A stretch of DNA of 64,000 nt from Schizochytrium sp. TIO01 (lineage: Eukaryota > Protista > Bigyra: Labyrinthulomycetes). The notes below the pieces were generated by a model. That model was not told the DNA's origin, ran no database searches, and saw only the letters and a program-made list of their open reading frames with translations. The stretch lies in contig SMSO01000034.1 of NCBI GenBank assembly GCA_004764695.1, positions 3,224,001-3,288,000 of the forward strand, given 5' to 3'. Position numbers and translations under genes: made by a program. Shown one piece after another: positions 1-64,000 of this stretch (positions within the stretch are counted from its first letter, which is position 1; each line of letters begins with the position of its first letter).

Positions 1-1095
1 TTTGAAGATGAACGTCGCAGAACTTCTATGGAGGGGAACGTCGTCGATGGCAATGGTGGCGATGATGAATCAGTTTATATGAAGAAGGGCACTCACAAAC
101 AAAGCAAGCAAACCTTCGCCTCAGATTTGCTGGAGAGACTCCCGTGCTCGTATGCCATCCAACGCAGTCCCGAGCCTCGGCTAAGTTTCCTCAGAGAACG
201 TGGAGCTGGAACTGGCAAAACTCACCAAAAATGTGATTGATTGATTGATTGATTGACACGTACTATGAAAAGCTAGCTAGCTCTGCCAAATAAGATTTTG
301 GTACACACCCTAAATCGTGGCGTCAAAACTAAAGTCATCATGAAGTGAGCCAGGTCGCTGCGACCATGGCAGGCCAGAGTCGAATGAACCGCGCACATAC
401 ATATACGGCTGGCGCCCGAATTATCGCCTGCGGCCTCGTTTTGTGCAGCTAGGTACCTGCATGTTCCAACACACAAGAGAGGAAAGTGCGCTTCGCTTTG
501 ATGATTTTAATCTTACAAAAACTAATACTGTAGGTAGTAGGGACCACAAAAATACCTAAAGCAAGCATCTGGCTGAGACAGCTCAGAGGCAAGCGTGGAC
601 CTGTCTGTACACTCGACAGCAGCTACATACCTACTTAGCTATTGAGGTCCGTCCTTGCTCGATGGACCGGGCTTAAGGGACCACCTGCGCAGCACACATG
701 CGCTAAGAATCAGGCCAAAATATAAAGTTTACAGGTTATATGATACGAGTTGTCAGGGATTCCTCCCGGAGACTCCAGTCAAGAGTATAAATCTCAAACA
801 ACCATATTGAACGACCGCCATCATCACCTCCTTTAGAGCCGCATCGCCTGCTCGTGGGTGCAAGAGGTGCACAAAACAGGTTTCGAAGCGACTCAGGTTA
901 TGCCGAGAAAAAGCCCACAGTGAAATCAGAAATTGCCGCTGTTCGGTTTTGCGCGAAATGTCTACGCCAAAACGGCACGTACAGGCTCGGTAACAGTCGC
1001 TTTGGCAGCTAGCTTTGAGGCGAGGTGCCGGCGAGGGAAAGCACCGTTCGAGAAACCTTCCTTCTCCGGATCACGGCCTGGCTGGCATGGAAAGT

Positions 1096-3441
1096 TTACA
1101 GCGCCGGGGGGTCCAAAACAGCAAGAAATCGTCCCGAGAGCCCGTCTGGGCCTGAATTGGGAGCCTCCACAAGAGCCCGTGCAAAATCTGCAAATCGAGC
1201 ACGCTCAGCACGGGTCAACCGCGACTCAATGTGTTCTGCAAACGTTGCGTGGAATTGGTGCGCTAACATCACGTAGCGCCCCAAGTATACCGGATCAGAG
1301 CTGTCGTGGGCGCCCAGGTTGGCGAGCTGCTCCAAGTCTCGCAAGATGTATCGCAGCCTCTGAGATACTGCGAAGGCGCCTCGTGTGAATTTCCGAGATC
1401 GCGAGAACAATAGCCCGTGAAAGGCACGCAAAGCACCACGAGCGGCAAGGATTGCAGGCACGATTGCCATCAGCTCAAAGTGGAAATTAGCACCGCGCTT
1501 CAGCACATGCATGGCCTTGAGCACGTAGTAAATCTCGGCTTTGACAAAGTATAAGTTCACCAAAAGCGGGCGCAGCGCTTTACTGCCTCCCAGCAAAGTG
1601 CGATGAGGGTTGCGTACAAGGAGTTCATGCGCCGGAGTGAATTGAGCAAGCGCAGTGCCGGTGAGTCGCTCTTCTAAGGCACTTGCTGCTGGTGGGAGCT
1701 GGGTGGTATCCTCTTGAGCACGGACTTTAATACGGCCCGCACGATCAAGTGCTTCGGAATGAATGAGTTCTTGCAGCTGCATTTGGCATTCGTGCAAAAT
1801 AACTGCATCCTCTTTGTTAAAGATCTCGATCTTTGCCTCGAGTTCACGATAGTTAATGAGTTCATTGATCATATTTCTTGTGGGTGTTGTAACATGGTTA
1901 AGGATTTTCGTGTTGATCCACACGCGGGCTTTATCCCGGAAATGACCCCAGACAGAAGCCCAATGGTCCCATGAAAATAGCGAGGCCATGAGCTCCCCGT
2001 TAGTAGAGATAGATGCATCATGAGATAGTCCTCCAGAACTGTGCACGCCACGCCTAGCAAGACTTGTGCTGTCAAGCCATCGCTGCAGATGACCTGACGC
2101 AGCGGCATACGCAATGCCTAGACCTACGGCCGTGAATGCTAATCCTTCCGGCCAATAAAAGCGCCAGCTTCGTGGAATCTGGGTGTGGCGAGTTCTACAG
2201 CGCATGAAGAACTCAAGTCGGTGCGGCAACTCAGTATTAACAAAAACTATGTGCTCTCCAAGATCAACAAGAATATCTTTCAGTGGGACATGGTCATGCT
2301 CTGCAGCACAAAGCGGGTCGAATTCGCCAAGAACAGCGAGCCGCTTTTGCACACGTATCGCCTTACGAATCATCCCTCTACGCCGAGAGAGAGAGCTTTT
2401 TGTCCACCGTTGAGCAACATTGCGAAGTACCATTTCACAGTCACCTAATGCCTCCATGAGTACGAGCATGGCATCTTCAAGGCCTTCTAGTATTGGGGAC
2501 GGGAAGTTTGCTACGTGCAATACAAATTTACGTACTGGCATAGATTCCAGGTCTCTCCAAAACGCAAGTTGCGCAGATCCATGGTCGAGCCACTTGCAAA
2601 GTTCCACCTTCAGCTGCACCAGTTCTACTACTACAACAGCCAGCCAAACGTGAACCTCTTCTTGCTCAATTTCCTCTAGACTTTCCTGTTGACCACCTTG
2701 CCAATTGTGTTCTATATAGCTCAAACTTTCGTTCTGGTCAAGTCCCACTCCATGATGAAAATTCTTGATGTTTCCTTGGCCATGGCTTGCATCCAATAGT
2801 TCCCACCGTTCGCTACTAGTGTCATTTACTCCAGATCTTTCCTGATGCTGATGTACCAAAGTTGAACTGATAGATTGATCTGGACCAGATTTCTTCATCT
2901 CCTCATTCTTGCTGTCGCCGTCTCGAAACGCTCTTTGTCTTGCTGGATTATCAAGATACCTTTCAAGTGAATGACCGTCCTGACCTTGATCCTCGTCTCC
3001 GATCGCCGATTGCTCTACATGATGTCCCCAAGAAGATGACCTCCACGAAGACCCAGAGTCTGAATCCGAATCAAGCTTCGCGTACTCCGCATTGCCGGTG
3101 TTCTTTAGCCCTAATTCGATATTTGACATCAATTTTGATTTCGTATCATTCCTTAATTTCTCGGTTCTCTCGCGATCTTGTCTACGCCTTCTTCTACTTT
3201 TGCGGGCCAGTTCACGTCGGTTCTTTACACTCTCCGCATAGGAGGTCGCCGCTTGTGCTTGTACACTGCTCTGCGGCGGTCTCAGGCCTCCCGGCCTTGC
3301 CTTCTCCACAGCATCCAGAGCCTCGTCAAGGGACTGCAGGAGGTTCATGTCAGCCAACTTCGACGTGACACTCATCTCGAGTAGCTTTCTCCGCACATCA
3401 GCGAGGCCACTTCTCGCGATTTTCGCGGCATTGGCCTCCAT
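1096..3441 (-). CDS. NCA2/DGS1-family (nuclear control of ATPase 2-like) mitochondrial membrane protein, ~781 aa
   Basis: Single long ORF; first ATG at 3441. The C-terminal block LLVNLYFVKAEIYYVLKAMHVLKRGANFHFELMAIVPAILAA resembles the NCA2/DGS1 'LDQILxANELNFxLLAAxP' motif. A central TM segment follows RFYW, and an N-terminal 'LAFW' motif is present. Confidence 0.7.
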   Translation of the reverse strand: MEANAAKIARSGLADVRRKLLEMSVTSKLADMNLLQSLDEALDAVEKARPGGLRPPQSSVQAQAATSYAESVKNRRELARKSRRRRRQDRERTEKLRNDTKSKLMSNIELGLKNTGNAEYAKLDSDSDSGSSWRSSSWGHHVEQSAIGDEDQGQDGHSLERYLDNPARQRAFRDGDSKNEEMKKSGPDQSISSTLVHQHQERSGVNDTSSERWELLDASHGQGNIKNFHHGVGLDQNESLSYIEHNWQGGQQESLEEIEQEEVHVWLAVVVVELVQLKVELCKWLDHGSAQLAFWRDLESMPVRKFVLHVANFPSPILEGLEDAMLVLMEALGDCEMVLRNVAQRWTKSSLSRRRGMIRKAIRVQKRLAVLGEFDPLCAAEHDHVPLKDILVDLGEHIVFVNTELPHRLEFFMRCRTRHTQIPRSWRFYWPEGLAFTAVGLGIAYAAASGHLQRWLDSTSLARRGVHSSGGLSHDASISTNGELMASLFSWDHWASVWGHFRDKARVWINTKILNHVTTPTRNMINELINYRELEAKIEIFNKEDAVILHECQMQLQELIHSEALDRAGRIKVRAQEDTTQLPPAASALEERLTGTALAQFTPAHELLVRNPHRTLLGGSKALRPLLVNLYFVKAEIYYVLKAMHVLKRGANFHFELMAIVPAILAARGALRAFHGLLFSRSRKFTRGAFAVSQRLRYILRDLEQLANLGAHDSSDPVYLGRYVMLAHQFHATFAEHIESRLTRAERARFADFARALVEAPNSGPDGLSGRFLAVLDPPAL

Positions 3442-3828
3442 TTCGCCTCCTGGTAGCCACTTCACTCACGCGCTCCCACTCTGTTGCAAGGTCGGCCTCA
3501 ATTTACGAAAATAACTTTTCGGATTTCCAATCTGGTCAGCATGATCACCTCACGAGCGTGTTTCGTGGCTCCGGGTGGCTCTTGGGTTCGTTGGACCCTC
3601 TCCCGCCCGAAGTCTTATCTTTCCACTTCGTCCCGTGCCACTCCGGCGTGAAGTTTGACGTTCTGCTGCGTATGGTGGGCGTTTTAGGTAACTTGACGAC
3701 TTTGACGACTTTGACGAGGTTTCGTTGGTCTAACATGGCCCAAATCCAAATCGCGCACGGCTGCCTGAGCTTGGGACCGTTCTTGCGCGTGGTCTGCGGC
3801 GTTCTGACGCGCGGTATTGGCCTCCGCA
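3442..3828. promoter_or_regulatory. Putative bidirectional promoter, containing a 9-bp tandem motif (TTGACGACT x~3, 3693-3719)
   Basis: 387-bp gap between two divergent ATGs; the tandem motif is directly visible. Confidence 0.45.
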
Positions 3829-4365
3829 ATGAGCTCCCGCGCCGTCGCTCGCCTCGAGGAGCGTTTCTCAGGGGTTGAGAAGCGCGGATCGGTGCTGATG
3901 GACACTATGGCTGCAACTTTGCAGCGTCTTGAAACCGCTCGCAAGTACCAAGACCTCGGGCTTTCGCTGCCGGGCCCTTTTGCGCGGCCTCAAAGACCCC
4001 TATCGGTGCCATCTTCATCAGCTTCTACAGCTTCTTCGTCCGTCGTGGCTGGGGGATCCATGGAGGATGTACCGGATTCCGAGGACATCTATGAATACCT
4101 TTTGCCGCGGCTTGTGGCGTCGCTCGTTTCGCGCGCGGAGGAGACGCTCGAGCAGCTTCGCTTGTGCGTAGAAGAGCTCGAGGTAGTCTCAAAGCAGCTC
4201 GAGTCCTTCGCTGCTAGTGACGAGTCCTTCCGCTCCACAGCTTACTGGCATGCGCAAGAGTTTCTCCGCAAAAAGCAGCTACTTGAGGCCGCGCTACTCC
4301 CCGACGGTTCGGACCGCTTTTCAGATCTCCAGGTCGCCTGGAATTCAAACAGCAGTGTACCCTAG
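3829..4365 (+). CDS. Small helical protein (178 aa), possibly C1orf109/AIRIM-like
   Basis: GC3-rich ORF, ATG at 3829, divergent from the NCA2-like gene. The C-terminus HAQEFLRKKQLLEAAL...DLQVAWN resembles the C1orf109 pattern 'YxxxYLKRKxLL...ALxxAW'. The CDS is likely; the family call is weak. Confidence 0.5.
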   Translation: MSSRAVARLEERFSGVEKRGSVLMDTMAATLQRLETARKYQDLGLSLPGPFARPQRPLSVPSSSASTASSSVVAGGSMEDVPDSEDIYEYLLPRLVASLVSRAEETLEQLRLCVEELEVVSKQLESFAASDESFRSTAYWHAQEFLRKKQLLEAALLPDGSDRFSDLQVAWNSNSSVP

Positions 4366-6388
4366 TCCTTCTCGCCACGTCTGGTATTGTGAAGGCTTTG
4401 CTCGAGGCCCTTGCGGGTCTACGGCATCCTTAATCTGTGTCACATTCATGCTCCTGAGGTTTATTTTGACATCTTCTCGTGCGTGCACTCTTACAAATAT
4501 TCGTTTATGGCTTTTAATTATGATGCATCTGCTTTTCTTTGCGCTTAGCTTGCTGGTGATGCTCTCTCAAGGATATTACGGCCTGTTATCTTGCTTCAAC
4601 AGCAACTTCATTGCAGTTGAAGGGTGCAATTTGCATTTTTGTGCGTTTCAAAGGCCAATATATTTCAGCTTTGCTGACGCTTAACGATGCGCCTTGAGTT
4701 TAAATTGAAAGGATGTGGTTGCATGCTTACCTGTAAAATTTGCGAGAAATTTGAGCGCTGCTAAGTCTTGCAGTTTCTGGGAAACTGAAAATTAGTGGTT
4801 CGTTAAATTTCTTCCCAAGTTTAACTGTGCTGATTTGCGCAATTGGGCAATTTTTAAGCACCTCAGCTGCATATACACAATGCTCATACCTGGGCAAGAG
4901 GAGATTGTGTGACGGTACGATTTCCGTGTTGCAAATAAGTTTATTAAGTTTACTTAAGTTTTTAAAACTTAAAGAGCAACTTGTTCAAATACTCTTTTCC
5001 TGAAGCACCTTTGCGTTTAGATTCGCACAATCGTATCAAACTCTTTCTCCATCCATTTGCATCTTTATTCAGATGGCGTATCTGGGGACCTTGCACCCAG
5101 TCTCTCCAGACAAATGTGCCTTGCGCACCAGAAACCGCGGACCCTGCACCGAATTTGCTAACGAAAGTACACATCTCTTCCCTTATTTCTTTAAACTATA
5201 TTCACAACGCACACCTACTTTTCGTATTCCCATGGGACTGGATTCCAATCGCGACCAAACCTATTGCGATACTTTTGGTTGCTTGGAATAGCTCGGACCG
5301 CCCTTGGTCTTATTTTTCCTTGTTTCTATCCACGGCATTCTCTCTGACAGCGGTGGTGGTGTTCGAAAGGCATCAGATGTCCCTTCCCACCGTGAGAGCG
5401 TTGTTGCCAGTTCTCGCCTCCCAGGCTACCATTTCTTGTCATTGCAAGGCCATTGCAAAGCCGACGTTGGCCGTTTCTGTGGACCACCATCGTTTGGTTT
5501 CTTCTGCGGCTCCACATCCCTGGCCACGTGAATTCGCCACAGGTGTCGATGGCATGTGCTCTGCCCTCACTTGGCACTTTTCTTTCTCGAGTCACGAACG
5601 ACAACTTTTTTTTCTTTCTTTTTTCCTTTTCCCACTCTTTCAGAAATCCAGTAATCTATTCTCCTCAATAAAAGAAGAAGAGATCATCATTCAACCATAA
5701 ATAAACAAATCAATAAACTTATAAATCAATAGGTGACTCAATAATAAATAAATGAAACAGAAACAGAAACAAAGAAAACAAAGAAAAGGAAAGGAAAGTC
5801 CCTCTCCCTCTTATCGTTATTATTATTTTATTTTCTATTTTCTATTTTTTAAATTATTAATTAACTTTTTTGATTTGGTTGCTGTTTGCAATCATCGAAT
5901 CGCGAAATCGATGTGGTCGCAAGTTATCTCAGCGTGGTAATCATAATCATCCGCGCCAATGTGGCTCAAGAACGTCTCCTTCTCTTCGTCTCCTCCGCAC
6001 ACGCTCAGCTCCAACCGTGACGCAAATGGCCCTCGCTCGAAGCCTCGCCTCGCATTAGTTTAGTTTACATTCCTGTAAAGTGGACCTCCACTAATCAAGC
6101 TACTTCGCTCGCTGAAGAGATGGCCACGCTGGCGAAGAGATAGATGCTAAAGCTATACGCTCCAGACGAAGGCGGACTTGAAGTTATTGGCGATCTGCGC
6201 AGCGCTCGAGAAAGAGGCCACGCAAAGCAAGTTCAATACGGGCTCTGCTGGTGGACGTCGGCTCTGATCTGATTGATTCATTGATGCATTGATTCATTGA
6301 TTCATTGCTATGCGTTGGAGGCCCTTAGAATGTGCAATTAATTGCACGCACGTGAATGGTGCAGACCAAATCAAATGAACGATTGTGA

Positions 6389-6484
6389 GAAATCGAAGCA
6401 GAAATCGAAGCAGAAATCGAAGAAGAGATCGAAGAAGAGATCGAAGAAGAGATCGAAGAAGAGATCGAAGAAGAGATCGGAGAA
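6389..6484. repeat. 12-bp tandem repeat GA(A/G)ATCGAAG(C/A)A x8
   Basis: Directly visible; the unit drifts from GAAATCGAAGCA to GAGATCGAAGAA. Confidence 0.95.
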
Positions 6485-7957
6485 GAGGGATGCGGGGTTC
6501 TTCGGGTTCCTGCCTCAAGAGCAGAAGGGCCTTTAATTTATAGACCTCGACATTTGACGGATGTTTCCTGAAGTTTACAGATAAAGTGTTTTCTCAAATG
6601 AAGTAAGAAAGAGGGAGTGAAGAACCAATCAATGAATGGCAAAAGACCACAGCGCAGTTAGCTCAATTACTTCGTCAGTCTTTCTGCGACGAACCAATGG
6701 CAGCTTGCTTGGCTTTCTTTCAGCCAGCTAGGTACCGGCAGAGGGGCTATCAGACTACCTCTTGAGAGAGACGAGTCGAAGATGGCAGGAAGCAGCAGCC
6801 TCGAAGTTGGCGCTGATTTGTTTATTTGATGATCGTTGCTGCTGCTGTTGTTGCCATTGCTTTCTTTGGTCAGACTCACTTTTAGAGTTATGTAATTAAA
6901 ATTATTTATTTATATATTTATTTATTCATTCGTTCTCCTCAAACAAACGAAACATTCTTTCACACCAAAAGCTGAAACACCGTCTTTTTCTTCCCTTTCT
7001 TCTGTTTGTTTATTTGTTTACTTATTTATTGTTTATTTCTTTGTTTGTTTGTTTGTTTGTTTGCCCATCTGAAAATAAAAACACACTGATCGAGACTATA
7101 AAACTACAACACAAACGGTTCTCGTGCAAACTCGGCATTCCTCGGAACGGGCTCCCATTTGCCAGACTGAATCCTGAGAGGTCAGCTGCTTTGCAGGGGC
7201 GGACTTTGTTCAATCCGCAAAATACATCGAGCACAAGGCCAGGGCAAGGCTGAAGATGCAGAGCGCTATGTATCTATCTCCCTGTACCAGCAAAGAGTCA
7301 ATTACATTGATTAAAGGTAGATAGCAAAATCAAACATGATAATATTTTTATTAACACATTTCCTTCTCAGGACATTGTTTTTGTAGTACTTTTTAATTAA
7401 ACTTCTTTCTCTCTGTTTTTCTTTTGGGAAGTTCAAAGAAACAGACACTTTTTTCCAACAACATTTAAAAAAAAAAATCAGAAGTCATGGTTGCCAAGAA
7501 AATATAACAAAAAAGTTAGAATATCGAAAAGGGAGAAAAAGGTTGAGTAAGGTAAAGCAATTATATCATTTTTATTTTAGAATCAAATAAAAGCAAAAAA
7601 GCAAAAAACAAACACTCTGTTTACAAGTCTTTTTTAACAGCAACTTTGAATTAAGAATAGTAATAATAATAATTATTATTATTATTAATAGTGAAGTCTT
7701 CTTTTGTATCGTGGGAATGAAATTTTATTTGTCTCTATAGTACATCTTCGAATTCATTCCTTTTCTATTTCCATGGCAACTCACCCAAGCGCTCCTACAG
7801 CAGAGGGAAGACATCGAGGCACCGAGGCAGCCTGAGTCTCCTTGTCTCCCGCTCTACTTCTCCACTTGGCAGACCACCCCAGCTACCTGGAGGCCTCCCG
7901 AGCAAGGGTGGAGCTGCGCAAGGCCCTCACTTCTCATTCGCATTCTCTCGTTCGCAA

Positions 7958-8021
7958 AAAAGAAAGAAAGAAAGAAACAAACAAACAAACAAACAAACAA
8001 ACAAACAAACAAACAAACAAC
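7958..8021. repeat. (AAAG)n(AAAC)n compound microsatellite
   Basis: Directly visible. Confidence 0.95.
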
Positions 8022-8408
8022 TTTCGAAGGAACGAACAAACAAACGATCGATCGATCAGCCAACGACGACAAGGCAACAACAGCAAGTTGGCCAGTCACA
8101 GGGTGGCTAGGCTGGCAAGGCAGCTAATTAGGCCTGCCAGCCCATAAACCAACGTTGCGGCAGCGATTGTGAGGCTCGAGCTCCACCGAGTGAGCAGGGA
8201 AAGCCACTTCTCTTCTTCTTCTGTAAACTACTATAGTTTCTTTATCCGTCCAGAAGGTAAATAACAAAATAAATAAATAACAACAACAAAAACAACGAAG
8301 AAACAGAAACAGAGTTTGCGAGGCCCAAAGCAACAAACTGCAAAGTCCGAGCTACGGACGGTGACGGTCAGTCAACAGTCACTCGCCTTGGCTCGAGCTT
8401 CCTGAGCC

Positions 8409-11400
8409 ATGGCGGACTTTCCTGTCTCGTGGGCGCTTGGCGGCTGGCCCTTGGGCTCTGCGTACTCTAGGAACGCCTCTATGTCTCAGAGCAGCGATGC
8501 TGCCATTTTGGCCGCTCTCCAGCGAGTTCGAGACGTTGGTCAGGGTCCTTCCTTTGCATCCTTCCCGTTCACATCTTTCCCATTCGCTGCTACTTCGTTG
8601 TCAATGCAGAGCCCAAACTTCAACTCTGTGCCTTTGGCGCAACAGCACCAGCTTCAGCAGCACCAGCAGTACCAGAGACCTCCATTCGCATCTTCGTTGT
8701 CATCTTCAACCTCGTCGTCATCGAGTTCTGTGAGCCCGATCTCTTTGTGGCCTACGACAGCAAGCTTTGCGAGGCCTTCTCCTGCAGCCCCCGTTCTCAC
8801 GAGCACAAACACTGCGTCTGCGTGGAAGGAGCAAAGCATGCCAAAGAAGCCTCCTCGCAAAAAGCCTCGTCTTGTAAAGCCGCATGATGATGAGGCAAGG
8901 GCCAAAGCAGACGTCACTTCTAATTTGCAAAGCTCGAGCATTGCGATGCCACGGCATTCGACGACGGATTCTGCTGCAGCGTTGTATGCGTCAATGCCTG
9001 TTCCGCCCCCGCAGGCATTGAACAATATTTTTAGACCACAAGCATCGTTGTGGCCAGGCCCGATCCCTGGGTCGAGAGCGGCTGCGGCAACATCAGCGGC
9101 CACGCCCCGGAGCACACTTCCATCGGCGGCGCAACCATTTGCAAAGTTGGCTTCATCAGGACCAATCTACCCTTCTTTCACGGCATCTTCTTTATCCTCG
9201 GCGTCTGCGTCATCAGCATCATCGGTGTCATCGGAATCATCCGAATCAGAAGCGGCTGTAAAGCCCATGTATTCGAGACAGTCTGGCTTCATGGGGGGGA
9301 CATTCATTTCTGAAGAATCTGTTTTCCTGAGACAACCTGCAATCTCAAGCGAGCCAGTTTTATTGAATCCTGGGGCACGTCCTGTGTCTTTAAGTGCGTC
9401 AAACAGCTCCTCTGCCAAAACACCAGAACTTACAAAGAAAACAACAAAGAGAAGGAGATCAGCTTCAGAAACTAAAACAACCAAAACAAAGAAGCAGAGC
9501 CCTGTAAGACAGCTTGTGCCTGACTCCAAAGCAGACGTGGTTCTTGCAAAACCAGTGCAGTCTAGCGAAGAAACTGCCATCTCCAAGAGCCCGAGCCCCG
9601 CAAAGGAACGTGTGTCTTTGACTAAACCAAGCCCTCCAAAGACCCCGTCCCCCCAAAACATGAGAACAACTACTGCAGAGACCGAAGCTGCCACTGAAAA
9701 GCCAACCAGAGCAAACAAGAAAACCTCCCCATTAGAGGAAAATGTATCTAAGGAGGCAAATTCTACAATTTTGGCGACCGAAACAACGCCTGTTAGGAAA
9801 ACTGTAAAGAAGACATTGGCTTCAAAGAAACCAACTTCTACAAAGAAGAAAGCTCCTGCAAAAAGAGTTAGCTCTGCTAAACGCTCAACTCCTACGAAAA
9901 TTGTAGAGGACAAAACAGATAAGGAGAAGGAAGAAGAGAAAAACGACGAAGAAGAGGTCGAAAAAACAGGAGGAGCGGCCTCTGGCAAAACACCTGCGAA
10001 GACGCCTTCGAGACCCAGGAGGGCTGCGGCGTCAAAAACCCCTCAATTATCTGAGAAATCAAAGTCAAATGCTTCTTCTTCATCAAAGAAGAAACCTGCA
10101 GCTAGGTCGGCTTCAAAGAGAACAAATTTGAAAAAGGAACCGTCTTCAAAGAAGGCGACGAAATCCACTGCTTCATCTTCACCAGAAAGTGCACCGCTGC
10201 AAACGAGGTCATCATCGATAAAGGCATCCTCAGCAAACAGTGAAGCAGCTTCTTCAACAAACCCACCGAAGGCTAATTCAGTACCAGATGCTTTACTTGA
10301 AGCAAATCCGCTAGCAACTTTGTCTTCCTTGGCTGCTGCAGCGGCAGCCATAACTCGTTCACCCCCTAGCGAGAACGCAGCTCCTCGAACGCGCCCTCGT
10401 AAACCTGCCCCAAAGAATTCTAAGTTAGTTGCACAGCAGCCAAAGCAGGAGCAAGAACCTAAAAGAAGCGGTGGATCCAAAGCAAAAGGTGCTGCAAGCA
10501 AGGGTAAAAAGCGCAAAGCTTCAAAGCCTGTTATTGAGACAGATGAAGACGCAACACAAGCCCAAAAGTCTGATACCGAGACGCAGGGTGAGAAAAACCT
10601 AGCGACGAAGGATCGTGATCTGCAAAGAGAGATGAGGAAATGTCCTTTGTGGAGTCCCTACTTCAGGCGCCTGCGAGAGTATCTGCGGAAGATTAATTTT
10701 GAAAAGACTGTACTAGATACCTACGAGCGTGAAGGATGGCGCAGCGCGAATCTCGAGAAAATGCGTCCTGAAAAGGAACTGGCTCAGTCAAGGCGTCGTG
10801 TGGTTTTGTATAAAGCTAAAATCCACACTCTACTGAAAGACCTTATGGAAGGCGAAGAAGCCCAGAAAGAAGTGACTCTCAAAGAAGGAGACAAAGATGG
10901 GCTTTCTTTTGAACACATTCATTGTTCTCGCTGCCAAGGTGGAGACTCTGATAATGACGACAATGATATCGTTATGTGCGATCTTGAAGGTTGCAACAAG
11001 GCCTTTCATCAAGAATGCTGCGATCCGCCAGTGTCTAAAGCTGAAGTGGAATCCGAAGACGATTGGTTTTGTCGGCGCTGTCTGTGCATGCTTGGGTGCT
11101 TAAATGAAATCAATGAAGTTCTCAGCACGAACTTTGATGACTGGCATGACGTTTATCCCGAGAGTGAAACAACTGCTGAGCTTGAAAAACTCGATGCGGA
11201 AGCTAACGCTAAAGCTGATGAACATCGCTCTCGACGAAGCGGGAGACGTATTCGAAAGCCTGCTGTGGTCACGAAAGCGGCATGGGATACGCACTCATTC
11301 AAGTCGAGTGAATCTGAAGGTGACGAAGACTTTGACACTGGTGATGAAGAGGAATTAGACAACGCCATGGAGACTGGCGATGAGGAAGACGATATCGATG

Positions 11401-11642
11401 ACACTGATGCGGGGCTCATTCTTGATTTTAAGCGTGCACGTCCGAAAGTTGACTATCGTGCTCTTGCTGCGCAAATGTTTAAAGGCGAGGAAGATGAGGA
11501 TGCTATGGATGGCTATGATGCACCCACAGGTCGAAACAAAAAATCAAAAGGAGTTGAAAGTACTTTGGATGAGGACTATGAAGAAGGTAAAAATTACCCT
11601 AGCAGCCCAGATGCCAATCTTCGAGATATTTATCATGAGTAA
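8409..11642 (+). CDS. PHD-finger chromatin protein related to plant HAT3.1/PRH, with a long S/K/T-rich disordered N-terminus (1077 aa)
   Basis: C4HC3 PHD finger (CSRC..CDLEGC..FHQECC..WFCRRC). It is preceded by LDTYEREGWRSANLEKMRPEKEL, matching the HAT3.1/PRH 'LIDAYxxEGW...EKIRPEKEL' block, and followed by WHDVYPE and KRARPKVDYRAL. A terminal intron 11587-11696 (GTAAAA...TTACAG) is possible and would end the CDS at 11701. Confidence 0.85.
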   Translation: MADFPVSWALGGWPLGSAYSRNASMSQSSDAAILAALQRVRDVGQGPSFASFPFTSFPFAATSLSMQSPNFNSVPLAQQHQLQQHQQYQRPPFASSLSSSTSSSSSSVSPISLWPTTASFARPSPAAPVLTSTNTASAWKEQSMPKKPPRKKPRLVKPHDDEARAKADVTSNLQSSSIAMPRHSTTDSAAALYASMPVPPPQALNNIFRPQASLWPGPIPGSRAAAATSAATPRSTLPSAAQPFAKLASSGPIYPSFTASSLSSASASSASSVSSESSESEAAVKPMYSRQSGFMGGTFISEESVFLRQPAISSEPVLLNPGARPVSLSASNSSSAKTPELTKKTTKRRRSASETKTTKTKKQSPVRQLVPDSKADVVLAKPVQSSEETAISKSPSPAKERVSLTKPSPPKTPSPQNMRTTTAETEAATEKPTRANKKTSPLEENVSKEANSTILATETTPVRKTVKKTLASKKPTSTKKKAPAKRVSSAKRSTPTKIVEDKTDKEKEEEKNDEEEVEKTGGAASGKTPAKTPSRPRRAAASKTPQLSEKSKSNASSSSKKKPAARSASKRTNLKKEPSSKKATKSTASSSPESAPLQTRSSSIKASSANSEAASSTNPPKANSVPDALLEANPLATLSSLAAAAAAITRSPPSENAAPRTRPRKPAPKNSKLVAQQPKQEQEPKRSGGSKAKGAASKGKKRKASKPVIETDEDATQAQKSDTETQGEKNLATKDRDLQREMRKCPLWSPYFRRLREYLRKINFEKTVLDTYEREGWRSANLEKMRPEKELAQSRRRVVLYKAKIHTLLKDLMEGEEAQKEVTLKEGDKDGLSFEHIHCSRCQGGDSDNDDNDIVMCDLEGCNKAFHQECCDPPVSKAEVESEDDWFCRRCLCMLGCLNEINEVLSTNFDDWHDVYPESETTAELEKLDAEANAKADEHRSRRSGRRIRKPAVVTKAAWDTHSFKSSESEGDEDFDTGDEEELDNAMETGDEEDDIDDTDAGLILDFKRARPKVDYRALAAQMFKGEEDEDAMDGYDAPTGRNKKSKGVESTLDEDYEEGKNYPSSPDANLRDIYHE

Positions 11643-12963
11643 GAAAGAGGAAAAAGGAAAGAAAAAACGATACTACGAATCTGTGCATGCTTACAGACTG
11701 AATCGATCTGCCACGCACTGCTGATCTAGCAAACCTGTCTTGGATAAATAAAAAATAATTTCTGTACAACTTTGCATTTTCATCTACACTTACTTTTGCA
11801 TTAAGTAAATAGCTTGATTCATATCACATACATAACCTATCTTTTTGGTAAAATAGAGAAGACACTATATGGAAATTGATGGAGAATAATCAGTTTGCTT
11901 AAGACATTTACAACTAGTGAGATTAGTCCTTTTGCATGAATATTTTGAGATGTAAAACATCGTCGATGAGAATAGTGGCGTAGAAACCCTGTTAAGCGCC
12001 ACGGTGCACGACAAAGAATTTTTGGCGAAACCCCGTAATTGTTAGAAAAATAATGTGAAATAGAGACACTGAATTATATGAAGGCAAGCCAGGCTGTTGT
12101 GGAGCTGGTAGTGAGGTTTAAAGGCTAAAAGAAATTAGGCAATGCTCGTAAAGAGATACTCTGATGCTGCCTATGGTGGGAGCAAAGAGAAATCTGTACA
12201 GACCATTGCAGATGATTTCAGGTGAAGTAAGGGTGAGGAACAAGAGTGAGCGAAAGTAAAGTGGAGTGGTAACGATGGATGCATAATGAGAAGAGCGATA
12301 GCAAACGGTTGAGTTCGAGTGAGTATTGCGGAACATGTACTGAGAAAAGGGAAGAACAACGGAGAGAACGGCTACACAGTCATAATCGTTCCTTGCCTGG
12401 TTTCACGCAAAGTTAGGTCAGTAGCAGCATATACTTCAGAAAATGAAACCCAGGACTTCGTGTCACCTATGTAAAAGTTCTAGCAACAGAGAGAGCGAGG
12501 GCGAGAGAAAGGAAAAAAAGAAAGAATCAAAGAAATGAAACAAATCCAAAGATCACGCATATACACATTCACGCTGCAAAAGAATAAAAAGGAGACCAAA
12601 AGAATTTGGGGCTAGTCTATAAAACGAGGGTATACTTGCTTGGCGAAACGAGCGATGGTTGGGATATGGAACTTGAATAGGACTTTGAGGAATTAAATTG
12701 TAACGAATTTTCCAGCAAATCAAAATAACATGGAAAAGCAAACATCGCCATAATTCGCTCCCATAGCATGTCAAGTGTTCATAGTTCTTTGAAGGAATCA
12801 GGGAGCGCTCTGCTTCGTATATCATCACTTACTCACCCTCTCATGCTTAGTGCAACCGAACTAAATCCTTCAGTTCCACATTGTAGATAGAATTCGAAAA
12901 CAGCCCACCAGCCTCTCCACCGAAGGAAGAGCGAATACCTCTTTTTCATTCATTTCATTTAGT

Positions 12964-13741
12964 TTACTTGCAGCAGCCAGCGTTACTCTTGTCGCTCGTG
13001 TCTCCAATGACAACGTTGCGGGGCTCAGGGCCGCCAGAACCAGCGCCTGCCTCGTCACGAGCCTTGATGAGCTCAGCTGCCATGGCTAGAAAGGCTGCCT
13101 CAACATTGGATGCTGTCTTTGCACTGGTCTCAAGGAAGGGCATACCAAGCTTTTGCGCAAACTCCTCACCTTGCTGCGTGGAGATCTTCTTGTCCTCTCT
13201 ATCGCTCTTGTTGCCGATCAGCAGTTTACAAGTACCCTCGTTCGAGTACCGGTTAACTTCTTGCAACCAGTCTTGGACATGGTCAAAAGATTCTTGGTTT
13301 GTTACATCATACACCATGATGATGCCGTCTGCACCGCGGTAGTATGCGCTTGTAATTGTGCGGAAACGCTCCTGACCTGCAGTATCCCAAATTTGCAGCT
13401 TGACATACTTGTCATCTACGCGGACAGTTCGGAAACGAAAGTCGACACCAATGGTGCTAATGTACGACTCTGTGAAGCTGTCGTCTGCGAAACGAAGGAG
13501 CAGACAAGACTTGCCTACACCACTATCACCAATTAACACAAGCTGTGTAGATAAATCTCCAATTAAGCAATCATAATGGCATGTACAGTTAGATTCTGCT
13601 AGTATCCTATCTCCGAAACGAACAGGCGCTCGACAAACCTCAAATCGATTTGCAATAGAACTAGGTTCTTGAATGTTGATCAGTCAGTGGGGCACTTACC
13701 TTGAACAAGTAGTCATAGTCTCGCTTGACGGAGCCGGACAT
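12964..13741 (-). CDS. RAB1: Rab1 small GTPase, 206 aa; exons 13741-13700 and 13542-12964, phase-0 intron 13699-13543 (157 nt)
   Basis: Spliced product [14 protein letters not shown]|[12 protein letters not shown]. Motifs [38 protein letters not shown] and a C-terminal CCK prenylation site. Splice sites GTAAGT...CACAG. Confidence 0.96.
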
Positions 13742-15094
13742 GGTTGCCAGTGAAAGAAGGGTGCTACGGGAAGTCAAAGCGTCAAAAGCGGTTAAACGAG
13801 TTCTTCAAATTTCCTTCCCCTCCGGCCTCCGGGCTCAGCTGTGTCGTTCTGTGACATTAAGCCAGCATATTTGTACCGCACCATAGGTAGTGCAAGATTA
13901 GGTATACCCACATATAAATTCCACAATCGATGCGATTAAAGCTAACAGGTTAGTTCTCCTCTAGTTCGCCATTAAAATACCCATCTAGTTTTCCACCCGA
14001 GTTTGTATCCAGTGCCAGTGCCCTGAGAGGTTCTCTCCACCTTTGTATAAATGCCGACATGAATCTCGTTAACAAAATTTGATTATAATGCACAACCCTC
14101 CTGAAAGAGTGCGCATCCAACATCTATTGTAGCAAACTTCGCATCAACATTTATCAATTGGAGATTCACTCTACACCTTCAAATCTTTGTCATGAGGACT
14201 AGGAACAGTAGAAGGTGACGTCAACGACTATGATAAAGTAGCATTGGAAACTAAAGACAGCCAGGCAAGACTCCTTACAACTATCCCAGTCTACAAGAGC
14301 TACCTCACATTGAGGTTGGTTTTCCAAGTCTTTCCTGCACGCAGAATGGATAAAGAAAGAATAATGACTCCAGCTGCACACATTGCCTTCGTATTGGAGT
14401 TCCTTACATCTTCACCACCTCTGCAAGCTTGCATACCTATTCACTACTCTGCCCTGAGTATGTGACCCCTCAAGCGCCAGCAGGTCTTCTCGCGCGCGAG
14501 GGAGGGACGGAGAGTATTCGTAGCAAGAGAGGAGACATAGTTGAGGGCACTGTGGATGGCGACGGGCCTCGTCCAGCCTGGGCCTCGTCGTCATGTCGTG
14601 ACGAGGGCCGACGCAGGCCCGTCTCCGTCCACACAGTAAGAGCTGGCCACGTAAATAACAAAGGCGGGGCGCCAGGCCTTCCCCGCGCAGTCCCGCCGGA
14701 CACGCCCACCCGCACGCACGCACGTACAGTCGCTGATCAGTCGAGCAAGGATCGACTTTGATTCACTTTATTCCCCCATATTACCATATCATATGACAAT
14801 GAATGATCAATATACATTATAATCATTATAATCATTATAATCATTGTATCGTATAATCTTCATTATCGATATTCTCGTCTTTACTTCTTCTATTTTTAAA
14901 CTTCTTTTCTTTGTTAAATGATCTTCATTATATCTGAAGTGCGCATACTTATTCTTTGAGGGAGAAAACCTTTACGAAACAACCTCTAACAATATATGAA
15001 GGGGGCGTCTTAAAGTAAGCCACCTTTTTTAATTTAGTTTAAACTAGTAGCTAGTAGTAATTTAAACTTTACTCTAATCATCAAAAGAACAGGG

Positions 15095-15560
15095 TATTCT
15101 ACTCTGTTCTTCATTGAGTGTCTATTGATACTGTTCTTCTCAAACTTTATGCTTAACCTTATCTTATTGCTTCACTTAGTGCTATTAGTACTGTTCTTCT
15201 CAAACTTTATGCTTTACTTAATAACTTATTACTACTGTTCTTTTCATGCTATTGCTTCACTGTTCTTCTTAAATTTTATGTTTCTTAGTCTTATTCCTTC
15301 ACTTAACTTTATAGTTGATGTTCTTCGCAAACTTTATGTTTAACCTCATCTTATTGCTTTACTTAGTGTTATTCACTGTTCTTAATTTGAAGGCTATTTA
15401 TAAAAAAAGAAAATTCTTGGCTTCTCAAAATTTATGCTCTACTTAAGCAGTGTTCTTCTTTAACTTATGTTTTGCAGCTTATTCTTTTTCCTTTACTTAA
15501 CCTCATTGCTACTGTTCTTCTCAAACGTTATGTTCTTCTTAAACTTTATGTATTCTACTT
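15095..15560. repeat. Degenerate AT-rich minisatellite, core CTGTTCTTCTCAAACTTTATG, ~7 copies at roughly 60-bp spacing
   Basis: Core variants near 15131, 15191, 15260, 15318, 15421, 15512 and 15531. Confidence 0.75.
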
Positions 15561-18423
15561 ACGGAGTACCCACGAGAAATCATGAATCCTCACATTGTTC
15601 TTCCATTCGAAATACGGAATAGCTCTATTTAGGCGTTCTGTTCTTGTTGAGCTCAAAATTCGGCACTCACCTAGTAAAATCTAACATTTACATTAGCGAC
15701 GTAGTCCCAATGCACAGCTACAGTATCATTCAAAAGAAAGATTGTTGCTTTCTCGTTTCAATATTCAATTATGTTCGTTCCGTGAATGTAGTCTAACTCA
15801 ACTATTCAGCTGGTCTATACATTACCTGCCACTTCCGACCGAACACAGTCCCGAACGTGCAAAGAATTCGACATATACGAATACGAAACACATTATGTTG
15901 TAACTCTGGATACCAAGCAAAAAGGAAACCAACTTATACTTTACATCACTAACCTCTTCTTTTTCACACAGTTATTGTACTTACCAATAAAGACCTCCCG
16001 CGATACCTCGAAGATCCCTACGAATCGCCCATCGTAAGTACCAAGCTTTGGACCATTCCTGACATCACCAGGTATCAAGCTCGCGCCCAGAATTCATTCC
16101 TTCAAGGAGAACTCGTCCCCTCACATCAGACAGCACATCGAAACAAGGTTCGACGTCCGAATTTCATACTTCAGGCAGCATATTCAAACACAAGGTTATA
16201 GAATAGCATGAGCGACATGGACACAAGCTTGGACTGTATTTGTAAGTCTGTAAAACACGCCTTATAGCAATAAACCCTTAAAACACACAAATATAAAATA
16301 TAGAACATTCGAAACGGGAGTTTTTAACATAATGCACAAACATACATACGCTTGCCGCTCCCATTTTTTATTTTTTTTTTTTTGGGGGGGGGGTCTTTTT
16401 CCTCTGTGTACATACATAGTATCGAAGCAAATGATAAAGACACAGCGCTAGAGTATTAGCTCGTTTCTTGTATTTTATTTCTGGCTCATGTAAAAGCTGG
16501 CTTTAAAGTTGGTTCTTGATTTGGCAGCTGGCGAGGAGGACACACTAGAATGAATGAGTTTGGGCGTACTCTAATTTCCTCTGGTGTTTTGTCTGTTGTC
16601 TCTTATTGATCTTTCTACCTGATGCTGCAACACAAAGAAATAACCTATGAGAGCGAAGAGAATGGAATGAGTAGCTATTACTAATCATTATCACTAGAAC
16701 ATGTAGAAAGAGATACAGCGACAATAAATCTGCGAAATAAACGACTACAATTTCTAGGGAGGTTCTTCAGAAATGCATAGGTCTCACTGAGAGATTTAGG
16801 AATCTCCTCGCGAAGAAAACACATATGACAAATTCTATGATCATCGATTACCTTCAATGCAAATATATATATAAGAATGAATAAACAGACAAAGTATAGA
16901 TTATTTATCAAGATGCTCTAGCCTGGCCTGAGCTGAGCTAATCTAGCGTCTGCAATGCAATGAATATGCACCCAATAAGAAGCATCACCGCGCCTTAAAC
17001 TTCGCACATACCTTTCATTTAAGCTCATTTCTTTCAATTCCCAGGCCAACTGCAAGATCTAGCGCTGCCCGCCTAGTACCCAGTCTAAAGAAGCCCTTAA
17101 AACACCACGAGATTGAATTACACACACCTCCACCAGCGCAAAATCAAAGTCAAAGCACACGAGCCAGGTCAATAATTGCAATCTCTAACAATTGGATGCC
17201 TTTAGAGGAAAGCGTAACCTGCAGTACAGACGGATTCACAAGATCACTTAAGTACACAGTCGAGGATAGCGTACTTCGCTTTCACCAGCAGCTGCCCAGT
17301 TTTCTTGTGCCCCAAACATTTCCCAAGCCGGCCAATACACAGCAAACCGTCCAAAATGAGCACGATCTCGGCAGTCTTTGTAGTACGTAGGTAACGAATG
17401 AACGAATGAACACCGGTGGGAATAAAATAAAAAGAAAGAAGATAAATGACGATGATGCTTTGTGGGATTCTTTGCTGTCAAGAGGCAATCGGAAACGGCC
17501 CGGCATTCGCAACCGTCGCTGCAGGAAATAGCCAACGCATTGAGGAGCGGTGCTGATAAACAGGCATCGCATTACGGTCGCCATCCACGTCGAGCACAAC
17601 TTGAAGGAAACGCAGATCGTCAAATCGAAATAGTAATTCTTTTGCCCCAAGTTTTTCCAGTTTATGTTTCTCCTATGTACGCATAACCCACTACTATTGC
17701 CACCACGACCCTCTTTTACCATTATTATTATTGTTATTATTTTTTTCTTTTAAAACTATAATATATATAATTAATATTAAAATTGAAGAAGAGAAGAAGT
17801 ACCGACCATTTTCGACAAAAAGGTTATCATGACTCCTAACCGCCCTCCTATGCTATACACTAACCTTATTATTTTTCCCCTCGCTCTAACTCTGTCGTTG
17901 TGTCTCCCTAGGCTTACCTACCATTTCCTCTATACAGTCCTACAGATTGATCGCGAAAGAACGGAGCCCGAGGCCTCAGTAGAGCCTTTCTATTTCAAAC
18001 GCTAGTAGTTCCCTCCTACCCGAGAGCACTAGCAGCGGCTTAGTGGACACATTCATTCTCCTTTCGTGCTGATGCGACTGTTAGCCAGCTAGCTTTATCT
18101 CTAGAACTGCGCTAGGGGGACCGGCCCTAACAGAGATGAGGCGAGTCTAGAATTTTTTAATTCTATTCTTTTTCTCTACTGCTTAGTATCTCTAATTAGT
18201 AGTAAGTAACTTGGAAAGAAAGCTTCGAGTGTTATGACCCTTAGGCTTTTTAATCTATAAATCTATTTATTTTTTTATTGAATAAATAAAATGAAAATGA
18301 AAATAAAAAGAGGTACTATGATTGATCATCCCATCGCACTAAAGGATTCCTATCATGGCTCCTATGATGACTAAGCATTAGCACTACCTAGGGGGTCTTA
18401 TGCTATACAACTGCTATCCATAA

Positions 18424-18424
18424 C

Positions 18425-18461
<37 letters not shown>

Positions 18462-18462
18462 A

Positions 18463-18494
<32 letters not shown>

Positions 18495-18512
18495 ATAGTA
18501 CTAATAGTAATA
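18424..18512. repeat. (TAG)n microsatellite
   Basis: Directly visible. Confidence 0.97.
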
Positions 18513-18715
18513 CTGCTACAGTGGAATGAGGCGGAGCGAACGAAGGAAAAAGAACAATGAGAAGAACTCCTCCGGAGGCCCGAAACAGGAGTGAGAAAAG
18601 ACCGCTCAAGCCGCAGAGGCAGCTTCGAAGTGCGGCCTTTGCGTCCTCAGACGCCGCCGTTGCCGAGCTTCATCAGCGTGGAAGCGACCGCGAGAGGTGG
18701 AGAGATCCTCTCTTC

Positions 18716-18764
<49 letters not shown>
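18716..18764. repeat. (TCTG)n microsatellite
   Basis: Directly visible. Confidence 0.97.
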
Positions 18765-18854
18765 GATTAGGCTCGCATACAGAGAGGGATAGGAGTACGT
18801 TAGTGGCAGATAGGGTTTACTGGAGAGGCACCAGAAGGTGGGTATTTTCTTAAT

Positions 18855-19243
18855 TTGATTGTTTGTTTGTTTGTTTGTTTGTTTGTTTGTTTATATATTA
18901 ATTTAGTAGTTTGCTGATTTGTTTGTTTTTAGCTGTTTAGTTGTTTGTTGATGGTGTTTGTTTGTTTGTTGTTGTGTTGGTTTGTTGTGTTGGTTTTGGT
19001 TGTGCTCGTTCTGATTGATTGTTCGGTTTGTTTGTCTGTTTTGTTGTAGTTTTTTGTTGTTGCTATTGCTATTGCTCACTGCTTATGGGTCTATTGGTTG
19101 TTTAGTTTGGTATTCTGAATGAGGCGACTGTTTAATTGGTATTGTGAATTGAGTGAGTGTTTGATTGATTGTTTATTTATTTATTTATTTATCTATTTAT
19201 CTATTTTTTATTTGTTTGTTCAATTTGCTTGTTTATTTATTTA
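18855..19243. repeat. (TTTG)n/(TTTA)n low-complexity tract
   Basis: Directly visible upstream of the E2 gene. Confidence 0.9.
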
Positions 19244-19387
19244 GCCTCTTTGGAGCAAGACAACAGTTCATTCAATATTCAATTAAGCATCGGCGCTCTG
19301 GAGAAAAGCGCGTGGGCTTGCGAGCGCAGTGGACTGGAGCGAGCGGGGGTAGTGCGTTTGAGGAGACGGCCAAAGGTAGCTGAAAAG

Positions 19388-19933
19388 ATGTCTGAAGCTA
19401 GCGCAGCTGCAGGCGGCAACTTGTCGTCATATGCCAAACATCACCTCATGTCGCAGCTGGCGGAGCTGAAGAAGTCACCACCCGACAACGTCTCTATCGG
19501 CCTGCACGAGGACCAGCTGCACATTTGGGAATGCATGTTCATGGGACCCAACGGATCTCTGTACGAAGGAGGCTTCTTCAAAGCGCTTCTCGAATTCCCG
19601 CCAGACTACCCAAACAACCCTCCCAAAATGCGCTTCGTGACGCCCATTCTGCACCCCAACGTGTACCCCGACGGCAAGGTCTGCATTTCCATTCTTCACC
19701 CTCCCGGTGAAGATAAGTTCAACGAGCAGGAAAGTGCTGATGAAAGATGGCGTCCCATCCTCGGCGTCGAGGCTGTGCTCATCTCGGTGCTTTCCATGCT
19801 CACCGACGACGAGCCGAACCTGGACTCCCCTGCAAACATTGATGCCGCCAAGCTCTACCGCGAGGACATCAAGGCCTACAAGAAGCAGGTTCGCAGGATG
19901 ACGCAGAGATCTGCAGAGTCCTACTTTGACTGA
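19388..19933 (+). CDS. UBC7: Ubiquitin-conjugating enzyme E2, Ubc7/UBE2G1 (Cdc34-like, acidic-loop) class, 181 aa
   Basis: FPPDYPNNPP and HPNVYPDGKVCISILH (active Cys), followed by the acidic insertion PPGEDKFNEQESADERW, then SPAN. True ATG at 19388; the longer ORF call runs into microsatellite sequence. Confidence 0.93.
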   Translation: MSEASAAAGGNLSSYAKHHLMSQLAELKKSPPDNVSIGLHEDQLHIWECMFMGPNGSLYEGGFFKALLEFPPDYPNNPPKMRFVTPILHPNVYPDGKVCISILHPPGEDKFNEQESADERWRPILGVEAVLISVLSMLTDDEPNLDSPANIDAAKLYREDIKAYKKQVRRMTQRSAESYFD

Positions 19934-21010
19934 GCTAATGACTAAAACTAACGCTATTCAGCACACAACGACGAGTCGCAACAAATCTCGCAACTTTTTC
20001 CCCTCGGCATCGACGTGATCAACATCATCAACCTTATGACAGAATTTAAGAACAAAACACGCCCACAACACAGCAAATAATCTAAAAACAATAACATGTA
20101 TGCACTCATTACCTTCCATTGCCTGCTGTTTTTCTTGGCCTTTCTTGCACGCAAGTAAAGTGCCATACTGCAGAATAGCAAATCACTAAAGAGACATTCA
20201 TGTTGCCATTTATGGAGTGGCTTTCGAATTCATCGCTCAAACCTAAAAGAGTGGTGCAACTTGAATTTTGAGAACTTCATTTCTACATCGCTGTTTCTGC
20301 GAGCGTACCTTATTCACGCTTGCTTCCGTCAAGTTAGTCCATCCGCTCAGAAGAGATCTCTCACTCATTTTTAGACAAGATTAAATTTATAACGAAACTA
20401 AGAACGAATATACACCCATTTTAAGCCATTCAAATGCTGACCCATATAACTTGTTGTGGCCTCTAACTCTAGATCAGTACCACCTACTTTTTGAAATGAC
20501 AGTAAGCACCTCCACAAACTACGAGCCAGAATCTCAGTGTCCCCTCCCCACTAAAAACTTCCAGATCTGGAAAGGCTCGAGCGCCCACAAACCAATCCTT
20601 AGTCTGCAACAAAGCGAGCGTGCAGGTCACATTTAAGCCCGTCCACCAAGATTTTATGAAAAAACCACATCCTCAAAATCAAACTTCACAAAGACAAAGT
20701 GTAAGGAAATTTATGGTCATGATGCGAAGTTCCTGTCTCATGTTACTCAGTTTTTTTTGGGGGGGGGGTGAACATCGAAAGTTAGCAGGTACCACCTACA
20801 AGGTACCAGATCAGATCAGGCTCAGGGAAAAAAGAACCTCTTTTTCAACAGTCCTATTAGCAACTAATAGAAGTGATAGTACCCTAACATCTGTGCGGGG
20901 CAAAGTACTAAACTAACGCCGTTGCCGAGTCTGCAAATCCGATCAAATCAAGAATAGATCAAGATATCACAGGCGCCTAGGACGCCTCGGGGCGTCTTGA
21001 CGGGCTTGGC

Positions 21011-22639
21011 ATGGACGTAGAGAACCTTGCATCGTCGGAGGAAACACAGGATACTGAAGACGACGACGAAGAAGATCGCAGCATGGACGAGCCGGTTTCC
21101 AGCGGCCTTCAGACAGCACCTGCGTCGGAACGTGCCCAAGGAAACAGGAAACCTGTATATGGAGCACGAGATTTTGGGTACACGTACGCCAAAGTCTCCC
21201 AAGACGAAGACTTGGAAAGGAATCCAGAACCAGCACAAGCTAATGCCAAATCAGGGAAATCTGACGCATCATTATGGATGTTCGCTGATGACGAGTACGG
21301 TAAGCAAGAGTACTTGCCATTCCAGCACGTTTCATATTCTGAGGATGAACCTGATGTAGATCCGCAGGTCGCAGCTGCTGTCGGTGGATGCGCGTGCTGC
21401 TGCTTGCTGAGTTTCGCTGCACTCATTGCTGGCGCATTTTTGCAATCAGGGATTGAGAATGAAAGCGGAACAGAGATTGCTGGTACAGTCCTCCTCGCTG
21501 TTGGCGTCTTTCTCTTTGTAGTAATGCTTCTGCTCTGTTGTATCTCAATCGGAGTGTGCTGCTCGAAGGGTTCCTCTCTGGGCAACACACAAAAATCAAA
21601 CACGCGCAAATGGGCATTCAAGCGTCTCAATGATCGCTTTACGCAGGAAATCGATGCTTACGACAATCTGCGATATTACGTTGGTGACCGCAGCAAAGAG
21701 TTTAAGGAAAAAGGTAAAAAGGAGAGCAAGGAGAACTCATCACGCAAGAAGAATGTTCAGTCACAAGAAGACGAAGCATTGAAAAAGGACCTTGAGTCTG
21801 GTCTTACCACCACTGCAATTCAGAACCGTCGTCGCCCTACCATCTTCAAAATTGTCTTCGATGGTGACATCTACGTGTCTACGATTGACTCTCTCCGGGA
21901 TCAAATTACGATGTGCTTAGTTATGGGTAGCAAATATGATACTGTTTGCGTCGTTCTCACCTCTGGAGGTGGCGCTGTTACTATGTACGGTTTAGCAGCT
22001 GCTCAGCTGGCGCGGGTTCGCAAGCGCGGTATGAAGCTTATTGTTTGTGTTGATTCTATTGCTGCTAGTGGCGGCTATATGATGGCTGCTATGGCAGATG
22101 AAATTTATGCATCTCCGTTTGCCCTTGTCGGCTCAATTGGCGTAATCTCGATCGTTCCCAATGTGCAAAAGCTCCTTGAGAAACACAATATCTCTACCTA
22201 TGTCTTCACTGCGGGTAAGTACAAGCGTACAGTTGATGTAATTGGTGAGGTGACAGAGGACGGCAAGAAAAAAATGCACGAGGAGCTTGAAGAAATTCAT
22301 CAGGTATTTAAAGACCACATTGTGGCCAACCGCCCTGCCTTGCGGGAAACTATCGATGAGGTGGCAACTGGTGAGGCATGGCTTGCTATTGAGGGTAAGA
22401 AGAAGGGTCTTGTCGACGTCTTGGAAACTAGCGACGAGTATTTGCTATCCATGGCACCATCGCATGATCTTATTGAAATTAAGCCTCGACCAGTAAAAAA
22501 GTTTCCCGAGAACCTTTTTGAGTCTGCAGCAAAGGCCACGGCTAGCATTTGGGGCCACTTTACCTCAAAGGCGCCTCTTTCTGCCACCGCAGCGGCCCTC
22601 TCCTCTCAAAATACTGTCTCTAACTCTCTTGCGGTGTAG
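21011..22639 (+). CDS. sohB: Peptidase family S49, SohB-type serine protease with an N-terminal acidic region and two TM helices (542 aa)
   Basis: LTSGGGAVTMYGLAAAQLARVR, VDSIAASGGYMMA, ASPFALVGSIGV, TAGKYKRTV, VATGEAW and GLVD...TSDEY are all collinear with bacterial SohB. Confidence 0.9.
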   Translation: MDVENLASSEETQDTEDDDEEDRSMDEPVSSGLQTAPASERAQGNRKPVYGARDFGYTYAKVSQDEDLERNPEPAQANAKSGKSDASLWMFADDEYGKQEYLPFQHVSYSEDEPDVDPQVAAAVGGCACCCLLSFAALIAGAFLQSGIENESGTEIAGTVLLAVGVFLFVVMLLLCCISIGVCCSKGSSLGNTQKSNTRKWAFKRLNDRFTQEIDAYDNLRYYVGDRSKEFKEKGKKESKENSSRKKNVQSQEDEALKKDLESGLTTTAIQNRRRPTIFKIVFDGDIYVSTIDSLRDQITMCLVMGSKYDTVCVVLTSGGGAVTMYGLAAAQLARVRKRGMKLIVCVDSIAASGGYMMAAMADEIYASPFALVGSIGVISIVPNVQKLLEKHNISTYVFTAGKYKRTVDVIGEVTEDGKKKMHEELEEIHQVFKDHIVANRPALRETIDEVATGEAWLAIEGKKKGLVDVLETSDEYLLSMAPSHDLIEIKPRPVKKFPENLFESAAKATASIWGHFTSKAPLSATAAALSSQNTVSNSLAV

Positions 22640-25555
22640 TCTTTTTTGATCGTCTTATAATTTGCGTCTCTTCACTATTCAATCATCTCTTTCTTAATTT
22701 TTTTCAAGGGTTCCTTATTATTCTCATTCTTAAGTTTTGGAATGCAAGACTGCAGTTAAGTTTTCATACTTTAAAATGTATCATCATGAGAGGATTAAAA
22801 AGATGGCACTATAGCTTTGTCCACCGTCCCTTTTTTTTCTCCTTCATGCAGTCAAATTTGACAACTAGCGAGTCTTACTTGACACATCACGAAGAGTTGC
22901 TGAAAACACTAAAGAAAGGTAACATAGATTTAGAAAGAGCTTTATATTCGATGTACTTTACAATACCGCCCCCATGAGTGCGTGCCAAGTTAAAGCACTT
23001 GAGAACTATAATTTTCAAACTCCATGATGAACTTCTCCTTTTCTAAATTAATATTCTCCTTCTTAAGATGCACAATATAATGATTCATCGTCGTCAACCA
23101 TAGTTAATATATCAAATTATAGTGTTATCGTGTATAAATCCTGGGTCAATGCAGCAATGGGATTGTGAGAGAGAAATGAAAGACTCAAAGAAAGAAACGA
23201 GCGTGGTTCACATTCCATTATGGTGGATGTATGATTCTTTCTGAAGATGTAAATATGCATGCAGTTCTCAAATTCTCTAATACTTAGTATTCGCAGAACC
23301 ACGTAAACAGAAAGACTCTAGCTAGACTTATTCTATACTGCCGGAAATTTAGCTTGTATTGCTAGGGACCTTTCTAGCACTTCCCGCACTATGAAGTACC
23401 TATATGAAAGTATGATGTCGCTGCAACAGAGCACCTAAAGGTAAGTAAGTGCCACATCATTACATATAGCTCATAGATTTACAAGTATACGAGGTTCCAT
23501 CAAAATAAGGAAGTGCACATTATCTCGACTTTCCATCTTGAAATCATATCTCTTAAGTTTACTGATCTCCTTCTGACAGTTAAGAATTACCCAAATCACT
23601 GCTTACACTTTTCCAAACCCTTTGTTTTCATTTCAACCTCGCGTTTTTTGCATCCTCTTGACCTTTGGTAGAGTTGGTAGGTACCTACTGTGGAAATTTA
23701 GAGTCAAATTTACAATACATGAGCTATAACAGCAAACAGCAAAGTATCCAGACTGAGTACGTACCTTTCGAGTACTTCCCATGCACACGAGCTCACTCTT
23801 GAGACCAACAAAAGCCCATTTCCACTATTTCCCAAGGCGATGGCAGTACTTCGCTTTGATCAGCACGTGCCAGATCCATCACCTTCGCTCTTCCAATTTC
23901 CGCCACACTTGAGGACTCACTGATGAAACCAACAGAAGTACTTCTGTCTCATTCATAATTCATCATTCATCATTTAACATTCATCATCCAACATTCATCA
24001 TTCACTCGTAGAAACTAGCATGCCAGGTCAATCCACCAGCCAGGTACCTTCGCGCGATGGTACAATTCCAGAAAAGCAAGACGCCATCCACTCACTCCCA
24101 TGATCTCCACCCTCCCAAAACACGCACACAAACAGAAACCAAAATCGAGATTTCCACCCCGTGCAAAAATACCGATCGACCGCAAACCACGATCCTCATA
24201 CATACCGTGGTACCTACCCCTCCAGGGACGCTGCCACGAGGTCCCTGCGGGGCCTCTGTGGGTTCTCCGCTCCCCGTGTTCCCCAATTTTAGAGTATGGG
24301 CGCAATCCCACATCTACCAATTTCGAGGGGGCTCCGCAGGCACGAAATGGCTTTCACATTTTGAATTTCTGTTTGATTGAGTGATTTCAACTCAGTTCAA
24401 GCAAAGCAAAGCGAAGCGAAGTCTTTGTTTTTCCTCCTTTCTCTCTCAATGTGTCGAAGAAGAAGAAAGAAGAAGAAGAAAGAAGAAAGAAGAAAGAAGA
24501 GAGAAGAAAGAAGTTTTTTTGAAGGCTTTGGCTGAGAATGACAAGAATGAGGAAAGCAAAAAGTCAATTAATATAATAATTGATGCATAGAATCATCGAT
24601 CGATTGCATGGACCGGCTGGATCCATCGAGGCGCCCAAGGCAGAGAGGCGGAGGCGGGGCCACGCGAAAACGCTCCTCCGCTCTGGCCGCAAGCACGTAG
24701 CCTGAATACGCAGCGCTCGAGATCCCTCTCCATTCACTCCTGTGGCCTCAACCGCCTTTTTTAGCTATCTCAGACTGTCTATTTATTTGTTTACTTTTAT
24801 TTGTGTACTTATCTATTTGATTATTTGTTTATTTGTTTGTTTACTTATTTGTTTATTTATTTATTGGTTTATTTGTTTGTTTGTTTTTTGTTGGTTTGTC
24901 TATTTGTGTATTTGTTGATCTGTTTGTGTATTTGTTTATCTGTTTGTTGATTGACCGAAGGTATCTTTATGGATGCTTTGAGGTGACTACGCCTATGAAA
25001 TGTGCAGAATGTTTGTTGCCTTTGGATGATGACTCGTGAAGTAAGTCGACTTTACTGTATTGTTCGTCTCATGAAAGCACGTTCTTAAGGCATCGTAGCT
25101 AAATCTGACTGACACTCTTCAGAAAGAGAGGGAAGGAGAGAGAGCGCTGCGCAATCGAAGTTATTTCGCTCCTCCTCAGAGAATCTATCGTGAGTTGGTG
25201 GAATTCAAGAGTTATGAAATGGGTCAACGGAGTGAGTAAGGGATCAATCAATACACCAATTCATCCATCAACCAGTACTTCAATCAATGCATCTCAGGCT
25301 ACAGCTTCTCAGCTCTTCACTTATCTGGCAGTCTGAAGGCTTCTTCAAAGATCGACCTCCATCATTGCTCTGCCAGTTCGAGCTAACGACCCTTTCCTTC
25401 TACTCATACCTACCTACTCATTAGTACCCACCACTTTTCAGTTCTTTCTCCGTTCCTTTCTTTCCAAGAAAGAGAAGAAAGAGGAGCGAGTAAAGTGCGC
25501 CTGCTTATTACCGGCCTGTTACTGCTTAGGACTTACATAAGCTATACTAGGAATA

Positions 25556-25560
25556 CCTTC

Positions 25561-25603
<43 letters not shown>

Positions 25604-25606
25604 TTT
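25556..25606. repeat. (TTTC)n microsatellite
   Basis: Directly visible. Confidence 0.95.
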
Positions 25607-26024
25607 TGTTGCGGGGCACTTATAACGTATGCGCTTTTCAGCTTTTTATTCGATTCGATGAAAGGAGTGAATCGAAAGCACTGTTCGTGTGAGTGTTTCA
25701 TTCTTTCTCTCTGTGATTCTTCAGTTATGGTTTGGAGGTGAGCAATTTCAATATGTTCGTGATTGATGATCGATTGACTGATTTACCCATTTCATAATTA
25801 TTGGTTTTTTCTCTGTTTTTTTATTTTAGTTGAGTTAAAGACTGATTCATTGAGGATCGATGCGGATCGCGCGAACTGTCTGTAATTGGAGAGAGAGCTC
25901 TGATTGATTGACAATCAACCCAACTCGAGCGTTCGGAGGAGGATTGTGCGTACATGGATGGCGGTGGAGGATCGAGAGGGCCGAAGGAGAGATCGATGAT
26001 CGCGAGAGACCCTCAGCGAACCCG

Positions 26025-26057
26025 CAATTAATTAATTAATTAATTAATTAATTAATT
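26025..26057. repeat. (TAAT)n self-complementary microsatellite
   Basis: Directly visible. Confidence 0.95.
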
Positions 26058-26148
26058 GGCTTCGACAGCCCAGGAGCACAAGGGAATTAATTGAAGACAC
26101 GCGAACTCAGTCATTCAGGCAAACTAACTTTGCTTTCTTTGCCCTTCG

Positions 26149-26193
26149 CTTTCTTTTCTTTTCTTTTCTTTTCTTTTCTTTTCTTTTCTTTTC
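26149..26193. repeat. (TTTTC)n microsatellite
   Basis: Directly visible. Confidence 0.95.
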
Positions 26194-27199
26194 TCCTCTC
26201 TCGCTGTGCTTTTCTACTGTTCTTTCAATCGTTTACTTTGATTTAAAAGACGTTAATTGGCTTTGTTTCGATTAAGTAAGAGCTATTGAGCGACGATGAT
26301 TCATTTTATGTTTCGTACTTTTGCAGCAATGAAAGATCGTGAATGAATGAATGCTTTGACGAAGATCGAACTTTGGTGTAATGAGATACATTGAATTAGC
26401 GTGGAAAGAGGAAGGGAGGAAAGAACTGCGAGACAGATGAAGAGGTTCTCCTCTGAGGGGCCTCAGGCCTCCCTCCTCCCATTGAGGCGATGGCGGATGC
26501 GCAATTTCGAAGGCTCTTTGTTTGAAAAGATGAAATCGCGATTGCATTCCTCTTCGGCGTCATAGGTAGGTACCTACCGCACTAGCTTCAGTTCCCCCCC
26601 GCAGCGCGCCTCTCAGGCCCCTCTTCCCTCCATGGAACCGAGGTCCTTCTCCCACACCCGCCTCCTTCCCCCAACTGCCACCTAAGTGCCCAGTGCGGCC
26701 TCCTCTCAAGCTTTCCCACGACCTCGCAAATCCCCGAAGCCCCTTTTTGAAATCACGAAAGAAAAATGAAAAAAAAACAAAGAGAGAAAGCCCCGGAATT
26801 ACTAGCACCTTCATAGGCTTATCCATAAGAGGTAGTCCCGCCAGGATACGCCCGACCCGGCGGTTGATAGGATGGAGGGTATGGGGAGGGGCTGTAAGGC
26901 ATTGCATCAACGTCGAGGAGGAGCAACAGACCCTGTTTGGCCTCGGCGCCGCCGCCGTGAGCCTCCCCTCGGCCGATCCACGGCTCGTACGCGGCTTGCA
27001 AGGAGCCTACGAGGCCCCTGCGCCGCTTAAGCTTCGCGCTCGCCGCTTTTACCCGCTCCGCGCCTCGCGGTCGGCTGGCCGAACCGGCGTCACCGGTCCT
27101 GGCTGGATACGTCCTTATAAACAATAGGAGAAGAAGGCACAGCATACGATTTCCGGATTCTGCTTGGGTGAATAGGCCGGATCTTCAAGGCATTGCAAA

Positions 27200-29755
27200 A
27201 TGGCTGAAGCTCGTCAAGCAACGGACGTGTACTATGTACAGAAGCGGCACCTTCGTAGCCGTCATGAAGGGTACCTCACCTTCACAATTTCGGTGCCCAC
27301 CCTTGGCACGCTTGCGGCTCAGGGAGCTCTAGCTGCGCACCGACTCAAGTATGCGCTGCTTAACAGACTTTGGCCGGCGTCGCCTTTGACGTTGGTCTCA
27401 GTCATGTCAGGAGTGACATATATGACAGTCACTGCGAAAGGCGAATCATGGGTGCGTTCCGGATGGCTTGCAGAAGCCTTGTGGCGTGCAGATACCGTTG
27501 TGGGAAGACTCAATCCTCTCCATCAACATCTGTCTACTGAGGTCCGCGTTGGCTACCTTGCAGCCTCTGCGGCATTTGTGGGTATGCTCGGAATTGTCAC
27601 TGTCGAGCGCCTCCTTCTTCGCCTCCTCCTCAGCTGGCAAGGTTGGCTCTTCGGCACGGGTAACAAGTATGTTACCACTGCTTGGGGTGCCATGGTCAAA
27701 CTACTCACGGGCCACAAGAACCTCACGTACTCTTTCCATATGAGTCTTCCTACCCTCCCGCTTCCTAACCTCAAGGTCACTTGCCAGCGCTTCCTCGAGT
27801 CCGTTCACGCTCTCTACGACGAGGCGGAATACGCCAAGATGGAGGCTCTCGTTCGCAACTTCCTTGCGAACGAAGGCCCGCGCCTTCAGCGTTACCTTTG
27901 GCTCAAGTGGCTCACCAGCTCGAACTATGTGCTCGACTGGTGGGAGCAGTATGTCTACCTCGCTGGCCGCTCGCCTATCATGATCAACTCGAACTACTAC
28001 GTGCTCGATGGCAAGTACCGCCCGACAACGAACCAGCTGGAGCGTGCCGCTAACATTTGCAACGGTTTCCTCCGCTTCAAGGACCTCATCGAGAGTGAAA
28101 CTCTTGAGCCCATGGTTATTCGCAACTTAATTCCTCTTTGCATGTCCCAGTATCGCCGTATGTTTGGCACTAGCCGTATCCCCGGTCGCGAGTGTGATGA
28201 GCTTCAGCACGTCCCCTATGCTCGTTACTTTGTGGTATGTTGCAAGGGTCTGTACTACAAGGTGCCCTGCTACCACGGTGCCCGCGGAACCCTCCTCAAG
28301 CCTTACTCCCCCGAAGAGATTCGTGAGCAGCTTGAGATCATCGAACAGCATGCTCGCCGCGCCGTCAAGGAAATGCCTGCACCATCCAAGAGCTCATCCA
28401 ACTCACTCTATGGCCTGCGTCGTGGCAACCGAATCCAGTCTTTTGAGGATCTCGTCGTCATGGATCAGCTCCGCCAGCAGCAACGCGGCGGCCTTAGCCA
28501 CTCTGCCTCCACTACTTCTTTCCAGCAAGCCATCCACGCTCCCCAGCAAGGATCCTCCTCTAAACACCCCCGTTCTGGACGCAACATTGCGGCCTTCACC
28601 GGTGGTCCTCGTTCCCGTTGGGCTGAAGTGCGTGAGCTTTACTTTTCTGACGGCATCAACCGCAAGAGTCTCGACACCATCGAAAAGGCAGCATTCATTC
28701 TCCACCTCGAGGATGTGCAGTTCTCCAGTCTCTCCGAGAAGGCGCTCTACGCATTCTGCCAGAACCCGAGCACATGGTATGACAAGTCTATCAACCTCAT
28801 TGCCTACAAGGATGCCTATCTGACCATGAACTGCGAGCACGCCTGGGCTGATGCACCTGCCATTGCCCACCTTTGGGAGTTTGCCTTGCTTTCTGAGCTT
28901 AAAATGTACGAATCTGGAACGCACGCCAACGGCGAAAGCAACAGTAGCGCTCAGCGCAAGTCCCTCATGCCCCCTACCTTGCTCAAGTTTGCAATTGATG
29001 ACGAGCTTCAGGTTGCTATTGATCAAGCTCACGCATTCGCTAACGAATTGGCGTCTGATGTTGACCTTCGTGTCATGGAGCATCTTGAATATGGCAAGGG
29101 TCTCATCAAAAAGAAGGCCAAATGTTCGCCTGACGGATACATCCAAATGGCTCTCCAAGCTACCTACTTTGCCCTCAACGACCGCTTTGATCTTGTCTAC
29201 GAATCCAGCATGACCCGTCTCTTCCGCGGTGGCCGCACTGAAACCACTCGGTCTCTTAGTGATTCATCCGCTGCATTTGTTCGTGCGTTTACTGACTTTC
29301 GCCGCGGTGGTTCCACGACAAAGGAAGAATGTGTCAAGCTCCTGCGGATTGCTACTGAGGAGCACTCTGACCAGAACAAGCTCTGCATGGCTGGTAAGGG
29401 TATTGATCGCCACCTTTTTGCTCTTTATGTCGTCTCCCGTGGTCTTGACGTGGACTCCGAATTCCTCAAGTCTGCACTTAGCATCCCCTGGACGCTCAGT
29501 TCTAGTCAGCAGCCCCAGGAGCAGACAGATCTCCGTAAGGACCTCCCGGCAGACACCATCAAGCGCTTCGTTTCTCCCGGTGGTGGATTTGGCCCTGTCG
29601 CTGAGGCTGGCTACGGTATTAGCTACATGTTTGCATCCGAGGAACAGTTCTTCTTCCACATCAGCTCGAAGAAGTCATCCCCGGAGACTTCCTCTGAACG
29701 TTTCGGCGATGAGCTTATGCGCGTCCTCGACGAAATGTCCAAGATTTTCGACTAA
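27200..29755 (+). CDS. CPT1: Carnitine O-palmitoyltransferase 1 (851 aa)
   Basis: MAEARQA N-terminus, two TM segments, LPTLPLP, NYVLDWWEQYVYL, catalytic NCEHAWADAP, SPDGYIQMALQ, YESSMTRLFRGGRTET, GKGIDRHLF and GGGFGPVAEAGYG. Confidence 0.95.
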   Translation: MAEARQATDVYYVQKRHLRSRHEGYLTFTISVPTLGTLAAQGALAAHRLKYALLNRLWPASPLTLVSVMSGVTYMTVTAKGESWVRSGWLAEALWRADTVVGRLNPLHQHLSTEVRVGYLAASAAFVGMLGIVTVERLLLRLLLSWQGWLFGTGNKYVTTAWGAMVKLLTGHKNLTYSFHMSLPTLPLPNLKVTCQRFLESVHALYDEAEYAKMEALVRNFLANEGPRLQRYLWLKWLTSSNYVLDWWEQYVYLAGRSPIMINSNYYVLDGKYRPTTNQLERAANICNGFLRFKDLIESETLEPMVIRNLIPLCMSQYRRMFGTSRIPGRECDELQHVPYARYFVVCCKGLYYKVPCYHGARGTLLKPYSPEEIREQLEIIEQHARRAVKEMPAPSKSSSNSLYGLRRGNRIQSFEDLVVMDQLRQQQRGGLSHSASTTSFQQAIHAPQQGSSSKHPRSGRNIAAFTGGPRSRWAEVRELYFSDGINRKSLDTIEKAAFILHLEDVQFSSLSEKALYAFCQNPSTWYDKSINLIAYKDAYLTMNCEHAWADAPAIAHLWEFALLSELKMYESGTHANGESNSSAQRKSLMPPTLLKFAIDDELQVAIDQAHAFANELASDVDLRVMEHLEYGKGLIKKKAKCSPDGYIQMALQATYFALNDRFDLVYESSMTRLFRGGRTETTRSLSDSSAAFVRAFTDFRRGGSTTKEECVKLLRIATEEHSDQNKLCMAGKGIDRHLFALYVVSRGLDVDSEFLKSALSIPWTLSSSQQPQEQTDLRKDLPADTIKRFVSPGGGFGPVAEAGYGISYMFASEEQFFFHISSKKSSPETSSERFGDELMRVLDEMSKIFD

Positions 29756-31014
29756 ATTTCGCTACCGCTACCAGCTTTCCAAGATTTCCAATCTTTGTCT
29801 AGAAGACTTCACTTCCCACGTACACAATCATAAGTCAAACTTTGTTAACATTTTTGACCCTTTCCTTCAAAACAATCTCATTATTGTTCTTCCTCTTGAA
29901 ATATAGCATTATTGATGTGCTTTGATTTGAGTTTTTAACCAAATTAAAGACTAGGTATGATTAGCCTCCTACTATCGAGAATTCCATGGCATAATATGTT
30001 TGCTTCAAATCTTTGGAGAGCACTGCAGGCCTAATGTGCGCTCACTAATTTTTCCCTGTATGATTGATTACTTTAACTTTTTAGATGAAGCTTTGAGAAC
30101 ACAGCATGCGTGATATGTTCTAACAACACGACTCCGAACATGGGCTCACCAGCTCATACTATTATGAGCGTTTCCCTACTATTATTCTCTAGCGACGCTT
30201 GAAGGTATTTTAAATTGCATCAGTCGTCTATAGTGCACTTTCTTTTTCTTTTTCACGGCGAAACGTCTATCCCTAGAGTATATCATAGTTATGACTTCAT
30301 AGTCATTGACCCTATTTCCAATTTATCTTGGAATGTATGGGTCTTTCAACTTCATAACCAAAAGGCTTCCGCCCGGTGGCCATCTTAAACAGTGATGTGT
30401 CATTATTTAGCCAAGGCTTTCACCAAAGCTGATTGCAAGGAGTCCAACACACAGCTGGTTCCACTTGCTGAAAACCACTCAGCAGCAATCGTGTCCTTTC
30501 ATTTGTTCGCCTCATAAACTTTATTTGATTCTATTTATAAGAAGACTAAGTACTTAAAGGGACCCTTGTCAACTGTCCTCGCCGTTTCTTCCCCCAGCAA
30601 AGACCATCCTGTTATACATGCTCGCTTGAGCTCGGGCCTGCTCAAGGCTGCAAGCAAAGAAAGAGCTTGCGAGGCAGACGGGATTGCAGCAAAGGCTTGA
30701 TACAACGGGTGGCAGTCGAAGAGGCAGCCAGGGAGCGTGTTGCAGGTGACTGGACTGGGACTTGTCCGGGATAGGTGACAAAGTGGCGACTGAAGCACGA
30801 TTGCACCACCACACCAAGGGCCACCTCTGACTTCAAGCGATAGAGCTCACAATAAATCAGAATAAATCGGGACCTCGATCTCAGACGTAGCAGAGACCAA
30901 ATAAAAGGTTGCGTCTGCTGAGTGCTCAGTGGCAGAGGTCTTTGCTTGCAGGATTAGCTCACACAGCAGCACAGACAAAACAACGATCAATCACAACGCA
31001 GAACATATAGTAGG

Positions 31015-32178
31015 ATGAGCTCACAAGCTTGCCTGTATGGCGTCCTTGGCGTGGAGGTCTCCGCCACACCTACTGAGATCAGGAAGGCCTACCGCACACT
31101 TGCACGCCGTTATCATCCAGACAAGAACGTTTTGGCCGGGAATCCTCAGAGTGAGGATGTTGCGCAGGTCCAGGACATGTTCTCACTCGTGGCAAGAGCG
31201 TACGAAGTTCTCATCGACCCAACTAAACGAGTAGCCTACGACATGTTGAATGGCCACGTTGATTCTGGCGACGTAAGTATGAAAACCCCATTCATTCCTT
31301 TTAAAAGGCACAACCAGCCACGCAAACTGATCTCACTAACCTAGATGTTTGAAACCGCACTCACCACAGACACACTATGCTGAGCTTGGACAAATGAAGA
31401 AAAAAGATGCAGAACAAGCAGTGGAGCTAATGCGCGTAAGTTTTACCTTAATTTGAAAAAGCTAGCGGGCTCTAATCAAAACTAACTCCGTGAGCAAAAC
31501 ATATTCACCCAAATTTGATATTCGATATTACAGCTCACTTTCGACATTAAACGCCGGACCGAGCTAAGCCGGGGAGGATTAGTTATTGACGATGCAGTCT
31601 ACGGCGCACGCGACATTATTGAAACAAACCGCTTGGAAGACCTTGCCACATCAAAATGGGTTCAGAATGTCACACGTCAACTGCAGTGCGCTGTTGAAAA
31701 ATCCAAGCTGGTTATCCCCGGCAATGAACCTAAACACTATCTTATCCCCGGCTTATACGACGCAGCTCCAGGCGAGGAAAAGCTGTTATGGGTGCGATAC
31801 TATTTTCGTGGAAAAATTCACCAAGTTGTTGTTCAAGATGAGCAGCGGCTACTCATGCCTCTCAAGTCACATTGTATCCAGAAATTTGCAAAGAAACAAT
31901 CCAAAATTAAGAAACTAATCCAACAAACGCAAAATGAAGAATCCGCAGACACCGCGATCACAAGCAAGAAGCGTAGCAGTAAACTCACGGGAGGGCTTAT
32001 TGCATTGCTTATTGCTCTCTCGACAAGCGGTGTTGCCTACGGCGTTGCGCATTTGGTGATGAACAAGAATGACACGGAATTTATGCAAAACATCATGCAA
32101 GGATTCATTAAAAGTCCTGGTTCTTCCTTTCATAATTTTATGCAAGCCATCTCAAGGCGTGCAAAATTTATCTCCTGA
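31015..32178 (+). CDS. J-domain protein fused to a DNAJC11-type C-terminal domain plus a C-terminal TM segment, ~322 aa; exons 31015-31272, 31370-31435, 31534-32178
   Basis: J-domain with HPD. Phase-0 GTAAG..CAG introns 31273-31369 (97 nt) and 31436-31533 (98 nt), each containing CTAAC, keep the frame open. AEQAVELMR, GGLVIDDAVYG, VTRQLQCAVEKSKL and IPGLYDAAPGEEKLLWVRYYFRGKIHQV match the DNAJC11 C-terminal domain. Confidence 0.85.
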
Positions 32179-35100
32179 GAATTTTATCTAATTGAATTGG
32201 TGGTTTGTACCCAAGTAACTCCTTGATCTCCTCCTCGGTTGTGTTAATACGACTCGCTGCTTCTTGCGTCATTGATTCTCGAGAAAACCAGTTTGAAGCG
32301 CGACCCTCTGGGGAAAGTTGTTCGCGGATCTTACGCCTCTCTCGCATAGCAATTTGATATGCTCGACGATTACTGAGAAAGATCTGGTGTTGGTTGCCAG
32401 TTTTCGCATCACCTAGAACACGAAAAAATTCTTGAAAGTCAATATAACCATCGCGCTTGCTATCCATGCTATCCATGAACAGCTCGAGATCTCTCCGGGA
32501 TAAGGTAGGGTCCAATTTGTGCATACCTCGACGAAAGTCTGACCGAGTTAACACACCGGTTTTTCTTGTATCCATGGAAAGAAAGAGGGTATGGAGCATG
32601 CCTTCTGTTTGACCCATTAAAGCCTCCAAGACTCGGTATCGAGCCTGAGCACGTTCTCCGGGGGAACCAGAGGCGCCTGAATTGGCACGACGACGCGATG
32701 GTTTGCGACGTGGCTCTGTTGCAATACTTCGTGATACACGACCGGCAGAGCTTGGACGACGCTTGGTAGCGGTCGTTGGCATGCCAGAAATATCTGATAC
32801 CATACGCGAAGTTGCTTTAACCGGTTTGGCTGCACTAAAACTGCCACGGCGTGGTACAGAGCGAGGCACTGCATTACGAAGAGCTTCAAATTGGTCGCGT
32901 AGATCAATACTATCAACAAGATTCAGAGCATTCAAATACTTTGCTTCCAGATCAGGATCAAGTAAATGATCCTCATTTTCAAAGCTTCGAGTTTTGCTTG
33001 ATCGTCGCTTGGATGATTTCTTTGGACTCGAGTGGCGTTTTACACGGCGAACTTGATCCTTCTCACGTGCTAGATAAGGTTCCTTCGTCTGTGCCTCATT
33101 TCTAAAAACCAAGGAAACAACTTCCACCTCATTTTCATCATCTTCGTCTTCGTCGTAATTATAGACCTGATTGAACCCATCCTCATCCTCGTCCTCGTCC
33201 TCGAAATTAATATTCTTATGGCCGTTGTCGAAGTCAACAACGTGTCGCTCTTCATCCGCCTGATTTCTACTGTGCATGGAATGAGGAGGTTCATACAGGT
33301 CCATATCGCCTTCTTCATCAAGGTCCTCATCATCCTCATCGCGACCAATGACAAGACCAAGTCTTCGTGTCTTGCCAGAGTACTCTGGCTTTCTCTGGTG
33401 CCGAGAAGCACTATGTACTTGCGGTGGCGGGCCTTCATCAGGGGAACGAAGAGCCAAAAATCCTGTTGGTACAGGGGAGTGTGCTGTTGCTGCAGAGTCC
33501 TCTCCAGGAGCGACAAGCATGGTATGGCGTAGGCGTTGGGCAAAATGCAATGCAGTCAAGAGCTCTGCGCTCTTGGGGTTGCGAACTGTAAGCGATGGAT
33601 GGATGAGAAGGTGAAACATGCATGCGTCCCTTCCAAAATTCTCCATCACTGACGCATTATTGGGAAAGCTCCGCGACCGTGCCGCAATTCCCAAGGTCTC
33701 CTCATCAAGGCAATCCCTCAAAATACCTAACAAGGTGACATTATTGAAGAGACGCATCAAAGTACCTGGAGAAGCCTCTGAGCCTTCGGCATCAAGATCT
33801 TGCCGACGAGCCATTGAATTAATGATTTGCACAAGAGCTTCCATGGTTTCGTCAGCAAAGTTCACTCGAGAAGCAGACGCAACCTCGACAATGTGCATTT
33901 TGCCATGCGGAGAATCTTCATCTTGTGAATAGGCATCGCCTGGGTCAATCCAAACAGTATACAACAGTAATGCTGTTTCTCTTTGCAACGTATTCTGCCC
34001 CCGTGATGGTTTGTTACCTCTGGAGCTCGATCTAGAGCCAAAGGATGAAGGCCCAAGAGCAGTATGATGATTACCCGATCCAACAGATGCAATGAGAGCT
34101 GCTTCATACCTAGTCTTAACATTTACAATGTTCAGTCCAGCAGCCTCGAGATCAACTCGTCCCGTTGCGCGCGCTGATACTTGATCGAACTGTAGTCGCG
34201 GGAACTCCTCCAATGTAGCACCACCACTACTGTGGTCATCTGACAAAAGATCGTAGACGTGAGATCCCTGTACGTGCACACAAGAAAGATTAACACGAGG
34301 CAAAATACTTGCAATATCGCCTTTTTCCTCGCCCTTGTATCCATGTGCAAGATTTTCTACGACATCGAATACTGCATTCAAAATGCTATTGGTCGTAGCA
34401 CTACTTGCAGGGCCCGAGGAGATCACTACAGCGCGATCACCATCAAAGAGAGCATCAACAATAGGAGCGACCTGCGCTCGGATACCATTTTGATTGCCAA
34501 GAAGAGGGTCAGAAGCAAGAACATCGGCCCCACTTGGAGCTGCATCCTTGATGTATACGACTTCATCGTAACCAAAGTAACGCTTCGAGGTGTCACTCTC
34601 TACCATCACCTCAGCAGAGGCGAGAATCGGTTCAACACGCAACATGTTTGTCATTGTGTCATTCTGGCCTCTTGTGTCAGAAGAGAGCCCATCGCTTGGA
34701 GCAGAATTCTCAAAAACGGAACAAATTCGCCGCACACGCTTATCACCAAAGCCCATGCGAGATTTGTGTAAGTTTCGGCGCCGAAGCCGTTCGAGTTCTA
34801 GCTTTCGGTTCATTGCAACATTTGAAAGACTAGATTTTGCCTGCAGCTCGTGACGAGCCACCGGCGCAAAGTTCTGGCGCTTAGAACGGAGCTTTTGTGA
34901 GTAGAGTCGCCACTGTGTCACGGCATCCGTGGTGAGGTCTTTCATTAGAGTGACCTGATTTGCAATATCCTGGAGTCCCTGGCGTAATTCTTTGAGATCG
35001 CCCTTTGCATGGACACCCAAAATACGCGCGCTTGGGCGGTGCCTTGCAATATAAGGTTTAACCTGTCTTGGTGGACTACGTGACTGGCTACGCGCTTCGT

Positions 35101-37720
35101 TTGCTGCATGGTGCTTTCGAAGCTCTGCGACTTCGCTGGATCTTTGCAAAAATCTTTCATTAGCTGTAGTAAGTTGATCCTGCACCAACTGAACTTGACC
35201 CTCTAATTGTGCAATACGTTCATGTGATACCTTAAGAGCATCACGTGCTGAGGCCCCTTCAGATTCAGCATGCTCTAGATCGTCCTGAAGGACTTGAGTT
35301 TGTCGTTCGAGACGAACCTTGGCCGCAACAGTCTGTTTCAGGTCGGCTGCAAGTTGTGTTGCTTCTTCCTTTTGGGATGCAAGCTCTCTGGCCTGAGATT
35401 CATTTTCAGCAGCAAGTTTACCAACATCTGCAGTCTGCTCTCGTACACGCAGTTCAGAGGCACGAAGCTGAGTTTGTGCAGAGCGCTCTGCTTCCCTCAA
35501 CTCATCAATGACACGATTGAGCTGAGAAATAGTCTGCAAGAGACGATCGACCTCTGCAGCGTTTATGGAAGCTTCCCCAGGGCTTTCCGTCAGCTTATCT
35601 GCATTGAGAGGTGCATTGGTGCCCCCCAGGTTTGATCCAGAGTCGTTCATGACCTTACGAAATTTGTCTTGACTCTGCTTCAATTGTACTTGAAGTTCTT
35701 CAACGCGAGCTTTCCAGTCTTCGCGTTCACTACGGGCGGCAACGGCAGCAGCTGTAGCAGCCCCGGATTCTGTTGCTTTCTCCTGCAGCTCATGTTTGAG
35801 TTCACGTATAGATTGCTCCAGTCGCGTAACTCGGTCATCAGCCTCGGCACTTGCGTCGCGTCTCATCTGCAGTAGTTGCATCTCTGAGCGTAAATCATCT
35901 TCACGAGCTTGCTGTTCGCGAGCCTGATATTCATACCGTTCAATATCACGCGCCCTTTGCTTTTCAAGGTCTTGTTTAGCCTTTTCGAGCTCTGTCATCT
36001 TGCATTCTACGCTTTCACGAAGTCGAGACTCCTTCTTAGCTTCCAATTTTGCTTCGGCAACTTGCTCGCGCAGTACCTGCAGTGAATCGTCGTCACCGCG
36101 AATGGGTGAAGGAGGAGATGAGAACAGGGGTTCTCTAGATTGGTGGAAGCCAGGTGACCCGGGTGCTGGTGAAAATGCTCCTGGAGAGAGAGGCATATCC
36201 GCAGTTGTATCCGCAAATGATAGGGGCTCTGCAGTAGTCGCCTTATTAAGCCATAACGCAGCTGGGTCCACAGGCCCAGTTTGGAGAGCAGCTAATCGTC
36301 TGACATCATCAATTTTATCCATGCTTAAAACGATGCTCAATTCCAATTTGTGGCGAGGGCCCGTGAACCATCTTCTGAAGGTAATTTCATCCCCGTTGAG
36401 TGTCACAGTTGAAGGCTCAAAATGTAAAAGTTCCCAGAACGGCAAATCCCACTCTTGAGGCCCCGCATCTCGATCACACTGAAGTCGAACTTGTAAGCGG
36501 CCATTCTCAGGAAGCCCTTCCTCATGAGCTCCAAAAACAAAGACTTCATCCCAAATAGGATTTGTCACGGATTCTGCGAGGTCTGTGCGAAATGTTTCTC
36601 CGCCTACACTACACCGAACACAAGCATCACATCGTGAACCAAGATCCGCTTGGTGTACAGTCACACGTAAAATCGACAATAAGGCTACCTCGCGTGAAGG
36701 TGCCCTACGCAAATCGCTCTTTCGCTTCCCCCCTTGCTGTCGTTGGGTCCAGGTTGCCACCAAGTCAAAATTATCATCATCATCGTCATCGTCATCAACT
36801 GCATTTGAATTGGTAGTGGACAGAGTTGGAGTACCAATCTTGGGAACCTCTTTCGTCACTCCGCTTGATGAACCAGCTTTGGGTTGTTCACGAGTAATGG
36901 AGGAGATAGAAGCTGCAGAACTACCCAATGTGCTACTTGTGCGAGGCTCTAGATCTCTGTCCACAAGCCAGTCATCGTCCGCCATTGCAAAAAAGGAACC
37001 TTTAGTTGCCTCAGGAGGAGACCAGTACTGCTTGCTTGGATTAACACGGGTTGTTTCGAAAACATTAAAAAACTCCTGAAAGGTGATTACTCCATCTCCA
37101 TTGAGATCCACGGACTTTGTAAAACGCTTCAGAGTAGCGGTATCTAAGCCAATACCAAGATTCAGCAACCCACGAAAAAGCTCATCACGGCTCAGGTAAC
37201 CTTTCTTTGTGTTATCCATAATTAGAAAGGCGTCATAAAGCTTAGAGTGCGTTGATTCGACAGCACTCTTCACGGCCGCAATAATTTCCTTTTGTGCCAT
37301 TGAATCTCCATCACCTTTGCTCGATGAAAAGCTTAAATTGCTTCTGCTACTCTGCGGGCTTAGACGTGGCTGCGATAGGAAACCAAAAGACAAATCCCGC
37401 AACGGACTTGCTGCAATTTGTGGCTTCGGAATGAAAGACTTATCACGTCGGCGATGTGCACGTGCCTCATGCTCAGCGGAAAGCATATCTTCTAGAGGTG
37501 AACGGGCCGCAGCGGAACTCGCAATCGAAGCAACATCATCAGCAGCGACAAGATCTAATGAGGTCAAAGGCCCCTTGGAATCCCCTCCCATACTGAAAGG
37601 CGAATGCACCTCCTCCTCACTTGAGCGTGGAGTTGACATAATCTTACTTCCTTCCTGTCTGAATACTTGAAGGTTTGTAGCGCTCAAGCCTTGATGATGA
37701 TGACGATGGGGGGGTTGCAT
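32168..37720 (-). CDS. Multidomain protein: EF-hand pair, C2, coiled coil, degenerate kinesin motor fold, EF-hand pair (1850-aa ORF, probably the 3' part of a larger gene)
   Basis: EF loops DNTKKGYLSRDE and DLNGDGVITFQE (N-terminal), DTRKTGVLTRSD and DSKRDGYIDFQE (C-terminal). C2-like ILRVTVHQA...FRT...NPIWDEVFVF. About 400 aa of heptads. Kinesin-like FGYDEV, VAPIVDALFDG, VYDLL, LLGILRDCL and ELLTALHFAQRLR. Confidence 0.85.
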   Translation of the reverse strand: MQPPHRHHHQGLSATNLQVFRQEGSKIMSTPRSSEEEVHSPFSMGGDSKGPLTSLDLVAADDVASIASSAAARSPLEDMLSAEHEARAHRRRDKSFIPKPQIAASPLRDLSFGFLSQPRLSPQSSRSNLSFSSSKGDGDSMAQKEIIAAVKSAVESTHSKLYDAFLIMDNTKKGYLSRDELFRGLLNLGIGLDTATLKRFTKSVDLNGDGVITFQEFFNVFETTRVNPSKQYWSPPEATKGSFFAMADDDWLVDRDLEPRTSSTLGSSAASISSITREQPKAGSSSGVTKEVPKIGTPTLSTTNSNAVDDDDDDDDNFDLVATWTQRQQGGKRKSDLRRAPSREVALLSILRVTVHQADLGSRCDACVRCSVGGETFRTDLAESVTNPIWDEVFVFGAHEEGLPENGRLQVRLQCDRDAGPQEWDLPFWELLHFEPSTVTLNGDEITFRRWFTGPRHKLELSIVLSMDKIDDVRRLAALQTGPVDPAALWLNKATTAEPLSFADTTADMPLSPGAFSPAPGSPGFHQSREPLFSSPPSPIRGDDDSLQVLREQVAEAKLEAKKESRLRESVECKMTELEKAKQDLEKQRARDIERYEYQAREQQAREDDLRSEMQLLQMRRDASAEADDRVTRLEQSIRELKHELQEKATESGAATAAAVAARSEREDWKARVEELQVQLKQSQDKFRKVMNDSGSNLGGTNAPLNADKLTESPGEASINAAEVDRLLQTISQLNRVIDELREAERSAQTQLRASELRVREQTADVGKLAAENESQARELASQKEEATQLAADLKQTVAAKVRLERQTQVLQDDLEHAESEGASARDALKVSHERIAQLEGQVQLVQDQLTTANERFLQRSSEVAELRKHHAANEARSQSRSPPRQVKPYIARHRPSARILGVHAKGDLKELRQGLQDIANQVTLMKDLTTDAVTQWRLYSQKLRSKRQNFAPVARHELQAKSSLSNVAMNRKLELERLRRRNLHKSRMGFGDKRVRRICSVFENSAPSDGLSSDTRGQNDTMTNMLRVEPILASAEVMVESDTSKRYFGYDEVVYIKDAAPSGADVLASDPLLGNQNGIRAQVAPIVDALFDGDRAVVISSGPASSATTNSILNAVFDVVENLAHGYKGEEKGDIASILPRVNLSCVHVQGSHVYDLLSDDHSSGGATLEEFPRLQFDQVSARATGRVDLEAAGLNIVNVKTRYEAALIASVGSGNHHTALGPSSFGSRSSSRGNKPSRGQNTLQRETALLLYTVWIDPGDAYSQDEDSPHGKMHIVEVASASRVNFADETMEALVQIINSMARRQDLDAEGSEASPGTLMRLFNNVTLLGILRDCLDEETLGIAARSRSFPNNASVMENFGRDACMFHLLIHPSLTVRNPKSAELLTALHFAQRLRHTMLVAPGEDSAATAHSPVPTGFLALRSPDEGPPPQVHSASRHQRKPEYSGKTRRLGLVIGRDEDDEDLDEEGDMDLYEPPHSMHSRNQADEERHVVDFDNGHKNINFEDEDEDEDGFNQVYNYDEDEDDENEVEVVSLVFRNEAQTKEPYLAREKDQVRRVKRHSSPKKSSKRRSSKTRSFENEDHLLDPDLEAKYLNALNLVDSIDLRDQFEALRNAVPRSVPRRGSFSAAKPVKATSRMVSDISGMPTTATKRRPSSAGRVSRSIATEPRRKPSRRRANSGASGSPGERAQARYRVLEALMGQTEGMLHTLFLSMDTRKTGVLTRSDFRRGMHKLDPTLSRRDLELFMDSMDSKRDGYIDFQEFFRVLGDAKTGNQHQIFLSNRRAYQIAMRERRKIREQLSPEGRASNWFSRESMTQEAASRINTTEEEIKELLGYKPPIQLDKILRR

Positions 37721-40700
37721 CTACATTGGCTTCGATTGAAGCTGAAAGCTGAGCCAAACGAGCTCCAGACTGTGTTTGAGAAAGATTATCATCAGGCTTC
37801 GTTTGATCCTCTTCAAATCCAACCCCTTCTCCTTTACCTTCTTGCTCCGTTTCATTCAGGTTCTGAAACTCCTCGTAATCTTCATCATCTCCTGGAAGGT
37901 TCATCTTGTGAGGTGTACGAGGAGACTGTGACGGGCTCGAATAAGACAATGATTTGTCGTCCTGATCACCATGGTCGGATGGAGAGTAAGCCGAACCGGG
38001 ATATGATGCTGGAGTAGCCGGAGTTGTAGATGCTTGCATTCCAAAGGCTTCAGCTTTCCCTGGTGGCAAATGTGTCAGGGGAGATGGCATAGCAAGAGGT
38101 ATTGGTTTTACAATAGCAGGCGACTCAGGTGGCGACTCTGAAGCATCGTGCGCAGACCTCCCAGAGCTTTGATGTTCTGCAGAACTAAACTGTGACTGTG
38201 CGCTAGAAACCGGCGATGCAGAGATTTTACTCTCTGGGGATTTTGCTGAGCTTGAACGCAGTACTGAAGATGATGAGAGGTGGGAAGCAGGACTAGCTGC
38301 ATCAAATTGTGACGCTGCGTCGCCAGTCTCCTTTACCACTGAGTCCAAACCCCTGTCACCTAACTTTGAAGAACCCGAAGTTGCACCCAGGCTTTTCTCA
38401 CCCGGTGATGATGCAATACTACGTGAAGCCTCAATGTTGTTTCCGCTTAGATCTAAACTTACGGCCCTATCCTCCAGGACATAGTCACTAGTTTTCTCAA
38501 TGTCGCTACTCAATTCTGCCTCTTCTGCACCACTTGTTTCGCTGGAACAAGAATAATCCTTGTTGCTCGGCGACGAAGCCTGCTCCGAGACAGCAAGAGG
38601 AGACCCAACAAACGCTTTGTCGTCGCTGTTGGCGCCTGGAGAAGATATGTCTTGTTCTGAGTTCTGGTTCGAATGATGACTTCTGGGACTTTCAAAATTT
38701 CCCTCGCTCAACTTTTCGGATACGGCCTCGTCTTTATGAAAATTCGGAGAAGCTTCTACCAAAGAGTTATCGTCTTCAAAGGCGCCTGAATAGGGCTTTT
38801 TTGAACTACCTCCTGTTGCATCAGCATTGCCCATATTCTCACCTGCAAAGAAAGTGTCTTCGGAAATAATTGGATGCCCAGCCTTACTATCCATAGAGGA
38901 GATTTCGCTTGCTTTAGAGAGCACAGAAGGACTTACAGCACTGTTGTTAAGAGGCGAAGAAGTAGAAGAATTCTCCGCCTGAATGTGTGACTCGAATTCT
39001 TCACCTCCATCGCTTCTAACCTTCGAGGATGTGTTACTCACGGGAGATAACGCCTGGGCTTGACTGTCAGGAGCAATAGCAACATCTTTTGCGTGCACAG
39101 CAAATTCTGTGTCAATGTTAATATTCGTTGTCCTATCGCCTTGATCCACAGAAGCTGTGCCAGCTTGATCATCAGGCCCGCCATCTCCTTTAGTGCCATT
39201 TTTAGAAAATGAATCATCAACATCGCTGCAATCGTCGCAGCGTCCGAGAGGTGCACTACTTTGAATGTTCAAAACACTGTCATCGTCATTCTCTTCATTA
39301 TACTCAACCTCGGATGCCGTATCACGCTCAATGCCATATTCTTCATGTTCTTCCTTGAGTTCATCGTTGCGCTCATCGTCGTTCTCTTCACTGAGCCCAT
39401 CGTTTTGCTTGCCACTAGGCTTATCGCTGTTTTTACTGCCGTCCTCGTCACTAAGTCCTTTCTCAAATCCACTGATATGCTCAGTTCCGTTCACCTTATC
39501 ATTGTACTTGTTTCTGAACCTCCCACTATGCTCACCGCTGCGATCATCACTATATTCACCACTGTACTCACTACCGTGCCCAGCGCTGAGTTGATCGCTA
39601 TGCTCATCACTTTGTTCATCGACAAAACTATTGTCATGCTCTGAATTCTCCACATGATCGTGCTCACCGATGTGGTCAATATCATACTGAACGCCATGCT
39701 CCCCATCGTGCTCATTACCAAATTCATTGTTATATCCAGTAACCAAATTATTGCTATGTTTAGCGTTGAGATTGACATTAAGTCCATCACAGTATTCGTC
39801 ACTGTGCCTATTACTATATTCGTCGTCAAAGTCATTGCTATGCCCGGCATAGTGCTCTAGGTTGTCTACTTCCTCATTATCAACCCTGTGCGAATTACTA
39901 CTCCCAAGGCTGAGCTTATCATCATGCTCAGAGCAATACTCACTGGCATGCGAATCGTCCAAGTCCTTTCCAGCTTTAGTTCCATGCTCCGCCTCAAAAT
40001 CATCATTTTGCTTTCCAACTTCGTCAAACCTGCTTAGTGACTCGCTACTAATGATGGATTGATGCTCGTGATCATTTGATGAATGAATCGCTGCATTATT
40101 GCTAGAATCCTGAGATTGGTTTTCAGACCCTTCTTCATTGTGTTCTCTAGAATCCTGCGATTGGTTTTCAGACCCTTCTTCATTGTGTTCTCTAGAATCC
40201 TGCGATTGGTTTTCAGACCCTTCTTCATTGTATTCTCCGAGGCTAAAGTTCTCATGTCCATGCAACGCGTGGTCACTTTCATTTTCTCCTTCAAAGCTGT
40301 GCTCATTTACAAGATAGTCCGCCTTAGCAAGGCTGCCGGGAGACTGCAAGGCACCGTTAGAAGAATTTGACTCTTCAGCTGAGTGACCATCAACGCTTAA
40401 AGAATCATGGTTTCCATTTGGTGTTTCTTCTTCGCTGTCGTCGTCCAAACGACCAAGGTCCTCAGAAGACCTATCATCGTTCTCTTCTGAATGAGAACAG
40501 GCATCAACAGATTGGCTTTCCTCAATGTACATGAGTCCATCTGATGGGTGTTCAGAGCCATCAGTACTCTGTTGATCGGTTTCTTCATTACCATCGTCAA
40601 ATGTTGCGCTGTTTACATACTCATCGTGATTCTGCAGTTGTGATACCTGCTGGGAGACAGAAGACTCAGTTACAACTTGGATACCCTGGCCAAGTGATCG

Positions 40701-41816
40701 CACGTCTTCGTCTAGCCCTTCATACGGGACATCCACATATTGTCCCGCTAAGTTGTTGTGGAATTCTTGGACACTTTCCTCCATTTCATTTCCATGGCCT
40801 GTGCTTTCAGCAAAGTCCTCCTCAGAATCTACGTCTGCAGAGGCAATATTAGAAGTTTGACTAGTCACACCTTCAGCATGATCATCGCAGCTCTTTTCTG
40901 TTTGTTCCTCATCCTCAACAGGGCTATAGCGCTCGAAAAGTAGTCCATTTGAATGTTGCGGACTTTCATGGATTGAGTCATGTTCATCCATTGAGTAATC
41001 TTCGCTTATTTCGAGGTCGCTTTGGGAGCGCGGCGTGAGAGGCTCCTTGTCTCGCATACTAAATTCACTTTCGCTACCAAAGTCACCTTCCTCGACGTCA
41101 ATCTTAAGGGTATTGGGTTCTGCAGGCGGTAATGTACCTGAGCCTGAAGACTTGGGTTCTTCACTTGAGTTATCGGATCCTAGCAGGCTTACAAGTTCCT
41201 TTTGGTCATCTTCTTGTACCACGACAGCTTTCGGATCAAAGTGCACGTGCTTTTCGTCAGAAACACCCGCATGGACGGCCGGAGCATGCGTTTCATCTTC
41301 TTTTGTTTGGTCACCATCAAAAGTAACGCTCTCTTCCTCCAGTGGGAGATCTTCATTCTCAGATATCGAGTTAGAAGATGATTCGGCCTCGACTTCTATA
41401 TCCTTGATGTCTTCGCCAGCTCCGCCTTTGTTGCCTTGATCCTCCTCTTCCTCACCCTCCTCTTCGAAGTCATCCTCGAAGTCATCATCCTGGCCGTAGC
41501 TTTCTATGCTCGATTCCTGCACGCTCATTGGCGTTTCATCCTCGCTGTGTTCTCGGTCTTCCTCCAAATCTTCCTCAGATCCAGCCTTCGTGTTCCGCGT
41601 GTCTTGTTTTTCATAATCCTCATAATCCTCATAATCCTCCTCATCGCTATCATCATCGTTTTCGGCTTCAACGTCGTCTTCATTTCCAAGGCCTTTTCCA
41701 AGTCCCGCAATGTCTTCTTTGTCGGAATCCGAGCCTAAGCTATAAGAGCTTTCCTTCTCGGTCGCTGCTGGAGGAGGCGATGCTGGCACGTGCGGCATCT
41801 CGGGCGGCAGGTCCAT
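37644..41816 (-). CDS. Very acidic, Ser/His-rich intrinsically disordered protein (~1390 aa; probably the 5' part of the gene continuing in 32168-37720)
   Basis: 4.2-kb uninterrupted ORF, first ATG at 41816, dominated by D/E/S; no recognisable domain. Confidence 0.8.
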   Translation of the reverse strand: MDLPPEMPHVPASPPPAATEKESSYSLGSDSDKEDIAGLGKGLGNEDDVEAENDDDSDEEDYEDYEDYEKQDTRNTKAGSEEDLEEDREHSEDETPMSVQESSIESYGQDDDFEDDFEEEGEEEEDQGNKGGAGEDIKDIEVEAESSSNSISENEDLPLEEESVTFDGDQTKEDETHAPAVHAGVSDEKHVHFDPKAVVVQEDDQKELVSLLGSDNSSEEPKSSGSGTLPPAEPNTLKIDVEEGDFGSESEFSMRDKEPLTPRSQSDLEISEDYSMDEHDSIHESPQHSNGLLFERYSPVEDEEQTEKSCDDHAEGVTSQTSNIASADVDSEEDFAESTGHGNEMEESVQEFHNNLAGQYVDVPYEGLDEDVRSLGQGIQVVTESSVSQQVSQLQNHDEYVNSATFDDGNEETDQQSTDGSEHPSDGLMYIEESQSVDACSHSEENDDRSSEDLGRLDDDSEEETPNGNHDSLSVDGHSAEESNSSNGALQSPGSLAKADYLVNEHSFEGENESDHALHGHENFSLGEYNEEGSENQSQDSREHNEEGSENQSQDSREHNEEGSENQSQDSSNNAAIHSSNDHEHQSIISSESLSRFDEVGKQNDDFEAEHGTKAGKDLDDSHASEYCSEHDDKLSLGSSNSHRVDNEEVDNLEHYAGHSNDFDDEYSNRHSDEYCDGLNVNLNAKHSNNLVTGYNNEFGNEHDGEHGVQYDIDHIGEHDHVENSEHDNSFVDEQSDEHSDQLSAGHGSEYSGEYSDDRSGEHSGRFRNKYNDKVNGTEHISGFEKGLSDEDGSKNSDKPSGKQNDGLSEENDDERNDELKEEHEEYGIERDTASEVEYNEENDDDSVLNIQSSAPLGRCDDCSDVDDSFSKNGTKGDGGPDDQAGTASVDQGDRTTNINIDTEFAVHAKDVAIAPDSQAQALSPVSNTSSKVRSDGGEEFESHIQAENSSTSSPLNNSAVSPSVLSKASEISSMDSKAGHPIISEDTFFAGENMGNADATGGSSKKPYSGAFEDDNSLVEASPNFHKDEAVSEKLSEGNFESPRSHHSNQNSEQDISSPGANSDDKAFVGSPLAVSEQASSPSNKDYSCSSETSGAEEAELSSDIEKTSDYVLEDRAVSLDLSGNNIEASRSIASSPGEKSLGATSGSSKLGDRGLDSVVKETGDAASQFDAASPASHLSSSSVLRSSSAKSPESKISASPVSSAQSQFSSAEHQSSGRSAHDASESPPESPAIVKPIPLAMPSPLTHLPPGKAEAFGMQASTTPATPASYPGSAYSPSDHGDQDDKSLSYSSPSQSPRTPHKMNLPGDDEDYEEFQNLNETEQEGKGEGVGFEEDQTKPDDNLSQTQSGARLAQLSASIEANVDATPPSSSSSRLERYKPSSIQTGRK
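40102..40236 (-). repeat. In-frame 45-bp tandem repeat x3 (E[Y/H]NEEGSENQSQDS[R/S])
   Basis: Three near-identical 45-nt units inside the acidic ORF. Confidence 0.95.
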
Positions 41817-42399
41817 CTTCAACTTAGGTCAGGCCGCTCTCTCCCCTCCTATTTTCCAAGTTGTCTACACGGACCTTCTCCAAAGGCTTCGTGGAGACGA
41901 CGCCAGCGTCAATGCTGAGCCCGCGGTAGTACAGAAGAGGAGCAAGAACGAAATGAGTGAAGAAATGAACCAAAACGCCAGGCAGTTAGCAGCGTCGCAC
42001 GAGCAGAGCAATATGCCAATCACCAGGATACCAGCAAGGGCCCCGGGATTCGCGAGCCTCCAGCGGCCCGCTTCGCCGTGGCCTTCGCACGGATGTGAAT
42101 TTGTCTCGATCCCATTTATTGAGCACCCTCGTGGCAAAAAACAGGGCAATTAAAAAAACGCGTTGGCTACTTACTGGAAAAAGAACCTCAGTAGACTTCT
42201 ACCCTATACGTTAGGAGGGCGTTATCCCTCCAGCTCACGCATCAATATTATTCATTTCCTATAATTTTTTCATGAGGAGAAGTTCTCTACGGAGTAATCA
42301 GTGACTATGCCTTACTATAGAATTGGTGTTGTGTTTAGTTTTTTTTTTTAGTTTTTAAAAAAATATTTTAAAAGGTTTTCTAAAGTTTCTTTCAAAAAA

Positions 42400-43850
42400 G
42401 AAACAAGGTAAAAATGAATCCTGCATACTTTTTATACAAACTGCAAATCTTCCTCGACCAACTTTCATCGAAACAGTACCTTTTCTTTGATTACTCAACC
42501 CTTTCTTCAACTCGACGCTTATCATATTTTAGATGCATAATATCTGTGTAACCTCGAGGTGATTGTCTATTGTAAAACAAGGCACAGTACATTGGCATGT
42601 ACCACTCTTTGAGTTCTTCTACGACACAGCTACCTTTAAAAAGTTAGCACGTGTCATAGATTCACGCCTGTCAATACAACTCTCAACAGAGCAGCCCTGA
42701 TGTCAAACATTTTCAATCCACTGGTGGATCTTCTGAAAGATGATCGTGTGTCTATCTGTCGCACGTAAAGAGTCTCTTTGAATCAGGGACGTGCTGAAGA
42801 ACATTTTTTCATTCGAACCTGATAACCTCCTGAGATAAAATCGGACTTGGAAAATATACGCTATCGGCATCTTACGAAACCACTGGTGAAAGTAGATCAC
42901 GAAACCACCGGCACATCTATAAGAGACATCCGCCTTAATACAAGATGATCTACTGAGAAGGGTAATTCTCATGAATCACATTCAATCAATGGCACTGCCA
43001 TTTACTATGTCAAGAGCAGTCTTGGGTCGGGACATGCGAAGCAGAATCGTGCTAATTTTAAGAAGTGAAGGTGGCCACCTAGTACATGCAGGAGTTATAC
43101 CATATTTATTTGAATGGTCGTGCATCATTTATAATTTCTACGCAGTTGTACAATAACATCCAATCAGGGTACCAGTTTTTGTGTACATGATTGCAATTAT
43201 TAAGTTTTATTTTATATTACGTTTGGTCTCACTGCAGTTTATTTTCTGAAGTTCCGTAACTATTCAAATCCCTCCGTTAACGCATATGCTTACGACGACT
43301 TCTACATATTTTGTCAATAGTATAGAAAATAGAATTTAGAAATTATTAAAAAATACTTTACGTTCTGTATATGTCCCGCATTATGATTGGTAACACATAA
43401 ACAAGAACAAGGCATCTAATAGTACAAATGATCGTTTGAAAATTATGTCCTTCCGACATCAAATTGCATTGGCGAATATTTATAACCATTGGGAACAAGT
43501 TCGTCAAGATTTTTTACGTCGTAGTGCTTATTGATCTTTTCCCAGTATTTGTGTCTTATTGGATCATAATAATTAACTGGAGCGCCATCTTCATAAAGAC
43601 AACAAACCTCTTCATGCTCTTCAATGATAGAAACTTCACAATATTCCGTTGTAGAGCATTTACATTTACAGTCAACCACGGGGAAATATAATTAGCTTGA
43701 GACCAATATTGAAATTCGAATGATAGTAATATTCCTTCATAAGACCCTTGAGTTTTTTGTATCCCCTACCAAAACCTCCGTGCAAGATCTAACCCTGAAT
43801 AACCACTGCATAAACCAACAGTCGTGTAACTAAAGATCTCATGATGCAAG
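42400..43850. pseudogene. AT-rich island with decayed, stop-interrupted coding-like fragments of unknown origin
   Basis: The + frame from 42700 reads MSNIFNPLVDLLKDDRV...IYYVKSSLGSGH through several stops; short - ORF at 43443-43679; very AT-rich flanks. No family recognised. Confidence 0.3.
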
Positions 43851-45337
43851 AGAGATGGGATTGTTGAAAATCAAACACCAAAATTATGCTAGCCAAATTG
43901 GCTACCTTCTATTCACAGGTTAGTTTTAATTTTAATATTAGTCGTCGCTGTCATAGTTTTCGAGCACATTGTTGTTTTGGTAGTGAGTTCTGTTTATAGT
44001 TCGGATAGAAAGACAATAATATTGAATTTTAAAAGTAGCTTTCATACGCGTTGCATAACTTTATCTTAATTTTAAAACCTTACTATTTATATATATAATT
44101 TTTTCTTATTAAAATAATTAATAATTAAATAATTAGGCAGATACTTTTTAATTTAAAAAAGAAAAACTTGAACATGGTGAGAAATGACTTAGATAGACAA
44201 TAATAATTCAGAGGGCAGTCATATTGGCATACCAAGTTGAAGCAAATCCAAGCACGCGTCGCATGAGAAAGCGCCAGTGCGACGTACAATTCAGGTTTAC
44301 TGGTGTTGTGAACTCAACACAGGCCTCACAGAGGAGAGCCTTGGCATACTTAGAACACATGGAGGCAGTGAGGAACGTTCGGTTTTCAAGCAGGCTCAGG
44401 TATCAGCATCTTGAGAATGGCGAAGGATCAACAAAGCAAAGAAATGCGGCAATAGAAACGAGCGACGACGCGACCAGACGCCGTACACAAGTTTGACAAA
44501 GTATTGAACGGGTTGTCACGGCGGCGGCGGGCTTGGGGATAGCCGCGAGGTACGCTCGATGAGGATTCTCGTACTACCAAAGAGAAACGCTCAGTGCAAC
44601 TTGCAATTGTATGCAGCTCAAACGGCCTATCAAGTATAAATAGATCGAGACACTCCGTCAATTTCTTCGAAAGGTCTGCATTCTTTTTTCCTCTGCCCCG
44701 AACCTTCTCCCGTCCTTCTCCCGTCCTTCTCCTTGAGCCGTCTTCGTCTCCGCTTTCAAGCCCACATCCTCGAGTCCAGCGATGGCCAGAACTATAGAAT
44801 CAGCATGCTAAGCCAAGTCTTGGGCCCCTTTGCTCGACCTTCGCGCGACCTCCGCTGCCATACCTAGCGAGCCGCACAAGACGGTCATGAGAGGGTGTAA
44901 TCCACCTTGAGTAGATCCAAATTCAATCGTGAGCAGTGCAGAGTCTTATGGATCTTGCAAGCTGAGCTCTGTGTGGCTGGGCTCTTGAACATGAGACCGT
45001 TGCAAAAAAAGAGAACAGAAAATAAACAGAAGAAACTAAGGAGAAATAAGAAACGAATAGCAATATGAGACAAACCTTCAACCACGACAACCATCGTGAG
45101 AACCTCAACTGCAGGCGCCTTGCTGCGGGCAAGCGGCGGGTGCAAATTGTCCTGGAATAGGTCCTGCTGCGCAGACGGATACTTGGGCTTGAGTGGCAAA
45201 TACGATGTAAGTGCATGAAGTTAACTGGAGACAAAGTTGATGGAAGAGTTTTGCTTTGATACCTGCGACGGCTGCTGTAGTTAGAGGTGAAGATTGATAT
45301 ACGAATATACGAATGGAGAGAGCCCTGAGAACTGACG

Positions 45338-47788
45338 ATGGACTTAAATAGGGGAGCGGCAGAATCTGTTGTGCGCAATGTGGATAAACGCACCGCACGG
45401 CGTGAAAATAGAAAAGCTTTTATAGAAGGAATTGCTCAGTTTCGAGCCCAACACCAACTGCTTCAAGGTGAAAATGCAAATCAAGGACCTGAAGTGAGTT
45501 CTGATGCAGGATCTGCGCAAGATGTTCAAAACGCTGCAAACCATACTAATGATGAAGACCAGATGGTTCGGGTATTCGTGCGGAAACGGCCTATCTTCCC
45601 CCACGAGCTTGAGCAAAAGGAATTCGATGTCATCTCGAGCGATAAAACTCATGGCGAACTCTTTGTGCATGACGCACGTATGGAAGCAGACATGAAAGGA
45701 AGGTTTTTGAATCATCACAAGTTCAGCTTCTCAGAGGTTTTTTCGGAGAATGATGACAGTGATAAGGTCTACGATAATGTCATACAGCCCTTGGTACGTC
45801 TCACGCGCCAAGGGGGCAATGGCACAGCCCTTATGTACGGTCAAACTGGGTCCGGAAAGTCATATACAATGTCGCACATCTACTATCGTTCGGCCTGGGC
45901 ACTCTTTGAAGGATCTGCTACGGAGGATGAGAACGACCGCGGACCTGCAATCCGCAGAGCTTGGGTCTCCTTTGTAGAGCTCACTGGGGACACGTGTGCG
46001 GATGTGCTCAATGGAAACCAGAAACTACAGCTCTTAACTTGCCCTAACGGTGATGTCATCACATTCCCCGCAGTTCAGGTAGAAGTATCTTCACCGCAAG
46101 AGCTCCACGACTGCATCAAGTTTGCTTGTAGTCTGCGTGCAACAGCTGCAACCGGTGTGCATGATCAATCGTCGCGTTCACATGCCCTATGTCGGGTTGA
46201 ACTGGAAGGAGGTAACGCTCTAACAATGGTCGATCTTGCAGGTAGCGAGCATCGAATTGATTCAGCTGACCACGATGCACAACGTCGCAAAGAAAGCGCA
46301 CAAATTAACAGTTCACTCATGAAACTGAAAGAATGCATTCGTGCTCGCGCACGCAATGCAGATTACATTCCATACCGTCAAAGTAAATTGACGCATTTGC
46401 TACGGCCCTCGTTTGTGGAAGACCCAAATACAAAGAGTCGTACGGTGATCATTGCCACAGTTTCCCCATCAAGTAAAGACACTGAACATTCATTAAACAC
46501 ACTTCGACACTCTTGCATTATGGATGGACAAGACCCTCAAGATGGAGAGACTCGCTGGGTTTCTGGTGGCACTACTGTAAGACAAAATCTCCCGCCTGTC
46601 GATGTAACGATGCTTGCTCGTCAGCGTAAGGCTCGCCAGAGTAGGGGTGAAGTCCCTTCTGAGGGTCCGAGCTGGGGCTCGGCCCCCTCTAAGCACCACT
46701 CGCGAGACGGCAGTTTCGACAATGTAGCAAAAGCGGCAAGTCAGAAGAAAGCATTGGCTCTGAAAGAAAGAAAACGTCGTCAGGCGGAAAATGCTGCCCG
46801 AAAAACACTATCAGCTGCTGCACTTGAGAAACTAGAAATTGCGCGCTCTCATTGCGGGTATCGGCAGCGTGAGCGTATGAATCGATTACAATTTGAGGCT
46901 AAAGAGAAGGCACGTTTGGAGATGGAAGCACCACAGAAAACAGATAGTAAATCCTATAAACTACCTAAGATCCCTTCCAACCGGCTAGGAAGTGCATCTA
47001 GTAAGAACAAGCCAACGGCTCCAAGTAGCGGACGAAGCAGGCCAAGCCCGCGCGAGCCTGTGCAAAGTGTAGGTATATTAGCCCCTAATAATGCTAGCAG
47101 GTCAAATGTAGAAATCCGCGTCAGGTCGCCTCCCTTAGATGCGGTTCCCTCATTAGCACAAGTGCAGAGGTCTAGGAAAAGCAAACCTGCTGCAGCGGCA
47201 TCTCCAATTGACCTTGACGCGCTTCGTGCAAAGGTCTGGAATGACCCTAACGTGCCTGATGATCAAAAGGAAGAGTATATTGTGATGCTCATCAAGCAAG
47301 CGCGTGAACGAAGATCAACTACTGGAAACGCAGTTTCTCACAATCCGAAAAGTCAACATAATTCTGCACTGCCTGCGCCCAATACCGCTTCCAACTCCCA
47401 ATCACTTGTTGCCCAGAAGCCTATGAGTAGGCATGAAAAGGTGCAACAAGCACGACTTCGTATGATTGAAAAGGAACAGAGTCTTGCTAGACGCAAGCTT
47501 GATCGTAAGATGGAAGCTCATGCACATGTTGCGACGACTTCAAGCACAGCGTCGGTGAGCAGCAATAATATGGATGAGTTGCGTGCTGAGATAGGTCGTT
47601 TACATTCTCAACTTCAGCAAGAAACCGATCAGGTGACAAAGTTTGCACTGAAACAACAATACAGTCGCACCAAGGCTACATTGATGCGTTTCGAGCGACA
47701 GAAGAAGCAAGCTGTAGCAATGGAATCCCCATCGAGAGCGAGTGCACAACAACCATTGGAGAGTATTTCTCCTCGAACACTAGAATAA
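45338..47788 (+). CDS. Kinesin-13-like motor protein with a near-N-terminal motor and a long C-terminal tail (816 aa)
   Basis: RVFVRKRP, YGQTGSGKSYT (P-loop), SSRSHA (switch I), DLAGSE (switch II), INSSLMKLKECIRA (kinesin-13 KEC), IPYRQSKLT and EHSLNTLRH. Confidence 0.9.
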   Translation: MDLNRGAAESVVRNVDKRTARRENRKAFIEGIAQFRAQHQLLQGENANQGPEVSSDAGSAQDVQNAANHTNDEDQMVRVFVRKRPIFPHELEQKEFDVISSDKTHGELFVHDARMEADMKGRFLNHHKFSFSEVFSENDDSDKVYDNVIQPLVRLTRQGGNGTALMYGQTGSGKSYTMSHIYYRSAWALFEGSATEDENDRGPAIRRAWVSFVELTGDTCADVLNGNQKLQLLTCPNGDVITFPAVQVEVSSPQELHDCIKFACSLRATAATGVHDQSSRSHALCRVELEGGNALTMVDLAGSEHRIDSADHDAQRRKESAQINSSLMKLKECIRARARNADYIPYRQSKLTHLLRPSFVEDPNTKSRTVIIATVSPSSKDTEHSLNTLRHSCIMDGQDPQDGETRWVSGGTTVRQNLPPVDVTMLARQRKARQSRGEVPSEGPSWGSAPSKHHSRDGSFDNVAKAASQKKALALKERKRRQAENAARKTLSAAALEKLEIARSHCGYRQRERMNRLQFEAKEKARLEMEAPQKTDSKSYKLPKIPSNRLGSASSKNKPTAPSSGRSRPSPREPVQSVGILAPNNASRSNVEIRVRSPPLDAVPSLAQVQRSRKSKPAAAASPIDLDALRAKVWNDPNVPDDQKEEYIVMLIKQARERRSTTGNAVSHNPKSQHNSALPAPNTASNSQSLVAQKPMSRHEKVQQARLRMIEKEQSLARRKLDRKMEAHAHVATTSSTASVSSNNMDELRAEIGRLHSQLQQETDQVTKFALKQQYSRTKATLMRFERQKKQAVAMESPSRASAQQPLESISPRTLE

Positions 47789-48147
47789 GAATTATATCAT
47801 AGATTATGATGCGCAGATAAAAGGTGTTGAGTTCCAATTAAATTGCTATGCGTGAATACAGGTTTTTGTTCAACATGTAGATAAAGCTTATCAAATTATA
47901 GTACACGTAAGCATTAAAACCATATTTCATTTCCGAATTGCGTGATTTTTGATCCAGGGTGTTATATTTGGAAGACCAAATTCCATCTGAGTTCAAGGAA
48001 AAGAGGGTTGAGTAAGGCCATATTCAAAGACAGACAATTTATCTTAGACGGGAACTGGAGAAATTATACATAGGCTTCTCAGCCATATAAATGGACAAGT
48101 AATTATTAAAAAAGGAACCAGAAATGAGGTAATACTGACCATCACCA

Positions 48148-51100
48148 TCATTCAAATACAAATTCATCAACAAAGCCTAAGAAACGATCACCGTAACGTT
48201 CAGGATCGACTGCAGAGATTCCATCAGCGTGCTGTGTAAGACCTTTAAAGACACTTTCAAGCTTCTTGGATAGATTGAACTCCTGAAGAATGTCAATGAT
48301 GCCCACGAAAAGTTTCACTGTTTCCCTACGTCCTGTACCATTCGAGATCCGAAGTGCATCAAAACTTTGATGCCACTCCCCACCCAAAGTCTCCCATAGC
48401 GGAAGGCAGGACGGTTTGTTTGGCTCCATAAGCTGACTTAGCTCAGGAGAAGCTGGTGCTGCTGATGAACTAGGCTCTCCTGCTGAAGTTGGTACCAACG
48501 ACTGAGCAGAGGAGTGTGTATTAACAGAGGAAGATAATGCTTGTGGAGCAGTGTTCTGTGTTATTATAGAGCCTCCTGCTCCGCAGGTGCTACTCTTGCT
48601 GAGAGAGGAACCTCTCCGCCCTCCCGTGAGTGAGCTACGTTGCAAAGATCGTGCCTTAAATACAACTGGAGAGGAAATGCGTTGTTGCACAATCCGTTGT
48701 AGACTTTGGTCAGCTTGCCATTTTGGAGGGCATTTGTTGGCTTTGTTGGTTAGGAAATCATGAAGTACGGGGCTGTCAACACGATAATTAACCAAACTCA
48801 AAATACTATCAATCCATTGTACAAGTTCCTGTTCACGACGACGAACAAACTCCGGCTCCATAAAACCAATAAGTTGCTTTCGGGGTAGTGGTGGGAGCCG
48901 CAGTGCAGAGTTAGCACTTTTGAGCTCCTCTTGAAGACCCTTCTGCAGCCTTTCAAAATCCTTGTAACGACGGAAAACGATCCAATGAACTTCACGATTT
49001 TCAATGTCCAAGTCTTCGGATTCCATCGCGATCTCTATCTCATCTCTGGTCATTTCGCGAGAGATCAAGAAGCTGTAAAGTGTACAAGATTGTCGAAAAA
49101 TTGTTGAACTCTCACGAGAACGTTTTGCCTTACCGTGGCCAATAAGCTGGAGCTGAACAGGGGTATCCGGCGGTAATAAACATGCAGTCTCCTGCCTTTG
49201 TAGACGATTTCGGCGCAAGATAGCACCAAGTTCGGATGGTGCTTGTTCTTCTTCGCATGCAAAAGCTTCTACAGAATCTGTCGTCTTACAAGACGAGATA
49301 TCTGAGAAACGAGGTGAGCTCGAGAGAAGGGAAAAGCGGGCTCCTGAAGGCGACTCTAAGCCGGATTTGGGAGTGTCCATAGGGTCTGCATATGCCATAT
49401 TTGCAGTAGGACCAGCTCCCACAAAGGGCGAATCAAGTTTTTCTGCAGATGCCACGCCCAATAGAAAGGAATAATCCATCAGGTTATGTTTTTCAAGCCA
49501 TGCTACATCTCGCTTGAGTTGACTCATCACTAGGCTCTTACGCTTAACACCCAACCCAAAACGACTACGTAGATTGAGGTCTTTTAGAACGAAAGGCTTG
49601 GCGCCTGCCGTAGATGTACCTGTTGAGCCACGGCGAAGGTCAGGACTTGCTGACGAGTAAAAACTAGCTCTTGGAGCATTCGGGGAGGCAAAACCAGTGC
49701 TGGGTCTATTATTACAAGATTTTGGTGTATGAGGATTGGAAATTGATGGCGATGTACCTTCAGCACAGTTGTTCATAAACCCTGTCTCATCAGCTGGATG
49801 CGGCGATGATTCAGATGGTGGGGAGCTATTCGTGCGTTGCAAAGAGGGACGTTGCAAGCCTGGCGTGTAAGCAGTCTCAGTTGAGTTCTTACGAGGCATC
49901 GGTGGCGTTGCTGTGCCAATGTGTTGCTGCATTAAAGGTCTGCTTGGAGATGAGGTAAATCTATTATGAACAGAACCTTTGAGATCATAGACTTCGTTGA
50001 AGAGCAAGCTTGGCTCCTTGTAAGGAAAATCAAGAATGTTGGTCATGATTATAATGGTCAAGCTTTGCGGTAAGACATCAGGAATTGCTTCTAAAGTGTA
50101 GAGGCCAAGAAAACGGGGAAGAAAAGAATGGCGATACGTAGCAATGTGGTCGATCATGCTAGGAAGGATCCGCAAAAGGGTCTCACGCTCCGAACGCCTC
50201 ACTTCTTTTACGATAAGCTTCTGATCGGCACTTTTAAAGAATATTGCACCACTCTTTCCGCCGCCTTCGCCCCCTCCACGAAGTGCTTCTGTGCAGAGAG
50301 ATTTTTGGAAGTCTCCAGCTTCGATGCCCTGATGTTTACGAAAATTACGAAAGACCACAGGACACCAGTCTGTGAGTCGAAACTGTACACTACGACCAGG
50401 CGAAAGTTCAAGGTATGGTTGGTGTTGTACATAATGGCTAAAATCGTCGATTCGCGTACGTCGTTGAGGCTGTAACTTGTCCTGCGTCAGAGCTAGATTG
50501 ATACCATGACTCAAAACACGCCCAAGCAAGGACTCTGGCTGTTGACGCGAGGTCCCGACTTGCCCAGTGGATGCCCGGGTTGAAACACCAGAAGCTCCAG
50601 TAGGTCTTTGGGACAGTTTTGCAGGCATAGAAGAAGCTGATGTTGAGCGAGTTTGACGATTTTGTGCTGCCATGTCTAATGAATGTTGCAAAGAGTCGAT
50701 AAGAGCATCATCAAAAGTTGGTGAGCTTACTAGTTCTGGTGAGCTCATGGGCCGCAATGTCTTTGATAGGAAAATGTCTTCGTCAACGAGTATAGGTGTT
50801 TCGTGATTATTAGCATTGATATCTGCCGCAATCGACTCTTTAGAAGAGCCACCCTCGGTTCTAGGTTTCAATGAAGATTCAGTATTTGTTGCTGGAAAGG
50901 AAAACCTTTGTGCATCGGATTCCAGATTCGGACAGCTGACAAGAGGTTTACACTCCTCACTCTTGCTGCTTTGAACCGTCTCTAGTTGGGCCAGCTGACT
51001 TGTGGTTGCACTCTGGTATGTTTTCGATGACATGCCATGAGCTTTATCATCATATCCACTCTTTTCCTCTTCGCACTCTTGGACATTATTGGATACAATA

Positions 51101-51972
51101 GGCTGTAGGTGCAAAGGTTGAGAAACTGTTGTTGTGGTGTTTCTTCTAACACCTTTTTCTTGTGCAAGTGTTTTATTATCCTCACAATCTTTATGGGACA
51201 GTTGTCGTACTGATTCGAGGTTGGATTGTGTTGTTGCCGCCCGAAGTCTCTGAGATGCTGTGGGTTGCGCAGTTTGCGGACGCTTCCTAGCTATTGATTC
51301 AAAATGTTGAACCCTCGACATAACTGAGCGGGCTCGAGTTGGTGTAATTACTGTCTTTATCTCCGCTTTGCTTGAATTGCTCAAACGAGGACGTTGCGGT
51401 ACTACAGGCTTCTCCAGGGAATTCTCCGACTTACTGCATGTATACTCTGGTAATCTCTGAGCAGCTAGAATGCTATTTTCTGAGTTGGCACCTTCCTCTA
51501 CGTTGATTCTAAGTTTGGGATGTGCATGTTTCTTTTGTTGGTCGAGTTCAGATTGGTTCCAAAGTTCATCCTTACTTTCTTCAGTAGCGCGAGGTTCCTC
51601 TGTGGTTAAATAGGATGGTGCTTCGCTAGGATTGTAACAAACAGATGATGGGCGTTCTCTGGAGGAGGAATTTGCCTGTGTCATAGGTTGAAGACCTGCG
51701 CGTACGAGACGCCGGTCTCGCTCTTCTTGAAGTCTCCGCTTTCTTTCATCAAGTGATTCTGATTTTTGTTGAAGTGATGAGCGCCTCATTATTGAGGAAT
51801 TTGGAGTCGAGCATCGCGATGAGCTAGTGCTCATTTGTGATGCTTGAAGCAGCCTTTCTTCTGCGGCAGCACTCAACACAGGTCCACCAAGTGAGCTCCG
51901 GGCATGCGTCAATAATTCTGAGTGGGAAGCCACCGTGCGGGAGCGTACTGTCCTTTGAGTATGGTCCTCCAT
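48148..51972 (-). CDS. Phosphatidylinositol-phosphate kinase (PIP5K family) with a PX domain inserted in the catalytic core (1274 aa)
   Basis: DWCPVVFRNFR, GKSGAIFFKSADQKLIVK, LPRFLGLY, YDLKGS, LKDLN, MDYSFLLG, GIIDILQEF and ISAVDPERYGDRF. PX motif WIVFRRYKDFERL...LPPLPRK...FVRRREQELVQWIDSIL. Confidence 0.92.
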   Translation of the reverse strand: MEDHTQRTVRSRTVASHSELLTHARSSLGGPVLSAAAEERLLQASQMSTSSSRCSTPNSSIMRRSSLQQKSESLDERKRRLQEERDRRLVRAGLQPMTQANSSSRERPSSVCYNPSEAPSYLTTEEPRATEESKDELWNQSELDQQKKHAHPKLRINVEEGANSENSILAAQRLPEYTCSKSENSLEKPVVPQRPRLSNSSKAEIKTVITPTRARSVMSRVQHFESIARKRPQTAQPTASQRLRAATTQSNLESVRQLSHKDCEDNKTLAQEKGVRRNTTTTVSQPLHLQPIVSNNVQECEEEKSGYDDKAHGMSSKTYQSATTSQLAQLETVQSSKSEECKPLVSCPNLESDAQRFSFPATNTESSLKPRTEGGSSKESIAADINANNHETPILVDEDIFLSKTLRPMSSPELVSSPTFDDALIDSLQHSLDMAAQNRQTRSTSASSMPAKLSQRPTGASGVSTRASTGQVGTSRQQPESLLGRVLSHGINLALTQDKLQPQRRTRIDDFSHYVQHQPYLELSPGRSVQFRLTDWCPVVFRNFRKHQGIEAGDFQKSLCTEALRGGGEGGGKSGAIFFKSADQKLIVKEVRRSERETLLRILPSMIDHIATYRHSFLPRFLGLYTLEAIPDVLPQSLTIIIMTNILDFPYKEPSLLFNEVYDLKGSVHNRFTSSPSRPLMQQHIGTATPPMPRKNSTETAYTPGLQRPSLQRTNSSPPSESSPHPADETGFMNNCAEGTSPSISNPHTPKSCNNRPSTGFASPNAPRASFYSSASPDLRRGSTGTSTAGAKPFVLKDLNLRSRFGLGVKRKSLVMSQLKRDVAWLEKHNLMDYSFLLGVASAEKLDSPFVGAGPTANMAYADPMDTPKSGLESPSGARFSLLSSSPRFSDISSCKTTDSVEAFACEEEQAPSELGAILRRNRLQRQETACLLPPDTPVQLQLIGHGKAKRSRESSTIFRQSCTLYSFLISREMTRDEIEIAMESEDLDIENREVHWIVFRRYKDFERLQKGLQEELKSANSALRLPPLPRKQLIGFMEPEFVRRREQELVQWIDSILSLVNYRVDSPVLHDFLTNKANKCPPKWQADQSLQRIVQQRISSPVVFKARSLQRSSLTGGRRGSSLSKSSTCGAGGSIITQNTAPQALSSSVNTHSSAQSLVPTSAGEPSSSAAPASPELSQLMEPNKPSCLPLWETLGGEWHQSFDALRISNGTGRRETVKLFVGIIDILQEFNLSKKLESVFKGLTQHADGISAVDPERYGDRFLGFVDEFVFE

Positions 51973-54900
51973 GTTGCCCTTTCTTTGCTTTGTATTACTC
52001 CTATAATGTAAACGCGCTTATGGTCTGCTCAAACTCTTGAACTTCTCTTCGCAAGTAGATCTTCAGGAATTGACGTTTTGTTTTAGACTTAGAGAAGCAA
52101 AGATCAAATCCAATCAGTGACCACCGTGACCAGTCAATTTGCAGAATATCTTCGAGCTAATGACTATGAGGAAGTGGATTGCCTTGGCTTGTCAGGCAGG
52201 ACAGCTGTTTGGTCTGTGTTTTCCTTTTTTTTTAAAGTGGATAGGTTACTATGATTGAGGATCAGATGGATAAGCAGAAGTCTCGTGCACGACACCTCAC
52301 AGTCACCGGTACGTCAATAAGGGGTCGTACGTTTCACAGATTCCAGACGAAGTGATATAATATAACCAATGGTATGAATATTGTCGATTTCCTTTTGCGC
52401 TGATCAGAATTTTTAAAGTATGAACGACCAAGCCTCAATCTTATTCCTGAGTTTGTTTTCTGTGTCTTATTTACCAATACTATATTTCCTACTTACACAG
52501 GATTCAGGTCGTGTCCAAACTAGGAGTTGAGCGCCCGTGATGGATGGATCACACTACCTAAGGAGTCCAATTTGCTAGGTTTACTTGCTTGATGCGATCA
52601 CGTCGACTCTTAAAGCTTGGGTTGACTCCTAAAGATCTAACGTATAGCGCAATCACCTCTTGCTGTGCTAGCATTAGCAGTGTGCCCCACCCAGCCAGTA
52701 TTCGTTTGCTTGCTCTCCTGCTTGTTTCCTTTTGCCTATACTTTTCGCTGCTTGGGAACGAGAACGAGAACTTTAGCTGATCAAAGCACGTCAAACTACA
52801 GCTGAGCCTGAGGCTTCGAAGAGGGGTTGAGCTCACTTTCGAGCGGGAGGTTCGCTTTTGCGGTCGATGCGCAAGCTTGCTTCCCTCCCCTCCAAGAAGC
52901 CAGCCGCAGAGTCGGCCTCGCCAAGCTATACGGTCTGCCGTCGGTCCCCGCTTGCTCTAGTACTTTCTCTTCGCAGTTATACTGCCCAGCGCAATCCATT
53001 AGTCAATCTCAGTTCTTGGTGGACGAGTGTAACACGTTTTGATCATGAAAACCCTTCTTTATCTACTGCTGCACTACTACCAACTACTAACACTCGCTAC
53101 CACCTCTTACCTCGTAACAGTTATAATTTGAGGAACTCCACTTCTCCAGGTCTTTCAAAGAAAGACACTCCACATTCCTTTCCCTCTCCTCCACTGGGGC
53201 GAAACCGACTTTTTTGCAGAGGGGACGCATGGAACATGTAAGGGGATTACTAATGGATTATTTTAGAAATATGGGCTGGGTACCAATAATCAATCATCAA
53301 TGAAGTCTTGTGAATAGCTGAGAAGTTGTGCAAAGTAACCCCCTTCGCACTTGGTGGGAGAAAAGGGGACTATTTACGAATAAAGAGGCCTATCGCACAT
53401 TTGGGAGCTTGAAACCGCAGCGCGTGCGGGTAACAATAATTTCGAGTTGAAGCATGATGATATTCCTCGCTCATTCTCGATCTCTGTGTTTGTCGGTTTG
53501 TATGGAGAGAGAGGAATCGGATTAGTGGGCCAAGCTTCAATCCAGCTGCGTTGCTCACTTATATTTGGCTTTTATTGTTATCAGCGTTGATAATGTGCGG
53601 CTACCTGATACTTTTATGCTGGGGCTATAAACTGTCAGACCATGCTCGGCGTCTTCGCCTCAACACTGCTTCGTGCATGTTCAGGTTTGTATACATGTCT
53701 AATTGACTGTTGGAATGTGATACAAGTGATTGTGAGGCGGTTGCACAAGCCTTCGAGAGGCTGAGAGCAAGACTGACGGGATCCGGAAATTTGTAACGAT
53801 ACCAAATGAGAAGAAATGTGCTGAGCAGGAAAGTTTTCGAATACTTTTGGGAAGAAGCGAGCCCAAGGAAGACATCCCTTGCTGTCCACTCTGAGTGGGT
53901 GCGACAACAGGTATGTATGGGAGGTGCTTGTATAGTTCAGACATTTTTTCTTTTGCAGTCGCTGCCTGTCCGTGTAGGTACCTTTGTCTGCCCACGGACA
54001 GCAGAACTTCTCTCAAAGTCGTGCCAAAAACTATTCCTGGGCCGGCTGCCTGAGAGTTGCTCTTGGGGAGGTGGTGGTCAAAATCTTTAGGAGAGCTAGT
54101 TTACGATTGATAAGGTGTATGGCAAGCGTATTAGTAAAGTTGGAGGTTTTAATTCTGGAGACGAGATTTCCCAAGTGCGAAAGTTTCGAAATATGTACTA
54201 CATATCTAAGCTCCTGAGAGCTGGCACTCTGTTGAAAGGAAGGGAAGAAGGGAAATCATCCTCACCTAAAAAGTTTTTTGTTTTGTTTTTCGCAGTATAA
54301 TCCAAGACCAAAATTCTCTATGAATCGATCGAGCACCTCTTATTGAAACGGAGTAAATATTCGCCTATCCACAGCACTTGAAATCAATCTTGTCTCATGT
54401 AAAGTCACAATCTTAATTTGATATTTAAGTGGCAACGCAAATCTTTCGTTCATTATAATAGACGAATATTCGTACATCAAAGATGTATATGCACATGTCT
54501 TTGTCTTTGTGGATTTTCAACAGTCGAGATTCAAAGAATGACAGAACAAATAGGTAAAAATGTGCCATCTTCTAAACCTACTCATCCTGCTAGAAGCCTT
54601 CAGTGTCTTGAAAGGAAGGTAACTAGGTAGTAGTACCTCTTACACGACGATATGAATTGGTGCACACCCACAACGAGCCGGCGGCCATTTGGTTCTATAA
54701 TGCTAATAATAAAACTTGAAGGAGAAGAAGTAGGTACGCACGTGCGTGATGGTTATATTGTTGTTGACAACCAACAATGAGCGAAGCTGGTTTTTTCGAA
54801 CGTGGGATGATATCTATCCTTAAGCGAAAAGCACTAAGCAACTAAAATCGTACTACAGTTTTTCCTAAGTGACTTCAATTTACATTTATAAGCAGACATC

Positions 54901-55214
54901 CAGAATTTACAATTTTGCAAGTCCCCCAAAAATAAGCTCGATAGTCCCGCCACTCTCTTTCAAGGTCCTTGCAAGTCGCCTCGCCCAAAGGCCGAGACGC
55001 CGCGACACTTGAGTCCTTCGTGAGCGAACCTAGGTGGCCGTAGTCCTCGGACTCACTGACGTCCGGTTGCTTTTTGATACTTTCGTGCACGTGCTGCGCT
55101 CACCCTTGCAAGCATCAGCTTCAAGGTGCTGCAAAAGAAGGGCGCATAAACCAAAACTTCTTTGCAATCCTTTGTCTAGATGCCCTTGCGTTGCACAAGG
55201 GCTACCAGAGCAAT

Positions 55215-56759
55215 ATGAGGCTGCCGTGGATTAAGCGTGGAGTCTCTGAGGACGCAAAAGTTGAGGAGGTTGGCGATGTAGACGGCTCCCGGAGTGTAGG
55301 AAGTGATAAGAGCAGCAGTGGTGAGATAAGACTGAGCAGCTCTCACCTTGTAGCCATAAGTGATACTCCAGAGGATGCTCGGGACGACAGCCACATGACA
55401 TCGGCATGGGGGTCGGCGCGCAGCCTTATCAATGCTGCTGTGAGCGGAGGCGTGCTAGCCCTCTCCTACCAAATTCCGCGAGCTGGATTTGGGCTCGTGA
55501 CGATTCTGATGTTCATTTCAGCGTTTTTATTATATGAGTCCCTTATGATGCTATACAAGACATCGCTCTTGCTTCGAGTGAGCTCGTACACGGGAGCAGT
55601 GCGAAAGCTTTGGGGCCGTAATGCTGAGCGTGGAGTCACTCTCTCTCTGGCCCTGGGTCAGTTTGGTATTCTCGTTGGCTATGCTAACGTATTGCGTGAT
55701 ACCTTGCCGTGGGTAATTCAGTACAACTCCTTTGGATGTGTAGACGGCGACGATAGCTGCGATCTGCCCGTGTATGTGCGCAGTTGGTTTTTGATCATGC
55801 TCATTATGATTGTTTTCATTGCCCCCCTCAGCTTGCGAAGTGATCCGGACCTATTCGCCAATATTTCATTTACTACGTTCATTCATTTTGGGGCTTTTTT
55901 AATCCTGGTTTGCTATGGAGCAGCAACGTATTATGTAAGTAACCTGAGTGAGTCTGCCGTGTATACGCGTGAAGAGGCGATAGCCGAGGGATTGCCCATT
56001 GCGCCGAGTGTTTATCCAAAAGAATCAAGTGGCGCCCCGGCACCGTTTATTTTTAGCGAAGAGGCCATTCTCGTACTTGCAATTCTAGCGTTTGCTATGG
56101 AAGCCCATACTACTGGCCTCGAGGTATTGTATGGAACACGTATGCGCAAAGAGAACTTCCGCGAAGGAGAGTCCGAGGATGAGCACAAGGTTCGAATCAC
56201 ATCATATGTTGTTGCTGGATCGTTCGCTGCCGTCTTTGTTTACTATTTGATAATCATGCTTGGTGCGTACATGGCCTTTGGACCCAAGGTCAAGGACAAT
56301 TCGCTGAACTCGTTTCCAAGTTCTGATGTTTTTGCGCAGGTCATTCGCTGTACGTACACGTTTGAGTTAGGGACTTCTGTCCCGATTTACGCATATGCAA
56401 TGAGGCGTGATCTCACAGCTACGATTTTCAATATCCAAGGGGGGCAATCTGATATTGATAAGGCTGAGAAGGAGAACCCGATCCGAACTGTGAGCATTAC
56501 TCTTGCAATTTTATTCTTTTCGACATTGTTGGGCATCCTAGGTTCTCTTTCTCTAATTTTGGGGCTCACAGGCGCCCTGGTGACTTCTCTCAACACCTAT
56601 GTTTATCCTTCCATGTTGTTTTACACATTTTGCAAACGCCAAGGTCAAACGTTGGGATGGGAATTCAAGGCTTCGATTGCTTTGGCATGTTTTGGTGTCA
56701 TCGTTTGTGTCATAGCGTTGTATTCCCAAATCAAACTTATTGTTACTGGTGATGAGTAA
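55215..56759 (+). CDS. Amino-acid transporter, AAAP/SLC38-AVT type, ~11 TM (514 aa)
   Basis: SAWGSARSLINAAVSGGVLALSY, AILAFAMEAH, GAYMAFG and GLTGA...YVYPSMLF, with many hydrophobic segments. First ATG at 55215. Confidence 0.9.
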   Translation: MRLPWIKRGVSEDAKVEEVGDVDGSRSVGSDKSSSGEIRLSSSHLVAISDTPEDARDDSHMTSAWGSARSLINAAVSGGVLALSYQIPRAGFGLVTILMFISAFLLYESLMMLYKTSLLLRVSSYTGAVRKLWGRNAERGVTLSLALGQFGILVGYANVLRDTLPWVIQYNSFGCVDGDDSCDLPVYVRSWFLIMLIMIVFIAPLSLRSDPDLFANISFTTFIHFGAFLILVCYGAATYYVSNLSESAVYTREEAIAEGLPIAPSVYPKESSGAPAPFIFSEEAILVLAILAFAMEAHTTGLEVLYGTRMRKENFREGESEDEHKVRITSYVVAGSFAAVFVYYLIIMLGAYMAFGPKVKDNSLNSFPSSDVFAQVIRCTYTFELGTSVPIYAYAMRRDLTATIFNIQGGQSDIDKAEKENPIRTVSITLAILFFSTLLGILGSLSLILGLTGALVTSLNTYVYPSMLFYTFCKRQGQTLGWEFKASIALACFGVIVCVIALYSQIKLIVTGDE

Positions 56760-58280
56760 CTTAATAGAGATCGGCATCAATTTGAACATAATAAAAATCT
56801 TTACTGCGATCAAAACATGCATGTCTTGCCAAGCTTGCGTCCTTTTCTTCATTTTTTTTTTTTTTTTTTAAGGAGCAAAGAAACACAAGTAAGAAAATAT
56901 CAAACATTCACGGAGTGGAACTAAGTACTTATACTGGTTCAGGGTTCACCAAAATACAGTCAAGTGTACCAAGTACGCAGGTGCGATGCGTCATCACTTG
57001 GGTTATCGAATTTCTTTTTGTTTAAGCTTTTCATTTTATTAATTTTGATAATAGTGAAAAACATTCTTTCAATTTAAAGTAAAGATCTACAAGGAATTGT
57101 CAGCTGAAGAAGATCATCATGTTGGTGTCATTTTGACTTAAGATTTTATAGTTAGTAGATCGCAATTTAACAGGGTAGTAGCAGATCGCATTCGTTTCAA
57201 AAGTATCGAAGCAATTGCTTATAGCATCACATAAACATGTTCCAAAAGCTTAATAGAAAAAAGAATCTAATATATATTTTTATATGATGTGATGTGTGAT
57301 ATAAGGAGAGTAAAAAAGAGAAAAGCAAAAGTGAAGACTGGATTGGAGTTGAAAGAAACTGCGCTGCGGATGCACCTTTCGTGCTTGTCACCACTTTGGA
57401 TAAACAAGGCCTCCAGGATACAGCAGTTGCAACTTGCAACTTGTGAAGAGTTTAGATTGAGACTGTGATTGAGATTTATAATTCTGTCCCGCTGCCCTTT
57501 CCAGCATTTGCAAGCTTCGAGTAGGATGATTTTCTTCTTTGTTTTAGTTCAGGGCTAAGAATGCGACGCCTGTAAAGCCGAATTGCAAATGCTGACGACC
57601 AATGAATTTGTGTCAATTTATCAACCTTGTTGTTGGTGGAGACGAATTGCCATCATTCTTCATCCTCTCACCTCGTATGCGACCCAATTCGAGCTTGCTT
57701 TCTTTTCTTCTTTCTTTTAAAAATTAGTCCCGCAACTGCGCTTCTTCGCACAGGTCGAGGCCGACTCAGGGCCCTTTTTGCGTGCACAAGATCTGCAGGA
57801 CCTGCAGACGTTGCGAATGCTCCTTCATAGCGCTCTTGTGTCTTTGATTATCAATGTCATGCGTGTCATTATCCTCGCAGCGTCATCATCTTTCACTGAG
57901 GCTCCATGATGTAGGCACCTCACAGCATTGCCTCCTCGTTTAAGACTTTATAGGCAGGCAGGCAGGCTCCCATACTTTAGGCGAAGAAGACGTTCTCAAC
58001 CGCAGAAGTCCCAAGCACACCTTTTGCAGTTTCGACGTGCGTCACGATCTCGATCTTCTTCAAGAGCCCTTCGGCACCATCGCAGTTCGTGATCCATCCA
58101 CGGTGCAAACAACAGCAGACGCCTCTACAATCAACCATACACTCGCTGGCCATTCGGAATGGCGGCGCCACCGTCGGTGCCATCTTCGCCACGAGTCGGC
58201 TTGGATTCACGACGGAAACAGAATCCGTCTTTCGAGACGATGACGACGACAATTTATCCAGAAGCTAATAAGAGCTTCAT

Positions 58281-58281
58281 G

Positions 58282-58319
<38 letters not shown>
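58281..58319. repeat. (GATA)n microsatellite
   Basis: Directly visible. Confidence 0.97.
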
Positions 58320-58405
58320 GCACCAGTGCTACTGCTACTACATACTACGTGGGGTTTCTATACTCCAAATAAATCAAGGAGGGGTTATTGTTTAACTTTC
58401 ATTAT

Positions 58406-58406
<1 letters not shown>

Positions 58407-58452
<46 letters not shown>

Positions 58453-58480
58453 GCAAGTAAGTGAGTAAGTAAGTAAGTAA
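58407..58480. repeat. (AAT)n followed by (AAGT)n microsatellites
   Basis: Directly visible. Confidence 0.95.
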
Positions 58481-58796
58481 ATAAGGAGATAAAAATGAAA
58501 CGAATCTCACGATCGATGAGGTAACAAGATAGGTCCTGGTACTAGTAGAGTACTAAAGATCCAGGTTGGTTGGTTCATTTTGTTTTGTTTTGTTTTATCT
58601 TATTTTAACTATCTTATTAAATAATATTATCTTATTTTAAATATAGATATATACATTATTATTTTAAAGATATTTTAAACTTTTAATTTAAGAAAAAGGA
58701 CGTTCTGAATATGGAGTAGAGTAGATATGCATTAGTGATATAACACACTAATTAAAACTAAAATAAGCAGACAGCACAGAGGGACGACAGAGCGCA

Positions 58797-58864
58797 GAAG
58801 GAAGGAAGGAAGGAAGGAAGGAAGGAAGGAAAGAGGGAAGGAAAGAGGGAAGGAAAGAGAAGAG
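58797..58864. repeat. (GGAA)n polypurine tract
   Basis: Directly visible. Confidence 0.95.
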
Positions 58865-61800
58865 TATTTTAGACAAAAGTTTCATTTAATGAAAGAGGAC
58901 AAAGGCTCAGTTCCAACTTCTTCCTCGGCAAGTTCTTCAACTCGATAAAAATGAATGCACAATCAAACCATCGCCATCCACGCAGGTCTCTCTCTCTACA
59001 GTTCCGTGCCTCCACTCAGCTGTGCGAACTCTGCAAATTCTGCAGGCTCGACTGCTTAATTACCGAATACCCGACGCTAAAAATCAGGATGAAAATGAAT
59101 GAGGAGGTGAAATGTGGAATATACATACATACCTTCGTAAAACCTTCTCTTTTCGCTTTTAAAATTCCCTTCTTCGCTATCTTCGTGCTTGCGCAACCAT
59201 TTCGATTGGTCCATTATTCAATCTAATTCGCCAAATTGGGCATTGGCGATCCTCGATTCCTCCGTGCTACTGGAAAGACCAGGTTCCTCAAGACGACGCG
59301 CGTATGGAGTGCTTGCGTCTGCACACCCGACTGAAAAGGTATAAGAAGGTTGGCGTCAGCATGACCTATTCTGACTTCGAACCTCCGATAGAGGCGCGAG
59401 AGGATTGGGATTACACCGGATCTGCAGCGCTGTCAACTTGAAGAAGGCAACTTGCGATCAACGTTTGTGCGAAGGCAGCAACGATGATCGAAAGCTCGCT
59501 AGTTTGAGAGAGATTATCGCTAACCTTCGCCAACCATCATCGCAAGCTGCGCACATTTAATTTCCACGGGACGGGCTCGAGGAAATCTTGACAAAGCGCA
59601 GGCTCGAGGACTAAGGTGGTGAGAGTGGGCCACGGGTTGGTTTATTTGATTCCGTGGGAACGATCGAAGCCACTCAAAGAGTGAAACGCTCAGCGCAGTC
59701 TTGGGATCTGTTTCTTTGTTATCGCCCATTGCATCCCTGCACGTGTGCTGTGGTTATGCATCAGTCTGCATATAAATCGGCGTTAGCATTCTTTTCAGCG
59801 CATTGCAAGATACCACCGCCTTCAGTGCAGAACTTCGACTTCGAGTTTGGCCCATTAGCAGTGTAGCAGGCCTACCATGACGCGCAGAGCAGAAGCTTTT
59901 CAGAACTTCGAGTAAGTTGCTTCTTCTCGTCACGAATGTTAGTTTCTGCCTCTACATAAATATAAAACCCGAAAGCCAATCTCGGCATTCGAGGTATCGC
60001 ACACTCGAGTCAGTCCTGCCTTTGTCATGATTCATCGACTATGAATCATCAATCATCGTACGCACGCAATTGATGGCGGTGCAAGCTCAAGCTACCTACG
60101 TTCTGGGCAGACGCATTTCGAGAGGCCGAATGGAATTGCTTCCTCGATAAGCGACGCAGCACCTGCAATTCACGCTATTTCCATATCCTCTTTTCAAAGG
60201 CCCACAGGGATATATCTATATCTATATCTGTAAATTCATTGAGTTCGAGATGAGATCACGCATGAATCTTCTGATGATTGGAGCCATCGAATACTTCGCG
60301 CCGTGGCCTGCCAGCTGGCTGCGTTGAACCTCATTGGTGAGAATGAGGTGCCTGAGCGGCTTGCTGGCGTCTTCATCATTGAACTTCATCATTGAAGCCA
60401 TCCATCCACCACGCGACTGAGCAAGTGACTTGGAACGAGTGAGATGATGGTAAGTTCAAGAAGCCTTCGAAGGCCAACGAATCAAAGGCTATGAACAAGT
60501 CCAAAATCCTCTCCACCATAGAGAAGCGATGGTGCTCAATGGTGGCATACGCGACGTCATCACTCGAGCATGCTACAAACACAGTCCCTGCCTACCCCCC
60601 TTTTCGTTCCTCCCCGTTCCGTACTTCCAGTCTACCGAAGGGGTCTGTCTGGACTTCATTGCGCCGTTGCATAGGATGGTGTCATGATGTACCCCTCAAG
60701 CATCGTCAACTCCTCATACTCAGCACCACAGTGATCGGACGTAACGGGGGGTATAGGCAAAGATACCGTTCTTTCCATCTCTTCACACATGTTCTTCTTC
60801 CACCCTGTCCCTTTTTTTTTTCTTTTTTTTTTAAATTCTTTATTTCTTTATTTCTTTATTTCTTTATTCGTTATTACTTTTGGCCACGCTGATGAATCTT
60901 AGTGTTTAATGTATAAGCCAGCAACTAGCTCTATTTCCCTTTTCAGATGGTGTTTATTTAAAAATTATATAATCAACATGGATAATATGTTGTGTTTAAA
61001 AGCGCTTTTTTTTTTCACATTAAAAGGAATACGAATTCTTGATTAAAAAAAAAAAAATGTATTTTAACTGTAATTAATTAATTATTTAAAAATGAATCGA
61101 GCAATCATTTTCCGGAATAACTTGCGCGATACTGACCTGAAGCTGAGTGTCTTCAAACCTAAGACGCCAATTCGTTCACCTGTTTTATTCTATACCAGGG
61201 CCGAACTATCAGAAGGATCTCCACAGACACCTCAAGACTGCCGCAGAGTTTTTTTCCCTCTCGTCCCTCTTTTCTCCTTCTGTGACTTGGCCCATTCTAT
61301 TCTCCTCGTGTAGGACGCGTCGCGTCCCATGACAGTTCATATATTCTCTCTTCCTCCCACTTCATCACCACTCCTTTTTCATTTATTTTAATTCTTATAA
61401 CTAAAAATAGCCTTCTGACTTTTAGTTGAAAACAAATTAAATTGTTTATTTGTTGTTGTTTATAATAATGAAAATAATAATAATTATTTAAAAAAAAACT
61501 TTAAAAAAAAAACTTTCCATCTCGAAAAATCTAAAGATCTGATGATAATCAAAGATAAGGCTGACACGTAAGAATTAGGTAACCAATTGCCACTGAAGCC
61601 TCTGCCAGAATGGCGCCTACCTACCATGATTATGCAGTCACGTCACCACCAAATATTAGCCATAGGACTTTCTCTCCCTGGTAAAAGTAAATTAAAAAAA
61701 TACTACGACTAATAATAAACATACGATAAATGTAATTTTCAATAAATAAAAGAGAGCCACGCCGCACACTGTAGTCGAGGTACCAAGGTATTTCAAGATA

Positions 61801-64000
61801 GACGGATTGCTCAACAAACTGAGTTGAGTCACCTTCACGACGACCTTTCTCCTCTCCGCATTCTTCTCTGCGTATCTCTCCATCTCTCTCTCTCTCTCTC
61901 TCCTCTTAGTTTGATGTATATCCGCATTGACTTACTCCCACAACGGCGTAAAGTAGAGCAAGAGCACTGATCACCTCTATGTACAATATACCTCCTACTA
62001 CAAGTGAACAACTCAATCAGGAGCAGGCCATGGCCCACGTATGGAGGAACTTGGGTCTTGAGCCCCGTCGAAGCAGGCCAGCGCTGCGACTTTGGCCCGA
62101 AGAAGGCTCGGGCCTGGGCGTAACAGGGGCGACGCCAGGGCCTGCGAGCGGGCCTTTAGTCTCTGCGGTAGTCTCCGCGGAAGTCAGGCGAGATCTGCGG
62201 TAAAATGAACGCAGCAACCAAGAGCTCAGCTGCCCATCCCGAATGAGGACGACTGCGGCAGCGCGGCGGCCTCGCTCTCCGAGCGCTGCCTGCGAAGGAA
62301 GGCACGATCCGGACAGCGCGTGCGTGGCGGGGGCCTCGTGGCGGAACCGGTGCCCAGGTTGGACTTGCTTGGAGCAGAAGATGGTTTCCATCCCCTCGAA
62401 ACCTGGCCTTGCTTGTATTGTCCACAGCGCTCCCAAAATGGCCATTTGCTATTACGATGAAAGCCTCTTGAGCGCCAAGACTTCGCCAAGACGTCGGCGG
62501 CGATTGCGGATGCGGGACACAAAGCATGAACACGAACACGAACAGGAGCAGGGGCAGGGGCAGGAGCAGACAGAAGGAGGGGCGGGAAACCTCCTTCGAT
62601 CTCACTCGTTGAAGAGTCGTATTCCCTCTTGAAGATGATGGATGCACACACATGCGCACGGAGCTAGACCTCGAATCCCCGTGCTCGGATCGCGGTAGCT
62701 GCCTTCATTAATGAATATTTACACACGCTCCCGCAGTCACTCAAACAGGAGCGCAGCTGTGCTCTAGCACGCGCCCAAGAGGCCCTTCGCGGAACTCCTG
62801 CACGAGTTCGTAGCTGTCTACACAGGTTTCATCTCGAGATGATCGTCAATCCGCAGCTCTGCAATGGCAAGAACGACACAGCGGAGGCGCACACTCTTAG
62901 CTTTCTATTTACAATTTCTATAGTTTAAGGTAGGTAGGCGGCGAGGGTTGGGGGGCCATCTTGTGGTCGTTCCGAAGGATGTGGAATTTAGAAGCGAATG
63001 GATGAATGAATGAATGAGCGAAATGGATGTGGAGAAGACGCGCAAAGTAAAGTGAAGGGCGCAGCGCCGTCAGTTTGAGCAACTCGGGCCACTCAACATG
63101 AGTACGATCAGCCAACAGCAGCTGAGTGATTGAGAGGGTTAGTCAATGCAGCGCTTGCTGCCTTTTGTCAGTTCTAGCTCGTAGCATCTTACAGGCATGG
63201 TGATCGTCATCATGATGATTCGTTTTGTTATTTTAACCATCCCTCGAATTAGCTTATGAGCTGGACTTAGCAGCGATGAGCACTCGGCAATCAATCGATC
63301 GAAGGATGGATATCTATCGCCAATCGGACCTTAGCCACTGGTTCTCCGCTGCACCTGTGAGTCTTCAACAACAGCTCTCTCGCTCTTTTAGAGTACTTGC
63401 TTGCTTGCCTACTCGCCTCCTTTCGATAAAGCTGACATTATAAATCATCATGAAATGACGGAATAGGATTTATTCTTCCATTGAGTGGTCCACCGAAGGC
63501 CTTGCTTAATTGATTCCTGGTCCAAACGGATGATTGATCTCGCACCACCGTCATCACTATCAACGTTGTCGTCGTAGTTATCGATGATGATGGTGATGAT
63601 GATGATGATGATATTCATTACCAAAAGTGTTCTCCGAGTCTTACCTTTGGCTTTCCTCCCTTTTTCCAAACTATTTGTTTATCCAAGAAAGGTAACTAAC
63701 TATAAATCATCTTTTTAAAATATAATGAATGAAATGCCCCCACTTCACTTTGAGAGAGGAGTGCAAAATTAAATAAAATGAACAATAAACAGGAGAGTCA
63801 CTAGGTGACTCGATCTTTAACAAGTAAATAAATAAATAAGAGGTGAAGTTATGGAAAAATGCACCATGAACAGAAATCAGTAAAGAAACAAAACTTAGCA
63901 ATTCCCGCTGATGCGGAGTATTTCTCTCGAGGCTGTTCTTCAGGTTTCTCAAGTTGCTGCCTTGCTTCCGAATTCGGTGATTCCAGTAGGAAAGGACTGG

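What the first reader, a model, noticed from the sequence alone, without database searches (positions are those of the whole stretch)
37593..37723. Two giant ORFs overlap in the +1 frame: a ~3200-aa gene joined by a tiny intron, recoding or an indel
Seen: the acidic ORF ends ...TGRK* at 37644. The next ORF starts at 37720, immediately after an in-frame TAG, giving a 77-nt overlap and no room for a promoter. Three joins restore one frame. (a) A 55-nt phase-2 intron GTAAGA...TTTCAG (37647-37593) gives AA|T ATG GGA and 3197 aa. It is shorter than the other introns here (97-157 nt), has no CTAAC branch site and reads as coding. (b) A +1 slip or one extra base in the C7 run (37708-37714, ACC CCC CCA) gives 3215 aa. 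(c) A 4-nt GGAA duplication just before the stop. Inference: if the intron is sometimes retained, or ribosomes slip, the locus would make either a stand-alone acidic protein or the full Ca2+/lipid/microtubule scaffold, i.e. a regulated switch.
Basis: partly seen in the sequence, partly recalled or inferred. Interest (0 to 1): 0.75.

Follow-up and report, generated by a model that had tools for sequence, protein, structure and literature searches.

The report
One extra base splits one gene
The two 'overlapping' giant reading frames are one gene of about 3,200 amino acids that reads straight through in other sequencing data from this marine protist; this sequence carries one extra G that breaks it, most likely a sequencing error and not a regulated switch.

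Summary
The described sequence features exist, but the overlap is not a biological arrangement. All 4 of 4 public runs laid on the locus (4 studies) lack one base at 37650: the minus-strand GG at 37651-37650 is a single G. Without it, 41816-32168 is one intron-free frame of 3,215 aa. The C7 run and the 55-nt 'intron' are unchanged in the runs. A 77-nt off-frame overlap is expected by chance here. The window is a distinct haplotype whose own reads were not found. An assembly error (about 0.75) therefore cannot be fully separated from a strain-private frameshift allele (about 0.2). Regulated splicing or recoding is about 0.03. RNA evidence could not be tested. The intact product is an uncharacterised thraustochytrid protein: acidic N-terminus, EF-hands, C2, predicted coiled coil, a kinesin-like domain lacking the catalytic motifs, EF-hands. 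No earlier finding of this scan matched this locus.

The parts
32168..41816 (-). One gene; a single open frame of 3,215 aa when base 37650 is left out, with no intron needed in the coding region
   Evidence: full-length counterpart P0009 (3,200 aa)
37650..37651 (-). GG where the other strains have G: the extra base that breaks the frame (assembly error or private allele)
   Evidence: left out in 4 of 4 runs, each a contig with long flanks on both sides; a codon-usage scan puts the frame switch at 37656/37655
37644..41816 (-). ORF1 as assembled = acidic, Ser-rich N-terminal part (24% D+E, 16.5% S), likely disordered; no Pfam hit
   Evidence: 1,359 of 1,375 aligned residues identical to P0009
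37651..37720 (-). Apparent overlap: the ORF2-frame reading here is an off-frame shadow; P0009 reads this stretch in the ORF1 frame
37593..37647 (-). Proposed 55-nt intron: coding sequence in P0009, 49% GC; not supported as an intron
37708..37714 (-). C7 run proposed as slip site or error: no gap listed here in any of the 4 runs
   Evidence: table 4
40103..40229 (-). 45-nt (15-aa) tandem repeat, three copies here, two in P0009 (in-frame copy-number difference)
37058..37246 (-). First EF-hand pair
   Evidence: Pfam EF-hand_7, E 6.5e-19 for the protein; coordinates
36485..36667 (-). C2 domain (partial match)
   Evidence: Pfam C2 E 1.2e-4; E 1.1e-11 in homolog P0004
34841..36079 (-). Predicted coiled-coil region (approximate bounds)
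   Evidence: inferred from the sequence; weak ERM_helical hit, E 0.009, below cut-off
33521..34753 (-). Kinesin-like domain lacking P-loop, switch I and switch II consensus motifs (predicted non-catalytic)
32414..32560 (-). Second EF-hand pair
   Evidence: Pfam EF-hand_8, E 2.5e-6, just under cut-off

Best explanation
The locus is one intron-free gene of about 3,215 codons that this sequence breaks with a single extra G at 37650/37651, most likely an assembly or base-calling error. Shown: other strains lack the base and read through in one frame. Inferred: the window's own isolate also has the single G and makes the full protein by ordinary translation. Predicted: that protein is a calcium- and membrane-responsive scaffold with a non-catalytic kinesin-like domain.
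For:: base 37650 is left out in 4 of 4 runs from 4 studies (contig depths 364.5, 8.6, 17.3, 65.5). It is the only gap all four share in 8,001 bases; leaving it out gives 9,648 nt and 3,215 aa with one terminal stop. P0009 (3,200 aa) holds both halves at about 99% identity and its junction equals that reading (1 of 4 joins tested matched); 11 of 11 listed substitutions private to the window downstream of the break are synonymous (23% expected; p about 1e-7), so the downstream half has been kept under purifying selection in this lineage; codon usage switches frame at 37656/37655; the Hondaea fermentalgiana gene model also puts an acidic N-terminus (25% D+E) in front of the EF-C2-coiled-coil-kinesin-like core in one protein. 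A G-to-GG change is of the homopolymer-indel type described for long-read assemblies (PMC12007338, passages read).
Against: No run from the window's own isolate was identified: the best word share is 0.92, and 22-40 other letters differ on the three single-piece contigs. The error is therefore inferred, not observed. The sequencing method is unknown. The assembly looks otherwise accurate: no non-synonymous private change among the listed ORF2 rows, and no other sense-strand frame switch in 17,892 bases of other long ORFs (these ORFs were picked for length, so this is a weak test). Only 4 of the 20 holders were laid. P0009 carries the two changes seen only in run X2, so it is probably not independent of that strain. 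The Hondaea acidic region does not align with ORF1, and it is a predicted model.
Confidence: 0.75

Rival explanations
1. The extra G is a real, recent frameshift allele private to this strain (homozygous or heterozygous). It would truncate the protein to the 1,390-aa acidic part, probably with mRNA decay, making a loss-of-function allele and not a switch.
For: The window is a genuine separate haplotype: 14 of 40 listed substitutions differ from all four runs. The assembly is otherwise clean. A recent null allele would still show mostly synonymous older changes.
Against: The downstream half is strongly constrained (20 of 24 listed ORF2 substitutions synonymous), which makes a tolerated null allele less likely. 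None of the 4 laid runs carries the allele.
Confidence: 0.2
2. The G is real and the frame is restored part of the time, by splicing of the 55-nt GTAAGA...TTTCAG stretch or by a +1 ribosomal slip, giving a short acidic and a long scaffold form.
For: The GT..AG cut and the C7 run exist and each would restore one frame in this sequence. Splicing was not tested on RNA.
Against: The break is not shared: 4 of 4 runs and P0009 need no recoding. The same 55-nt cut would truncate the single-G allele at residue 1399. The stretch is translated in P0009 and is 49% GC. Eleven other cuts restore the frame on paper as well.
Confidence: 0.03
3. Two separate genes, an acidic protein and an EF-hand/C2 protein starting at 37720 or at the next ATG near 37639.
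For: Each ORF has an ATG and a stop in this sequence. The core has homologs cut at their 5' ends (P0004, P0006, P0008).
Against: One continuous frame in 4 of 4 runs and in P0009. The shorter homologs lie on contigs of 3.0-5.8 kb, so their starts are probably contig ends.
Confidence: 0.02

Closest known systems
Gene-fragmenting single-base indel in a genome assembly (PMC12007338; abstract and passages read)
   Same: One homopolymer-type indel splits a long ORF that is whole in related sequences.
   Different: Not confirmed with the isolate's own reads; the sequencing method is unknown.
Hondaea fermentalgiana FCC1311_039942 / GBG27771.1 (2,260 aa, hypothetical EF-hand protein; P0003)
   Same: 50% identical over 1,273 columns of the EF-C2-coiled-coil-kinesin-like core; an acidic N-terminus is in the same predicted protein.
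   Different: Its acidic region is shorter (about 560 aa) and does not align; the model lacks the C-terminal EF-hand pair.
Non-catalytic kinesin motor homology domains, Vik1/Cik1 of yeast Kar3 (PMC4338441; passages read)
   Same: A C-terminal kinesin-like domain after a predicted coiled coil that lacks the nucleotide-binding motifs. This is a 'works like' lead only.
   Different: No homology to Vik1 or Cik1 was tested. Here the domain sits in a 3,200-aa protein with EF-hands and C2; no partner motor or microtubule binding is shown.
Programmed +1 frameshift genes such as antizyme and Ty1 (recalled, not from a call)
   Same: Two ORFs overlapping in the +1 frame, as assembled.
   Different: In those systems the frame break is conserved across alleles and species; here it is absent from 4 of 4 other strains.

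Membership tests
Programmed +1 ribosomal frameshift gene | Frame break conserved in other alleles and orthologs | tested here: not met
   4 of 4 runs and P0009 are continuous
Programmed +1 ribosomal frameshift gene | Trans-frame product shown by ribosome profiling or peptides | not testable with these tools
   no such data on hand
Spliceosomal intron (55 nt, 37647-37593) | GT..AG ends that restore the frame | tested here: met
   it is 1 of 12 such cuts under 160 nt
Spliceosomal intron (55 nt, 37647-37593) | Compatible with conspecific alleles | tested here: not met
   the cut truncates the single-G allele at residue 1399; the stretch is translated in P0009
Spliceosomal intron (55 nt, 37647-37593) | Branch-site motif before the acceptor | tested here: not met
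   the YTRAC..YAG pattern scan lists no acceptor at 37593; the pattern is crude
Spliceosomal intron (55 nt, 37647-37593) | Removed from mRNA | tested here: inconclusive
   no joint, but the RNA status of X2 and X8 is only a guess and they lack the extra G
Kinesin motor (PF00225) | P-loop GxxxxGK[ST], switch I SSRSH, switch II DLAGSE (motifs recalled; the window's own kinesin has all three) | tested here: not met
   absent from P0009, P0003 and P0006 (3 of 3), present in the control
Kinesin motor (PF00225) | Kinesin motor fold or profile similarity | tested here: inconclusive
   suggestive: homolog P0004 E 7.5e-7, 28.9 bits against a cut-off of 29.3; no Pfam hit for the window's own domain; atlas 0.90 to a kinesin cluster; model pLDDT 41.6; Foldseek no E under 0.001 but listed rows are almost all kinesins; best Z 8.9, rmsd 3.4, 131 aligned
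Kinesin motor (PF00225) | Microtubule binding and ATPase activity | not testable with these tools
   needs a bench assay

The most novel reading that the evidence does not exclude
The extra G is real in this isolate and the cell rescues it by splicing out the cryptic 55-nt GTAAGA...TTTCAG stretch, or by a +1 slip: a new intron caught in the act of compensating a frameshift, yielding a short acidic and a long scaffold form.
Probability: 0.03. Interest if true: 0.6.

Novelty: not a real feature. Interest (0 to 1): 0.1.

Why it matters
As found, it matters only for annotation: the gene should be modelled as one coding sequence of about 3,215 aa and the base at 37650/37651 checked. If the G were real, the strain would be a natural null mutant of a large conserved thraustochytrid gene. 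If splicing rescued it, it would be a rare case of intron birth compensating a frameshift. The intact protein, with a predicted non-catalytic kinesin-like domain joined to EF-hands and C2, is uncharacterised and of modest interest for labyrinthulomycete cell biology.

Tried and rejected
No whole genome is held for this window. No RNA holder was listed, so expression and splicing are untested; the X2 and X8 labels are guesses and their contigs cannot show transcripts. Only 4 of 20 holders were laid, over 32000-40000, so the other 16 and the wider indel rate of the assembly stay open. Rejected joins: 55-nt intron, C7 loss and GGAA loss all give a junction unlike P0009 (3 of 4 joins). Two further 1-nt gaps (32310, 36728) occur only in X16 at depth 8.6 and were set aside as probable errors of that contig. 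The single joint listed (33203-33320, side 21 letters) comes from another contig. Five substitution rows were not shown by the tool and are not in my counts. A search for longer proteins with ORF1 residues 900-1394 found none among 2,974 candidates; P0009 turned up later as a cluster member, so that blank meant nothing. Exact look-ups of the window's ORFs found 0 of 3. The metagenome locus scan confirmed 0 of 152 pattern matches. The PDB sequence search with the kinesin-like region alone found 0, and BLAST to the window's own kinesin was not significant. The structure model is low-confidence. Literature searches: Aurantiochytrium + genome assembly + frameshift gave 2 unrelated papers, thraustochytrid + kinesin + EF-hand gave 0, A. 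limacinum + heterozyg + ploidy gave 1 unrelated paper; only the listings were seen. My two-intron model for the neighbouring DnaJ gene failed, so I make no claim on the shortest intron in the window. Earlier findings near this place or like this sequence: none.

Full report
Observation. On the minus strand ORF1 runs from ATG 41816 to TAA 37646-37644 (1,390 aa, acidic and Ser-rich, no Pfam hit). ORF2 runs from ATG 37720 to 32168 (1,850 aa; EF-hands, C2). They overlap by 77 nt in the +1 frame. The three joins exist on paper and give 3,197, 3,215 and 3,214 aa. The overlap itself is what chance gives: in this frame 91% of ORF1's codons lie in open stretches of 23 codons or more, and stop+ATG hexamers occur 6 times in the gene. 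The 55-nt cut is 1 of 12 frame-restoring GT[AG]..AG cuts under 160 nt.

Other strains. Of 24 listed runs, 20 hold the stretch, with word shares of 0.80-0.92; none is near 1.0. I laid 4 of the 20, from 4 studies, on 32000-40000. All four leave out one base at 37650, each on a contig that bridges the site with long flanks, and this is the only gap they share. No gap is listed at C7, no 4-nt gap, and no joint at 37592^37648. Two other 1-nt gaps occur only in the low-depth X16 contig. Without base 37650 the gene is 9,648 nt and 3,215 aa with one stop. A codon-usage scan places the frame switch at 37656/37655, about five bases away (the model was trained partly on these ORFs).

Full-length protein. 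A search with ORF2 residues 960-1410 found an 862-aa fragment whose cluster contains P0009, 3,200 aa, from Logan assemblies on 2 contigs. P0009 matches ORF1 at 1,359 of 1,375 aligned residues. From ORF2 residue 25 to the end it differs at 4 positions. Its residues 1370-1382 read IQTGRSKIMSTPR. Of four joins tested, only the loss of 37650 reproduces this junction. P0009 has one 15-aa repeat unit fewer. It carries the two changes seen only in X2, so it is probably not an independent strain. The Hondaea fermentalgiana model P0003 (2,260 aa) is 50% identical over 1,273 columns of the core and also has an acidic N-terminus in the same protein, though that part does not align.

Error or allele. The window is a real, separate haplotype: 14 of the 40 listed substitutions differ from all four runs (5 more rows were not shown). 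In ORF2, 11 of 11 such private changes are synonymous against 23% expected (p about 1e-7), and 20 of 24 ORF2 rows overall. In ORF1 only 3 of 16 rows are synonymous, as expected for a loosely constrained acidic region. The half downstream of the break has therefore been under purifying selection in this lineage, which favours an error or a very recent null allele. Against an error: the assembly is otherwise clean, with no other sense-strand frame switch in 17,892 bases of long ORFs (a weak test), and the method is unknown. A G read as GG is of the homopolymer-indel type reported for long-read assemblies (PMC12007338, abstract and passages). I put error at 0.75 and private allele at 0.2.

The switch reading. 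Programmed frameshifts and regulated introns are kept across alleles (established knowledge). Here the other strains need neither, and the 55-nt cut would truncate their allele at residue 1399. The stretch is 49% GC and is translated in P0009. Splicing was not tested on RNA, so rescue in this one isolate is not excluded (0.03).

What the protein likely is. Shown by profile hits: two EF-hand pairs and a C2 domain. Inferred: a disordered acidic N-terminus of about 1,400 aa and a coiled coil. Residues about 2355-2765 resemble a kinesin motor domain. Homolog P0004 hits Pfam Kinesin at E 7.5e-7, just under the cut-off. The alignment profile reaches PDB kinesins at E 2.5e-4 and the atlas gives 0.90 to a kinesin cluster. 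A low-confidence model (pLDDT 41.6) ranks kinesins at the top (no E under 0.001; best Z 8.9, rmsd 3.4, 131 aligned). The P-loop, switch I and switch II motifs are absent in 3 of 3 long homologs and present in the window's true kinesin. It is therefore not filed as a kinesin motor. It may work like the non-catalytic Vik1/Cik1 domains, which bind microtubules without hydrolysing ATP (PMC4338441, passages); this is untested. Only 3 representatives among 1.84 billion matched this region at E up to 0.001, and one paper search found nothing on it.

Verdict. The flagged overlap or switch is not a real feature of the gene: one extra base in this sequence splits an ordinary single-frame gene. Interest 0.1.

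Noticed in passing
window 33521-34753 (-): Kinesin-like domain without P-loop or switch motifs, conserved in Hondaea and in a more distant unnamed homolog (P0004/P0006) together with C2 and EF-hands; a candidate lineage-restricted non-catalytic kinesin scaffold.
   Followed up: partly
window 31015-32178 (+) and 32168-32178: A DnaJ / DnaJ-C11-like gene (Pfam hits) converges on the giant gene, and their reading frames overlap by 11 nt at the stop codons. One 261-nt cut (31273-31533) gives an open 300-aa frame; the true exon structure is unresolved.
   Followed up: partly
window 40103-40229 (-): 45-nt tandem repeat in the acidic region: three copies here, two in P0009.
   Followed up: yes
window 42315-42204 (-): Intron-like 112-nt stretch (GTAAGG...CTAACGTATAG) about 390 nt upstream of the ATG; a possible 5' UTR intron.
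   Followed up: no
window 45329-47788 (+): A conventional kinesin gene with intact motifs lies 3.5 kb upstream of the giant gene, divergently oriented; any link to the kinesin-like domain is untested.
   Followed up: no
window 32000-40000: The window shares some variants only with X1 and others only with X16, a mosaic pattern that may reflect recombination among strains.
   Followed up: no
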